From: Entomortierella parvispora E1425
Taxonomy: Eukaryota > Fungi > Mortierellomycota
NCBI GenBank assembly: GCA_020891255.1
Contig: BQFW01000007.1
Span: 2,604,001 to 2,668,000, forward strand
DNA: 64,000 bases
Direction: 5' to 3'
The first letter of the stretch is position 1. Each line of letters opens with the position of its first letter. The notes beneath the pieces were generated by a model. That model was not told the origin of the DNA. It did no database searches and saw only the letters and a list, made by a program, of their open reading frames with translations. Of this stretch, positions 1 to 64,000 are shown piece by piece. The translations under genes and the position numbers were made by a program.

Positions 1-638
1 GGTATATAAAAAAACAATAAATCCTGACTCCAAGTTGGGGCAGCAACCATCCGCGCGTGGCAGACACTTCAACAAAATGGGCACCAACAGCTTTGAGAAA
101 AACTTTCCGCAATTGGTTGCTTCCAGAAATCTCTAAGAGAGGACATGTAATGTCCAAGATGCTAGCGCAAGGCGCTTGACTCTTATCCACCCTTTCTGAA
201 GATTCAGTTCGCAGCTCTACTTCTCTGAAAAACTAGATGGAAAACACCGCTGTGAGAGATGACTGGCCGCGGGGCTCCTACTGGTAGCTTCAGAGGTCTT
301 TGACAGGGAACAGACAATAGCATTGCCCATGATTCGTTTTTCTTGGCACAGTAGATTGCATTCCATTTGATAACGAGCAGCACACAGAACCTCAAGCCTG
401 CCATTATTTGAAAGAGTATGACAGGGGGGCATTCACCTTTACACCCTTCTTCGAGTCTGGAGGACTCATCGAGGTAAAGATATTCATCTCGAGCAACCGT
501 CACCTGACACCGTGAGAGAGATTTTTTTTTTTTTTTTTTTTTTTTACTCGAAAAAGTGCTATGTACAGATGTCTGAAGTCTGAAGGGATGATAGTATCCT
601 TCAGTTATTGTGTGAAGCGTTGCCGCCTTTTTGCTGGT

Positions 639-812
639 TTACAGGACAGTATGACGAACATGGTGGCGGATCATGGGATCGGTTCTGAGCTTGTGGAACG
701 CTGTGAAGAGACCGAAACTGATGCCGACGGAGACACAGGTGAGGAGTGGCACGACATCGGTTGGAGGCTTCATGCCTCTCGAGGCCTGCTGGAGAAGACG
801 AGCAGTATGCAT
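639..812 (-). CDS. Small single-TM B12D / NDUFA4 (MLRQ)-like mitochondrial protein, 57 aa
   Basis: ATG at 812 gives MHTARLLQQASRGMKPPTDVVPLLTCVSVGISFGLFTAFHKLRTDPMIRHHVRHTVL*. The P-x-[DE]V-x-PL / one TM helix / HKL-x-xDP-x-x-R pattern fits the B12D/NDUFA4 family as I recall it. Confidence 0.6.
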   Translation of the reverse strand: MHTARLLQQASRGMKPPTDVVPLLTCVSVGISFGLFTAFHKLRTDPMIRHHVRHTVL

Positions 813-1367
813 GTTGACGGGGTGTGTGGTTGATAAAGTAAAAGGTTCTTTTTGGATGTGAGAGAGAATCCGAAGAGGTTTGCGTGAAGTGTGTGAAGAA
901 AGCGAAGAAAAAAAAGTAAAAGACCTATTTATTATGGAAATCACGGGAAGAGTTGAGTGGGGTGGCTCGAATCGCGCCATTGGCTTGGATATGGAACAGA
1001 GTCGCGCTCTGTCAATGGCTGCCGTTGCATGTCTGGAGAGTCCCTGTCACCAGCACACACACAGGTCATGATCCAGGCTTGATTTTTAGTACTTGTATAT
1101 ACAACAAAAGGTCCAATGAAAAAATATGACGTTGGAATAACATAGGCATGGCAAAGGGATGCACCAACGTAGGAAGGGAAGGCAGAGGGGCTAGAGGAGG
1201 AAGGAACTTTGTACTGACAAGATGGGCAGCAAAGCTGTAGTCCACGCGCGTGTCCGTGCGACCGATCTTGTTCCGATGTGCACTGCCCTCTTTTTGCTTG
1301 TCTCTGGTTCACTGATTCACACTGCCATCTTTTACATCCCATTCATCCCATTCATTAGAGAACAGAC

Positions 1368-3248
1368 ATGGCTCCCATTGCATCCATCGAGTCTATCCTC
1401 GATATCGCTCCCATTCGCCATCGCATCAGCGTCCACCTTCGCCAACACGATCATGCCCAAGCCGTACGCGTCAACCGATCCTGGAACCGGGCTCTTCTTC
1501 CCCACCTTTGGTCGCTATTGAAAGGTTTCCATCTTCACTCGTTTCAGTCCCCAGAGATCCGAGCTGCCCTCTTGAGAAATGGATGCCACATCCGCGTCCT
1601 TCGTACCAACACACACGAGTTCTTGACCTACCTCGGACCTGCCTGCACCAATTTAGTCACATTTGACTTTTCAGGGTCCTTTCCACTTGAAGCACGCGAG
1701 GACCGGTCTGCCAGCGACTTGCCCTTATGGTCCCAGGTGGAAGGTCAGGCACAGGAGTACTCTCAAGGACATGGACATGGACATGGGCATGAAGAACAAG
1801 GAGAACAGGGAGGACAAGGACAGGATCCATCATCTATTTCAATTCCTTACCATGAGCGAGCCCTCGAGCTGATGGGCCGCTTCCTACTTCAGAACCAAAA
1901 CTTGACCACGCTCAGCTTTCGACGCTGTGTCGATTCAAGGCGGTACCTGGACCGACTTTTAACAGACTATCGGATCCTGGAACAACTACCAAGGCTCAAG
2001 GACCTGACCCTGACCTCCAAAAGTTTGCATTCCTCAGCTTTGTCGGTTTTATTGAGGCACGGTCAAAGGTTGGAGAGGCTCGCTCTCAAGATTCGACAAA
2101 TTGAATGGCAAATTCGTTACAGTAATCAAGAAATGGCCGCCGTCTTGAAAGAACCCTCAGTGGCGGGAAAGACTTGGAATCTCAGGGAACTGCAGTTTGG
2201 ACCCATCGAAGGCTTTGATGTCAGCATCTTGGTCGAGGCCGCAGGATCATCTTTGGTATCGCTGGGATTAGAGCGTCTATCCCTCTATGAGGCTCAAGGA
2301 TTGTCAAAGGTCGTTCGAGAACATTGTCCCAACTTGAAGCATCTTGTGATCAGGACAGACAATAAGATTGACAAGAACGGATTGTCCCTTCTTTTGGATG
2401 CCGCAGCAGGAGCAACAGCGCCCCCACAATCATCGCAGAAGGCAACAAAGGGAGGCAACATCAACACAACCCTTGTGACACCATCACATTCCAAACGGGA
2501 TCGAGTAGGTCTGACAGACTTCCAAGGGCACGCTCTGGTCCTACCTGATTTTTTAATTCCACGACTGTTTGCGAAGCATTATGGGTGTATCGAGTTTTTG
2601 GATCTATCTCGATCTCGGGGGATCAGGAGTGAGAATATTCAACGGATTCTGTGCCAGTGTCCAAATTTACGTGTCTTGGATATGGCCAGTGAACATTTGA
2701 CGTTGGAAACCAAGGATATCCTATGCGGGCCGCGATGGGCATGTGAACGGCTGGAGATCTTGCAGGTGGAGATTGCTTGTAGCCCTCCTCCATACGACGA
2801 CCTACCCCCTTTGCCACGTTTGATTGCGGCAGAAGATACATTAGAACTGGAGGGTTCAACTCACTCCACCACTGCGTTGGATCGCTCATGGAACTCGGTT
2901 GAGGTACAGAGACAAGTCTTGGTTCAAATCGGATCCTTTACAAGGATGCAAGAGCTGATGATTGGAGGTTCGCATGGTCGATCCCTGGATCTGACTCTGG
3001 GGGAAGGAGGTGGAGGTCTAGAGCTACTATCAGGACTGAAAAGGATGCGGAATATGAATGTCAAAAAGATGGGACACAAAGCCGGACAACAGGAGCTCGA
3101 GTGGATGATCAGGCAATGGCCTATGGTGCGCTTGCTCATGTTCCAGGGTTACAATCCAGATATGATTGATTTTGACAGACTCGCAGAGCTGAAAATTGCA
3201 GGACGAAAGGGAAAGACGGCCACTCAGGCACGAGCGACCCCTCAGTGA
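1368..3248 (+). CDS. F-box-like + degenerate LRR protein (family A, paralog 1), 626 aa
   Basis: Single open ORF. N-terminal F-box-like segment (SILDIAPIRHRISVHLRQHD..AVRVNRSW..LLPHLW), LxxLxL repeats, and C-terminal motif LxLGEGG..GLELLSGLKRMRNMNV..MGH..G..ELEWMIRQWP. Collinear with 4924..6744. Confidence 0.85.
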   Translation: MAPIASIESILDIAPIRHRISVHLRQHDHAQAVRVNRSWNRALLPHLWSLLKGFHLHSFQSPEIRAALLRNGCHIRVLRTNTHEFLTYLGPACTNLVTFDFSGSFPLEAREDRSASDLPLWSQVEGQAQEYSQGHGHGHGHEEQGEQGGQGQDPSSISIPYHERALELMGRFLLQNQNLTTLSFRRCVDSRRYLDRLLTDYRILEQLPRLKDLTLTSKSLHSSALSVLLRHGQRLERLALKIRQIEWQIRYSNQEMAAVLKEPSVAGKTWNLRELQFGPIEGFDVSILVEAAGSSLVSLGLERLSLYEAQGLSKVVREHCPNLKHLVIRTDNKIDKNGLSLLLDAAAGATAPPQSSQKATKGGNINTTLVTPSHSKRDRVGLTDFQGHALVLPDFLIPRLFAKHYGCIEFLDLSRSRGIRSENIQRILCQCPNLRVLDMASEHLTLETKDILCGPRWACERLEILQVEIACSPPPYDDLPPLPRLIAAEDTLELEGSTHSTTALDRSWNSVEVQRQVLVQIGSFTRMQELMIGGSHGRSLDLTLGEGGGGLELLSGLKRMRNMNVKKMGHKAGQQELEWMIRQWPMVRLLMFQGYNPDMIDFDRLAELKIAGRKGKTATQARATPQ

Positions 3249-5010
3249 CCAGGATCTCTCTCATAGTCATCCAGCCTAATCCTGGGACAATACATGTCCA
3301 CTATCTTGGCCAGGATGGGCCACTGGTTCACAGAAACGAACATCCCAAAAAAAAAAAAAAAAAAAAAAAAAGGCGCACAGACAGGTTGGACCCTTTTAAA
3401 ATCAAATTCAAAAGTCGAGTGGCTTGTATTCTGGTGGCGAGTGGCCAAAACGACCGCGTGCCGTTGTTCCTCCTCTTTCGCCTTGCCACGGACCCGGTCG
3501 GCAAGTATCGAGGTAAGTATAAGTGGCTCTCGTCGAGAGGCTGGTACTGTGCGCAATCATCATTGAACGGGTATGCGGCGGGGAAGGACCGGCCATTTAA
3601 GTGACGTTCCAAGTGCAGAACGAGAGCATTATCCCCTAAATGTCTCTCTGGCATGCGGAAAAGAGACCAATGGTCGCGTCGGGTCTTGGGAGTTGCAGGT
3701 GATGTTCCTCTCCTGATTCCGTGTGAACGCTGTTTACATTTTCCTGTTGTCATGACTCTGGACATGGAATGAGGGTCTCCAATTGAATTTCTCTTGGCTT
3801 TTATTCTTCAAAGGCCAGCGAAAGGAGGAGTTGAGGTCAATGAGACTAGTACCGCTTGAGGGAAAAGTTGATTTCAACGCGTTGCATCAATCAGCAACCC
3901 GTCATTGAGGTTTCCTCTCGAAGGTGATGGGGGGTATTCAAAACCTTTGGTCGGCGGCAGACGCCTATGCCACATTTCCCCTTCTCCCACTGGCTTGTGA
4001 CTACGCTGCGAGACGTTCGGGGATAGCAAGTCGGGTGGGGATATGTCTGGCTGTGTTGTGATTCAAGTATCTTCTGATTTTACGGAGTTCTGCCGGCTTT
4101 CGTTTGAAGTCTTTTCGGTCGTCGTCTCGGAGCATTTAGGGTCTGTTATCCTTGACGCGTCGTTGGATGAGAAGGAAGGTAGTTCCCACCGGCTATGAGG
4201 GCAAAGTCTTGCATTGAAAAGCCCGTGCAGCTGGTGCGTTTTCTTTTACTTGCCTTTTTTGCGAGTAGCGAACAGTGCCTTTGTCGATAGTGCGTTATTT
4301 GACGGAGATGCTTGGAGAGATCAAGGTGTTCGAGTCGTGTTTCTGCAGATGATGAAGCGGGAGCGTGGCTCTTACATGTCTGGGCGGTATGTTTTCTTGC
4401 GCTGCCAATCAACACACCCCATAGTCAGGCACTATCACTCGCGTGGGGTTCTCAAAATACAACCTGAATCTGAATCTATTGTTTGTCTCTGACAATTACA
4501 GGTCTTTCATTGACATTAAAAGTCATGACTGACAAAACCCATGTCAATTTATTGACATGCCAATATTATTGGGGTGCGATGGCCTGCCGCCTGCTCGTTG
4601 GCGCGCCCTGCACAGCTTGGCCCTTTTCTTTCGAGAAGAGGGACAGTTGACTGAGAGCAGGCCAAAAGATTCATAGCCTTTCTTATTTTTTTTTTTTTTT
4701 TTTTTTGATCTTGAACAGTGAATAAAAAAAGTTTCAAAATATACTTGTACCAAACTGACTTCCAGCCAACATTTTTGGGCAGACGCCTCATGAAGGCTCG
4801 GAAGATGGCCGCAGTGGAATTCTGGTCAAGTTTTTATCCGAGCTTCCAACAACCTCAGCATGCTCTTTGTCTTTTCTTTCCTTCTTTGGAATGCACCTTT
4901 GACGGTTGCACTCTAAAGTCGTTTTATTGACCTTCTAAAAGAAAGGGCTTGACCAGAGGCCAATGTTCCGTGATCCACTCTAATTCCTCGGATCCAATCT
5001 TGTAGCCCAT
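2930..5010. repeat. Left (source) copy of a ~2.1 kb inverted duplication: 3' ends of both F-box paralogs plus their 1.7 kb intergenic region
   Basis: Reverse complement matches ~44728-46798. Sample 3246-3346 shows 4 mismatches in ~100 bp. The ORF track gives near-identical translations for 4146..4415(-) and 45306..45575(+), and for 3328..3765(-) and 45956..46453(+). Confidence 0.97.
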
Positions 5011-6744
5011 CTTTTTGATGTTAAAGTTTCGCATCTTCTTCAATCCTACAAGCAGCTCCAGTCCACCTTCGCCCAAGGACAGTTGCAAGGAACGGCCTTG
5101 AGTCCCTCCAACCATCAACTCATTCAAGCGGGTGAAGGTCCCGATCTGGGCAAGGACATAGCGTTGAATCTCCATCTCTGTCCAAGGTCTGGAAGCAGCC
5201 ACCATATCCTGGATAGCACGGTTGTGATCTGCATCCAAAGGAGGAGGGGGAAGCTTCAAATCGTCATAAGGAGGAGGACTCGAAACAATCGTAATCCGGA
5301 AGACTTCGATTCTGTGGCAAACCCAGCGAGGACCCAGAACGATGTCCTTGGTTTCCAGCGTCAAATGATCACTCGTCAAATCCAAGACTCGAAGGTTCGG
5401 AGTATGGCAGAGGATGAGTTGGACGGTATCACTCCGAACACCCCGAGAACGCGACAGGTCCAGAAAATCCAAAGTTGCATAGTGCTTGCTGAGCATCCGA
5501 TGGACCAAAAAGTCGGGAATGTCAAGTGCGTGCCCCTGGAAGCGAGTCAGTCCGCCCGTCCGAGGTGTCACTGTGCTAGGGGTTGGATCCGCGGGCTCTT
5601 GGAGTTGAGCCTTCTTGCATGTGGGTGTAAGCGAGAGTGTAGGCACCGCTGCCGCATCCAGTAAGAGAGTGAGTCCATTCTTGTCAATCTTGTTATCCGT
5701 CATCACCATTAGCTTCTCCAGCCGTGGACAGAAATCGCGCACAATCTTTGAAAGTCCCTGAGCCTCAAACAGCGAGAGCCTCTCCAGACGAAGGGATTCT
5801 AGCGATGGTCCTGCGGTCTTGACAATCAAGCCCAAATCGATCCCGACCATTGTTCCAAAATAAAGCTCCTTGAGTTTCCAGGGTTGTTGCGCACTTGAGG
5901 CTTGGAGGATTAACCCCAGTTCGTGGTTTCCATGGCCGATTTGCCATTCAATCTGCCGGACTTTGAGAACTAACCTCTCCAGTTTATGACCGTGCTGTAA
6001 TACCTTGACCAACGCAGAAGAGTTCAAGGTCTTGGAGGTCAAGGTCAAATCCTTTAGGTGTGGAAGCCGTTCTAGGATTTGATAGTCGGTTAAAAGGCGA
6101 TCCAAATAGCGCCTCATGCTGACCCAACGCCGGAAACTGAGGATGGAGATGTTTTCATTTTGGTGGAGAAATCCTTGCATAATAGTCAAATGTTGGAGCA
6201 GTTGCTGTGGCCTAGGCAAGTGTTGTTGTTGTTGTTGTCCTGCCCTTGCTCCACTTTGGATTTCCATAGCAGTGGTCGTGGCACTGGAAACAGTGGAAGT
6301 TGCAGTCGAGGGATCTGTTGCCATGTCGTTGTTCCCTCCAGAATCAGGCAGCTCCGACCGACTTTCTTGCAGCTGACGTTGGAATTGGTCCGCTGTCAAG
6401 TCTTCCACGTAGCCGTCTTCGCGTCCTTCCAACGGAAACGATCCCGAAAAGTCAAAGGTAGTTAGATCCTGACAAGACGATCCAAGGTAGGTTAGGAACT
6501 CGTGCGAACTAGTTTTGAGGGTCCGAATCAAGGGTCCGTTCTTGATCAAGGCCGCGCGCGCTTCGGGGCTCTTGAAGTAGCGGATGTTGAATCCTTTGAG
6601 GAGGCTCCAGAGGTGGGGGGTCAGCACACGGTACCAGGTTTGACTGACAAGGACACATTGTGCAAGGTCATGTTGACGGAGGAGAGCAGTGATGCGATGA
6701 CCAATTTGGGGATTGTCGAGGATGGAATCAATGGAAGGAGCCAT
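4924..6744 (-). CDS. F-box-like + degenerate LRR protein (family A, paralog 2), 606 aa
   Basis: Open ORF collinear with 1368..3248 (e.g. RRYLDRLLTDY.ILE.LP.LKDLTLTSK; TDNKIDKNGL; SPPPYDDL). Convergent with paralog 1 and ends about 30 aa earlier. Confidence 0.85.
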   Translation of the reverse strand: MAPSIDSILDNPQIGHRITALLRQHDLAQCVLVSQTWYRVLTPHLWSLLKGFNIRYFKSPEARAALIKNGPLIRTLKTSSHEFLTYLGSSCQDLTTFDFSGSFPLEGREDGYVEDLTADQFQRQLQESRSELPDSGGNNDMATDPSTATSTVSSATTTAMEIQSGARAGQQQQQHLPRPQQLLQHLTIMQGFLHQNENISILSFRRWVSMRRYLDRLLTDYQILERLPHLKDLTLTSKTLNSSALVKVLQHGHKLERLVLKVRQIEWQIGHGNHELGLILQASSAQQPWKLKELYFGTMVGIDLGLIVKTAGPSLESLRLERLSLFEAQGLSKIVRDFCPRLEKLMVMTDNKIDKNGLTLLLDAAAVPTLSLTPTCKKAQLQEPADPTPSTVTPRTGGLTRFQGHALDIPDFLVHRMLSKHYATLDFLDLSRSRGVRSDTVQLILCHTPNLRVLDLTSDHLTLETKDIVLGPRWVCHRIEVFRITIVSSPPPYDDLKLPPPPLDADHNRAIQDMVAASRPWTEMEIQRYVLAQIGTFTRLNELMVGGTQGRSLQLSLGEGGLELLVGLKKMRNFNIKKMGYKIGSEELEWITEHWPLVKPFLLEGQ

Positions 6745-7274
6745 GTCTTGATGAGCGAGCTAGGAAAGAAGAAATGAAAGTTTTGAAGGAAGAGAATGAA
6801 AAAAGATGCAACAGAGATGGAGCAACACTGCATGGCTTTATGGAGACACGCTTGTTCTGCTGGGCCACCGAGAAGGAACAGAGAGGAAGGATGGAAGAAA
6901 GAACGCGGTCATGACCCGCGTCACTGCCAGTGGGCATGGGCCTGCCGCAGCGTCGCGTTGGAGATGCGGCGTGACAAGAAGGAGTGCGGCACGTCCTTTT
7001 GACCACGCGCAGACTGAAAACGCGTTTTCCTCACATGTCGTTGGTAGTTTGCTCCTTCACTCGTATCTCAATGGTGGGTCCATCTCCCCACTCCCATGGA
7101 AGGCAAAAACAGTTGGGATATCGTGTTGTTTACTTTACTTCTTGGAGACACATTTACGTGGAATATCAAGAAGAAAGAATGCGCTATTTCAAAGAACCTC
7201 ACTGACATGCAGACAGTGGGCAAAACAGTTTGGTGGCGATCGATGTCTAACCTTCTTGACTCTTCAGAATCCGC

Positions 7275-8595
7275 TCATTGCTCAGAGCCAGCCGCTGTCG
7301 GGTCCACCAACGTCGAGTTCTCACGCTCATCTGAGCGCTTCTTGGCCCCGTTCTTCAACCACAGTCTCGAAGGTGTGATCTGGCCCACAACCCCGACGGC
7401 GACCATTCCCATCGACAGTGCAAACGCCCACTGGTAGCCATCAAAGTTCTTGCTCATCCAGCTGGTCAACACTCCTAGCCATAATGTCGACCACAACAAC
7501 GTAATCGAGGTGTATCCAACCACCCGATGAATCCTTGTCGCCCTTGCTTTTCCCATACGGCCATAGATCACGTTTGGAGCATAGCCCACCACAAAGCCAT
7601 ACAGGAGCTGAGCAAAGAACAACACCAGGGTCAACCCTCCAGCGTACGCATGGTTGGTGTGGAAATGCTCCTTGCCCAGCAACTCTTTGTTGTTCCAGAT
7701 TGCTCGAAAGCCAAAAATCGAGGCGACGAACGCAATCGTCAACAGGATAAAGTGCAGCGTCTTGCCACCTTCCTTCACCTGACCCGTCAAGTTGGGCTGT
7801 AACAGCAAGATGCCTATTATTCAGGAGCGGAGCAAAAGTGGAAAATAAAAAAACCGAGGTTCCTTTCAATTAGCAATCTTGATCTCTTGTTATTTTTGTT
7901 TTGAAGTAGACGAATTGGTGCCTCTGTCTGGAGAAAGTGACAAGAACAAAAAGAAGAGGAGAAACAAAGAAAGACCATTCATTACCTTGGGTCGAGACAA
8001 ACCCATAAAGTCCCATACAAATTGGATGCCACGAAAAGGGCGAGACCCAGGGGGCTTTGATGATGGCGGCCGTCAACAGTCCGAAAAAGATGAAAAGCCC
8101 CGATTGCGCCAAGTACGACAACATGACCTTGAGGGGTGTCCGGAGAGGCCGACGGTGTCTATGATGATGGTGTCTATGGGTGCCTGCAGGGTCAGAAGAA
8201 GCAAGTCCTTGTTCTTGGTCGGCAGGAGTGGCGGTATCGGAGGAAGAGGACGAGGAGGCGAAATAATTGGAAGGGAAAGAGAGTCCTCCTTGTTGTTTGG
8301 TATTTGTACTCCCTTCGGTGTCCGAGTCCGAAGAGGAAGCAGAGGAGGCAGAGGAGGAGAGAGAGCCCGACGAGGCACCTTTGGCGGCGGCTTTGTCCAA
8401 ACGACGAGAATCCTCGTCTTTGTTGTTCTTGCGATCGCCTGTCCTCGGTGACGAGGACCTAGATGTGCTATTGTAGTCGCGATCTTGTGCAGAGGAAGAG
8501 GCGGCAGATGGATCGCCCTCCTGCTGCTGACTCGTGAGAAGAAGGGGCCGGCCCTCATTTGCACTGTGCTTGTTGTCCTTGTTCGGTTGCGCCAT
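7275..8595 (-). CDS. Cytochrome b561-domain membrane protein with long disordered N-terminus
   Basis: Two exons, 8595-7986 and 7813-7275, joined by a GT..AG intron giving STQG-ILLLQ. Heme-ligand His motifs FSWHPICM, KTLHF, HFHTNHAYAG and IHRVVG in a TM helix bundle. Confidence 0.9.
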
Positions 8596-9491
8596 GGTGT
8601 TACCCAGTGGAAGAGACGGTGAGCCTTAGCGTTTGAGTTTCTTCTTTTTGCTTTTCTTTTGTCTTCCTGCGCAAGGAGATGACGCCTTTGGATGCTAGGA
8701 TGAAGAATAGGAGCACACAGACATCCGTTTCCGTCAATACGAGGGGCTGAAAAGAAAGAGAACAACACGACCAATACACAGGGGCACGTTGTCCGTCTCC
8801 TCATCTCGCCCATTCACATTCCTTTGCTTCCGCATTCAGCTGGTTCATTGGATTCAAGGCGAAACTGCAAACACGAGCCTGTGCCTTTACTCACAGGGGA
8901 TCAGATAAGGACATTTATACAAAAACAAGCAGGGAAAACACTCGGCTCAAGAGAGAAGGATGGGCTGCTGATTTCTTTTTCGAAAAGGGAAGAGGAGGTA
9001 TCGACTGTGGAAATGGTCATGGTCACTGATGCTGAAAAAGAGGAGAAAAGTGCCGGCGATCCGGGAACTAGGCAGCCCTGGTTGGGACGTTCCGAGACCT
9101 GTGACAAACAACCGCTTGCAGCTGTTGCAAGGAAGGACATGTGCAGATGTATCGTAAATAGGCAACTTACCCTTGGAGTGGAGAGTGTGTCGACTGAACG
9201 AGAGGAAGGAAAGGAAGGAAGAATGGACGGAGCATCAAAAAGTTGGCTTCGAGGTGCAAGAAAAAAAATCTGATAACCGCAAGAATCTGATAACAAAAAC
9301 GCGTTAAGGGGTGCCGCAGTCATTTCGGCGCTAGTGGGCCCGAGTACATTGGGTGTCGGCATCCTCATAAAAACACCGAACAAATCTATCCAAAACGTGA
9401 AAAAGATGCTATATTACGATGGTAGTGATGAAATGATGTGCTATGAAGGTCTGGAGAGTGAGACGACTGAACAGATACAGCAAGAAGCTGT

Positions 9492-12400
9492 CTAGCTTTG
9501 GCCGCTCAAGATGTGTTGCAGACGAGCCTTGGCCTGGGCTGACAGGTTGTCCTGTGGGAAAGTACCTAATGCAAGGCTCTTTCTCGACTGCTGTGATTGC
9601 TGTTGTTGGGTCGGTGACTGCTGCTGTTGCGTATGTTGTTGCTGATCCTGCTGGAGCTGCTGCTGCTGCTGCTGTTGTTGGCGAAGTATCTGTTGGTGCT
9701 GTTTATGGTCGTCCAAATAGGGGCCTTCTTCGCCAAAGCTCGCAACGCTGCTCAAACTCTGCTGCCTGGGAAACGTGGATGATCCAGTCGGGCCACGAGG
9801 TGAGAGTTGATATCTTGCATCCAGTCCGGAATTCACGCTTTGGTAACCATGGCTGGAAATAAGCGACGGGCCATCGACCCGAGACGAGGAAGACGGTGAA
9901 GAAGTGGGTGAAGGCATCGAAGGGGTCGTCATCATCATGTCGGAGTGGCTCAATTGTTGCTGTTGTTGGCGCAGTTGTTGCTCCTGGTGCCGTAATTGTA
10001 CCTCAGAAATACCCTGCAAGTGTTGCTGTCGAGGAAAGGATAAAACCCTCCTCCTTGAACGCCCTTGGTCGGAATGTCGATCGTCTGTGTAAGCCTCACT
10101 TTCGCCACCATCAGAGTAGATGCTTTGGGAATCTAGTGGACAGTCTGAATATGGCTGCTGGCTCCGTCGTTGTTGTGGTTGTTGTTGTTGCTGCTGCTGC
10201 TCTTCCCCCTGTCGTCCTCTGGATTGCTGTCGCAGCGTGGAATAGGCGCTGGCTCTGCTTCTAGGAGGCAGCTGGTCTACGCTCATACTTCCCCAGCCAC
10301 TACTTTCATCCTCCGAGAACACTCCATCTTGAGCATATCGGCCTGGTCTTTGAACCACATGACCCTGTCGAAACTGTGTTCCAGGCAAAGGTGAGAGCGC
10401 AAAGCTGTGGTGCTCTTGCTGTGACAGTGGTCGCCGCAGGCTTCCTCCCAAAGCAATGTGATGTCCCAGGGAGGTAAACGTGTTGGATGAGATTGAAGGT
10501 CGAATTCGAGTGCCATGCGGATGGTAAATGCCATTTTCCTGATTCTCGGACTGTCCAGACTCGGATCCTTGTCGCCCTTGATCAGACAACCCGTGGGACT
10601 GTTGCTCAAAATGCGAAAGTGAATCGTGTCCCTGGTTGATTCCTAGGCCAAGCGAGTGCTGTGTGGGCGTGTTGTCCTGCCCTCCAGCTGGACCCAACTC
10701 TGGTGATTTTGGACCGGTTTGTGAATACCGCATCATGATATTGCGGACACTGGCCTGTCGTCGAGTGAGGCTGGCGGGAGACTCGGAAGATTGAATCCCT
10801 GGAGATCTGGCGCGGTCAGGCAGTGGTGAAATCGAGGCACGTGGAGTAGAGAGCAATGACGACCGAGACTGCTGCAGAGATGGGAGGTGGATCTGACGAC
10901 GAGAACTGAATCCAGACCCTTGTTCCTGTTGCAGGGAAGGTTCGGGGGTACGTTGTGAGCCCGATGATCCTAGGCGCTCCAGACCATAGCTGCCTGCATC
11001 GCCATTGCGAGCGACACCCTTGGCACGAAGATCAACATTATTGGCCGCTGGGTCGGCTCTGCTCAAGTATCCTGAGGAAGACATAGTGGACGGGGTAGTG
11101 GAACTCATGGATTCATAGCTACGCACAGCGGCTGCCGAAAGAGGGCGGGTTGGATAGGGTGGCATAGCTCCAAGCTCATGGCCAGCCATGGCGAGGGAAA
11201 ATCCCTGTCCCTCTCCATGTCCTTGTCCTAGCCGATGAAAGGTTAAATGTCGGGGTGATTCTGGTCGAGACATGGCCATGCCGCCTGTCGTGGCATCTGG
11301 CTGTGCCGGACTCTTATCCACAGAGTGTTGGGGTGTTGCCAGAGCCAGTAATGACTCTGTCAAGCTCCTAATCTGTTCATCGCTGGCTCTCTTTAGGGCA
11401 TTCATTGACGAAGAGTCGACAAGGGTCACGTCTGCCTTGATCCAAGTCCTGATAGTTTGATTCATACTCAAGGCGTTGGATACTGCCTTGGACATGGATG
11501 CTACTGCTGCATTGTTGCCGTAAATAGATGATGCCGCCTTTTCGAAGGTTCTGAAAGCGTCCTTAAGAAGAGTGATGTGCTGTGGTATAGAATTAGACTG
11601 TCCAGCTCCTGCTGCACCATGATGAACAGGGCTAGCAATCGCTGCGGGAGGGTCCAGCCTCATTCCTGATCTTAGTGAGCCTACAGTATCCGTGCTCCTG
11701 TTGGCCAGTGTGGATGACGAGATTGGGTTGGGGGACCTTTGGTTCGAGGAGGATTCTGTAGGTGTACGGTGCTTTTGCAACAGGTGTTGCAACTTTTCTG
11801 AGTGGTTTGCAGCCTGCTGCTCCTCCTGAACTGTACACTGCTGCTGTGGGTAGTTCTGCGGTGTCATTGTCTGTGGGCTCTGCACCGTGATGCCTGAAAG
11901 AGACCGGTTCATACGTTCCATCTCCAGCTCCTGCACTCGGGCTTTAAGAGCCTTGATCTCGCTGGCAATTAACGCGCCTCCCTCTGATGCATATCGGTGC
12001 CTGTCCGTGAATGAATTCTGAGCCGGTGGATCCTGATCGTCGTCTGAAGTGACCAGCTGCTGCTGTTGTTGCTGTTGCTGTTGTTGGTTTTGGCTCTTGA
12101 AAGAGCCAGAAGTTCGCTTGCGCACAGGAGGATATTGATGTGCAGTGGTCGAGTGGTTTTGCTCTGGCTGTTGAAGCTTTGAGCTTATGCGAGGGATCGT
12201 TGACCGGTCAGGGCCTGAACCGAGTGACTTTTTTTTGAACCTGTTGCTTGTCGAAGTATCCTGCGGAGTGGTTGCTGAACGGCTGGGAGAAGCATTAGGA
12301 TTCTGTGCAAAGGTGGTTGGTCCAACACGCTTGGATATTGAAGGGATGTTTTGGCTTGCCGTGGTGGTGTAGTGGCCACTGTTGCTGGTGTTATTATTGT

Positions 12401-12935
12401 TGTTGTTGTTGTTGTTGCCGGTGTTGTGTCCGGGTGAGCTGGCCAGGTGGACAGACGAGGATGTGGTTGAGTTGAAAAGACCACCGCCTGTAGCCCCAGC
12501 ACGGCCATTAATTTTATCAAGAGCTCGAGCACGCATGCTCTTGATTGTGTCTGTGCTATCGTCGGCCTCGTGAAGAGTTCCCTGAGAAGTAGCGAGCGCG
12601 AGAAAGAGCCCAGAAGACGAAGAAGCGGCGGAAGGAGAGGTTGCAAAGGAAGGAGAGGAGGCAGAGGTCTTTTGTTGTCCAGACAGGGACAAAGAATGCG
12701 AGGGGACGAGAAGGGGCCGTGTGCGGTAGGGAAGTGAGAGCGGCTCCGCCAGGGTCAAGGGGCCATTGTTGTGGGCAAGGGCCTGGTCCAGGTCCGGGTG
12801 CTGGTGCTGAAAGTGGTCGTCATAGTCGTCCTCGCCTTCACCCTCGGAGATGGCCGAGGAGTAGTCGTTCTCGGAGGTGTGGGTCGAGGAAAGGTAGCGC
12901 CAGTCGAGCTCGGACTCTTCTGTCGCGCTTTCCAT
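9492..12935 (-). CDS. 1147-aa S/Q/T-rich, largely disordered protein with a short coiled coil and a helical core; possible Mto2/SPA18-like MTOC protein
   Basis: Long stop-free ORF with poly-Q/N tracts and conserved-looking motifs SEIKALKARVQELE, ITLLKDAFRTFEK and ALKRASDEQIRSLTESLLAL. The CDS is well supported; the family call is tentative. Confidence 0.75.
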   Translation of the reverse strand: MESATEESELDWRYLSSTHTSENDYSSAISEGEGEDDYDDHFQHQHPDLDQALAHNNGPLTLAEPLSLPYRTRPLLVPSHSLSLSGQQKTSASSPSFATSPSAASSSSGLFLALATSQGTLHEADDSTDTIKSMRARALDKINGRAGATGGGLFNSTTSSSVHLASSPGHNTGNNNNNNNNNTSNSGHYTTTASQNIPSISKRVGPTTFAQNPNASPSRSATTPQDTSTSNRFKKKSLGSGPDRSTIPRISSKLQQPEQNHSTTAHQYPPVRKRTSGSFKSQNQQQQQQQQQQLVTSDDDQDPPAQNSFTDRHRYASEGGALIASEIKALKARVQELEMERMNRSLSGITVQSPQTMTPQNYPQQQCTVQEEQQAANHSEKLQHLLQKHRTPTESSSNQRSPNPISSSTLANRSTDTVGSLRSGMRLDPPAAIASPVHHGAAGAGQSNSIPQHITLLKDAFRTFEKAASSIYGNNAAVASMSKAVSNALSMNQTIRTWIKADVTLVDSSSMNALKRASDEQIRSLTESLLALATPQHSVDKSPAQPDATTGGMAMSRPESPRHLTFHRLGQGHGEGQGFSLAMAGHELGAMPPYPTRPLSAAAVRSYESMSSTTPSTMSSSGYLSRADPAANNVDLRAKGVARNGDAGSYGLERLGSSGSQRTPEPSLQQEQGSGFSSRRQIHLPSLQQSRSSLLSTPRASISPLPDRARSPGIQSSESPASLTRRQASVRNIMMRYSQTGPKSPELGPAGGQDNTPTQHSLGLGINQGHDSLSHFEQQSHGLSDQGRQGSESGQSENQENGIYHPHGTRIRPSISSNTFTSLGHHIALGGSLRRPLSQQEHHSFALSPLPGTQFRQGHVVQRPGRYAQDGVFSEDESSGWGSMSVDQLPPRSRASAYSTLRQQSRGRQGEEQQQQQQQPQQRRSQQPYSDCPLDSQSIYSDGGESEAYTDDRHSDQGRSRRRVLSFPRQQHLQGISEVQLRHQEQQLRQQQQQLSHSDMMMTTPSMPSPTSSPSSSSRVDGPSLISSHGYQSVNSGLDARYQLSPRGPTGSSTFPRQQSLSSVASFGEEGPYLDDHKQHQQILRQQQQQQQQLQQDQQQHTQQQQSPTQQQQSQQSRKSLALGTFPQDNLSAQAKARLQHILSGQS

Positions 12936-13757
12936 CTCGAAGGGTCTGGAAAGGTTTGGTCAGCGTTGTTTAGCGCGTAATGGGATGGATGTCAAGCGGC
13001 TGGTAGTCGGCCTGGAAGGGGAAGGAGAGGACGGAGAGGCGACCATTGGTCAGTGTTTGAGATTAATACAGGGGAATAATTGCTGCAGGCGAGACAGCCA
13101 TGCAGGCCGCATGGAAACACATGGAGAGGAGAGATGACTTTATGTGCAGTGCATGGACGTCCAATGGAGGACATGAATAGAGTTACGGTACCTTGCCGAG
13201 AGAGAGGGTCGCCAGGGTGGAAGTCGGTCGTTGAGGCTGAGTCCAGTCCAAGACGAGAATAAGAGAGAATGAATGAATGAATGAGAAAGAGCAAGGATGA
13301 GCAGAGGAGCAAAGCGAGCAAAGCAGACGAGAAAAAGACAAGGGAAAAGAGAGTGAGAGTGAGAGGGAAGGGAGTGGACACTGGACACCTTGAAGGCACA
13401 CTGCACACCTCACACCTCACACTGCACACTGCACACTCCAACAAAGGAACACAACGAAAAGACCGCGTCGTGTCGTCTCTCTCTCTCCCTCTCTCTCTTT
13501 TGTCTCTCTCTCTCTGTCTTCGAAGCACCACGTTGTCTTCTTTTCTTTCTTTGTTCCTCTTCAACTTTCTCTTCTTCTCTTCACTCCTCTCTCCTCTCTC
13601 CTCTCTCCTTCCCTCACCCATCGTTCCTCTCCTCTCCCATCTCTCCCCACATCGCTGTCCTTCCTCTGCTTCATTCTCTCTGCCATCCAATACTCTCGCA
13701 TACTCGCATTCCCCCCACCGTCTTGAACCATCCCAAATCGCTCTCCTTCTCCACATA

Positions 13758-16253
13758 ATGTCCGACCGGAAGCTACCCATGGACAAGAGCGAGCGCATCC
13801 TCAACGAACTGCTCAAGATTCCCGTCAACACCATCTGCTGCGACTGCGGTGCTGCCAGTGAGTGCTGATTCTTTGGCCAATGACAATAACCACTTCTTTG
13901 CACCCTCCTTTCGCCTCCCTTTCCCGCCAACCGAGGCTGCAACCGTAGACTTGCGTATTAAACCAACGTGGTTGACCCTATGCTACTCATCCCGCTTATG
14001 CTATTAGACCCAAAATGGGCGTCCCACTCTCTTGGATGCTTCCTCTGCGTACGCTGCTGTAGTGTCCATCGAAAGATGGGCACCCATATCTCTAAGGTCA
14101 AATCAGTCTCGCTCGATTCTTGGACGCAGGAAGATATTGACGTAGGATACATGGGAAACATGGACGTTAAACGATATTGATACCAGTACTGACATCGTCA
14201 CCGCATCTTTTTGTGTCTCCCACATAACAACAGACCATGAAGAACTGGGGTAACGGCAAGGTCAATGCCATGTACATGCCTCATCCAGAGAAGCACCCCC
14301 CGCCCACGAGCATGGAAGGAAGCGCGATGGAGCAGTATATCCGCTCAAAGTACGAAAAGAAGCAGTTCATGGAAGGAGGTGGAGGCGGAAACTCGTATCA
14401 GGTAAGGCCAGCAACTGAACCACAGAGTCATCTCGCACGCAGTGACACGTCGCAAGCAGGATTAGACATCAAGGACGGAAACGAGAGGATCCGATCTTCT
14501 GTGGAAGCCAAGGAAAAAAGTCGAGAAAAAAAAAGCCAAGGCTCTCCCTCTTAATTTTCGATGGGTCTCACCCATCCCACTCAGCCACGACACGATATTT
14601 TTTTTATCTTTCGACTTTAATGTGGAATGTGTGTGCTCGTCCTTGTACTCACGCGCAGTTCGCCCCGGTCCGGCTATGCCTTTTACCCTTTCCTCATGTC
14701 CAGGCTTCTTCTAGATCTGCATACGGAAACACTTTCTCAGGAGGAAATGGCAACAGCCGCAGCAACAATGACATTATCACCACCCAACCCTACACAACTC
14801 AGATGAAGGCTCTGCGCGCTATGGGATTCACAGACAACGCCAAGAACCTCCAGGTCTTGCAGTCGACTGAAGGCGATGTCCCCAATGCCACTGAGATTTT
14901 GTGCCGCATCGGTCACGGACCCGTTACCGCCACTGCTCCCTCCCGATCCACCACCAATACATCCAGAACACCTGCACGTAGCTCATCCAACAATACCAAC
15001 CCCAGCAATGACCCCAAGGAAAAAATTCTTTGGAATATGGGATTCCATGACTCTGCTCTCAATAAGGAAGCTCTGCGCCGTGCAGGTGGCAACCCTGAAG
15101 TGGCTGCTGGGATTTTGATCGATGACAAGGACAAGCTCGCAAAGGCTGTCAGGGACAAGTCTTCGTCTTCACCGGCACCGCCGCTTCCCAACAGACTGGA
15201 CCCACCCAACAGCAACAAGAACAAGAATAACCAATCAGAGAACCTGCTACTGGACTTGTCAACGCCTGACGATAACCAGCAACAACAACAACAGCAGCAA
15301 CAGCTTTTGTTCCAGCAACAACAGATGCAGATGCAGAACGCTTTTGGAAACAACAATAACCAGCAGTTTGGAAACTCTGATCAGTTTGGTATGGATCGCA
15401 TTACATTGACTTGATGTCAGGAACATCCTCTTTTTTTTTTTGAGGACCCATTTGTTTAATTGATTGATATTGACCGTCGCTTGTGATCATAGGCCAGAAC
15501 CACAACCAACTTCAGTCGATCTTGGACAAGAATGCCAGCATTCTTGCACTGTATAACAATGAAAACCAGGGCATGAACAACGCCTTTGGCTTGCAACAAC
15601 CACAGCAGCAACAGCAGTTCGGAGGCAACAATATGGGCGACATGAATTCTTGGGCTATGAACAATGGTGTCAACAACAACAACAATATGATGAGCTCTGC
15701 GTTTGGACTGCAGCAATCAAGTATGGCAACAGGAAACCAAAACAACATGTTTGGCAACGCTAACAACGGTATGATGGGTATGAGCAATGGAATGGGCACC
15801 ATGGGGGGTATGGGTAACAATGCCCAGACCAATCCCTTTGGAGGTGTCTCTGCTGTCTCGCAGCAGTCCTCGGGCAACTTTTCGACCCCCACTTCCATGG
15901 GCTTTAACAATGCTTTCGGAGTCAATAACAACAACAACAACCAATTTTCAGGACTTGGTACCATGGGAGCTGGATCCCCCATGACCACCAACCAGAACGT
16001 TTTTGGAACAAACAATAATAACATGTTTGCCAGCGGGGCAAGCGGGATGGGCACAATGGGCAACAACAACACTGGCATGAATGGCATGAACGGGATGAAC
16101 GGCATGAACGGCATGAACGGTTTTGGCGCCAACAACAACAATAGCAACTTTAACTCAGCCTTTGGTATGAACCAAGGCAACAATATGAACGGCAACCAGC
16201 ACAACCCTTGGGGTAACAACAACAACAGCAACAACCAGGGTAACTTTTTCTAG
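13758..16253 (+). CDS. ArfGAP zinc-finger protein with two UBA domains and an N/M/G/Q-rich tail (Gts1/Ucp3/SMAP-like)
   Basis: Exons ~13758-13857, 14008-14141, 14234-14401, 14704-15388 and 15493-16253, all with GT-AG. ArfGAP CCDC..NPKWASHSLGCFLCVRCCSVHRKMGTHISKVKSVSLDSW; UBA-like LRAMGF and LWNMGF helices; NPF and NPW motifs. Confidence 0.93.
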
Positions 16254-16331
16254 TGGACAATAGATCAGGCCATACATCGCTCTTGGTTCTCCACGAGGAA
16301 TAAAATATCAAAAATGAACATGGTTTATGGG

Positions 16332-17566
16332 CTATTCGAATTTCGGAAAGATATCGTTGCGTCGATGGTTCAGGACAGGCATCTCTGTTCGGATTCGCTC
16401 CAGCGATGGAAGATCCACAGATGCAATGGCAATGCCTTCCTCTTGACCGTTCAATTTTGCGACGATGGTGCCCCAGGGATCAACAATCTTGAGTGACAAA
16501 TGAAATTACCCACAGTCAGAGTTTGAAAATGGAGCATGGGATTATTGGATTATTGCTCAAATACAGCATGTTCAACGTACCATGGCGTGGCCATAGCTTG
16601 ACCGCTTTTCAGAGTGTTTTCCGACCTGTGCCGCTGCAACGACATAAGACTGAGTCTCGATGGCCCTGCTTCGCAAGAGTACTTCTATTTTTACAAAATC
16701 CAAAGCAGCGAATGTGTGTCAGCGCCTTTTTTTTTTTTTTGCCTCCCGCGCGTCCCTTCCTCTCTTTGAGAACTTCATTCGCGCTGCCAAATTACCCCAA
16801 TGAGCCTCCCCTGTCTTGATCGTAAAGGCAGATGGGTAGGTCAAGATCTCTGCCCCTCTCTGTCGTAGAGCCAGGGCCAGCTCTGGGAACCTCAAGTCAT
16901 AACAGATCCCCAAGCCAATTTTGCCAACAGGTGTTTGAACTGGATGAACAAGTTTGTCTCCTGAGGCCGTGTTTTGACTCTCCATCAGCTGGGGTCCGTT
17001 TTGAATGTCGACGTCAAAGAGGTGGATCTTGCGGTAGTGTTCAACAATGGATCCCTGGTTACTGATCAGGACATGGGTATTGTAAAGTCGTCCTGGGAAG
17101 GGACTCTGGATTCGTCCAATTTCAAAAGAAACAAAGAATCAGTTTCGCGCGCAGGCCTTTCAAGGCTGTACATGGACTCTATCCATCGTCCTACTTCCTC
17201 CACTTTTTTTATGCCTCGCTAACCTTCTCGTGGATGCCAACCGAGCACCAGATGTTGTGTTGTCGAGCAGCAGCGCAGATCCCTTCCAGGAACGGGCCTG
17301 CAGGTTCCAAAGGATGTGAAAGCGTGATGGCATCGTCCGCTGGGTTTCCGATAAAGTCTGAAGCTTCGGGGAAGAAGACGACCTAGATGAAACTCTTGTG
17401 AGTACAGAAATTGAGATCCGGGACAATTGGGGAATAGCATCATTGTTGTCTGTACCTTTGCAGCTTGTTGAGAGGCGGTCGCGATGAGACTGACGCACTT
17501 GGCCAGGTTGGTGGCAACTGACTGTCCGCCACAGAACTGGGCGACGGCTATCTTCAAGGGTTGCAT
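16332..17566 (-). CDS. NIT2: Carbon-nitrogen hydrolase, Nit1/NIT2-type deaminated glutathione amidase
   Basis: About five exons. Catalytic triad motifs FFPEASD (E), YRKIHLFDV (K) and ICYDLRFPE (C); also [21 protein letters not shown] and SYGHAM-IVDPWG. Stop at 16332-16334. Confidence 0.93.
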
Positions 17567-18094
17567 CTTTTTTTTTTTTTTTTCTATTCTCCGCCTGTCT
17601 GCCGAGATGAAGCGAGCGATGAAGGAGCGTCAGACGGAAAAGTCGAAAAGAGAGAATGAATCAATGAATGAATTGAGAGAATGTGATGGTCACTGTTTTC
17701 ATACATGAGCGAGAACGGAAACTTTAGTTGTCTGGAGAAAATCGAAGGTTGTCCCGTCTGCGCAGATGAGCCACGACAGGATTACACACAGCCCCTTCGT
17801 AAAAACGCGAAAAGAAGTTTTAGATGCATTTCTTGGGGCGCCATTTGTGCGCTCAACCTTCTACGCGCGCAAAACTATGACAAGCGAGCATACACTCCGC
17901 TGTGTCCGCGTCTTCAACGTGCTCCTCTGGAGAATTACCTTGAGAACCAATTAACTGGCGCTGGAAGGACATTGAGCGGTAACGGAACAGATGAAAAAAA
18001 AAACCCCCCCTCCCTTGATGTACTCGACTTTGTCGTCCTCTCGTATTATTGTCTGACCTGACTAGTTCAGTATGAGTCCATAAAGTCATTCCTG

Positions 18095-18235
18095 TAATTG
18101 GTCAATTCTTCTTGATCCATTCTCGCTCTTCAACTCCTACGCGAACGCTCATCCTGTCTGTTCGGAGCTGTCGCATCTGCTTCAATCTTTCAACAAATCC
18201 AGACCATTCTCCAAGACAATAATAGGCATCTCGTT
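18095..18235 (-). pseudogene. Relic C-terminal fragment of a family-A-type F-box/LRR gene
   Basis: Restoring two 1-bp deletions gives CLLLS-LENGLDLLKD-LKQMRQLRTDRMSVRVGVEEREWIKKN*P, which matches the paralog-1/2 terminal motif (GLELL.GLK.MR..N...MG..IG.EELEWI..HWP), with W replaced by TGA. Confidence 0.7.
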
Positions 18236-18697
18236 CTATCGATCGGCCTCCTTTTCTTCTCAGTAATAGAGTTCATGAACGAGGAGGAGTGAGGAAAGAA
18301 CAATGGACAAAAGGGAGTAGGACAAGAAAGAAGAGGTACACCACCGCCCGCTGGCAGTCAGCCCAACCAGCCAAGGCGAACCCATTTTTCCGCGAAACTG
18401 TCCTCGCACTCTACCGAGAACACCAGCACAATTGAGGTCGGACGATACACAACTTTTTTTTCCAGCCGTTTCTTTTCTCTCTTGCCAAGCCCCCACAGCT
18501 GAGTTTTGAAGTGACGACCACACCCTCTTCTCCAAGGTATCCGCTTAGGCCAATACAGGAATGCAAGTTACTCAGACCAAACAGCTTTTGTGGGTGCTTT
18601 GGGGGCAAGCCACTTTTTCCCCCCTTGTTTTTTTTTTTACAAGTAATTTATTTCAGATGTCATCCAACGGACGTGGGACCAAAGCTTCAAGGGTGCT

Positions 18698-19911
18698 TTA
18701 CTTTGCGTTAGGAAGCAATACGGTCGCCTCAAAAGGCCCTGCATGTGTCCTGGCCCATTGAAGACTTTCTTCAATCTGATCAAGCCGGAACGTCTTGTAC
18801 TCGAGCAAAGTGGGATCCAGCAAACCTGCCTCCATCATGGCCAAAAGCTCCACCACGTTCGATCTTGAGTTCATGAAGCGACCCTTGATGGTCAAGTTGT
18901 TGAACACAAGCTGGGAATAAGGCAACTCGACATTCTGTTGAACTCCACCCATCAAAACCACAGTGCCGTTGATTCGCACTGCATTGATGGCCGCTCTAGC
19001 CGTGGCAAAAGGAGCCGTTGGCGGAAGGATATCAAACGCCACATCGATCTCGTAGCCTTCTCCTGCTGCCTTTTTGAAATTGGCCGTGTCCAGGGCTTCG
19101 TCCCCTGTGGTCACCAAAGGGACGACCCGAGGGCCAAACTTTTCCACATAGGTCTTCAAAGTAGCTTGGTTCCGGCCCGAGGCAATGACGCGTCTGGCAC
19201 CCATAGCCAAAGCCACGGCCACGGTAGAGGCCCCAAAAGGACCTGTTGCGCCGGTGATGGCAATGGTTTCTCCTGGACGAAGTGAATCACAGAGTCCTCC
19301 ATAAGGAATGCTGTATCCCGGCAGAGACACCAGTGTATGGAGGTCGTGCTTTGCTAGAAGACTGGGTGGGATTGGAAACTACATTTGTAAAAAAAACAAA
19401 GGGGTTAAAAAACAAATCCCACGCCATTAGCAAGTGCCATTGATCTCTTGTTCAAGGAAGCTGAAATCAGGGTCGCTTCTCCTACCAGGACTTCAAAAGG
19501 AATGACAGCCTTCTCTGCCCAAGTACCATGCCTCCAGACAGAATGCAGACTTGTTCCTCCTGGGCCTGCGGCGAAAAAGCCCATGATGATGGTGTCTGGG
19601 GAAATGGCATTGTCGCGAGCACGGATCGCAGGATCAATGGCCACCATCTGGCCTACTTTTAAAATGGTGCTGCCAGGGCCGATCGCCCGGATAATACCGA
19701 CTCCTCCATTTCCAGGGACCATGGGTGCTACACCCATGAAAGGACGTACGCCACTGAGGCTCTCCGACGCATAGCTTCGAATATGAGCCGCCACAATCTC
19801 CACGACGGCCTCTCCCGCAGATGGTTCACGAATGGGGAGGTCAACAGGCTCCAGGTAAGGTGGGGTGGCCTTTTGGCCAGTAAATAGAGCTGCTCTAACG
19901 GTCGTTGTCAT
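18698..19911 (-). CDS. Medium-chain dehydrogenase/reductase (GroES-like + Rossmann alcohol dehydrogenase family)
   Basis: ATG 19911 (MTTTVRAALF..), one intron at ~19.49-19.38 kb. GroES-like domain (PMVPGNGGVG, GQMV), YGGL..LRPGETIAITGATGPFG nucleotide-binding motif, GTVVLMG. Confidence 0.88.
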
Positions 19912-21655
19912 TTTCGTGAGGGTGAACTGTCGAACTAAGGACTGTGGGAATTTTAGTAAGGGAGAGAGAAGAGAAAAAAAGAGACGAAACAAGTTTGAAA
20001 ATGTGATTTGTAATACCCCCCCCCCCCCTTCATCCAGAAAGAAGCCATAAGCGATCATTGACGGCTGCGCATGAGGAGTTTAAGGGGTTGAGGTGGATCA
20101 AGACGGTGAACAAGAACTATATACTATAGGAAGGGCAAAAGAAGGTAGGTAAAAACACAAGACCAAACGGGAGCTGTCCAAGGGCAAAAGTTGCTGGAGG
20201 CCTAGAGGAATTGTGAAAACTGAAGGTGATATTCGAAGATTTCTACAGTTGGATCAAAGTCATTGAAGATCTCTGAGAACAAGGACGGCTCAGAACCTAA
20301 AAGCGCTGCATTAGTGGGTTGAGCTAGGGTGTTCAAATTGGCGGGTTGTGGGGGATTGTCCATGATGTGCATTTCGAAAAGGGACATGGCTGATGAGGAC
20401 CCTGTATCGAGCATATCTTGTATTTAGGCGATACGGGTCAAAGTTGTCCAATTGCATGCGGCTGGCCGTGATATCGTTTTGGTCGCCTCCTTCCTGCTGA
20501 CTTGAAGACATGGACGATGGGGATAAAGGAATGGTATATAATGAGAGAAGAGACAATGGCACTTTGCCCTGTGAGCTCACAATCCTTCTGGAGGTCCTTT
20601 TTTGTGGTGACGCGCCTTCGGATCTCAATTTGAAGTCAATGGTGGAAACATCCCGTCTAGACAATGGACGCGCCTTGAATTGCACCACAGTTCGACAGAG
20701 GAGGGGGGCCTCGCAGCGATAAAGGGGTTTACAATCATCAGTCTAGCTGCACCAACGGCAAAGGCGACAACGGATCCATCGCTCCGACTTTGTGGATCAA
20801 TGATTTTCTGTGGATGAGGGAGAAATCCGGTTGCCACGATTGGATGACCAATCAAATGTGTTAAGGTTTTGGAGGACGGCTTGGTCAAAAAGAACCATTT
20901 TAAGGCAAAACGTGCGTGGACATGCACTGTCAACCAGAGTCCTCGAGGTTCTTGAAAGTCCATGGTCAAATGAATACATGAATGCAGTCTTAGTTCATAC
21001 CGTTTTGATACCTTGATGTCTGTCGTTGCAACAACAGTCTTCCTCTTATTCCAGATGTCGATCTTGATTCTAGAACGCCGCTCATCCCAACCGTCAAGAA
21101 TCGAGGCTTCTATGCCGCCTTGTTGTGTCTACGAGATATTGTTAGACCAAGGGAAACGCGTCTCCATCTTTGTCTGATTTACCGATCGAGAGGTACGGGA
21201 AAAACATAAAAAAAACCCGAAGGTCAACGACATGCTCGGCGCCGCACTCTATCTTTTCCATCCATGGTTACTGTCCTGGTAGGATCGTAAAAAAAGAAAG
21301 GGAAGAACTATCCTCCACCCGAAGAAGGATGCGCCAACAAGACGTTTGTCTCTTTTTTAGGAAAGAGTTGGGCGCCTGGACTTCAATTGTGGAGGACAAA
21401 GTCGAGTTTCAATGCGCACAAGAGAAGAGGACGGTTAAAAATAGTTCGCCAATGACATAAAATTAGAACACGCGTGTGAACACAAGGCGCGCCGTTTCCT
21501 TGTGCGCGTCCGTCCCGTCCTGTTTTTTTCGTTCACCCAGTCAGGTATAAAGAGTCATGGCCAATCCCTTCTGCTTCTACTTTTTTTTTCATCACAAATC
21601 ACATTCTTCAACCTTCTTTACTTCCCCACCACATTCCACACTTTTTTACCACATC

Positions 21656-22045
21656 ATGATGTTCAAGTCTGCCATTGTCGCTGTCCTCGCTACCGTTGTG
21701 TTGAGCTTCGTTGCTGCCGAGGATACCCGTATGGACTACAAGTTGGCCAAGGGCCAGACAGTCGCTCAGTTCTGCGCTGCTTGGAACACGGAGTGCTACA
21801 AGTAAGTTTTGGTGCCTTTTCTTTTCAGTAGGATCTGCCTTCAAAAAAAAAAAAAAAAAAAAGTCCTCAACATTTGCTTTTTGTGTAATGATAGGTACAT
21901 CCCCAAGGTCCAGCCCGGCGCCGAAGTCGGCGAGTACTGTGAGGCGGGACCAGGCAAAGACGAGGTTCAAACCTACTGCAATGCCTACGCCGTCACTCTC
22001 CATGGATCGGCCGTCGCCAAGATTCTCCATGCCGTTCCCGCCTAA
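21656..22045 (+). CDS. Small secreted protein, 98 aa, 4 Cys
   Basis: Exons 21656-21801 and 21895-22045 (GTAAGT..TAG intron) join in frame: MMFKSAIVAVLATVVLSFVAA-EDTRMDYKLAKGQTVAQFCAAWNTECYKYIPKVQPGAEVGEYCEAGPGKDEVQTYCNAYAVTLHGSAVAKILHAVPA*. Classic hydrophobic signal peptide. Confidence 0.85.
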
Positions 22046-22166
22046 AAAAAGAGCAGAAACCAAGATCGCCGCCTTCTCTGCAAGAGGAGAGTGTGGTCTC
22101 AGTTTACCCATGTATTGCACAACTAGAAAGCAATGAGTTGTGAGATACAAATAAACCATTGTCGGT

Positions 22167-22996
22167 TTACGTTTTTATTCTCTTTGACTGTCGGCGGTGA
22201 GATGGGAGCGTTTCCACAGTTGAGCCGACTCCCTCTTGACTGTCCTCTCTCTGTAAAAGATTAGCCGCTAAACCTTGATCTGATCCCAGTTCTGTTTTGA
22301 GTTGAAGGATCTCAGTTTTGATAACTTCAGCAACTACAGACTGGTCCTCTTCCTCGAGCTTGACTTTAATGGCCAGATCCGAGCCAGAGATGACCCGACC
22401 CTCAATGACTCGTAGGTCCGCGGCAAACAGCACCGTATGGGCCCATCCCGAATATTCTCCAAATCTCTCAAAGAAATGTCGGCTCACTGCTTTGTACACA
22501 GGGAGCGAGATTGTCTTTGGCACCTTGCCTTCAAATCGAAATTTGTAGTCTCTCACAGCAATCTGCCAAACATGGGTATCCACTGGGATGACATCCTGTT
22601 TATCCAATGACATCAAACAGACACAGTCTGCAACTTTTGGACCCACACCTTGTAAAGTCAAAAGAGCATCATGGGCCTCCTGGTAGGGTAGCTGGCGCAA
22701 GTTGAAGAGCCAGTCTAGTCCATTTTCCATCGAGTAAATCATTTGAGCGGTCCGAGCAATGTACTTGGCGCGGTAACCGAATCCAAGTCCTCGAAGCTTT
22801 TCTTCAACGCCCTCCTGAGCCAGTGCCTCCAGCGTGGGAAAGCCATAAAATGTTCTTATACCGGCGGCGGTGGTGGCGGGCTGGTCATTGTCGAGAGCCG
22901 AGAGTGCGGAAGTAGGTACGTTGATAGGCGTTCCATATTCTTGGCACAGTTTCGTTGCCTATATCAGGATATCACCACTGTTAGAAATCATTGACC

Positions 22997-23027
<31 letters not shown>

Positions 23028-23931
23028 CATCGGTCCATACCATTTGACTGATCCGTGCAATGTTGTTGTTGGAACTGCAGATAAAGCAAATCAGGTTCTC
23101 CATGGGATCTTGCCTCAAAATCCGAACTCCTGGGAAGAAGGGCGCCTTGGCTTTGAAATTTTGGTCCGTCTCGGACCATTTCTCGTACAAGTCCGTCAAG
23201 GGGACATGTAATTGTAAATAATCCTCCAAGAATTTTCGGTCTTCGTCCATTGCTTGTATCAAATCCTTGGATTCTTCTGCTGCCCCTGCTGCTGTTGATC
23301 CTTGAGTCTCAGAGGCAGAGTTCCCTGGATTTCCTGGTTCCGCAAAATAAGGCGAAACCAATGTGGGTGGTAGAGGAGACCATCCCTTCTGAGGCGGTGC
23401 TTCGGAGGTGGGTCTGAATGTCCTGTACTTGAATCCATCCTCGGTCTCCTGAATGCACCAGAGACGATGGTCCAGGACACAGGAATAGATGGGGAGTGAT
23501 ATTTCACCCGAGGGCAGCTCTACATGCTCACGGTGCCAGCGAAAGGATTGACCGCATTTGAGAGTAGTGGAGAGATCAAGCTCAGAACGGGGGATGGTCA
23601 AAGAGGTCCAGGGTGTGGCTTTGATAAAGGGTTCTGCAGAGGGCTGAGGAATGGAGGCCGCAGGTGCGACGGCAGTCATATGTGGGGTCGACTTTGAGGA
23701 CGACGCTGCTGATGAAGACTTTGTCTTTTTGAGAGTGTCGTCCTTGGGTGCCTTGCGCCTGGTACTGGATCCGGACTTGTCTGTTGCCAGGATGCGCTTT
23801 GTTGCTGATGAGGTGGCTGCGCTCTTTGCCCGAGTGCTGGTCGACGAGGAGGACGATGCCACTGCGGTCATGGCAGAGGCGACCCTCTTGCGGGTGATCC
23901 TTGTTACAGTCGATACGGCAACAGCAGCCAT
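22167..23931 (-). CDS. OGG1: 8-oxoguanine DNA glycosylase/AP lyase
   Basis: Exons 23931-23041 and 22948-22167. Motifs TLKCGQSFRW, GVRILRQDP.ENLICFICSSNNNIARI, GFGYRAKYI, and HhH-GPD LQGVGPKVADCVCLMSLD..IPVDTHVWQIA..YSGWAHTVLF. Confidence 0.97.
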
Positions 23932-24249
23932 GAGCAAGGGTATATCCTGTGCAAGGGAAAGGGAACAAAGGGAAAGAAGGAAGAAAGAACACAGCTTGCA
24001 CCCTCCCAGGGGTTGACAAAAAGGAAAGAGAAAAAGCCACCTCCATCCTATTGGTGGCGCATCATCTTTCAATTGCAAATGGCAGTTTCAAAGACCGATC
24101 ACCTTCAATGGAGGCATGGTTCATGGACATGCGAGTAATTCTCTTCTTTTTTAATAATTACATGTGGCGATGGGAATCTAAAAGATAGAGATAGTTGGCT
24201 TGACAAGGGACGACAGGCGTCATGGGTGGGTTCTTTCATTCCTTTTTTT

Positions 24250-24925
24250 TTACAACTCATCACGACCGTTGATGCGAACCAACTCGACATCAAAGACCAA
24301 CGCTGAGTTGGCGGGGATGGCAGCGCCCATGGAGCGGGAGCCATAGGCCAAGTTGGAGGGGATGGTCAACTTGCGCTGCTCTCCAATGCACATATCAACC
24401 AATCCTTGGTCCCAGCCCTTGATGACCTGACCGACACCCAAGGTGAAATCCAAGGGGCGGTTACGATCCCGGGATGAATCAAACTTGTTGCCGTTGGTGT
24501 GGAGAGTACCGGTGTAGTGCATTGAAAGCTTGTCACTATTGCACGTATCAAGAGATGAGGGGAAGAGGAAGGAAAAGCCGGTGTGAGTTACAATTGAATC
24601 TCTAAAGGATGGCGAGAGGATGTTACGCCAAAGGGGAACTTACCCAACCTTGGAGGTGGTCTTGCAGTTCTCGGGCTTACTGATGACATCTGTATTATGG
24701 AAGGAAGGGAAGATACAATGGTGTTAGAGATTGTTTGGCTACAACTTGCTGCCAACAAGTGGACATCCAGCAGACTGCCTCAACAGGTACAATGGCCAGT
24801 CCTAGACGAGTCGACGAGAACAAAGAGAAAACAGTACCGATGACGAGGTCCTTGGGGGCCTCGTAGGCGAGGACCTGGGTGGCGAGGAGAATGGCACCGG
24901 CGATGATGGTGGTGAAGGACTTCAT
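24250..24925 (-). CDS. FPR2: ER-luminal FKBP-type peptidyl-prolyl isomerase (FKBP13/FPR2)
   Basis: Signal peptide [20 protein letters not shown] and three exons. FKBP core [48 protein letters not shown]; C-terminal RDEL retention signal. Confidence 0.95.
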
Positions 24926-25579
24926 GATGAGGATAATGAGCGAGAAGGATGATGAATGAATGAAAGAAAGCGAAAAAGAGAAAAAGAGAAAAAGAGAATG
25001 AAAAAGAGAGAGGAGTGAGGTTCTGTCTGTGTGGAGCGAGGATCCCTCTGGACGAAACAGCACGGACGAGACAGAGCCGGGATGGGCGAATGGGAGTTGT
25101 CCACAGGGGTTTGTGCGATGGGAAGGGATTCAAGGGAAGAAGCACGGTCTGTACCCTTAACCAGATCGGACGGACGGATCGATGTCTTCGTTGTCGCTGG
25201 AGTCTGGACGACTGCAATGCATGCATGCCGTGGATATGTGCGTGCGTCTATTGTATCGAACGGTGTCAAATATCAGGAGAATGAGGATCGCTTTTGCTGT
25301 CAGTCGCGTTTCATGGGAGCCCTTTTTTCATTTCTTTTCTTCTTTTTCTTTTCGAGCTCCTTGAGCTTCTAGCCAGGAGGCGCCTGCACCCTCCCAAGTT
25401 CTGGTCTGAACCAGTATCCTTCGTGAATCAGAGCCGCCACTGTCACCCCCTTGCTACATCTCCCTCCTGGTACGATGTCGCAAAACACCTGGAGACCTCT
25501 TGTTCTTAAATTGCCTGTATCCTTTCTTGAATACTTTTTTGTTTTCGAACTCACTTGCCTCTCCACCTTTTACTTCACC

Positions 25580-27235
25580 ATGCGCACCTTTCCACCGGTT
25601 CTTCTCTTAGCCCTCTGCTTGACCGCTATCCAAGCTCAACAACAAAAAGATCAAGCCCATGTGGTATTAGACAACAGCACCAAGGACAAAAAGACACAGG
25701 AACCAAAGAAAAGCTCGTCCAACAGTCAAAAAGCACAACAAGATGGGCCTAAGCAAGAGCCTCTTTTGAATGAACCATCGCCTGAGGATCTGTACAAGGC
25801 TAAAGAGGCCCTGAGAGAGATGCTCGCCCAGTTCCCGGTCCAGCATGTCGAGCCCTTGGTCTCCACCATGGATGGATACTGCACTTCTTTTCACAGTCTC
25901 TGCCACGCTGTTTGTAAGGAACGTGTTACAGACGAAGAGGAGGAGGCCTTGGAGAAGGAGCAAGACAAAAAGATATTGGGTTGTTTGGATCCCACGGCGA
26001 GATCGATCGGCACTGCTGGTGCTTCTTGTCAATGTGGGGGATTTGACATGACAGACCGTATCAACTTTGCCATGTAAGTCAGCTCCCAGCGATAGGAAAG
26101 GATCATCCGCCTGATTCTTCTTTACAACCGACACTAATCTTGGACCCAATGTTTGAATAGTGTGGGTGGCATTGTCTCGTCCGAGCACACGAAAACGAGC
26201 GATTTCTTGAGCGAGGCAATCCTGGATCACTTGACCTTCCTCCCAACAATTCCCACGTTTATCAGCATCTTCAATGTCCTCCAAACCATTTGCTTCTATG
26301 TCTCGTATCTGGACATCCTCACAACCAACCCACACCCGGTTATCTGTATCAAGGAGGACGCCACCGGTGGTGTTTTGGGATCCATCACCTCACTTATCCC
26401 TGGACTGGGCGATTTCCTCAAGAACATTCCTGGTATCGGAGGACTGCTAGGTGGTCTCTTGGGTGGCGGTAAAGGTGGTGATGCGACTTCCGGACTGGGT
26501 GGGCTTTTGGGTGGGCTTTTGGGTGGACTTCTTGGTGGTGGTAAGGGTGGGGATGCGAAAGCGACCCCAGCCCCTGGCTTGGGAGACTTCTTGAGCGGAA
26601 TCTTTGGAGGTGCCAAACCCACCCCAACCCCAACGCCCACCACTGGATCTGGTGGCGGAGGTGGCATTGGTGACTTTTTGGGAGGTATTTTTGGAGGCAG
26701 CAAACCCACAACGACTTCTGGGGCTCAGACGACAACGACAGCTGCAGTGGGCGGTGGTGGTGGTGGTGGACTGTTTGGTGGTATCTTTGGAGGCGGTGGA
26801 GGCCAGAGCACGTCGACGACCAAAGCAGCCACTGGAGGGGGCGGAATCTTTGATTTTATCTTTGGTGGTGGCACTCCCAAGACGACCACAACGACGACCG
26901 CAATGACGACGACTGTTGCGACTCGTACGTCTGCTCCTACAGAGCCCACTGCAGCTTCAGGGGTCACTCCATCAAAGACAACTGTTGCTACGACCACTAC
27001 GACTCCTTCACCGACGCCAGGCCTCCTCTTTGGATTCCTCCCTCATTTTGGATGGTTTTCAGAGACGGACGAGAACGGAAATCTGGTAGACGTGGACGAC
27101 GAGGTTCAGGATCCAGCTTCGAGATTGGTCAGTCCAGATGGTCGCGTTGCTAGAATTGTGCGTGTGCAGAGGAAGCAAGCAGAGAAGCGTGCGTCTGCTG
27201 CTATCCTCAAGAACAAGGCCAAGGTCGATTTGTAG
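25580..27235 (+). CDS. Secreted protein: Cys-containing N-terminal domain, Gly/Leu/Phe amphipathic repeats and Thr-rich linkers
   Basis: Signal peptide MRTFPPVLLLALCLTAIQA. Exons 25580-26073 and 26161-27235 join in frame (NFAI-VGG). Cys pattern CxxxxxxCxxxC..GC..CQC, then repeated GLGDFLxGIFGG / GGLLGGLLGG. Confidence 0.8.
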
Positions 27236-27368
27236 ATATCCACCATTATTTTTTTTTCTGTTTATAGTCATCCACGTAGATATGGACACCCTTATCCTTG
27301 TTCTTTTTATACCGATAATAATAAATGCACAATGTCTATTTTAATATGCTAAGTTGTTTTCCAAAATC

Positions 27369-29589
27369 TCAAACAGCATCGATGCGCTTGGTATAGTAGT
27401 TGTAAAACATTAAAAAGAACAAGACGACGCCAGCGCCCAAGTACATGGAAGAGTTGTATCCGATCATGGCCTTGTAATCCCCCGCGCTCTCAAAGATCCG
27501 TCCTGCAATCGGCAACGTGAACAGGTTTCCGGGGGTATTCGTCAAGAAGATGACTGTCAACCCAGAGCCCAGATTCGACAGACCCACAATGTTGGCAGTG
27601 ATGGAAGCGACCAAGGTGAAGAAGGCGCCCGAAAAGAAACCATAGACGACCGAGAACGCAGTCAAGGTGCCATGGGAGTGGGCAAACATCCAGATAAAAC
27701 AACTGGCTCCTGCTGCAAGGAAGGAGACAGCCGCCACTCGGATCGCGCCCAGGCGATCACCTGCAAAACCAATGACGATACGACCCACAGCATTGGCGCC
27801 CGACATGATGGCGAGCAATTGACCACCCTGCACGTTGGGATCGAGGCCGAGGACATCTTTGGCGTAGGAAGGCACGTAGGTGAAAGGGACCACATATGCA
27901 AATCCAAAGAGGGTCGCGGCCAAGAACCAAAGCATGAAACCGGGATCCTTCATGATGGCCCAGTTCATCACGTCCTTCTTAGCCTCCACGGGTGGACCAG
28001 CCAGCTGTCGAGGGGCTCTCATGACGATGGCGGCAAAGGCTGTGCACACGAAATGGAAGATGGCAAAGATGCGGAGAGTCCAGTAGATATCCACAGCATT
28101 GATCAAAGCGGGAATGATGAATCCAAGGGCGAGACCTCCAATACCGGCACCACAGAAACAGATGCCCATGGCCAATCCACGGTGCTTGTCATACCAAAGA
28201 GGAGGAATGGCAGTAGCGGCCAAGTTCAACAAGGATGCTCCGATACCAAACATGATGCCCTATTTTTTTTTTTTCATGGAAAAAAAGAGAATAAAAGTTA
28301 GACAACTGTGTCAGATTCCTTCGGACCAAAATGCGGGGAACGATAAAGTTTCGAGGGTGGGGAAGGCACATCCATGTGTGGAAGCGAGTTATATAAGCGC
28401 ATGTACCTGGGTGATGTAGAGCTGGTAGAGTTCAGTGCACCAGGAGGCACAGAGCAAACCCAAGGATCCAATGATGCATCCAGACCAAAGAATGACCTTG
28501 TGTCCAAACCTGTTCATCACAGGTCCTGCAATGATGGTGAATCCAAACTGGAAACCGCACGCCAACGATCCCACAAAGGAGATGTTGGACTGGGACTCGC
28601 CCCTGGCACCATAGATGTCACTGTATTTCGCCTGGAAGATACCGTACACAGACACGTATCCGATGGCGGCCAGAATGATCTAATGAGCGTTTTGTTCGTT
28701 GTTGTGATTTAGAGAGTAGACTGTTAGAGAACTGTCATTGACATAGGAGACCGCTCGTTCTGTCATAATGTTCCAAAAGATGAAAAAGATCTAGACTAGG
28801 AGTATCCGCGCAGTTGTAAAAAAAAGGGAGCTCAGTCTGGGCATGCACCCAGCACCACAGAGAGACCAGACGGATAAAAACGTGGAAATGAATAGGAGAA
28901 TAAAAAAATTCAATGTCCATCACTTCTACCGATTGCATAGCACAGGAATACCCTTTTATCTCGCTTTCTCTGTCGGCCCGCTAGTTTGCCAGCAGGTCCC
29001 CCCCCCCTCTCGGGATGACGGCTCAAGAAAGAAGGGGCACAGGGGCCGACCATGCGGGGCAAAGAAAAACAAATACCGCTAGCCGATGAGTGGTCTAGAA
29101 ATCTGGGGTGGTGGGCTGGGAAGGAATCTGAGTCTCACTTGCGAGTGCCCTTGTCCTTGATAACAACAAAAAAGGAACAACAACGAGGGGAAAGAAGTTG
29201 GGGAAGAAATACTCCGAGAACGGTCGAGTGAGTAATTAACTGCACTAATAACGACCACTGTGCATATCAACCGATCGTCGATCTGTGCATCGAAAAGACC
29301 AACCAGGGGTTTGCAGATCACAAAACGTGGGAGAGAAAAGGGAAACAAATGAAGCCCGATTGGTTACACAGAGTAGAATACTTACCAAAAAACCTCCAAA
29401 GACGACCAAGTAACCACGCGCACCCGACTCCATGACCACTCCCTCATCAAACGTGGCATTGACGGATTGAGTTCTAGTCAAGGCGTTTCCGCCATAGTGC
29501 TCGTTCTTGGCAAGGACGACACCATTGTTGATCGTCGCAGTGTCAAAAGAGGACCGCCGGGATGCAATTGAGTGACGACGATGATATGG

Positions 29590-29668
<79 letters not shown>

Positions 29669-29811
29669 GGCTGTTGGTGCTGAGAAGAATGGAGAGAAGG
29701 GTCTGCAGAGGGTTTATCGAGGGCGGTGGAAGCGTTGCTGATACTGGAGAGGGTTGCAATGGACCCTTCCTCGGACGCCCTTCTGGCGAACGGATTGGTG
29801 AGCTTTGTCAT
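27369..29811 (-). CDS. MFS monocarboxylate-transporter family (MCH/MCT) protein with N-terminal poly-Q
   Basis: ATG 29811, exon 1 to 29388 (ESGARGYLVVFGGFL), then exons near 28680-28405 and 28260-27369. MCT motifs GPVMNRFGHK, YDKHRGLAMGI..GAGIGG, GRIVIGFAGDRLG and YGFFSG. Confidence 0.92.
29589..29668 (-). repeat. Pure (CAA)~26 microsatellite encoding poly-Q
   Basis: Uninterrupted GTT run on the + strand inside MFS exon 1. Confidence 0.95.
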
Positions 29812-30047
29812 GTTCTTTGTGTACGTGAGTGTATGTAAGCGTATCGACAGATGAGTTGAATGCAAGGAGAAGGAAGAGAAGGTAGGGTATATGGGTGACA
29901 GGAGGCGATTCAGGGAAGGAGCAAGGATGAAAAACGGAAGAGAGAACGCAAAGAAGCAAAAAAAAAGGCCGGAAGAACCCTTCGGTCTCACATCATAGGA
30001 ATAGTTGGTGGCGTGATTTAAGGGGTCCATATAATCACTATGATTAA

Positions 30048-30057
30048 GTCACGTGAC
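30048..30057. promoter_or_regulatory. Palindromic GTCACGTGAC, a bHLH E-box of Cbf1/CLEAR type, ~240 bp upstream of the MFS start
   Basis: Perfect 10-bp palindrome seen in the sequence. Function is inferred only from the motif and its position. Confidence 0.3.
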
Positions 30058-31191
30058 CAGTCGAGCTTGGTCTTGGGTTGGCTCTTTTCAGCGCGTCCAT
30101 GCACGATGCCAACAGGTACCCTCATGAACAGCTGGACCACTCTTTCGGACGACACGTGGAATGGCGTGCTTCAGGGTTAAGGAAAAGCGCCGAACAATGG
30201 CTTTGATGGAGATGAGATGGGCGCTCTTGGACTTCTCGCCACAAGCAAACGTTGCAAAAGAGCATCGGGAGATACAGATGCTGCGAGCAGGTAAAGGTCG
30301 TTCAAGGGACCAAAATGACGGACAGTCTATCTACTGTGCAAGCTTGAAGTTCAATACCAAGCTACAAGAAAATAAGAATACGAAAAAACGCGGAGATGCT
30401 CTGCCATCTCGTTAAATGGTTCCTGCAAAAAATGAAGGAAAACAAGAAAAGAGCCTCCTGATATCTCCAGGGCAAATCGGAACCAGCGAGCGGCATGGTT
30501 CAACGACTCTTATTCCAGTATTCTCCTTCCTCGCATCAGTGGCCCAGGAGAGTTCTTTTAGGAAGGGTTCTGGTTTGCCACCGAAACACATTCCTATTCA
30601 TGGATTTTGACAATGTATGTTTTCTGGTCTGTCATCATATGACTCCTTCTCTTTCTAAACTTTTTTTTTCTTCTCTTCTAATATTTTGATATGGCCTTAT
30701 AGAGAGAGCTGCATGACGAGCGGGTCCATCACAGACACGGTACACTTGGGATCGACACGAATGAACACATAGTTATCGTGTGTGGAGTAAAAGGGACCAA
30801 CAACGGGGCTTTTTGATCCTGTTTCCCACACGTCGATGAACCGCGGCGGCAAAAAGAAGATTTGTACTGTTCCAACACTCGCGACCCGTATCCTACAGCA
30901 AAACGGGATGGCATCAGGGCTGGCATCCTATTTCCAGTAAAAATCTTGTACAGCTCGACGGACCCAAGTCTTTTTCGTTTTGCTCCAACTCTTTCATTTT
31001 TGTTTCTTGCCCTCGAAGACAAGAGATCGTCCATAACCCCGTTTGCATGCACCATACATATCACCATTGAAACTCACCACCTACCTTGATTGTTTCCTTT
31101 CCAGCAAACCAAACATCCTTCCCATCCATTGCCGTCTCCGGACTCTTCTACTTTGCATCACACATACATTCGCACCACCACCCTTCCAGCG

Positions 31192-34100
31192 ATGAGTAAG
31201 CCTAGGGTGACTCGCAAGGGTCTTCTTTCAACGATCGTCGCCGGTGTTCTTCTCTGCTCCATTATCCCTTCATTTTCACCCATAGTGCTCGCAGCACCCC
31301 TCAACCCCATCGACACCGTCACAGCTGCCTCGGCATCAAAGAGTTCGCAGGACGTTCTCTCTTCTCACAACATCATTCGATCTATTGGCTTTCGCGACTG
31401 TGCCACTGACCCTTTGACCAACAACATTAAACTCTCACATCTGGCCCTTCTCTACGATGCCGAGTCCAACACCATCTCCCTGAAAGTAGACGGCACTGCG
31501 GACAAAGAATTTGATGCAGGCACAGGTACAAAAAAAAAAAGAAAAAAAAGAAAAGAGGGTTAGCATTTGAAATTATCTTGATCGTGTCACTGACGCGCTT
31601 CCATCGCCATCGCTTCTCTAGCCCAAATCCTCTTGACAGCGTACGACCGCGTTGTTTACGATGAATCTGTTGACATGGCGAAAGTGGCACTCTTCATCCC
31701 CAGGTAAGAAATATCAACTCTGGTGATTCCCCATTCATCCCTACCCAGCGCCATCTAAAATCAAACAAACAAAACAAAAAAAAATCGCTCTGACAAAAAA
31801 AGTTCCATGTTTCTCGGATCCCTCCTTCCTGCTCAAACATCAGGTTCAAGGGCAAATTCTCATTCCAACAAACATTTTCAGCCCCAACTCTTTTACCAAC
31901 AACCCTCTCCAGCCAACTTTTTTCCTTCCCCGCGGTCGAGGCGCTGGCCATGATCAAACTCCTTGACCTCCAGGGATCCACCCTCCTCTGTGCCTCGGTC
32001 CCCCTCACCAACACTGTCAGCGCACACTCGCCCGTCATCACTATCGCCTCTGTTTCACTCACAGCAGCCACAATCGCTTTGACGGCCGTCACCAGCCTGG
32101 TGGCCTCCTTCTCTTCTGCAGCCCTTTTAACATCAATGCCCTTGGCAGCCAACGCGGGCGGAGGTCCTGCCGCCGGCGCGAACGGATTATCGCCTTCGGT
32201 TTGGGATGTTGTTTCGTTCTGTCAGTTTATTGCAATATCCGGTTCGCTGAACTTGGACTATCCTGAACTGCTACAGCAATGGACTCAAAACTTTGGCTGG
32301 AGTATGGGACTCGTCCAAGCTGAGGGCTGGAACAAAGTAATTGAAGGATTAAGGGCCAGCACTCGGAAGACCCTTGGCGACTCTTCAGAGACGAATGAAA
32401 ACAACCAAGAAGAGGATATGACCCCTGTTGCAAAACAAAGCTTTACCTTGGTGCCCAATGAAACCAGCCTTGGTGGCGGTAGTGGGGATAGGATACTGGT
32501 GAGCGAGTCGATTGGAGGCGCATCGACCCACCATTTGGCGGGAGGGTCCACAACAACGGCCCTCTCCATGGATTCCATGGTCGACGGGGCCGTCAAATCG
32601 TTTGTGGAACAACAACGTGCAGCTGGCATTAGCAATCCACAAAACCAGACAGAAGAGCAGATGCTGGCCATGGCCAAAAAGATGGAACCCGCCAAACTCT
32701 TGTCAATCCTCAGCAAACATGATGTCTATCACAGCACCATCACAAGAAGACAAGACCCGGCACCCCCAGTCGCCGCTCCGTCAGTGCCTGCTTCAATCTC
32801 TCGACAGCCTCTCTCTGGGGATGGCGTGCTCCCTTCAGATCAGGACATGTCCCTGATGCATCGTTTGGGAGAACTTGCCAAACTCCCTGCATCCGAGAAA
32901 TCACCAACTCTAACGCCGCCTCCATCCTCCCCAGATGCCAGCCCATCCGCTCCTCCCGCTTGGCCTCAAGGAAACTACCACCAAACGACAGAACCTCTAT
33001 CACCTCATGGTGGATTGGCATCGTTTGGTCAACGGCTCAATATCCCGGCACAAAACCTGTTCATGACCTCTCTGATACTCTTTTGCCTCCTTCTTCTCTC
33101 TGCTTCGATCCTCGCGCTCGTGCTCCGGCTGGGTCTCGAGGGCTACGCGACCTATTACCGACCAGGCAAGTTTACAAAGTTGCGTCGTCGTTTCAGCTCG
33201 TACTACTTTGGCAACATGCTCCGGGTGGTCCTCCTGGCCTACTTTGCTGTAGCGACCATGGCCTTTTACCAACTCACAAGACAGGACAGTTGGGTAATCC
33301 AAACCCTAGCAGGAATGACTTTGCTGGGATTCGTGATCCTGGCGACCTGGGTGACGCTACGATTGCGACGAGCAGGAGGAACCAGCTTGTTCTTTGATGA
33401 AAGACTCAAGGCCAGATATGGGGTCTTGTACGATCAGTATGTCGTCTCGGCGTATTGGTTCTTTATACCAGTCCTTGCCTACCAGGTCTTGAAGGCAGCC
33501 ATCGTGGGACTGGGACAAGGTTCCCCATCTGCATCCACCAGCTCTCAGGAGAGTGATTCTTGGGCGCAAACCAGCCTTTTACTGCTGGTGGAAGTGGCGT
33601 TTGCGGCCTCGGTGATATGGAAGCACCCTTTTTCAAACAAAACCCCCAATCGACTGAATGCTGCTTTAGGCTGTGTCCGGGTCCTGAACGTGATCCTGTT
33701 GGCGGTGTTGATTCAAGGTACAGGCAAGATTTCAATGGTGTCCAAGACGGTCATTGGTGTCCTGATTACTGCGATGCAGGTGGTCATGATACTGGTGCTG
33801 GCAACGTTGGTGGGCGTTCAGCTCTCCAAGGCCCTCTGGGGATTGTACAAGGCTGTCAAGGCGAGCCGAGAGAACAAACCCGAGAAGGAGAAACACGAGT
33901 CTTTGATCGCGTCTCTCAAGCATCGCAAGTCAAAGAAAGAAAAGAATGGATTAGAAAACGGCGATGACGATAGCGAGGACGAGTATGGCATCAAGAAAGG
34001 CAGGAGAGCCGGTGAACATGAAAGAGGAGGGGAGAAGAGCATGGCAAGTCTTGTTGGTATGATGGGCATCGGGTCCAATCCTACGATTCGTTGCACCCCT

Positions 34101-35846
34101 GCCAGTGATGATGAGGATAGCGAGGATGATATCGAAGACGAAGACGAGTGGAACCGCGATCGACAGTCTTTGACCCACTCCAAGAGATCATCGCTTGAAA
34201 GTCGGTCCTCGATTCGAGATTCGATGCAGAGCGGCGATAGCAATTCGTCTCGTATTCTGGACTACTACCACCCTGCCTACCTATCTAGCAGCCCTCGGGC
34301 CAGCCAGGGATCCAAGGAAGAGTATGATCCTTACAATGACCATGCAGAGGTCCCTGCCTCTCAAGCATACTCGAACAGGCTTTCAATCCCTATATCAGAA
34401 TCGACTCCTACAGTGCTCTCGGACATTTGGGTCCAAGCCCAGTACATGACGCGCCGACACAGTGAGTCCAATGCCCTGGATAACACAATGCCCTCTGTCA
34501 ACGACAAGGGTCTTCGCCATCACCATTCTTCTCCTCACTCCCTCCTGCAGTTCCAGCAAGACCAGGAACGACGTCGTCCACACTCGGTGATATCTCAGGT
34601 CCGTAGAAGCGTTCTGGAGCCCGCCACCTTTGTGGCTCCAGCTCTTCACAGTCCAGACTTCAACCAGGTCGGTGGATCCTCTTCAGCAAGATCCGAGCGA
34701 CGCGGGTCGGGTCAAAGCTATCGAAGCTATCGAACGCTGCAACGGGATTCGATGCCATTCTTTCAAAGCACGCTCCTCCCAGCGACTCTGATGGCAGGCC
34801 CGCCTCCGCCCTCGATCATGCAACCCAGAAGATCCTCGGTTTCATCTGCCACCCTTACGACGCCACCGTCGTTCTCTCCTGTGCTGAGGATGGGGGACGC
34901 AAAGTTTGGGCCAAGGAGATCCGATTCGGTGCAATCGGTAGCCATGTTTTCCCCCACACAAGTTTGTTCCTCTTTCGGAAACTCACCTTCTCAACAGCAA
35001 GCAGAATCCATCGTGAGCGCATCCCCCGACAGCAGCCAAAGTGGATCGCCCCTCCCAGTCATCCCAGTTCGATCTTCCTCCGTTTCCAGTCTGCGCAACA
35101 ACTTTTCGCAATACCGTTTCCCAGATGAAGGTCCAATGTCCATCCCTACCGAGCCGCCTGTTGTGGAGGCATCAAGGGCGGGATCCGCAACGCCTTCTAG
35201 AAGAACGGTTGCGGATGTTCAAAGGACCATCCACCCTTTGTCACCTTTCCATCCTGATTACCAGCACCCGGACGACCTTTACAAACCTTCCAAACCGTCC
35301 CCAAATGAAATGGGACCGACTGGCTATTTTCCCCCCAACACGATCCAAGACGGATCCATGGAGGCTAAACGCGACCATCGCGCTCAAGCCATAGCCCCAC
35401 CTGCATCTACAAAAGGCCCTGCGACACCGTCGGCCCTATCCTCGAAACGCCTGCCACCCAAGCTGAGGATCGATACCCGACGTCCAGAAGTCGCTCCGCC
35501 GCCTCAGATTCCAATGCCGATCTTGCCACCCACGCCCCTCTCGACAAGTCTCTTCCTGCCCGTCGCCTCTGACCAGACCAGGACAACCGTCCAGTCACAA
35601 GAGGGCATGCCTTCAAAAAAGGACAAATCACTCCCAGCAGAGATCAACTCGACCACCGTGACTTTGGCCACGCCACAGTCCTCGAATCTAGTGCAGTGCT
35701 CACTTTTGACCGCGGCAGAGAATAGTCGTGCAGGGGCAGCATCTGCCAAGGGCTTCTCGCCTCCAGCTCGACAGCGTGCCTTGACCGCGACTCCATTGTC
35801 TTCGCCAGGCCGCCCCTTGACAGTCAGCAAGAGTCATAGATCGTAA
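31192..35846 (+). CDS. TRP-like channel / flavin carrier family (FLC/Pkd2-like; TRP_N + TRP domains) with long disordered C-tail
   Basis: Signal/TM N-terminus and ML-like TRP_N exon (GFRDC..LSHLALLYD). SVWDVVSFCQFIAISGSLNLDYPELLQQWTQNFGWSMGL, QNLFMTSL, FFDERLKARYGVLYDQY..YWFF, multiple TM helices. Confidence 0.9.
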
Positions 35847-35957
35847 TATTTACGAGAAATGTATTTATGTAGTTCCCGAGATTATTGAATATACCCAATC
35901 CAACTCCCGAGAAGTCGTAGCGCATGATGGCAATCCTGCATTTTTATTATTTTAATT

Positions 35958-38581
35958 TTAGAGCTCAATAATCTTGGGCCTGGGTCCCTCATGCATGAAG
36001 ATGGTCTCGTCCTCGCCCATGAGTGGTTCCGATACCTTTTCCTCTTTGCTCTTGTCCTTATCCTCATCTTCAGTCTCATCCTCATCGCTATCCTCTTCAT
36101 CCGATGAGTCGTCTTCATCGCTGGAGGTATCGTCATCCGAGTCGTCGTCTGAAGATTCTTCTTCCTCTTCTTCCTCCTCCATCTCCGGCGCTTCCTTGGC
36201 CAACGTTTCCAGCTCTTCCAAATGCCATCCGAGGTCTGCCTTTTCCAACTTGAAATGATGCAACTCGTGGGCCAATGTCCTGATCACGTTCTCACTATGC
36301 ACCGATGAAAAGGGGCAAAAAAAAACGGCGGTTAGAATCATTTGTCGATCAGAAATTTTCTAAAACGTACATGGTCATCATAATAGGTGAGCAACATATA
36401 TGTCCAGGAGTACGACATTTACCTGGCACTCTGAATCCAGACACAGTAGTCCTCCAAAAACATTTTGCTGTAAATATAGTACACGTCGTCATGATCAAGG
36501 ACATCCTTGATCTGCAACAAAGCCCTCAGAATCCCTCTCCGGCCCAACTTGAAAATAACGTAAACGTCCTGCAAGACCTTCATGGCCAAGTTCCAATTCC
36601 TGCTCAAGGGGTATGCCAAACTACGACGCACCGACGCCACCAATGTCTCCTTCAGGGTCGTAAACTGATCCAGTGCAGCCATGGATGATGAAAGCTTGCA
36701 AATAGTCCATGCTGTCTCCACTGTCGTGTCGCCCTCACCAACTCGAAGATCATAACTGTACGCAAAGAGGATATCAATCAGCCCAAGATAGGTCGATTTG
36801 GCGTTTTCGAGAATGTATTCGCGCTTGGGCAGGTCACGCATCAGCTCTTGCTCTTTGGCAGAAAAAGGTTTCGCACCAAGAACAGATTCTCCTGAAAGAC
36901 TCATATCCGCCATTCCGTCCTCCAATGCTGTCTTTTCTGTCGCCGTACGACTCGAGTCAACAACGGTGATGTTTTCTCCTCCCAAATGACGGACGGGTTC
37001 ACTTTCATCAATCAAAGGTGCTTCTGTGGTAGCCACCAGGGATTCCAGACTGTCGACAGCAGGTGTGGTTGACACGGTGCTAGGGGTCATGTCCAGAACG
37101 AGCGAAGGTGCGCTTGATGTAGATGGAGTGATGTCCTTGACAATGGATTTTGTCGAAACTTCCTTCATACCAAATCCAGATCCCAGTCCACTGATTGTCG
37201 AGGAACTTTCGTCATCAGAGTCCTCCTTGTTGACGATATTAAAGATGGAGGGTGTCGCAGGCTTGACGGGTTTTGAAAAGGCGCTGGAGAAAGTTGTTGA
37301 GTGAGAGACAGGGGCGGCGCTGACTGTGGGGGTCGCCTTTACAACAGGTGTTGGCACCAAAGGCACACTCTCCTTTGGCTTCTTTCCAGCATTATCTGCC
37401 AAGAGATGAAAAAAAAAACAGTTACGGTCAAAGATCAAATCTTTTACCAGCTTGGGCATCATTCGACAAAGATCTCTCTTACCTTTCTCAGCTTTTTGAA
37501 TTGCCCGCAATTCATTCCACCACTGCGTCTTGTATTTCAAAAGATGTTGGATTTCTTCTTCGATCATGAAATCGCTCCTATGAGTCCAACGCAAGATGTG
37601 GAAAGGTTTGTCAGCATCCACGGCTCCCGAATTAAGAGAAAAGAGCAAGATTCAACATCCTGCATTCTGCCTTACATGTAATATTCGTCATCAAACTTGT
37701 CGTTCTCGCGCTTGATCCTGTCTTCGCGTCTGGTCTCCAGTGAGGCATGCTCAGGATCATAGACATCCAAAACATCGTTGGCTGTCTCTTGAACATGGGT
37801 AAAGAATCCAGAGTACCGGTTGTTGAATCCATAGCGCACTTCTGAAAAGACTTCCTGCCGAATCTCCTGAGGCATCTCCCAGTCAAAGTCCTCATCTAGA
37901 GGGCATGCCAAAAGTCAAACAGGGTTAGCGATCTCCCTAGTGAGTCTCCCATCGCCTTTTCTCCGCTGATACCTCTCAAAATCACAAGTACCTTTCTCGA
38001 CTTGACGAGTTCCCTCCAGAGTGTCTCCGCTGCTGAGAACTTCGATCAAGGGCCGCTTGATCTGCTTGTTGTCTGTGATATCGCCTTTGCGCACGAGCAA
38101 CTTTGTCAACATGTCCAGATCCGGAAAGTGCTCTCCTGGAGTCTCCTTGGCCAGAATCACTGTCAACTCGCCACTACCCACGTCATAAATTGCCTTGGAT
38201 CGCTCATCTTCAAGGACGTTTCCTGGGAATGTTAGTCTGGGAGGGCAAACCAGAACATGTTAGTTCTCATCTCCTTTCGTTTTTCTGTGTTCACAGGAGC
38301 AGCCTTTCCGTTAGTTTACCTCAGAAAGTAGGGCTTAAGGTTGAACTTGAAGACATCGCCTTGGACATTAATGTCGACATTTTGAGTCTATGCGTTCACG
38401 GGAGAAGGCATGTCAAATAAAGTAAAGTTCATGGTCAATGCATGAACCATTCAAGCGGATCGCGGCCGTGCCCATTCGCTCAGTATTCCATTTGCCATTG
38501 CGCTACCTTGATGTGAGGAGCCTTAATGACGATGGTGACATGGTCACTGTCCTGGGTGACCGTAAACTTGGGAGTGATCAT
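35958..38581 (-). CDS. SHQ1: H/ACA snoRNP assembly chaperone SHQ1
   Basis: Starts MITPKFTVTQD (CS domain). PYFL-RLTFPG, GEHFPDLDMLTKLL, YGFNNRYSG, KFDDEYYM, YLGLIDILFAYSYDLR..EGD.TVETAWTICKLS and RRSLAYPL.RNW; acidic C-tail. Confidence 0.96.
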
Positions 38582-38800
38582 TCTGATTCCAGGTCGGAGG
38601 TGGAGAGCAAGGAACGAGAGGAAACTGGCCTGGGTGTTGCAACCTTCAAACAACAACTGAAAGAAAAAAAGAAAAAAAAAAAAGAAATACAAAAAGCAGT
38701 CTCGCGCCGCCACGCGAGCGGATCAGTGATCTTCAAAAATTACGTTCGATTTTTATTGGTTTTTGGGAGAACGCGAATCTCGTTTCTATGCTCGAATGCC

Positions 38801-40546
38801 TCACTGCCTCTCGTCCTTGAACTCTGCGTATTCACGGATCCGGCGAACTCGTTTGCGCTTGAGCTCCTGGTAGGTGCCAAACAGTCCCGCAAGATCCTTA
38901 ACCAACACAAAAAGGCACCCTCCAAGAATATTGCGGTGAAAGTTGTCTGGAATCCGTGTCCTTATGAATGCAAAGTTACCCAGGAAGCTACGAGAGTTAT
39001 ACAAGATTAGCATATCAGCCATTGAGCAAAAACTCAGTTCAAGAAAAAAAAAATGTTATACCTTCCACAGATGGAGGAAATTGCTGGCATCAAAAGTGCA
39101 CCCACAATCGTCCTACCAAGATCCCTTCTGTCAAACAACGATAGCTCATCATCTGCGCCATTGGCTGCTGCTGCTGCTGCTGCTGTCGCAGTCGAGTCCT
39201 GGTCGATACTAGCACTGATACCCAGCCGGGAAACTCCAGAAGCTGCAATTTGCTGTTGACGCCAGCGCGTTTCAAGGCGAACCACCATTTCGGCCCATAC
39301 GCTGTTGTAGGCCATCCTGACCCAGGGCATAACAGAAAGAGTCAACGCTGGACTTGGAGGGAATGTCACCTGAAGTTGCTCATTGCCGACGATGAGCAAA
39401 GGAATCAGGGGCATGAATGAATCCAAGATCCTTGTCCTAGAAAATATGAGGATCATTGGGATCATGGGAAGTCCAGTCTGCAACAGGGATAAGGGATAAA
39501 CCAATAAGTGGCTTGTCATTTTTTATATAAAGATGGCAGCCCTTCTTCGTCACCTACCCATACGCGCCAACCCCAGGGATTTGGGCTTCCGAGTAATTTT
39601 TCGCCTTCCTCTGTGCCGCAAACAGTGAGAACAGCGTAAGCTCTACAAGATAAAGAAGCATGCATCAGTGACGCGAGTTTGTGAAAAATCGGTTGTTTCT
39701 GACATCAGGCCAGCATGTGCAACTCACCCATATGTTGTGCTTGTAATTAGGACTGAACAAGTCAAGCCCAAGAATGTGAGATAAGGGATACCAGCTTGAA
39801 CAAGCGAGTCCAGTGTCGAGTAGATATTAAGAAGCGTCGAGTTTGGCTCTGCCAATCGGTAGACAGTGTTGCAGACCGAGCACCGGACCTGATGAGTTCA
39901 AAAGGGGTGGCGTGGGGTGAGAATGGAAAAAAGTACGGTAAGATGGATGGCCAAGTCGACAAAGCCTCGCAAACCCCATGGGGGGACAAACACAAACTCT
40001 GTGCTTCAAAAGACCCCCAAACACAAACATCAAAATCGGCCGAGAATGCATCCAACATAGCGTATGGTGTGGTCCACTTGCCTGCTTCCTTGCAAATTGC
40101 TGTCGGTTCTTGTCAATCCAGTCCAGCAAGCAATCCTCATGCGAGATCAAGGTACATTGACAAGGCTTGACCCATCGTCCCACGCTATCCTCCTCGGTGC
40201 CAAAGCAAATATAACATCGACTGGGCTCTTGGTATGGGCCACTTGGGCTGGAGCTGGCTGCTATTGTGTTGGAGGGTGGAGACTGCGAGGTGGAGGTCGC
40301 ATGTTGCTGCCAGGCCAGCCTGGAGCGGGCCGAAATAGTCTCGAGCTCCTTGACAAAATCGGATGAGCTCGTGCTGGCATTCGTCGAAGATGTCCTGAGG
40401 TGACTGGGGCCACCACTGCTACTGCTAGAGGAGCTCCATGCTCCCGAGGATTTCTCTCTCTCCGAGGTACCTGAGCTTGGCGTCGACCTGTGAATAGAAG
40501 AGATGGCCGCGGTTGCTTGGACCGAGGATGGAGAAGTGGGCTCCAT
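38801..40546 (-). CDS. RING-CH membrane E3 ubiquitin ligase, MARCH5-like
   Basis: CYICFGTEEDSVGRWVKPCQCTLISHEDCLLDWI (C4HC3). Downstream exons carry TM segments (GLPMIPMILIFSR; IVGALLMPAISSICG; HRNILGGCLFVLVKD) and end RRIREY. Confidence 0.88.
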
Positions 40547-41265
40547 GAAGAAGGGTAGGTCGAAGAGGTGTTGTCGCGTTTGGTAGAGCTAGTTCTTTGC
40601 TGAAAGGACAAAAAGAGCAGAAGCGAATGAAAGAAGCAACGCGGAGATGGAACGATGGAATTGTGGAGAAAGGCAAAGAATGAAGAGGAAGTGGGCGTCC
40701 CTCTCATTCTTGCATGCATGCGCATGCACTCAGAAAGATCAAAGACAGTCACGCGCCCCGATCACGTGCAGATCTGCTCCACAAAAGGTGCAGGTGTGAT
40801 TCGCGAGTCGCGACAGGGGACAGACAGGACAGGGGACGACAGGGGACAGGACAGGGCGCGAGGTCGCAGACAGGTTGCTGTGGTGCTCCTTTCCAGCACC
40901 CTGGCGACCATGGCCACCGCCATGGTACCTGGACGCATTCTCTGAGTGGCACAGCTAGCACTGCCCCTTGTCTCCAAGGGCTGTTGATCAACAACAGCAC
41001 AACGTGGCAGGGTGACCAAGCAGGGGACTGAGTGACCCAACAAAAAGGGGGCAAACAGGCGTGTCTATCTGTCTGTCTGCCTGTCTGTCTGAAAAGAATC
41101 CACCGCAAGGCATCGCATTGCATTGCATTGCATTGCATTGCGTGCCTTTTTGTTTTTCTTCTGTTTGCTCCATTCGCCTTCATTCCCAACCACTCCTCTT
41201 CCTTCTCCCACTCTCATTCCCATTCCTATTCCTCCACCCTCCAGCTCGGTTACAGGACGTGAACT

Positions 41266-44200
41266 ATGCTACGGTCCGCCCAAGAAAAGGCAGAGCGAAG
41301 GGCGTCCAAGACCCAGTCGCTCTATGTCGCCACTCCCTCCACTCTCTCTGCCCTCCCTCCCCAGCAGCTCCAGTCCTTCCAGCCTTCGTTTCCAGGGCAG
41401 CTCCAAGGCAGCAACACAGTGAACAGTCCATTAAGCAACTCCACCACTAACAATAACAGCAGCACTCCAAAGTCTCCCCGCAAGTCACGGCCCTTCTCAA
41501 TGATGTTCCTACACCCCCAGGACGAGCTTGCTAGGCAGCAGCAACAGCAGGAGGGCCTGCAGCAACAACAGCAGCCGCTGGAGTATCAGCAGCCGCTGCA
41601 CCAACAACCCCTGAACGAGTCAGACGAGGATGCCGCTACAGGGGACGGACAGTCGCTCACCTCCACCGTGATAGACTACGGCGAGAGTGACCTCAAGGAC
41701 GCAGACTCGGACACTCGCATGCTCATTGCCCATCTCAGTGACCTCGACGTAAGTGTTTGGGAGGAATGAGAGTTGGAAAGCCTTTGTGCGTGTGCGTGTG
41801 CTTGCCCTTTTTGGCAGCAGCTGTAGGCTCACTGCTCTCGACCCTGTCTCTTAAACTCATAGTCGGGGCTACCAATCCTTCTGGAACGCGTCAAACAAAA
41901 TCTACATTCTTGCAAGGTAGGCATTCAAACATGACTGCAGAGAGCTGAGGGCCACAGATCTCTATAGGACATTGGCTCTAAAAGGAGACACACTTGTTCT
42001 GTTCCATAGGACTTGGTTTCTTTTTTGAAAAAAAGATCCGTCATGGAAGCAGAGCATGGAACAAGTATTCTCAAGCTAGCGAGTGGATTGCGGGATTCTT
42101 ACCGACAGCAGTCTGAAGGAACACATGCCCCTTTTAAGCAAGGATCTTATGGCGACTGCTGGAACCACATCCTGGAGATGCATGAGCGCATGGGCACCAA
42201 CCGACTAGAGTTATCGAGAGACCTACACGTCATTTCTGAGGAGCTGTCAACCATCTATAAAGAAACAGATCGTAGCCGCAAGCAGGTAAATGGTTAAAGA
42301 CGTGATCGACGGAGTCAGCCTAGATAGTCCGTAAACATCGTGAATCAGGAAAACTCATTCCACTACTGTTATCTAGTTTAAGGAAGCAGGCGCTAAACAA
42401 GAGCGACTCGTACAAGAACAGGAGCAAAACTTGGAGAAGGTAAACTGTCAGTCCTGATGGCCAGAAGAAGATGTGATCGATGAAGATAAGAGCTCCTGAT
42501 GCTAAAAAGTGGGATCTCTACATGATTAGGCCAAGCAAAAGTACGACAGCTTGACGGAAGAATGGGAAAAGGCCATATTGCATAAGGCTGCGGACCCAAC
42601 GATCCCGAAAAAAGGAACAACCAAAGGCATGAGTATGAACATTTTTAAACAGCCCAAGTCTGCTGGTCAGGTAAGCGCTGGACAGGGCACACTGAAAGTT
42701 TACAATAGAAATTATCAAGAGCACATTCTCACCCCCATGATATTTACTTTGGATATGGATCATGTAGCTACATCGACAGGAGGAAGAGGCAAGGCTGAAA
42801 GCCGCTTCTTCTCACGAGCAGTACAAGCTTCAGCTTGCACGTACAAACGATGCTCGTCAGTACTATTACTCGCATACCCTTCCTAGTATTTTGAAGGTAA
42901 TCATCAAAGAGCCTCAATCGCGATTTTGTTCATTGTTTGGATCCTTGTGTCTAACCTTAGAGCTGTCATCTTTTAACGTTTGTAGAACCTGAAAGATACG
43001 ATTGATGAATCCGATCTCTCTCTACAGTACTATTTGATGCGCTACGGATACATGTCAGAGGACTACATGATGAAAGACGCTACTATTATGAGTCCCTTCC
43101 AAGGACCAGGTATGCCTCTTAATTGAACGCTTGCTACGTGCTTTTCTTGTAATAACATTTATGGTCATTTTTCCTTGAGACGCTCCAGAGCTTGGTCTCC
43201 GTGATCGTGTAGAGTTGATCAACAAGGACACCGATCTCCAAGTGTTTATTCAAGCAAGTTCAGCCAAAGCGACCCCCATCGTGAAAGACCCAGCACCCTA
43301 CGAAGAGTTTGTTATGGTAATAAGGCAAAGATGTGTGAAACATGCATCGTAAGGAAGAGGCTCAGAAACTTATGTTCAATCCCCTCTGTCGACAGTCAAC
43401 ATTGGCCCAGTCAATTGTCAACCCTAGACCAATATTTGGTTGCGATTTGGCAGAGCAGTTGAATAGAGACGAAAGAGAGTTACCAGAGATTCTGGTCAAG
43501 TGCTCTATGGCAATAGAACAGTTTGGTAAGGAGACATGCTGTCATTTACTTTATGTATTCCATGGACTATATTAACACCCGCTCATTTTTTGCAGGCATC
43601 GACAGCAAAGGAATCTATCGTGTGTCTGGAATCACTTCTGCGACCAATCGACTCCGATCTTCTTTTGATCGAGGTAAAAGAAAATGACAAAAGTGGGGAA
43701 AGTGGACTCCCATTCATGAATTAACATGTTGAACTTGCTTCTGGGATATCCTTCCGCAGATTGTGCCGCTGTAGACCTGTCAACGGAAGAAAGCTGTGGA
43801 GATATCAACAGCGTAGCCAGTGTCCTCAAGGCCTGGTTCAGAGAACTACCTGAGCCACTGCTGACCCGCAAATTGTATCCAGAATTCGTAAGGATAGCAG
43901 GCATTCAGGACGAAACTGAAAAGTTAACTAGCCTCCATCTGTGCACCAACAGTTTGCCAGATCCCAACTACGCGACGTTGAAATTTTTGATGTGCCATCT
44001 CAACCGGTACGTTTATTTTCAATGCTCTCTTGACAGCACAATGCCGGGGCTGACAAAACACTTATCTTTTCCTTTTTCTTTTTTTCTTTTTTTTTTTGGT
44101 GCTTTTGAAACTGACTTGACTTAGTATCCAAGCGAACCAAAAGGTGAATGCCATGGGGCCTACCAACTTGGGCTTGATCTTTGGTGCCACTTTGGCAGGA

Positions 44201-44662
44201 TCGGATGGCGATCCCTCAGACACAGCTGGATTAGCGCGTATGAGTGTTCAGAGTAACATTGTGGAGACTCTTTTGATCAACTACAACCAGATCTTTGGTG
44301 ATGAAGGAGAGGAGGAAGAGGAAGAGGTTGGACCAGTCGATCACGATACGCAGCCCGGAGGCGACGCCATGGGATATCAAGGCCACGATTACGACTACGA
44401 TGAGCAGCAACTGCACAATGGATATGAAGATCAAGAACACGACGACCATTATGAGCAGTTTGAACACGGGCACGCGCCACCAGATGAATATCACGATAAT
44501 GGGTCGGAACCTGTCTCTGCTGTAGAACAGAGATTTGAGGGCATTCGCCTGCATGATGGTCCGCCAAGGGTTGATGAGGATGAGTTTGGTATTCCACAAG
44601 ACCACGCGCAGCATATTCACCAGCAGGAGCAGCAGGAGCAGGGCGGAGTCCCATACTCATAG
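41266..44662 (+). CDS. F-BAR + RhoGAP protein (Rgd1/Rga7-like)
   Basis: Multi-exon. FCH motif LLERVKQN..SCK-DLVSFLKKRSVMEAEH; RhoGAP FGCDL..LPEILVKC..GIYRVSG..DINSVASVLKAWFRELPEPLL..NYATLKFLMCHL..NAMGPTNLGLIFG. Stop at 44662. Confidence 0.93.
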
Positions 44663-44727
44663 ACGGGAGTTGGCCGTGGATGACAAGGTGATTGATAAAG
44701 AATGGATACGAACTAAACACTAATATA

Positions 44728-46798
44728 GTGGGTTGAAGATTGGATCCAAGGAAGTGGGGTGAATCATGGGACATTGGCATCTGGTCAAGCCCTTTCTTTT
44801 AGAAGGTCAATAAAACGTCTTCAGAGTGCAACGGTCAAAGGTGCATTCCCAAGGAAAGAAAAGACAAAGAGCATGTTGAGGTTGTTGGAAGTTCGACCAG
44901 AGTTCCTTCGCGGCCATCTTCCGAGCCTTCATGAGGCGTCTGCCCAAAAATGTTGGCTGGAAGTCAGTTTGGTACAAGTATGTTTTGAAACTTTTTTTAT
45001 TCACTGTTCAAGATCAAAAAAAAAAAAAAAAAAAATAAGAAAGGCTATGAATCTTTTGGCCTGCTCTCAGTCAACTGTCCCTCTTCTCGAAAGAAAAGGG
45101 CCAAGCTGTGCAGGGCGCGCCAACGAGCAGGCGGCAGGCCATCGCACCCCAATAATATTGGCATGTCAATAAATTGACATGGGTTTTGTCAGTCATGACT
45201 TTTAATGTCAATGAAAGACCTGTAATTGTCAGAGACAAACAATAGATTCAGATTCAGGTTGTATTGGGAGAACCCCACGCGAGTGATAGTGCCTGACTAT
45301 GGGGTGTGTTGATTGGCAGCGCAAGAAAACATACCGCCCAGACATGTAAGAGCCACGCTCCCGCTTCATCATCTGCAGAAACACGACTCGAACACCTTGA
45401 TCTCTCCAAGCATCTCCGTCAAATAACGCACTATCGACAAAGGCACTGTTTTCTACTCGCTAAAAAAGCAAGTAAAAGAAAACGCACCAGCTGCACGGGC
45501 TTTTCAATGCAAGACTTTGCCCTCATAGCCGGTGGGAACTACCTTCCTTCTCATCCAACGACGCGTCAAGGATAACAGACCCTAAATGCTCCGAGACGAC
45601 GACCGAAAAGACTTCAAACGAAAGCCGGCAGAACTCCGTAAAATCAGAAGATACTTGAATCACAACACAGCCAGACATATCCCCACCCGACTTGCTATCC
45701 CCGAACGTCTCGCAGCGTAGTCACAAGCCAGTGGGAGAAGGGGAAATGTGGCATAGGCGTCTGCCGCCGACCAAAGGTTTTGAGTACCCCCCATCACCTT
45801 CGAGAGGAAACCTCAATGACGGGTTGCTGATTGATGCAACGCGTTGAAATCAACTTTTCCCTCAAGCGGTACTAGTCTCATTGACCTCAACTCCTCCTTT
45901 CGCTGGCCTTTGAAGAATAAAAGCCAAGAGAAATTCAATTGGAGACCCTCATTCCATGTCCAGAGTCATGACAACAGGAAAATGTAAACAGCGTTCACAC
46001 GGAATCAGGAGAGGAACATCACCTGCAACTCCCAAGACCCGACGCGACCATTGGTCTCTTTTCCGCATGCCAGAGAGACATTTAGGGGATAATGCTCTCG
46101 TTCTGCACTTGGAACGTCACTTAAATGGCCGGTCCTTCCCCGCCGCATACCCCTTCAATGATGATTGCGCACAGTACCAGCCTCTCGACGAGAGCCACTT
46201 ATACTTACCTCGATACTTGGCGGTCGGGTCCGTGGCAAGGCGAAAGAGGAGGAACAACGGCACTCGCGAAGGCGCGGTCGTTTTGGCCACTCGCCACCAG
46301 AGAACAAGCCACTCAATTTTTGAATTTGATTTTAAAAGGGTCCAACCTGTCTGTGCGCTTTTTTTTTTTTTTTTTTTTTTTTGGGATGTTCGTTTCTGTG
46401 AACCGGTGGCCCATCCTGGCCAAGATAGTGGACATTTATTGACCCAGGATTAGGCTGGATGGCTATGAGAGAGATCCTGGTCACTGAGGGGTCGCTCGTG
46501 CCTGAGTGGCCGTCTTTCCCTTTCGTCCTGCAATTTTCAGCTCTGCGAGTCTGTCAAAATCAATCATATCTGGATTGTAACCCTGGAACATGAGCAAGCG
46601 CACCATGGGCTATTGCCTGATCATCCACTCGAGATCCTGTTGTCCGGCTTTGTGTCCCATCTTTTTGACATTCATATTCCGCATCCTCTTCAGTCCTGAT
46701 AGTAGCTCTAGACCTCCACCTCCTTCCCCCAGAGTCAGATCCAGGGATCGACCATGCGAACCTCCAATCATCAGCCCTTGCATACTTGTGAGGAACCG
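44728..46798. repeat. Right (derived) inverted copy of ~2930-5010; weak homology may extend to ~44690
   Basis: Direct base comparison. Differences include a 10-bp indel (gccttcgcga near 46265), an ~11-bp indel near 44900 and different poly-A lengths. Confidence 0.97.
46485..46798 (-). pseudogene. Promoterless 3' fragment of F-box paralog 1 with a nonsense change
   Basis: Reads ..ELMIGGSHGRSLDLTLG..DLEWMIRQ*PMV. TGG (W) of paralog 1 is TAG here (~46609-46611). Confidence 0.9.
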
Positions 46799-46829
46799 CT
46801 GGACATCAATCGCGGTCCGAGAGCGATAT

Positions 46830-46886
46830 CTTCACTGGCCTGGTTGAGCTGATGGTTGGAGGGACTCGAAGGCCGTTCCTCGCAAC
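46830..46886 (+). pseudogene. Out-of-order 57-bp fragment of F-box paralog 2 (matches the reverse complement of ~5082-5137)
   Basis: cttcactggcctggttgagctgatggttggagggactcgaaggccgttcctcgcaac versus paralog 2 cttcacccgcttgaatgagttgatggttggagggactc-aaggccgttccttgcaac: about 8 differences in 57 columns, and closer to paralog 2 than to paralog 1. Confidence 0.85.
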
Positions 46887-47054
46887 AGCATCGGAAGGGG
46901 AAAGAAAACGCCACCAAATCAAGAGATCACGTGCACACACGAAGCACGACTCGCACGAATGCACATCTGCATCATCACCCATTCGGCCACCCTCTTCTGC
47001 TCCCTCTTCACTCTCCTTCACACTCACACACACACCTACACACATCCAACCACA

Positions 47055-47505
47055 ATGAGCCTGGCAACATCTGAGCTGGTACTTTACTCCAAACAGGATT
47101 CTCGTCAGCACTAGTTAAACGCGTGACATGGAGGAGGGACTAAATTCTCATCTTGGCTTCCTTCCATCATTATTATAGCAAGCAGCCTGGGCCACTGCTG
47201 GCCCCTTCCAGGCCCCCTTTGCTGCCTCATCCTTCCCCATCCTTGCTCTGACAACCATGACAGCTGGCCTGTTCTTTGCCGCCAAGTTTGGACTGTACAA
47301 ACTACTTACCTCTTACTATGTTTTTTTTGGGTACTGGGAAGCGTCTTGATATGTGAACTAATACTCCTTGTTTCTTTGCCCCTGTTCTTTCCTTAGTGCT
47401 GAGAAGCCCGTCTTTGTGAACGATCTCGCTGCCTCGGTAGGCAGCTCGATCTTCCTTGGCTTTGGTATCGTGTTCGTGTTCCTTGCCGTCGGACTTTACG
47501 TGTAG
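47055..47505 (+). CDS. OST5: Oligosaccharyltransferase subunit OST5/TMEM258, 82 aa (not in the ORF track)
   Basis: Exons 47055-47078, 47179-47294 and 47397-47505 (249 nt) give MSLATSELQAAWATAGPFQAPFAASSFPILALTTMTAGLFFAAKFGLAEKPVFVNDLAASVGSSIFLGFGIVFVFLAVGLYV*. The two-TM layout and the S.F.GFG..F..L.VG.YV end match TMEM258. Confidence 0.88.
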
Positions 47506-48308
47506 GGAGATCGTGGACTTTGAAGCGAAAGAGACGGCATTGAAGTAGGACACTGAGACGAACCAGCATACCCACCCACCTATTATCTATGTTCCTACCG
47601 AGAACGATCTACGATGCATGGAAATCATGGAACGGAAACCCCTTCTCACTGTTCGCACGCGGGCGACCATGACAATAACCTGCAGTACTGCTCAAATAAA
47701 ACCTGGACGAATGAATGACCGTGTCATTGCTATCCTTTCGCATCAAGGATGCTGTAAGACAGATGCTGATGAGCAAGGGCCGAGTGGCGTGGCGTGGCGT
47801 GGTGGTCAAAGACGCGAGGATGCGCTGCAGGGGAGGGGGGTGAAGATAGAGACGGCGGGATGGCTGACAAGCCCCTGATTCAGAGGGTGCGTGTGCATTT
47901 GTTTGTGTTGTCCGACTACTGATTTGATGGGCGCATGCGATCCATCGCGATGGGTCGCATGAAATTGTAAGCATGTGCGTGCACAACAAGACATGCATTT
48001 TCTTATCTTTTTGCTCCTCTCTTTCTTCTTTCAACTCTTCTCGTCCTTCCTTCTCCTTCCTGTCTTCCTTCCTTCCCAGCCCTCCGTCCTTCCCATTTGC
48101 CTTGCTCTTCATCATCGTGTCCTTCACTCTCCTGCATCCCTGTCTCGTGCATTTTGTTCATTCCTCCCGCCCAACCTCCATTCGGCATTTTCAACCGTGC
48201 GCTTACCCGCCACATCTTCCCGGCCACCCTCCGATTCACATCCACCTCCCCCTACTCTTCTTCAACCCCCTTGCAGCTCTCTTGCCCCCTCCAGTCTCGA
48301 CTGCCAGC

Positions 48309-50034
48309 ATGACTGTCGACGACAGCGTGATGCAAAAGCTATGGAAGCTGACCAACGAACTCACCGCCCAACTGGTCTTCAACAGAAACGCGACCTTGGA
48401 ATTGAAGCAACAGCTGGCTGATCTCCAGGTACAATGGCACATTGCAGTAACATGTCTTGTCTGGCAGCAGAAACGAGAACCCTACTGGCACTCTCTTCTG
48501 TCCTTTGACTCCAGTTCTAACATGATCCGTTTCTCTCTTACTGAACTTGCACTAGGCAAAGACGGCCCAGGGTCCAATCTCGATTACACAGGGTGTCTCT
48601 GCCTACAACCCACAAGGTAGGACGAAAGAGCGAGTCTCCAGCACTCTTTTGCTGTCTTTGTGTGCACCACCCACGGCGCCCAAAGCTCGCGTGGTGGAGG
48701 GTCAGCCTTTGGCTCTTTGTTCAGCTTTAAGTTGTGAGCGCCTGTTGTTGACAATCGACTTTATTTCATGCCCATCTGTTGCATATCATTAGAGCACGCA
48801 GATTGGAGTCTAAGGATAGCAAACGAACGATTACAAGAGGAGAATGCACAACTACAGGAACAGCTTCGGGAATACGAGCGGTGGATGGAGTTTATCATGA
48901 CAAAGTTTCGACTTCAAAACGTAAGTCTTGGGATGTTGAATACCTCTAGACCCTTTGTAAAAGCACCTTTAATGACCATATGATATGCGTGAAGTTTCTT
49001 GGTCCACTAACACAAATCCTTCTTTGCTTTATTAGTTTGCTATGGCACAAAGTAGAAAAGAAGCTTTGCATGATGCTTACAGGATGGCAGAACAGGAAGG
49101 GGTAAGCCCCATGGTCACACGCATGCAGGGGGGGGGGGGCAGCAACTGGAGATCCGATTGCTTACCTCCCCAAAAGATCCTTGACCACGTTCTAATCATT
49201 TTCTCTCTCATTTGATCTATACGTTGTTAGGAGTTAGCCGCAAAACTTCAGGAAGAGAACGCAATATTGCAAGCTAGGCTAGTAGATGTTGGAGCTGTGG
49301 CACGCAAGGCCATCAGTGAGGAATACTACAATACGGAATCTATCATTGAGACACTCGAGATGGAGAACCAAGGTCTGCGCGAGATGCTGGGAGTAGCGTC
49401 AGATCACATGAATACGATGGCAATGGTGAATGCAGGAAACCGTGTATCGTTCCCCAGCACAGGATCCTATGCGGCTTCGAGTGGAAGCGATCGAGAGCCA
49501 ATGCATCCTCACCATGAGCACGAGCGCGGCTCAGCAGCCAAGGCTTCATCTGGACCGATATCAATGCCGCCAACAGCATCGGCAGCGGCCACGACGAAAG
49601 CAGCACACGGGTCACCGACGTCAGCAAATGAGGCGGCAGTCAGTTTAGCCAAGCACGCTGCTCAAATGTCTCTGAATGTCGCCGAGGGTGGAACAGTGCC
49701 AAAGGCTAACTCTGCATCTGTCACCGAGATGTCAACATCGCCGCCCGAGAAGGTCACAGAAAAGTCTTCAAAACCGATCGCCGGAAGCGGAGCCAAGAAG
49801 AAGACGGATGCGAAAACAGGAGCAACCCCTGCACATACGTCAGGATCATTGACCAAGGATGGGAAAGGAGGAATGACTATCAACACGACGATGTCTGGGA
49901 CGAAGAAAGCCACAAGCAACATCTCAAGCAACAGCAGCAGCAACAGCAACAGCAACAGCCATGTCAGCAATGGCACAACTACCAGCAACTCTACCTCCAA
50001 AACCCGAAAACCAGCTCGAAAAACAAAATCATAA
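48309..50034 (+). CDS. Coiled-coil SIKE/FGFR1OP2-like protein (STRIPAK subunit candidate) with S/T/K-rich tail
   Basis: About five exons. LQEENAQLQEQLREYERWMEFIMTKFR and LEMENQGLREML resemble the SIKE-family pattern LQQENKEL..LE.IMSKYR / LEQENKGLREIL as I recall it. Confidence 0.72.
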
Positions 50035-50822
50035 CAAGCGTGCAAAAAAGACAACCAAACCCAAAGAAAAGAGAAAAAGAAAAAGGCAGGCAACCCTATA
50101 TCCCGGCATTGACCATTCATTGTATCAAATCCAAACCAGACAAACATCATATCCACCAGGCCCAGTCCAGCCCTGTTCTGTTAAATAAACTTGCAGCACC
50201 CACAGAAAAGCAAACACAACACAACGCACATGGAAGTACAAAATGGTCCTCGCGATGTCCGTGTGGTCTCCAAGTGCAGCTCCTATATTTTGAGCAGTGT
50301 GTTTGCAGGGGATGGAGCACTGTCCACCCCGACCCAACAACCGATCCCATGCAGGGCAGAGTGTCAGCCACCTGAGGAGGATCCAGGGGAAGGAGAGGAC
50401 GAGAAGGGGCTGACATGGGGCGGTGCGGAGGAGAGAGAGAAGAAAAGCAGGTGAGAGAGAGCGACGTGCATCCGTGTGTATGTGTGCATCGTTTGAAGTC
50501 CATTTTTCTCTTTTTTTTCTTTTACAGTTTTCGCGCGCCTTTTTTTTTTTTTTTTTTATTTTGTGCGTCTTTCTTTCCCCCTTTGTCCTACTCCATCGCC
50601 CATTAGTCCATCTCTTCATCTCTTTGTTCTTTCTTTGCTTCCTCATCTTTTGGCAACATCCCTTCTTGCAAAAGCACATTCCTGCCCTGCAGACAGACAA
50701 TCTTTCTCCATTCACCTGTCTCATTCGCCAGTGGACACGCAGTTCCTGACAGCCCCCGGACCTCAGGCACCGCAGACAACAAGCACAGACCGCGCACACA
50801 CAACAACAGCCTATCATCCTCC

Positions 50823-53800
50823 ATGGACAATACCCAGGCACCTCCCACCTCCTCCTTGCCTCCACCGCCCAGGGACCTCTCCAACGAAGTTCCACTGAAG
50901 GACCTGGACTGGGCAAAGCTGCAAAGGCCTGCACGGCCCTATGCACGAGTCCAACTGACCGTTGAGCCCGACCGATTCGTGCTCCAACCTCTCATCGATC
51001 TTTCCTCCACAGCCCACCACGCTACCTCTCCACAAGAGAGTGGACAGAACAGCAGCAACTGTGATGGCAAGAAGGACCTTGGGAATGATGAGGAAGGAAC
51101 GAGCGACGAGAAGCAGCAGGAACACGTTCAGATTCTCTTTCGGACGGAAAGGGAAGACGACCTCCTTCGACAACACAAGGAGGAACAGCATGTTCAGGGG
51201 ACGACAACCTCGACCCTGGATCAAGATCAAGATCAGGTCACTGACCATATCGATCAAGGACACCAGGAGGTGGACCATGGGCTGAAAGAGGAGCATATGC
51301 ATCACTCTGCCACTGGAGCCCCTTCTGTTGAACCTTTGACAACCTCGGATGCACCGGGACCCTCCTCTGGTCGAGTCTCCTTTGTCGAGCCAGGTGAGCT
51401 CTTTTTTTTTTATCTCGTCTTTGTCAGAAACATAAGGTTCACGGATATCAATGTCATGACGACGGGCGATCAAGACGGCGCTAGGCTGGGTTTCTCCGTG
51501 GATAGCTGTTTCTCACGCTGCAATCTTTTGTTGTCGGACATACGATAGGGACGTACACACGATCTACGGGTGCCCGCGACTACGTAATCTACGGCTGCAT
51601 CGGATTGCTAGATCTTCATACTGGTATGTGAAAGAGAATTCTTTTCACTCTACTGCCTGCTCAAAGCCAAATCGAGACATTGCATTAAGACTAAATGCGC
51701 GCTTTCGCCGTCTTGTAGGGCCACACTTGATCGTCATTGCTTCGGTGAAGGCTCTAGGCGACATTGAAGATATGGCTGTGTTTGCCATCGATAAAGTCGC
51801 CATTCTGCCCATGAATGCACATGAATCAACACAAGTCCTGGATCGACTGGCTCAAGCCCTGGATCTCTCTGCAGGATCAGCAAACTTGCAAGCTCAGATC
51901 CTGGACTCGGAATCCTCCAGCACCCTGGCGACTTCAACCACAGGTACACCTGTGCCAGAGACAGAAACTCTTACTGCCAACCTAGAGGAGACAGTACTTG
52001 CGATACCTATAAAATCGCCCAAGATTCGATTCTCATTTCTTGGGCTGAAACAAGAGAAGGTACTGCAGAAATCGGCCTCGAGTCCTAATATCCCAGTCAA
52101 GGAAACTCTCGAGGACCCTGCTTCGGTGGGCAGTCCTTCCAGTCCCCTTAGCCCGAAGCGAGTGTCTTTTGAAGTGCCAAGGCTAAAGATCGACGGCGAG
52201 AATACCGGCGAGGACGGCATCCAGAGCCCGATGGCTGCAGCATCCAAAGCAGGCCAACCGGGATTCTTTACGAAACTCAAGGAGAGCATGAAGGCTAGGA
52301 AGAGTATGGACGAGATGGCTGGGCTTCAACTTGTGGATCCTGACCTAGATGCTCAAACCCCTGCGATACTGGAAGTGAACAGCGAAACAACATCGCCACA
52401 GCAGCAGAGCGAGGAGCAGCCGACAATCACCATTGATACCAGCAGCAGTCCCCCTGCATCTCGACCCCCAGCTTCTCCACGGTCACCCTCAGCTCTGGAT
52501 GCTGCAGAAAAATTTGTACTCAACTCTACAAAGCAACTTGCCGATTGGGGCGAAGAGACTGTGGCTGGCGTCTTGAAAAGCTCTACGACCTTTTCGCTTT
52601 CTAAAACTGCCAAGGCCACAGAAGACAAATCGCAAGAGAAAGAGGCGTCGGAGAATACGCAGGCGAAGGTTTTGGGATTGGCCCCTGTCACTGGAGGAGC
52701 AGGAGGTGAGGAAGCAGAACGGAACAAATCTTTGGACCGACGAGTGATTCGAGAAATGTCGTCCATCTTCGGAACGGGATTCTACTTTTCGACAGAACTG
52801 AACTTGTTGTCGTCGATGCAGAAGCGATCGGATTATGCAAGAGAACACCCAGCGGAGGAAATCCCTCTGTGGTACCAAGTCGATCGTCGATTCTGGTGGA
52901 ACGAACATTTGTCCAAGGAGTTTCTCGAGATTGAGGTATTCTGCAATGCTACTACTGGAGATTTTTTTCCTTTTATCCTTTTATTTTCGGCTTGAAGTCG
53001 TAGAGAAGTTTTACTAATTTCAATATTTTTGAACGCTCAGGCAAACGGCTATATACTTCCGATTATGCAAGGATATGTCGAGATCGAGCAGTGCGAGATT
53101 GAAGAGCAACCTTTCGAGTTCACGTTGATTTCGAGGAGAAGCAAGGAGAGATCTGGTCTCCGATACCAGAGACGTGGTATCGATGAGACTGGGAATACGG
53201 CCAACTTTGTGGAGACTGAGCAACTCTTGCGCATCACTGTAAGTCATTTTTGAGTGTATAGGGAAGAGTAGTGACAGCGCATGTTAAGAAGAAAGTAGAT
53301 CTTAACGTCGACCTCACTTTGAATAGCGTGATGATAGCGACCACCAAGTTTCGTTTGTACAGACCCGAGGATCGATTCCCCTCTTTTGGTCCCAGTCGCC
53401 TTACCGTCTAAAGCCGATCCCCATCATGGAGAGGAGCGAAGAAGAGAACGACGAAGGATTTCAGAAACACGTTCACAGCCAGATAGACCAGTACGGTCGA
53501 CAAATCTTGATCAGTCTTGTGGAACAACATGGAAGAGAGGTCATTGCAGGATCGGCTTACACTCATCATGTCAAAAAGCTGGCCGAACCACAAGTCAGGT
53601 ATCCTGAGAGCTCCAAGACTTTTGTTACTGTGGAAGCGGATGTGCCATATAACTAATCGAATGTCCATCGTCAAATAATAGATATGTCGAGTTTGACTTT
53701 CACGAGCAGTGCAGAGGCATGAAGTATGAGAATATCGATCGGCTGATCAAGAGCTTGGAGGTCCCGATTCATGAGCTTGGTTACTGCTGGCTGGCCCCCC

Positions 53801-56181
53801 GGAACGACGGCGTGGACCGTGGAGATGATGCTTCTTTTGAACGACTATACGATCAAAAGGGAGTGATCCGAACGAACTGCATGGATTGTCTGGATCGTAC
53901 CAACGTCGTCCAAAGCGCTGTGGGTCGTCACATCTTGAATCACCAGCTCTTGCGACTCGGCATCGCCTCCTTCCCTGACAAGGGCCTTTCGGTGTATGAG
54001 GATTTTGAGAATGTGTTCAATCATATTTGGGCCAACAACGGAGATGCCATCAGTCGAGAGTATGCAGGAACGAGTGCTCTGAAGGGCGACTTTACCAGAA
54101 CAGGAAAAAGAAATCTCCAAGGCATGGTCAATGATGCGACGAATTCCATTGCGAGAATGTATCAAAACACATTCAAGGACTACTTCCGACAGGCGGCCAT
54201 TGACTACTTACTGGGCAAGGCTGACGTGGATGTTTTCAGGAATTTGCAGACGACTGCCTTTGGAACGGCTGTGGTCCCTGCTCCAATTTTACCGCCGGTG
54301 ACAGAGCAGCCTCAGCAACAGATTCACTCTTCGGCCTCAGAGCCAGCTCTCCCTTCACTGCTGCTCGCACAGAATGGAAGTGTTTCAGCAGCTGGATCAA
54401 AATCTGTGGGCTTACTTCCTTCATTGATCCCCATGGAGCAGGGTCAGCAAGAATCTTCGCTCCCGGATGAAAAGTCAGAAGAGGCATGGGTCCGTGTTCG
54501 AGAGGCGGCGATTGAGACATCGGCCGAGATTGTGATCTCCCCAGGCGAGGAACGTTGGAAGGGATGGACATTTATCTGTTGCTCGAACGAGATCAGCAGC
54601 GCTCTCACATCTGCCTCATCGCCGTACTCATCTCCTCAACAGCCCTCCAAGCGAAAAAACACCTCGGCATCATCTTCTCCGCTCAGAAAGAAGTCGGCTT
54701 GGTCCAAAGTTATCCCCCTTGTGGATTCGTTGGATTCCAAAAAGACAGATGCCGAAAAGGAGGAGCATTCGCCCGTGTTTTACGACGAAAAGATTGTGCT
54801 GCTGACGGAAAAGGCGCTCTACATCTGCACATACGACTATGACATGGAAAAAGTTCTCGAGTTCTGGCGGTTGGCACTAGAAAAGATGACAGGAATCGAC
54901 AAGGGCGCGTATTTCGTCACGGCGCAAGATGCTTCGCGACTGGGTCAGGATCCACTAGAAAATTATGGATTCGCTGTTATTTATCGGGCCAGTGCTGCAG
55001 GAGAGACGCTCAGAGTCAACAGTGGCAGTGTTCGAAACCGGCGAATGATGGGCGTGCACTGGACACCGCTGTCAGAGGCTACGGACCTGGAACAGGTTCA
55101 GGAGGAAGAGGAGACTGGGGATGATGAGGGCCAGACCGTGTCAGAAGGAAGACCAGCAACGCACGTGAATGGATCCAGTAGCGCCGTCGTTTCGGAAGCG
55201 GAGGATGGACGGTCAGCCAAGAGCATACTGAAGGGTGAAGCCAAGGACTTTAATACGGTTCGGTTCAAAATTGTGAAGCATCCCGAGACGTCCATCGTTC
55301 CCTTTGTCTCCTCCTCGTCGATTTCAAACTCGACAAGTCTGCAACAAAAGGCCAACCCATCGGGTTACAAGCGCACGGCCCAGGATTGTGTTGAATGGGT
55401 AGTGACTGAGATTGTGCAAGCCCGATGTGAGCTCATCTCGGTGGCCGAGAAAGGATTGGGATCAGGATCTAATGCCAAAGATGGCTCAGAGACCCCACCG
55501 CCTCCCGGAAACACAAGTCAGCATGGAGCCTCCCCAAGCGAGGAGTATACAGGGCTGCAGTCCGAGGTACAAGTCGACTTGGTGATTCGTGATCGGGTGC
55601 TTCAAAGTCTGGAAATGGCAGCACAACTTGAGGGCGGCTCATCGTCGGCTACAGTATCGAACCCAATCAAGAAATCGAAAAAGTCCTTTTCGTCCTTCTT
55701 TACATCCTCCTTGGCCCTCAACAAGGCCACACAGCAGCAGCAGCAGCAGCAGCAGCAGCCACAAGAGCAAGCGAGATCGTCCTTGTTCCCTCCTCAGCCT
55801 GCGTCCAACAATAACAAGTCGTGGTTGAAAAAGTTTTCATTTGGGAACACCAGCAGCACGGACGATGATTTCGAGGACACGGACGAGGAAGACACATTAG
55901 AGCGTCAACAGCGACGGCGGTTCCGAAAAGTGGTGACCAAGGACTCGGGGCCATCACTGAACCCGTCTGAGACCCAAGGGTTGGTCACGGCCGCTGCAGC
56001 CGCGGAGGCTCATCTTCAACAAAAACAACGACAACAGCCACAAGAACCCTCGGCACAGGCTCCGAATGGGGTCGACTCGTCTGTATCATCACTGGCTCCG
56101 AGCTTTGGGCAGTCTTTCGGGGGACAACGAAATAGTGGAGGCGTGTTTGCGAAATTCAAGCAGGCAGTCAAGAACTTGTAA
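50823..56181 (+). CDS. SAC-domain phosphoinositide phosphatase with hSac2 domain (SAC2/INPP5F-like)
   Basis: GFYFSTELNL, DRRFWWNEHL, PIMQGYV, TLISRRSKERSGLRYQRRGIDETGNTANFVETEQ, SFVQTRGSIPLFWSQ, and the catalytic CX5R motif RTNCMDCLDRTNVVQ; WANNGDAISREYAGTSALKGDFTRTG; hSac2-like EKIVLLTEKALYICTYDY. Confidence 0.95.
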
Positions 56182-56570
56182 TTTTTTTTTTTACTATATA
56201 AAATCTGCTGGAGGATGAATGGTTTTGAACATCTTTGGCATTGTTTTTTTTTTTGGGCATATCGCATTTAGTTGAGTGTGCCCACGAGTTGAGTGCGGCA
56301 AGTGATCCAACCGTTCTGAACGAAGCCGCAAACCGCAAGCAACCGCGGGAACATCTAGACCGGTAGCTGTCTGCACCCCCAGCTCATACTTCAGAGCACC
56401 CACCTCGTCGATCCACCGCGACGACTGCGGCCCTAGACGAAACCTCACCTTCCTCTCCTGGCATCTCCTGCTCTTCAGTACGTAAGTTGTCACATTCAAC
56501 TTGTGGCCACACTCAACTAACTTCAATATATTATAATAATACCCTTTTTTTTCAACTGAGTTTGGTCAAA

Positions 56571-56710
56571 TGTCCAAAGTGAAGAAAGAGTGTTGGAACT
56601 TGAGTTCCTCTACTAGCGCCAAAGTTCCTACGTCGCCAAAGTTCTCTCATCTCCAATCGAGTTGCATGACACGGTCCAGGAGGTCAGCCTTGAGTAGATC
56701 TCTGAAAGCG
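56571..56710 (-). pseudogene. Degenerate RNI-like LRR relic
   Basis: The minus strand contains gcgctttcagag (ALSE), tgcaactcgattggagatgag (CNSIGDE) and DVGTLALVEELKFQHSFFTLDI, with frame breaks. These are the same DNA motifs as in the neighbouring LRR genes. Confidence 0.55.
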
Positions 56711-57332
56711 CCGCGCGCGTGCGCCATTGTTTTTTTTTTTTTTTTTTTTCCCAAGTTTAGGGCAGAAAGTGTCGAGTGGATCTTTTGAGTTGCCGAGAAT
56801 CAAGGTAGAGAGCGTACAGTTGGTCTTGAGAGCCTCTGACAGCGCGCAAGCATCATTTTTGTAATAAATATGTTGATATTGCGCTTTTCCAGCCCCACCC
56901 GTTCAATTTCATTTCGCAAATCGCGAGATGGTGAATTGAAAAAAACGACATCGCGGATATCTATCTACCTTTATCGCATTTGCTATACTGCAGCAAATAC
57001 GACTTTAGGTAGAAATCTTCCTGAAATCGCAGTTGCTGCGACACCAAATCGACCCGTCCGTGCGCGTTCCCAAAAAATCATTCCGCTCGCTGCAGTCATG
57101 AGATGTGGGTCGCGGCCAGCATGGACAAGAAGAAGACTCTCTTTGCCTTTACACTTCCATGTCTCTGTGCCTCCATCACCTTGCACTTGTAATGTACATC
57201 CGCCCCAGCTCTAATTCCCCCTCTCTCTCATTCCTTCCTTCCTTCCTTCTTTCCTTCACTCATAGTCACCTGGCCTGTTTGCTGATGCGCTGTTTGCGTT
57301 GCTGCCTCTGTGCTGGAGAGGACAGTCCGATT

Positions 57333-58068
57333 CAGCAGACCAGCAAGTTCTTCAGCAAACAACAGCAAGCATTTCAGCAGACCAGCATGTTTTTCAGCAA
57401 ACAACGGCAAGCATTTCAGCAGACCAGCATGTTTTTCAGCAAACAACAGCAAGCATTTCAGCAGACCAGCAAGTTCTTCAGCGAACAACAGCAAGCATTT
57501 CAGCAGACCAGCATGTTTTTCAGCAAACAACGGCAAGCATTTCAGCAGACCAGCATGTTTTTCAGCAAACAACAGCAAGCATTTCAGCAGACCAGCAAGT
57601 TCTTCAGCAAACAACAGCAAGCATTTCAGCAGACCAGCATGTTTTTCAGCAAACAACGGCAAGCATTTCAGCAGACCAGCATGTTTTTCAGCAAACAACA
57701 GCAAGCATTTCAGCAGACCAGCAAGTTCTTCAGCGAACAACAGCAAGCATTTCAGCAGACCAGCATGTTTTTCAGCAAACAACGGCAAGCATTTCAGCAG
57801 ACCAGCATGTTTTTCAGCAAACAACAGCAAGCATTTCAGCAGACCAGCAAGTTCTTCAGCGAACAACAGCAAGCATTTCAGCAGACCAGCATGTTTTTCA
57901 GCAAACAACGGCAAGCATTTCAGCAGACCAGCATGTTTTTCAGCAAACAACAGCAAGCATTTCAGCAGACCAGCAAGTTCTTCAGCAAACAACAGTAAAC
58001 ATTTCAGCAAACCAGCAAGTTCTTCAGCAAACAATAGCAAATATTTCAGCAGACCAGCAGGTTCTTAA
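57333..58068. repeat. 42-bp minisatellite (~17 units) arranged as a 126-bp three-monomer higher-order repeat
   Basis: Monomer cagcagaccagcaagttcttcagcaaacaacagcaagcattt. Variant order A B C A' B C A B C A' B C A' B C A, then 1-2 degenerate units. Confidence 0.98.
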
Positions 58069-58318
58069 AGACACCTTCCAACTAACACTTTAAAACATTT
58101 TCCCAAAGACACTCTTCTTCCTCCCCTTCCTTCCCCTTGATTCCTTTGGTTTTAGCCACCTGTTCATTACATATTAGTCTAATAAAAAAAACACTTTTGA
58201 GAGGGAAGAAAAAGACTCCCTTTTTAAGGTTGATGGAGTGAATGCATGATGAGAGTGAATGCAATATGGAGAGAGATGGAGCGAGCTTCGCCCAGATCTG
58301 ATCTGAGCCCAATCACTT

Positions 58319-59715
58319 TCACCAATAAATTCTCAGGGCAGAGTTGGTCTCGGCGACTTCTGTTAGAGCTTGACCTCCCTCTTCTCCAACTGAGTTACCC
58401 CGTAAATCCATGTGGAACAGGGTTCGTCTGGTCATGAGCGCTGCCGAGAGTGCCAGAGCTCCGCCACATCCAACCGAGTTGTCACAGAGGCCCAGAGTGG
58501 ACAGAGTCGAATTGATCAAGAGTGCCTCTGCCATTGCCTCTGCTCCTTTCTTTTCAATCATGTTCTGCCTTAAATCCAGAGCCAATAGGGTCCTGTTGGT
58601 CCTGAGGGCGTTTGCCAAAGCAAAAGCTCCAATATCGTCGATTGAATTAAAGGACAATTCTAAAACGGTCAGGGTCCTGTTGCACTCGAGTGCTTCTGAA
58701 AGCGCTTGACCTCCGACCGTTCCAATCGAGCAGCCGGCCAGTGATAGAAGCGCCAACCCCGAGTTCATCTTGAGTGCTTCTGAGAGCGCCTGGACAGCCT
58801 CGTCCTTGATCGGGTTTATCTGCAAGATTAACTCAGACAGTGTCGGGTTGATCTTGAGTGCTTTGGCTAGTGCCTCCATACCTTCGGCATGTATAAGATT
58901 TTCACTCAGATCCAAGGTGGACAAAGTCTTGTTGACTTTGAGCATCTCTGACAGCGCCTGAGCCCCTTCATTTGCAATCACATTACTGCGCAACTTTAAG
59001 GTAGACACCCCAGAGTTGGTTTTGAGAGCCTCTGACAGTTCTAGAGTCCCGTCAGTCTTGAGCATGTTGTGGCTCAAATCCAGGTTCTCCAAGGTATTGT
59101 TGGTTTTGAGGGCCTGCGACAGTGCCTGAGCTCCAGTATTCTCTATCCGATTGTGCCTCAGACACAACGTTGTCAGTGTCTTGCTGCATTTGAGCACCTC
59201 TGAAAGAGCTTGAGCTCCAACCCTGCCAATCCAATTGCCCCTCAGATCCAGTGTTGTCAGTGTCCTGTTGATCTTGAGCGCGTCCGATAAAGATTGAAAT
59301 CCATTCCCGCCAATCCGACTGTGCGCCAGGCTCAACGTTGTCAGGGTTGTGTTGGTCTTGAGGGTCTCTGACAGCACCAGAGTGTTTTTATCAAGAATTG
59401 GGTGTTCGTTCAAGTCCAAAGAGGATAGAGACAAATTGGTCAGGAAGGTTGAAAGCAATACATCCGCTTTAGGAGAAAGAAGAGCTTTCTCGTTAGACAT
59501 TTGAAATGCAAGGTGTCGTATCAGATGCTTGTTTTTGGTGAGAGTCTCTTGACTGGGGCCCTTTTCAGAATAAAAGACAAGGATGTAGAGCGCTGGCGTG
59601 AAGGATGCGCTCCAGTCTAGACTCACAAGTGCACAGGATGCAAGATCTTTGTGACGAAGACTCCTCGCAATTCGTGAACGGATCTCATGAGTTCGAGAGG
59701 ATGTGTGTGCGACAT
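58319..59715 (-). pseudogene. F-box + RNI-like LRR gene (family B, copy 1); 12-13 intact 28-aa repeats but a 1-bp frameshift in the F-box
   Basis: 28-aa repeats NxTLxxLDLxxNxIGxxGAxALSEALKx. ATG 59715 (MSHTHPLE) is out of frame because of a 1-nt deletion near 59688 relative to copy 2 (HPLDLHEIRSRIA). A sequencing error cannot be excluded. Confidence 0.75.
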
Positions 59716-60329
59716 TAGTTTTAATGTGGATGGTACAAAAGAGGAATCAATGACGGTGGAGAGAATGAAGAGGATAGGATATCAGAGGGGGACAACCCAA
59801 TGCAGGGTTGCGATACGAAAGCAGACAAAAAGAGAGAAACAGTGTGCTCTTCGAGGGGGAAGGAGGAAAGAGAGCAGAAGACAAGCACTGACCTGGTGGA
59901 AGGTTGCCGCAGTCAGTTGGTGGCGAAGCCCTCAGATTTAATGCAGAGAGCAATTGTTGAAATCCATGGCATGCATGTCTCGGCTCTCATGGGAATTCTC
60001 TCGCAAGGCAAAGAGCCAGCCTGTGGTCGCTCCAGCGCTTTTTTACCATGTAGTTTTTTTTTTCTTTTGTTCAACCTATCAAAGAATTTTCAGGGCAGAA
60101 TTTTAAAAAAGAGTGAGTGAAGAAAAAAAAGGGGGACGACAGCTTTATTGTTTTTTTGCTGGCGTTGATCCAGCAGATTGCCTACAGTTGTCAAATGTGC
60201 GATCTTCGCCGCAGCAGTTCACGGAACGAGCTCTCGCCACATGGTACGATTGGGCTGTGCAGCCAGACGCTTCAGCTTTTTCTTTTATTCGTGAGCTCAA
60301 GATTTACAGTACTCAGCTCTTCAACCGAA

Positions 60330-61456
60330 CTACACAAGATTGGCCATGTGTACTTCTGCCAGGGCTTGATGTCCTTCTTGTCCAATCAAGTTGACCAACA
60401 AGTTCAAGGAAGACAGAGTCCTATTGGTCTTGAGTCCCACCGATAGTGCCTGAGCTCCTTCGTTTCCAACTGAGTTGCTGCACAAGTCCAAAGAGATCAG
60501 CGTCGAGTTGATCACTAGTGCTTCTGATATTGCTCGTGCTCCTTCATTTCCAATCAAGTTGTGTCTCAAGTCTAGGGTAGTCAAGGTGCTGTTGGTCTTG
60601 AGCGCCTCTGAAAGTGCCAATACTCCACGATCGCCGATTGAATTGAAGGACAATTCCAATGAAGTCAGCGTATTGTTGAACTTGAGCGCCGCAGACAACG
60701 CCTGTGCTCTGTGGTGTCCAACACCGTTGTGGTTCAATCTCAAGACTCTCAAAGCTACGTTGGTCTTGAGGACTTCTGAAAGCGCCTGGGCGCCTGCTTA
60801 TCCCACAGAGTTGTGCTGCAGGTTCAAAGTTGACAGGGCTGTGTTTTTCTTGAGTGCCGCTGCCAGGACCAGAATTCCTTCAGTTTCAAACAGGTTGGAT
60901 TCCAAGTTCAATGTCTCCAGAGTATTATTGACCATGAGGGCTTTTGACAATCCGCTCCGATCAAATCAATCGAGTTGTTCCCCAGATCCAAATCCGTCAG
61001 AGTCCCATTCGTCTTTAGTACATCTGATAGAGCCTGAGCTCCGTCGTCTTGAACCCATGTGTACATCAGATTCAGCGCCGTCAAGGCTGTGTTGGTCTTG
61101 AGGGTCTGCGACAGCAACAAGGTGCCGTTATCTTCCAGCGAGTTTTCGCTCAAATCCAAGGTGGAGAGCGACAATTCAACCAAGATGCGGGAAAGAAGTG
61201 CATATCCCTCGGTTGTTGCAAGGGCGTCATAGCTAGAGCCCCGCAATTTGAGGTGTCGTATCAAATGTCTCTTTGACCCAAGAGTCTCTGGACTAAGACC
61301 CTGTTCGGAACATATTACAAAACTATAGAGTGTCGGTGTGAAGGACCTGTTCCAATCCAGACACACCCTCGCACAGGATGCAAGATCTTTGTGACCAAGG
61401 CTCTTGGCGATTCGTGAACGGATCTCGTGCAGATCGAGGGGATGTGTTTGTCTCAT
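60330..61456 (-). pseudogene. F-box + RNI-like LRR gene (family B, copy 2), disrupted
   Basis: Intact start MRQTHPLDLHEIRSRIAKSLGHKDLASCARVCLDW. Frameshift near 60945 and in-frame TAA at 60798-60800 (NSVG*AGAQALSE). Confidence 0.85.
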
Positions 61457-61817
61457 TTTTTTTTTTTTCGTTGTGAAATGTGGAGGGGAGAAAACAAGCG
61501 AAATGAGATGCTAGAGAATACAGGTGACGCAATGATCCGAGCTAGACAGGAACAATGGACGTAGATGCACTGCAGTGAGTTGAAGAAAATATCAAAAGTG
61601 AGTGAAGAGGGAAAAGAAGACAACTGGGTTTCCATCCACCAATTTCTCAGACCCTCTGATTTCAAAGAAGCCTCGCCACCGGTGGTATTCTAGAAGACTC
61701 TGCGACTTGATTGCTCTTTGGAACCCCTGCCTGCAAGCTACACCTGGGCTGTGCCATCCAAGGCTCACAGCGGTTTTTTTTCCTTTGCCAGTTGCAACAA
61801 TCTGTTATTCACACATT

Positions 61818-63055
61818 CTACATTTCTCCTTCTTCGACAGAATTGCCCCACATGTTCAAGCGAGACAAAGTCCTGTTGCTCTTGAGTGCCAGTGACAGTG
61901 CCTGAGCTCCCGCATTTCCAATCGAGTTGTCACAGAGGTTCAAGGTGGCCAGACCCGAGTTGATCAGGAGTGCCTCTGCCAGCGCCGTTGCTTCTTCATT
62001 TCCAATCGTGTTGCGTCTTAGGTCCAATATCAACAAGGCCGTGTTGAAACAGAGCGTCTTTGCCAGTGCCTTGGCACAAATGCTTCGGATCTCACTCGAG
62101 TTCAGTCCCAAAGAGGTCAGGGTGCTGTCTGACTTGAGCGCCTGTGATAGCGCCAGACCACCAATAAATCCGATCTGGTTATAGCACAACATCAATGTGG
62201 CCATCCCTGTGTTAATTCAGAGTGCCTCTGACAACGCCACTGCGCCAAAGTCCCCGATCGAGTTCTCCCGCAAGTTCAAGGAGGACCGAGTCCTGTTCTT
62301 CTTTAGTGCTTCCGCCAAGGCATGTACTCCCTCCTCTCCAATCGAGATGTCCTTCAGGTTCAAGCTGACCAAGGTCTGGTTAACATGGAGCGCCATGGAC
62401 AGCATCTCGGCACCTTCGTCTCCAATCTTGTTGTCACATAGACATAAGGATGATAGACCAGCATTGACCTTGAACGCCTCTGACAACACAAGCGCGCCCG
62501 TTGCTCGAATCTTGTTCCGTCCCAGGTTCAAATTAGACAGACCCTTGTTGATCCTGAATGCTTCGGCCAGGACATGAGCGCCGTCAGTTCCAAACCGGTT
62601 GTACTCCAAGTTCAAAGTCGCTACACTGGTGTTGATCTTGAGGGCCACCGACAATGCCTCGACCCTTTACAAATCAATAGAGTTGCGGCACAGGTCCAAA
62701 GCTGTCAGAGTCTTGTTGATCTTGAGTGCGGATGACAGAATCTGAGCTCGAACCCCGCCAGTCAAGTTGTCCATCAAGCTGAAAGCCGCCAGGAACTTGT
62801 TGATCCTGAGTGTGTCCAATACATCCAGAATGTTACTAGTTTCGATAAAGTTCTCACTCATGTCCTAGGTGGATAGAGGCAGGTCGATCAAGACGCGAGA
62901 AAGGCATACACCTTGACTGTACTCTAGAACTGCTGATTTCTTGATCTTGAGATGTCGTATCAGATGCTGGTTTCGTTCAGGAATCCGTGGACGGAGGCCT
63001 TGTCCAGAATATGCAATAAAATTGTAGAGTGCCGCTGTAAAAGATGCGTTCCCGT
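61818..63055 (-). pseudogene. F-box + RNI-like LRR gene (family B, copy 3), 5'-truncated and disrupted
   Basis: Begins at NASFTAALY..NQHLIRHL, with no F-box start upstream. Stops TAG 62865-62867 and TAA 62667-62669, frameshift near 62217. The LRR units are otherwise recognisable. Confidence 0.85.
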
Positions 63056-63555
63056 CGGTATGGCAATGATTAGAAAACCCGGTGGTCGACAGAAGAGGTC
63101 ATGAAAGTGGGCAAAGGGAAAAGAGCGAAAAAGAAATTCCTTTTTTTTTTGTTCTCAACTTCTCAGACGTTTTTGTGTCGCATTGATTCCTCCTATCGCT
63201 CTCAGACGTCTGATCCACGGGCTTCACCTCAAACAGCAGCAATAAAAATTCACTGGGGAAAGCCGGCCTTCCAGATCGAAATGACCGAGGCTTTTATAAC
63301 GGCGATATATCCTAATCCATTGATATCCGCTCACCCTCCCCTTCTTCAAACTTTATCGCGTTTCTTGGTTCGTGTTTATAATTTACATTGTTATAGGTCT
63401 CTGCTATGACAGTTTTAGTGATCCATAGACATTTGATGTCTATTATCAAAAAAAAAAAAAAAAAAAAAAAAAGGATTCCAGTGAGTATTCTGTCCAGATC
63501 GATAACCAAAGAACCCTTGTTCATTACACGAGGAGGCCACGCAAAAGATTATGTT

Positions 63556-64000
63556 TTACCTCTTGTAAACACTCATGATCTTGGCCACAAATGCTTCCAA
63601 ATGGAATATGGCTTTTTGGCCCATCCGCAATCGATGTTCATAGAAGGCGGCCTCCTGGGCAAATCGCATCTTCAACTCGTTGCTTTCGACCCTCTCAATT
63701 AGCTCTTTCGCCAAAGTCTTCAGAATTGTGGCTGCATCGATGCAGTGGTTCAAGAGTTCGTAAAGCATACCACGGACATGTTGCAATCTAAAGATGGAGA
63801 AGCGAAAAATGAATGTGCGGATGAGCTGTCAATTCTCCCGCATAAAGAACGAGCGTGAGATATCAGCGATCTGCATCCATGAACCTACGATTCTGGATTT
63901 TGGGCTTTCAAAATCTGATGCATCACTTGACGGACAAAATCCTCCCAGTCCATGCGAGGTATTTCCTGGTTATCTTTGAAGGGGTGGCTGGTATATGAAG
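63556..64000 (-). CDS. RFC5: Replication factor C subunit 5 (human RFC3 orthologue), 3' part only
   Basis: YPFKDNQEIPRMDWEDFVRQV..QNPES / intron / LQHVRGMLYELLNHCI..AAFYEHRLRMGQKAIFHLEAFVAKIMSVYKR matches the RFC3/Rfc5 C-terminus. The gene runs off the window; the exact 3' end is uncertain. Confidence 0.93.

What the first reader, a model, noticed from the sequence alone, without database searches (positions are those of the whole stretch)
44690..46890. Circularly permuted inverted copy of the F-box junction: possible footprint of a reintegrated circular DNA
In source coordinates the copy reads ~5010 down to ~2930, then ~30 bp of unassigned sequence, then ~5137 down to ~5082. The piece that should come first comes last. 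This is the order expected if 2930-5140 was joined into a circle, opened near 5010-5080 and inserted elsewhere. The internal junction falls at homologous codons of the two inverted paralogs (IGSFTRMQELMIGG / IGTFTRLNELMVGG), pointing to homology-guided template switching. No transposase, terminal repeat or target-site duplication is visible. An alternative is multi-step MMBIR/FoSTeS copying with no free circle.
Basis: partly seen in the sequence, partly recalled or inferred. Interest (0 to 1): 0.75.

Follow-up and report, generated by a model that had tools for sequence, protein, structure and literature searches.

The report
Ring-permuted copy of a gene junction
In a Mortierella-family soil fungus, a 2.2-kb stretch spanning the tail-to-tail junction of two inverted sister genes was copied 40 kb away with its first 60 bases placed last, the order expected if the DNA went once round a ring; this route of duplication is known but rarely documented, and it cannot be proven from this sequence alone.

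Summary
Window 44736-46798 is an inverted 96.4% copy of 5001->2930. It is followed by 46830-46886, which matches 5137->5082 in the same orientation, so the order is circularly permuted. No other place in the 38.9-Mb genome matches that last piece better.

I refine three points:
- The "unassigned 30 bp" is most likely the ORF1 tail continuing (2909->2879) after a 21-nt deletion.
- The donor interval, about 2879-5139, is represented once, minus 32-80 nt at the opening point.
- The internal junction is head-to-head. Annealing of a growing strand to the paralog cannot make it. It lies near the base of the stem that the two inverted gene tails can form.

One turn round a closed template, most simply a free circle, is the best reading (about 0.5). 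Replicative template switching without a free circle remains a strong rival (about 0.3).

The cargo is a conserved non-coding cassette ending in a hepatitis-delta-like ribozyme motif, which earlier notes of this scan found on other DNA of this genome. Further copies of it exist (contig 12 and others), but none has transposon hallmarks.

The empty-site test failed for lack of data. This is a new member of a known kind, of moderate interest.

The parts
1368..3248 (+). ORF1, intact 626-aa F-box/LRR-like gene (donor, left arm)
   Evidence: Open frame. Weak Pfam LRR_4 and LRR_At5g56370 hits below the cut-off. 56% protein identity to ORF2.
4924..6744 (-). ORF2, intact 606-aa inverted paralog of ORF1 (donor, right arm)
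   Evidence: Open frame. Weak F-box-like hit, 18 bits against a cut-off of 24.3. At least 67 family hits in the genome.
2879..5139 (.). Donor interval represented once in the copy (about 2.26 kb): ORF1 tail, non-coding cassette and ORF2 tail
   Evidence: Mosaic alignment, best-match scan and alignment.
2925..3107 (+). Inner block of inverted homology, ORF1 side. It pairs with 4972-5150 at about 65-76% identity, which drops to 31-44% just outside
   Evidence: Codon-aligned identity profile. DNA co-fold gives an in-register stem from 2952/5121 to 3119/4960, a gain of -39 kcal/mol against -10 +/- 3 for shuffles.
3425..4420 (+). Conserved non-coding module, the core of the cassette. At least 8 copies in the genome
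   Evidence: No consistent reading frame.
4569..4675 (+). Hepatitis-delta-like ribozyme motif at the 3' end of the cassette
   Evidence: Rfam RF00094, 26.6 bits (gathering score 50), full-length model match. At least 40 dispersed copies of this ~100-nt stretch.
44690..44735 (+). Possible diverged left extension of the copy (about 5049->5002)
   Evidence: Anchored extension score 9. P=0.013 against shuffles and 0/300 against random genomic pieces. MAFFT gives only 24/46 identity. Weak support.
44736..46798 (+). Main block of the copy, equal to donor 5001->2930 inverted
   Evidence: 96.4% over 2082 columns.
45046..45152 (-). Copy of the ribozyme motif, identical to the donor
   Evidence: 45045-45244 is identical to 4676->4477.
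46799..46829 (+).
   Evidence: 22/31 identity, the best non-self match in the whole window on both strands. Chosen by the mosaic alignment at jump penalties 6-10.
46830..46886 (+). Permuted block R, equal to ORF2 5137->5082 in sense orientation, head-to-head with the ORF1 fragment
   Evidence: ORF2-specific bases. The junction folds as a hairpin of the two ELM(I/V)GG-coding arms.
43726..44662 (+).
   Evidence: Pfam RhoGAP 80.8 bits. Orthologous metagenome contigs L025 and L026.
47056..47505 (+). OST5 gene (spliced), right neighbour of the insertion
   Evidence: Pfam Ost5: exon at 47395-47502 scores 34 bits (cut-off 27.4) and exon at 47179-47295 scores 18.8 bits. Exons were searched separately and not joined.

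Best explanation
A segment of about 2.26 kb (about 2879-5139) was copied once around a closed path and inserted about 40 kb away. It holds the last ~120 codons of ORF1, the 1.7-kb non-coding cassette with its delta-like ribozyme motif, and the last ~72 codons of ORF2. It now lies inverted in the short spacer between the stop codon of a RhoGAP gene and the start of OST5.

The simplest form of that closed path is a free double-stranded ring. Its closure joined the two outer ends (about 2879 to about 5139). These ends lie close to the base of the imperfect stem that the two inverted gene tails can form in single-stranded DNA. The ring was then opened between about 5050 and 5081, lost a few dozen bases, and was joined into a chromosomal break without homology. 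The donor stayed intact, either because it was copied or because it was repaired from the sister chromatid.

Shown: the permuted order, single coverage, the head-to-head junction, the position of the junction at the edge of the inverted-homology block, the absence of transposon hallmarks, and the intact donor.

Inferred: the ring itself, the stem-loop as the reason for where it closed, and end joining at the target.
For: 1. There are two colinear blocks in the same orientation and in permuted order, adjacent in the recipient. This is the published signature of ring-mediated duplication (PMC7188851; PMC7450558).
2. Entry (5001, perhaps 5049) and exit (5082) points lie 32-80 nt apart, so the interval is covered once. 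A random switch-and-return would place them this close only a few percent of the time.
3. The closure joins near-mirror positions of the inverted paralogs: ORF1 codons 505-523 against ORF2 codons 532-536. These sit at the outer edge of the inverted-homology block. They are within 18 nt (ORF2 side) and 22-73 nt (ORF1 side) of the base of a predicted in-register stem that is about 10 sd more stable than shuffles. This fits the inverted-repeat stem-loop excision model drawn in a 2025 review (PMC11879418).
4. No target-site duplication, terminal repeats or poly(A) tail were found. No other locus holds the junction or a better source for block R.
5. The copy differs from the donor by 3.6% including indels, with changes on both lineages when polarised by the contig-12 copy. 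It is therefore a real old paralog, not an assembly duplicate.
Against: - No ring, empty site or population data could be examined.
- 32-80 nt are missing at the opening point, so the two blocks do not abut exactly as the strict published criterion asks.
- The stem is only about 70% matched and would have a loop of about 1.9 kb, so its formation in vivo is uncertain.
- The two ends of the insertion (44690-44779 and 46776-46886) are 15-30% diverged against 0.6-5% for the interior, mostly by changes on the copy's side. This blurs the breakpoints. It could mean error-prone synthesis at the ends, which would favour a replicative rival, or later gene conversion of the interior.
- A polymerase running once round a stem-bridged template would leave the same footprint without any free ring.
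Confidence: 0.5

Rival explanations
1. Replicative repair with template switches and no free ring (MMBIR/FoSTeS). A broken end at the RhoGAP-OST5 spacer invaded the donor near 5001-5049 and copied down to about 2879. It then jumped back 2.2 kb on the same template to 5139, copied about 60 nt and returned to the target. The jump may have crossed the base of a stem formed by the inverted gene tails in the template strand, so that the polymerase went once round a stem-bridged loop.
For: - The donor is intact, so the process was copy-type.
- The two ends of the insertion and the junction zone carry 5-8 times more changes than the interior, mostly on the copy's side. Error-prone synthesis near breakpoints is a reported trait of replicative rearrangements (my own knowledge, not checked here).
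- The stem geometry explains the jump point equally well.
- Chicote et al. (PMC7450558) themselves invoke a replicative interaction with the acceptor.
Against: - Plain template switching does not explain why the exit (5082) lies within 32-80 nt of the entry. That needs the added stem-bridged-loop assumption.
- The junction orientation rules out homology-driven annealing to the paralog.
- Divergence of 15-30% at the ends is far above what polymerase error alone would give.
- Microhomology cannot be read because the pre-insertion target is unknown and the ends are diverged.
Confidence: 0.3
2. Several separate events. One version is a simple inverted insertion of 5139->2879 followed by a local tandem duplication and two deletions. 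The other is two independent insertions of donor pieces side by side.
For: - The same donor region was copied at least once more: the contig-12 copy, equal to 4857->3299 plus 2831->2675 and not permuted. The region is therefore duplication-prone.
- The hyper-diverged ends could be older than the interior.
Against: It needs three or more events whose end points happen to fall at the same donor position and the same recipient position. Takahashi and Innan argue that such coincidences are very unlikely. No remnant of a second unit is present.
Confidence: 0.1
3. The cassette is a mobile element, possibly moving through RNA in a retrozyme-like way using the delta-like ribozyme, and it carried its flanks along.
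For: - The inner 1.5 kb has a 93% copy on contig 12.
- A ~0.9-kb module has at least five more copies at 73-77%.
- The ribozyme motif has dozens of copies.
- Earlier notes s1-180475 and s1-180478 raised this for other loci.
Against: - The edges of the copy lie 250-450 nt outside the cassette, inside unique gene tails.
- Neither the closure point (2879|5139) nor the opening point (about 5050-5081) coincides with the ribozyme cleavage site at about 4568/4569.
- There is no poly(A) tail, target-site duplication, terminal repeat or long terminal repeat, and no reverse transcriptase or transposase.
- In other loci the module and the ribozyme are arranged differently.
Confidence: 0.04
4. Assembly artefact (chimeric or fold-back reads).
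For: The junction is head-to-head, a shape that strand-switch artefacts can give. No reads could be inspected.
Against: Block R is ORF2-like, not a reverse complement of the adjacent ORF1 fragment. The copy differs from the donor at 74 columns, with indels and lineage-specific changes. The assembly has 20 contigs for 38.9 Mb.
Confidence: 0.03

Closest known systems
Ring-mediated (eccDNA-mediated) duplication or translocation: cattle colour-sidedness KIT segment (Durkin 2012), Z. bailii segment in wine yeast (Galeote 2011), human cases (Takahashi and Innan 2020, PMC7188851; Chicote 2020, PMC7450558)
   Same: The donor order a..j appears as e..j+a..d at a distant site. There are two parallel diagonals in a dot plot, no transposon hallmarks and non-homologous junctions.
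   Different: - It is much smaller (2.2 kb against 17-500 kb).
- The second block is only about 60 nt.
- 32-80 nt are missing at the opening.
- The closure lies at near-mirror positions of two inverted paralogs.
- It is seen in an early-diverging fungus.
- There is no direct ring or population evidence.
Inverted-repeat slippage / stem-loop excision model of ring formation without chromosomal deletion (review PMC11879418, Fig. 5B)
   Same: Inverted repeats bracket the excised interval, the ring closes at the base of the annealed repeats, and the donor is left intact.
   Different: The model is hypothetical, and the review says the cutting point is unknown. Here the repeats are ~180-nt gene tails only about 70% matched, with a 1.9-kb loop, and the joined ends sit 18-73 nt outside the predicted stem.
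MMBIR/FoSTeS complex rearrangements
   Same: Copy-type insertion with more than one template segment from one region, and an intact donor.
   Different: Single coverage with near-coincident entry and exit points is not a general feature. Microhomologies could not be read.
ODIRA (origin-dependent inverted-repeat amplification)
   Same: Inverted repeats and a closed DNA loop leaving the chromosome.
   Different: ODIRA gives inverted dimers whose junction folds back on the same sequence. Here the unit is a monomer, and the piece after the junction comes from the other paralog.
Retrozymes and ribozyme-bounded circular RNAs
   Same: The cargo carries a self-cleaving-ribozyme motif, and a circular intermediate is inferred.
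   Different: There is a single ribozyme motif, the junctions are not at its cleavage site, and there are no long terminal repeats, primer-binding site or poly(A).

Membership tests
Ring-mediated (circularly permuted) duplication | Two donor blocks in the same orientation and in swapped order at the recipient | tested here: met
   5001->2930(2879) followed by 5139->5082.
Ring-mediated (circularly permuted) duplication | The outer ends of the two blocks abut in donor coordinates, giving a single opening point with no gap or overlap | tested here: inconclusive
   The gap is 80 nt by conservative bounds and 32 nt if the weak left extension (P about 0.01) is accepted. The ends are strongly diverged.
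Ring-mediated (circularly permuted) duplication | The two blocks are adjacent at the recipient (the ring-closure junction) | tested here: met
   There is no unexplained spacer once 46799-46829 is read as ORF1 2909->2879. Otherwise the spacer is 18-31 nt.
Ring-mediated (circularly permuted) duplication | Physical ring, or an empty site in relatives | not testable with these tools
The metagenome scan gave L025, which ends 90 nt before the RhoGAP stop, and L026, which is too distant.
Conventional transposable element | Terminal repeats, target-site duplication, transposase or reverse transcriptase, and several copies with the same ends | tested here: not met
   No such features. Other copies have different ends.
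Homology-driven template switch between inverted repeats (replication U-turn) | After the switch the copy continues in the opposite direction along the other repeat | tested here: not met
   Block R runs 5139->5082 (ORF2 sense). The U-turn prediction is 5140 upward.
ODIRA | Inverted dimer with a fold-back junction of the same sequence | tested here: not met
   Monomer. R matches ORF2 57/69 against ORF1 41/69.
Retrozyme-like RNA circle | Ring junction at ribozyme cleavage sites, with ribozymes in both terminal repeats | tested here: not met
   One motif at 4569-4675. The junctions are at 2879|5139 and about 5050-5081.
HDV-like ribozyme (Rfam RF00094) | Score at or above the gathering threshold, with the double-pseudoknot core | tested here: inconclusive
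   26.6 bits against 50, a full-length match with E=0.046 in 281 nt. The whole-genome family scan returned no hit above the cut-off.
F-box/LRR proteins (ORF1, ORF2) | Pfam F-box and LRR domains above the cut-off | tested here: inconclusive
   All hits are below the cut-off: F-box-like 18 against 24.3, and LRR_4 25.5 against 27.

The most novel reading that the evidence does not exclude
The inverted tails of the two sister genes act as a natural excision device. They fold into a stem that lets the enclosed ribozyme-bearing non-coding cassette leave as a DNA ring and land elsewhere without any transposase. This route would then have helped spread the conserved cassette family (65 or more ribozyme copies, by earlier notes) through this fungus. 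The cassette core is 7-10 times more conserved than its flanks in all three close copies, which would mean the transplanted copies stay functional.
Probability: 0.08. Interest if true: 0.65.

Novelty: new member of a known kind. Interest (0 to 1): 0.4.

Why it matters
Germline duplications that passed through a DNA ring are accepted in only a handful of cases (cattle, wine yeast, a few human segments). How such rings close is mostly unknown.

This locus is small enough to read every junction. It places the closure at the edge of an inverted-homology block, as a so-far hypothetical inverted-repeat stem-loop model predicts. It also shows a conserved non-coding, ribozyme-bearing cassette being moved to a new neighbourhood, between a RhoGAP gene and OST5.

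The locus gives a concrete, testable site: outward PCR or Circle-seq for a 2879|5139 junction. It comes from a fungal lineage where I found no paper on chromosomal rings in the one search I ran.

Tried and rejected
It also gave a 76% relative with 370 nt of unrelated sequence downstream. Neither is informative.
2. Better source for block R elsewhere in the genome: none.
3. Extension of R beyond 5082: none. The leftward extensions of R and of the ORF1 block were not significant under small-gap scoring.
4. Target-site duplication or terminal repeats: none.
5. Protein coding in the cassette: there are tblastx hits in several frames with stops, and no consistent frame.
6. tRNA: none.
7. RIP-like mutation bias: no. 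There are 32 transitions out of 50 substitutions, in all four directions.
8. Faster evolution of ORF2 in the donor as the cause of the diverged ends: rejected. With ORF1 as outgroup, the changes fall on the copy's side, 19 against 3 in one end and 6 against 1 in the other.
9. Back-splice (circular RNA) origin: I saw no GT/AG at the joined ends in the alignment, judged by eye only.
10. Cassettes generally lying between convergent F-box paralogs: no.
11. Spliced gene models (RhoGAP gene, OST5) were searched exon by exon by reference. Exons were not joined.
Full report
**Setting.** The window is contig 7:2604001-2668000 of a 38.9-Mb, 20-contig fungal assembly. Earlier notes of this scan name the fungus Entomortierella parvispora (Mortierellaceae; the name is in the taxonomy). 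I did not verify the identity.

At the left of the window two intact, intron-less genes lie tail to tail. ORF1 is 1368-3248 (+, 626 aa) and ORF2 is 4924-6744 (-, 606 aa). They are 56% identical in protein, with weak F-box-like and LRR hits below the Pfam cut-offs. They belong to a family with at least 67 hits in the genome, but their next relatives are at most 45% identical.

Between them lies 1.7 kb with no consistent reading frame.

**Observation.**
- Window 44736-46798 is the reverse complement of 5001-2930, at 96.4% over 2082 columns (repeat finder pairs I1-I5 and I7).
- It is followed by 46830-46886, which matches 5137->5082 in the same orientation: 86% over 57 nt, 93% over 42 nt, and 81% if taken from 46817/5150 (I9).
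- The local score of 42 compares with a maximum of 14 in 200 shuffles.
- This piece (R) carries ORF2-specific bases: 57/69 identical to ORF2 against 41/69 to ORF1.
- A whole-genome search with 46780-47000 found only itself and ORF2.

The piece that comes first in the donor therefore comes last in the copy.

**Refined breakpoints.** I ran a mosaic (jumping) alignment against both strands of 2400-5700. At jump penalties 6-10 it gives 46700-46827 = 3029->2881, including a 21-nt deletion, and then 46828-46886 = 5139->5082.
This is exactly the colinear continuation of the ORF1 tail.
- I therefore read the closure as about 2879|5139 with no filler. With stricter small-gap scoring this extension is not significant, so 2930|5137-5150 with an 18-31 nt spacer remains possible.
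- At the left end, an anchored extension suggests the copy may reach 44690 (about 5049). P was 0.013 against shuffles and 0/300 against random genomic pieces, but MAFFT gives only 24/46 identity.
- The right end does not extend past 5082.
- The donor interval, about 2879-5139, is thus represented once, minus 32-80 nt at the opening point.
- There is no target-site duplication and no terminal repeat.

**Recipient site.** The copy fills the spacer between the stop codon (44660-44662) of a RhoGAP-domain gene (Pfam 80.8 bits) and OST5 (Pfam Ost5, 34 bits for the exon at 47395-47502). Exons were searched separately by reference and not joined. Without the insertion the spacer would be about 250 bp. 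The copy holds only gene fragments; flags one stop in the ORF1-derived piece. The direction is therefore 2.9-5.1 kb -> 44.7-46.9 kb.

**Geometry of the internal junction.** On the copy's + strand the ORF1 fragment is antisense and R is ORF2 sense. The two ELM(I/V)GG-coding stretches face away from each other and can pair.

This matters for the mechanism. A growing strand ending in ORF1-antisense could anneal to ORF2, but it would then continue upward from 5140. Instead the copy runs 5139->5082.

The joined ends are near-mirror positions:
- With conservative bounds, ORF1 codons 521-523 correspond to ORF2 codons 534-536.
- With the 2879 reading, the offset is about 54 nt.
- They sit at the outer edge of an inverted-homology block (ORF1 2925-3107 against ORF2 5150-4972, 65-76% identical), beyond which identity falls to 31-44%.
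- With DNA parameters, the two tails co-fold into an in-register stem from 2952/5121 to 3119/4960. The gain is -39 kcal/mol against -10 +/- 3 for shuffles.

The closure thus lies close to the base of the stem-loop that this quasi-palindrome can form. The copied interval is that stem plus its loop.

**Interpretation.** Two features point to one turn round a closed template path: entry and exit points only 32-80 nt apart, and closure at the stem base. The published diagnostic for ring-mediated duplication is exactly this swapped order (Takahashi and Innan 2020, PMC7188851; Chicote et al. 2020, PMC7450558; with the cattle and wine-yeast precedents cited there). A 2025 review draws an inverted-repeat slippage model in which the stem-loop is excised and ligated into a ring while the chromosome stays intact, and notes that the cutting point is unknown (PMC11879418).

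My estimates are:
- A free ring that was opened and end-joined into a break: about 0.5.
- A replicative event in which a polymerase ran once round a stem-bridged template, or switched twice, without a free ring: about 0.3. It leaves the same footprint.
- Multi-step scenarios need coincident end points: about 0.1.
- A mobile-element or RNA route: about 0.04. The edges of the copy lie inside unique gene tails, and no junction coincides with the ribozyme cleavage site.
- An assembly artefact: about 0.03. It is unlikely given the 74 differing columns, with lineage-specific indels on both sides.

**Cargo and age.** The spacer between the genes contains, on the donor + strand:
- an A25 run (3347-3371);
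- a ~1-kb conserved non-coding module (3425-4420);
- a hepatitis-delta-like ribozyme motif (4569-4675; RF00094, 26.6 bits, below the gathering score of 50);
- a T21 run (4686-4706).

A third close copy lies on contig 12 (L003 1502-2976 = 4857->3374 at 93%). It continues as 3335->3299 and then, after a 468-nt deletion, as 2831->2675 at 74%. It is not permuted and serves as an outgroup. Differences between donor and copy fall on both lineages.

Divergence is strongly tiered:

| Segment | Copy against donor | Contig 12 against either |
|---|---|---|
| Core, 45045-46150 | 0.6% | 1.5-2.1% |
| Non-coding flanks | 4-5% | 20-24% |
| ORF1 tail | 2% | not reliably aligned |
| ORF2 tail, 44736-44813 (all differences in 44736-44779) | 10% | not reliably aligned |
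| Block R, 46817-46886 | 19% | not aligned |

The similar 7-10-fold reduction in the core in both comparisons suggests constraint on the cassette core, although gene conversion is not excluded. The excess changes at the ends are on the copy's side when polarised by ORF1, 19 against 3 and 6 against 1. Possible causes are error-prone processing at insertion, later conversion of the interior only (which would make the insertion as old as the contig-12 copy), or adaptation of the RhoGAP 3' end and the OST5 promoter. I cannot decide between them.

**Further copies.** The module has at least five more copies at 73-77% on contigs 1, 5 and 14, and the ~100-nt ribozyme stretch has dozens. In those loci the ribozyme sits about 520 nt downstream of the module in the opposite orientation. 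The cassette is therefore not a fixed mobile unit, and it is not generally placed between convergent F-box genes. Earlier notes of this scan (s1-180475, s1-180478) had already found the delta-like ribozyme family beside F-box genes on other DNA of this genome. My results agree with their view that these are local or segmental duplicates, not proven jumping elements.

**Limits.**
- The single metagenome scan gave no contig that crosses the site.
- No reads, population data or ring data exist here.
- The breakpoints lie in the most diverged parts of the copy, so microhomologies cannot be read.

**Verdict.** This is a new, small and unusually readable member of the known class of ring-type permuted duplications, with a geometric link to an inverted-repeat stem. 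Interest is moderate.

Noticed in passing
window 3425-4420 (+); also G000 C1:2604433-2605316, C1:2609681-2610563, C14:1576268-1577155, C5:314485-315393, C5:343239-344148: A ~0.9-1.0 kb non-coding module conserved at 73-77% across at least 8 loci, with no consistent reading frame. In the distant copies a delta-like ribozyme motif lies about 520 nt downstream in the opposite orientation. In this window it lies 140 nt downstream in the same orientation.
   Followed up: partly
window 45045-46150 against 4676-3571, and L003 (contig 12): The cassette core is 7-10 times less diverged than its flanks in all three close copies (0.6% against 4-5%, and 1.5-2% against 20-24%). This means either purifying selection on a non-coding RNA or cis element, or repeated gene conversion.
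   Followed up: partly
window 44690-44779 and 46776-46886: Both ends of the insertion are 15-30% diverged from the donor, mostly by changes on the copy's side, while the interior is at most 5% diverged. The cause is unexplained: error-prone end processing, interior-only gene conversion, or adaptation of the neighbouring genes' signals.
   Followed up: partly
window 3347-3371 and 4686-4706: An A25 run and a T21 run flank the cassette in inverted arrangement. They could pair in single-stranded DNA or act as nucleosome-free or terminator tracts.
   Followed up: no
G000 C1:2603800-2611200 (L105/L109): A large quasi-palindrome with the order ribozyme(+), module(-), 4.4-kb spacer, module(+), ribozyme(-). 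This is a second inverted arrangement of the same cassette parts.
   Followed up: no
G000 C12:2401862-2403530 (L003 1502-3167): A third, older, non-permuted partial copy of the same donor region: the cassette plus a 150-nt ORF1-like fragment at 74%, with a 468-nt internal deletion. The same region has been copied at least twice.
   Followed up: partly
window 57331-58066: A minisatellite with a 42-bp period and higher-order structure.
   Followed up: no
window 58429-62018: Several diverged direct repeats (74-79%, 120-240 nt) spaced 1.5-3.4 kb apart. Probably a tandem gene family.
   Followed up: no
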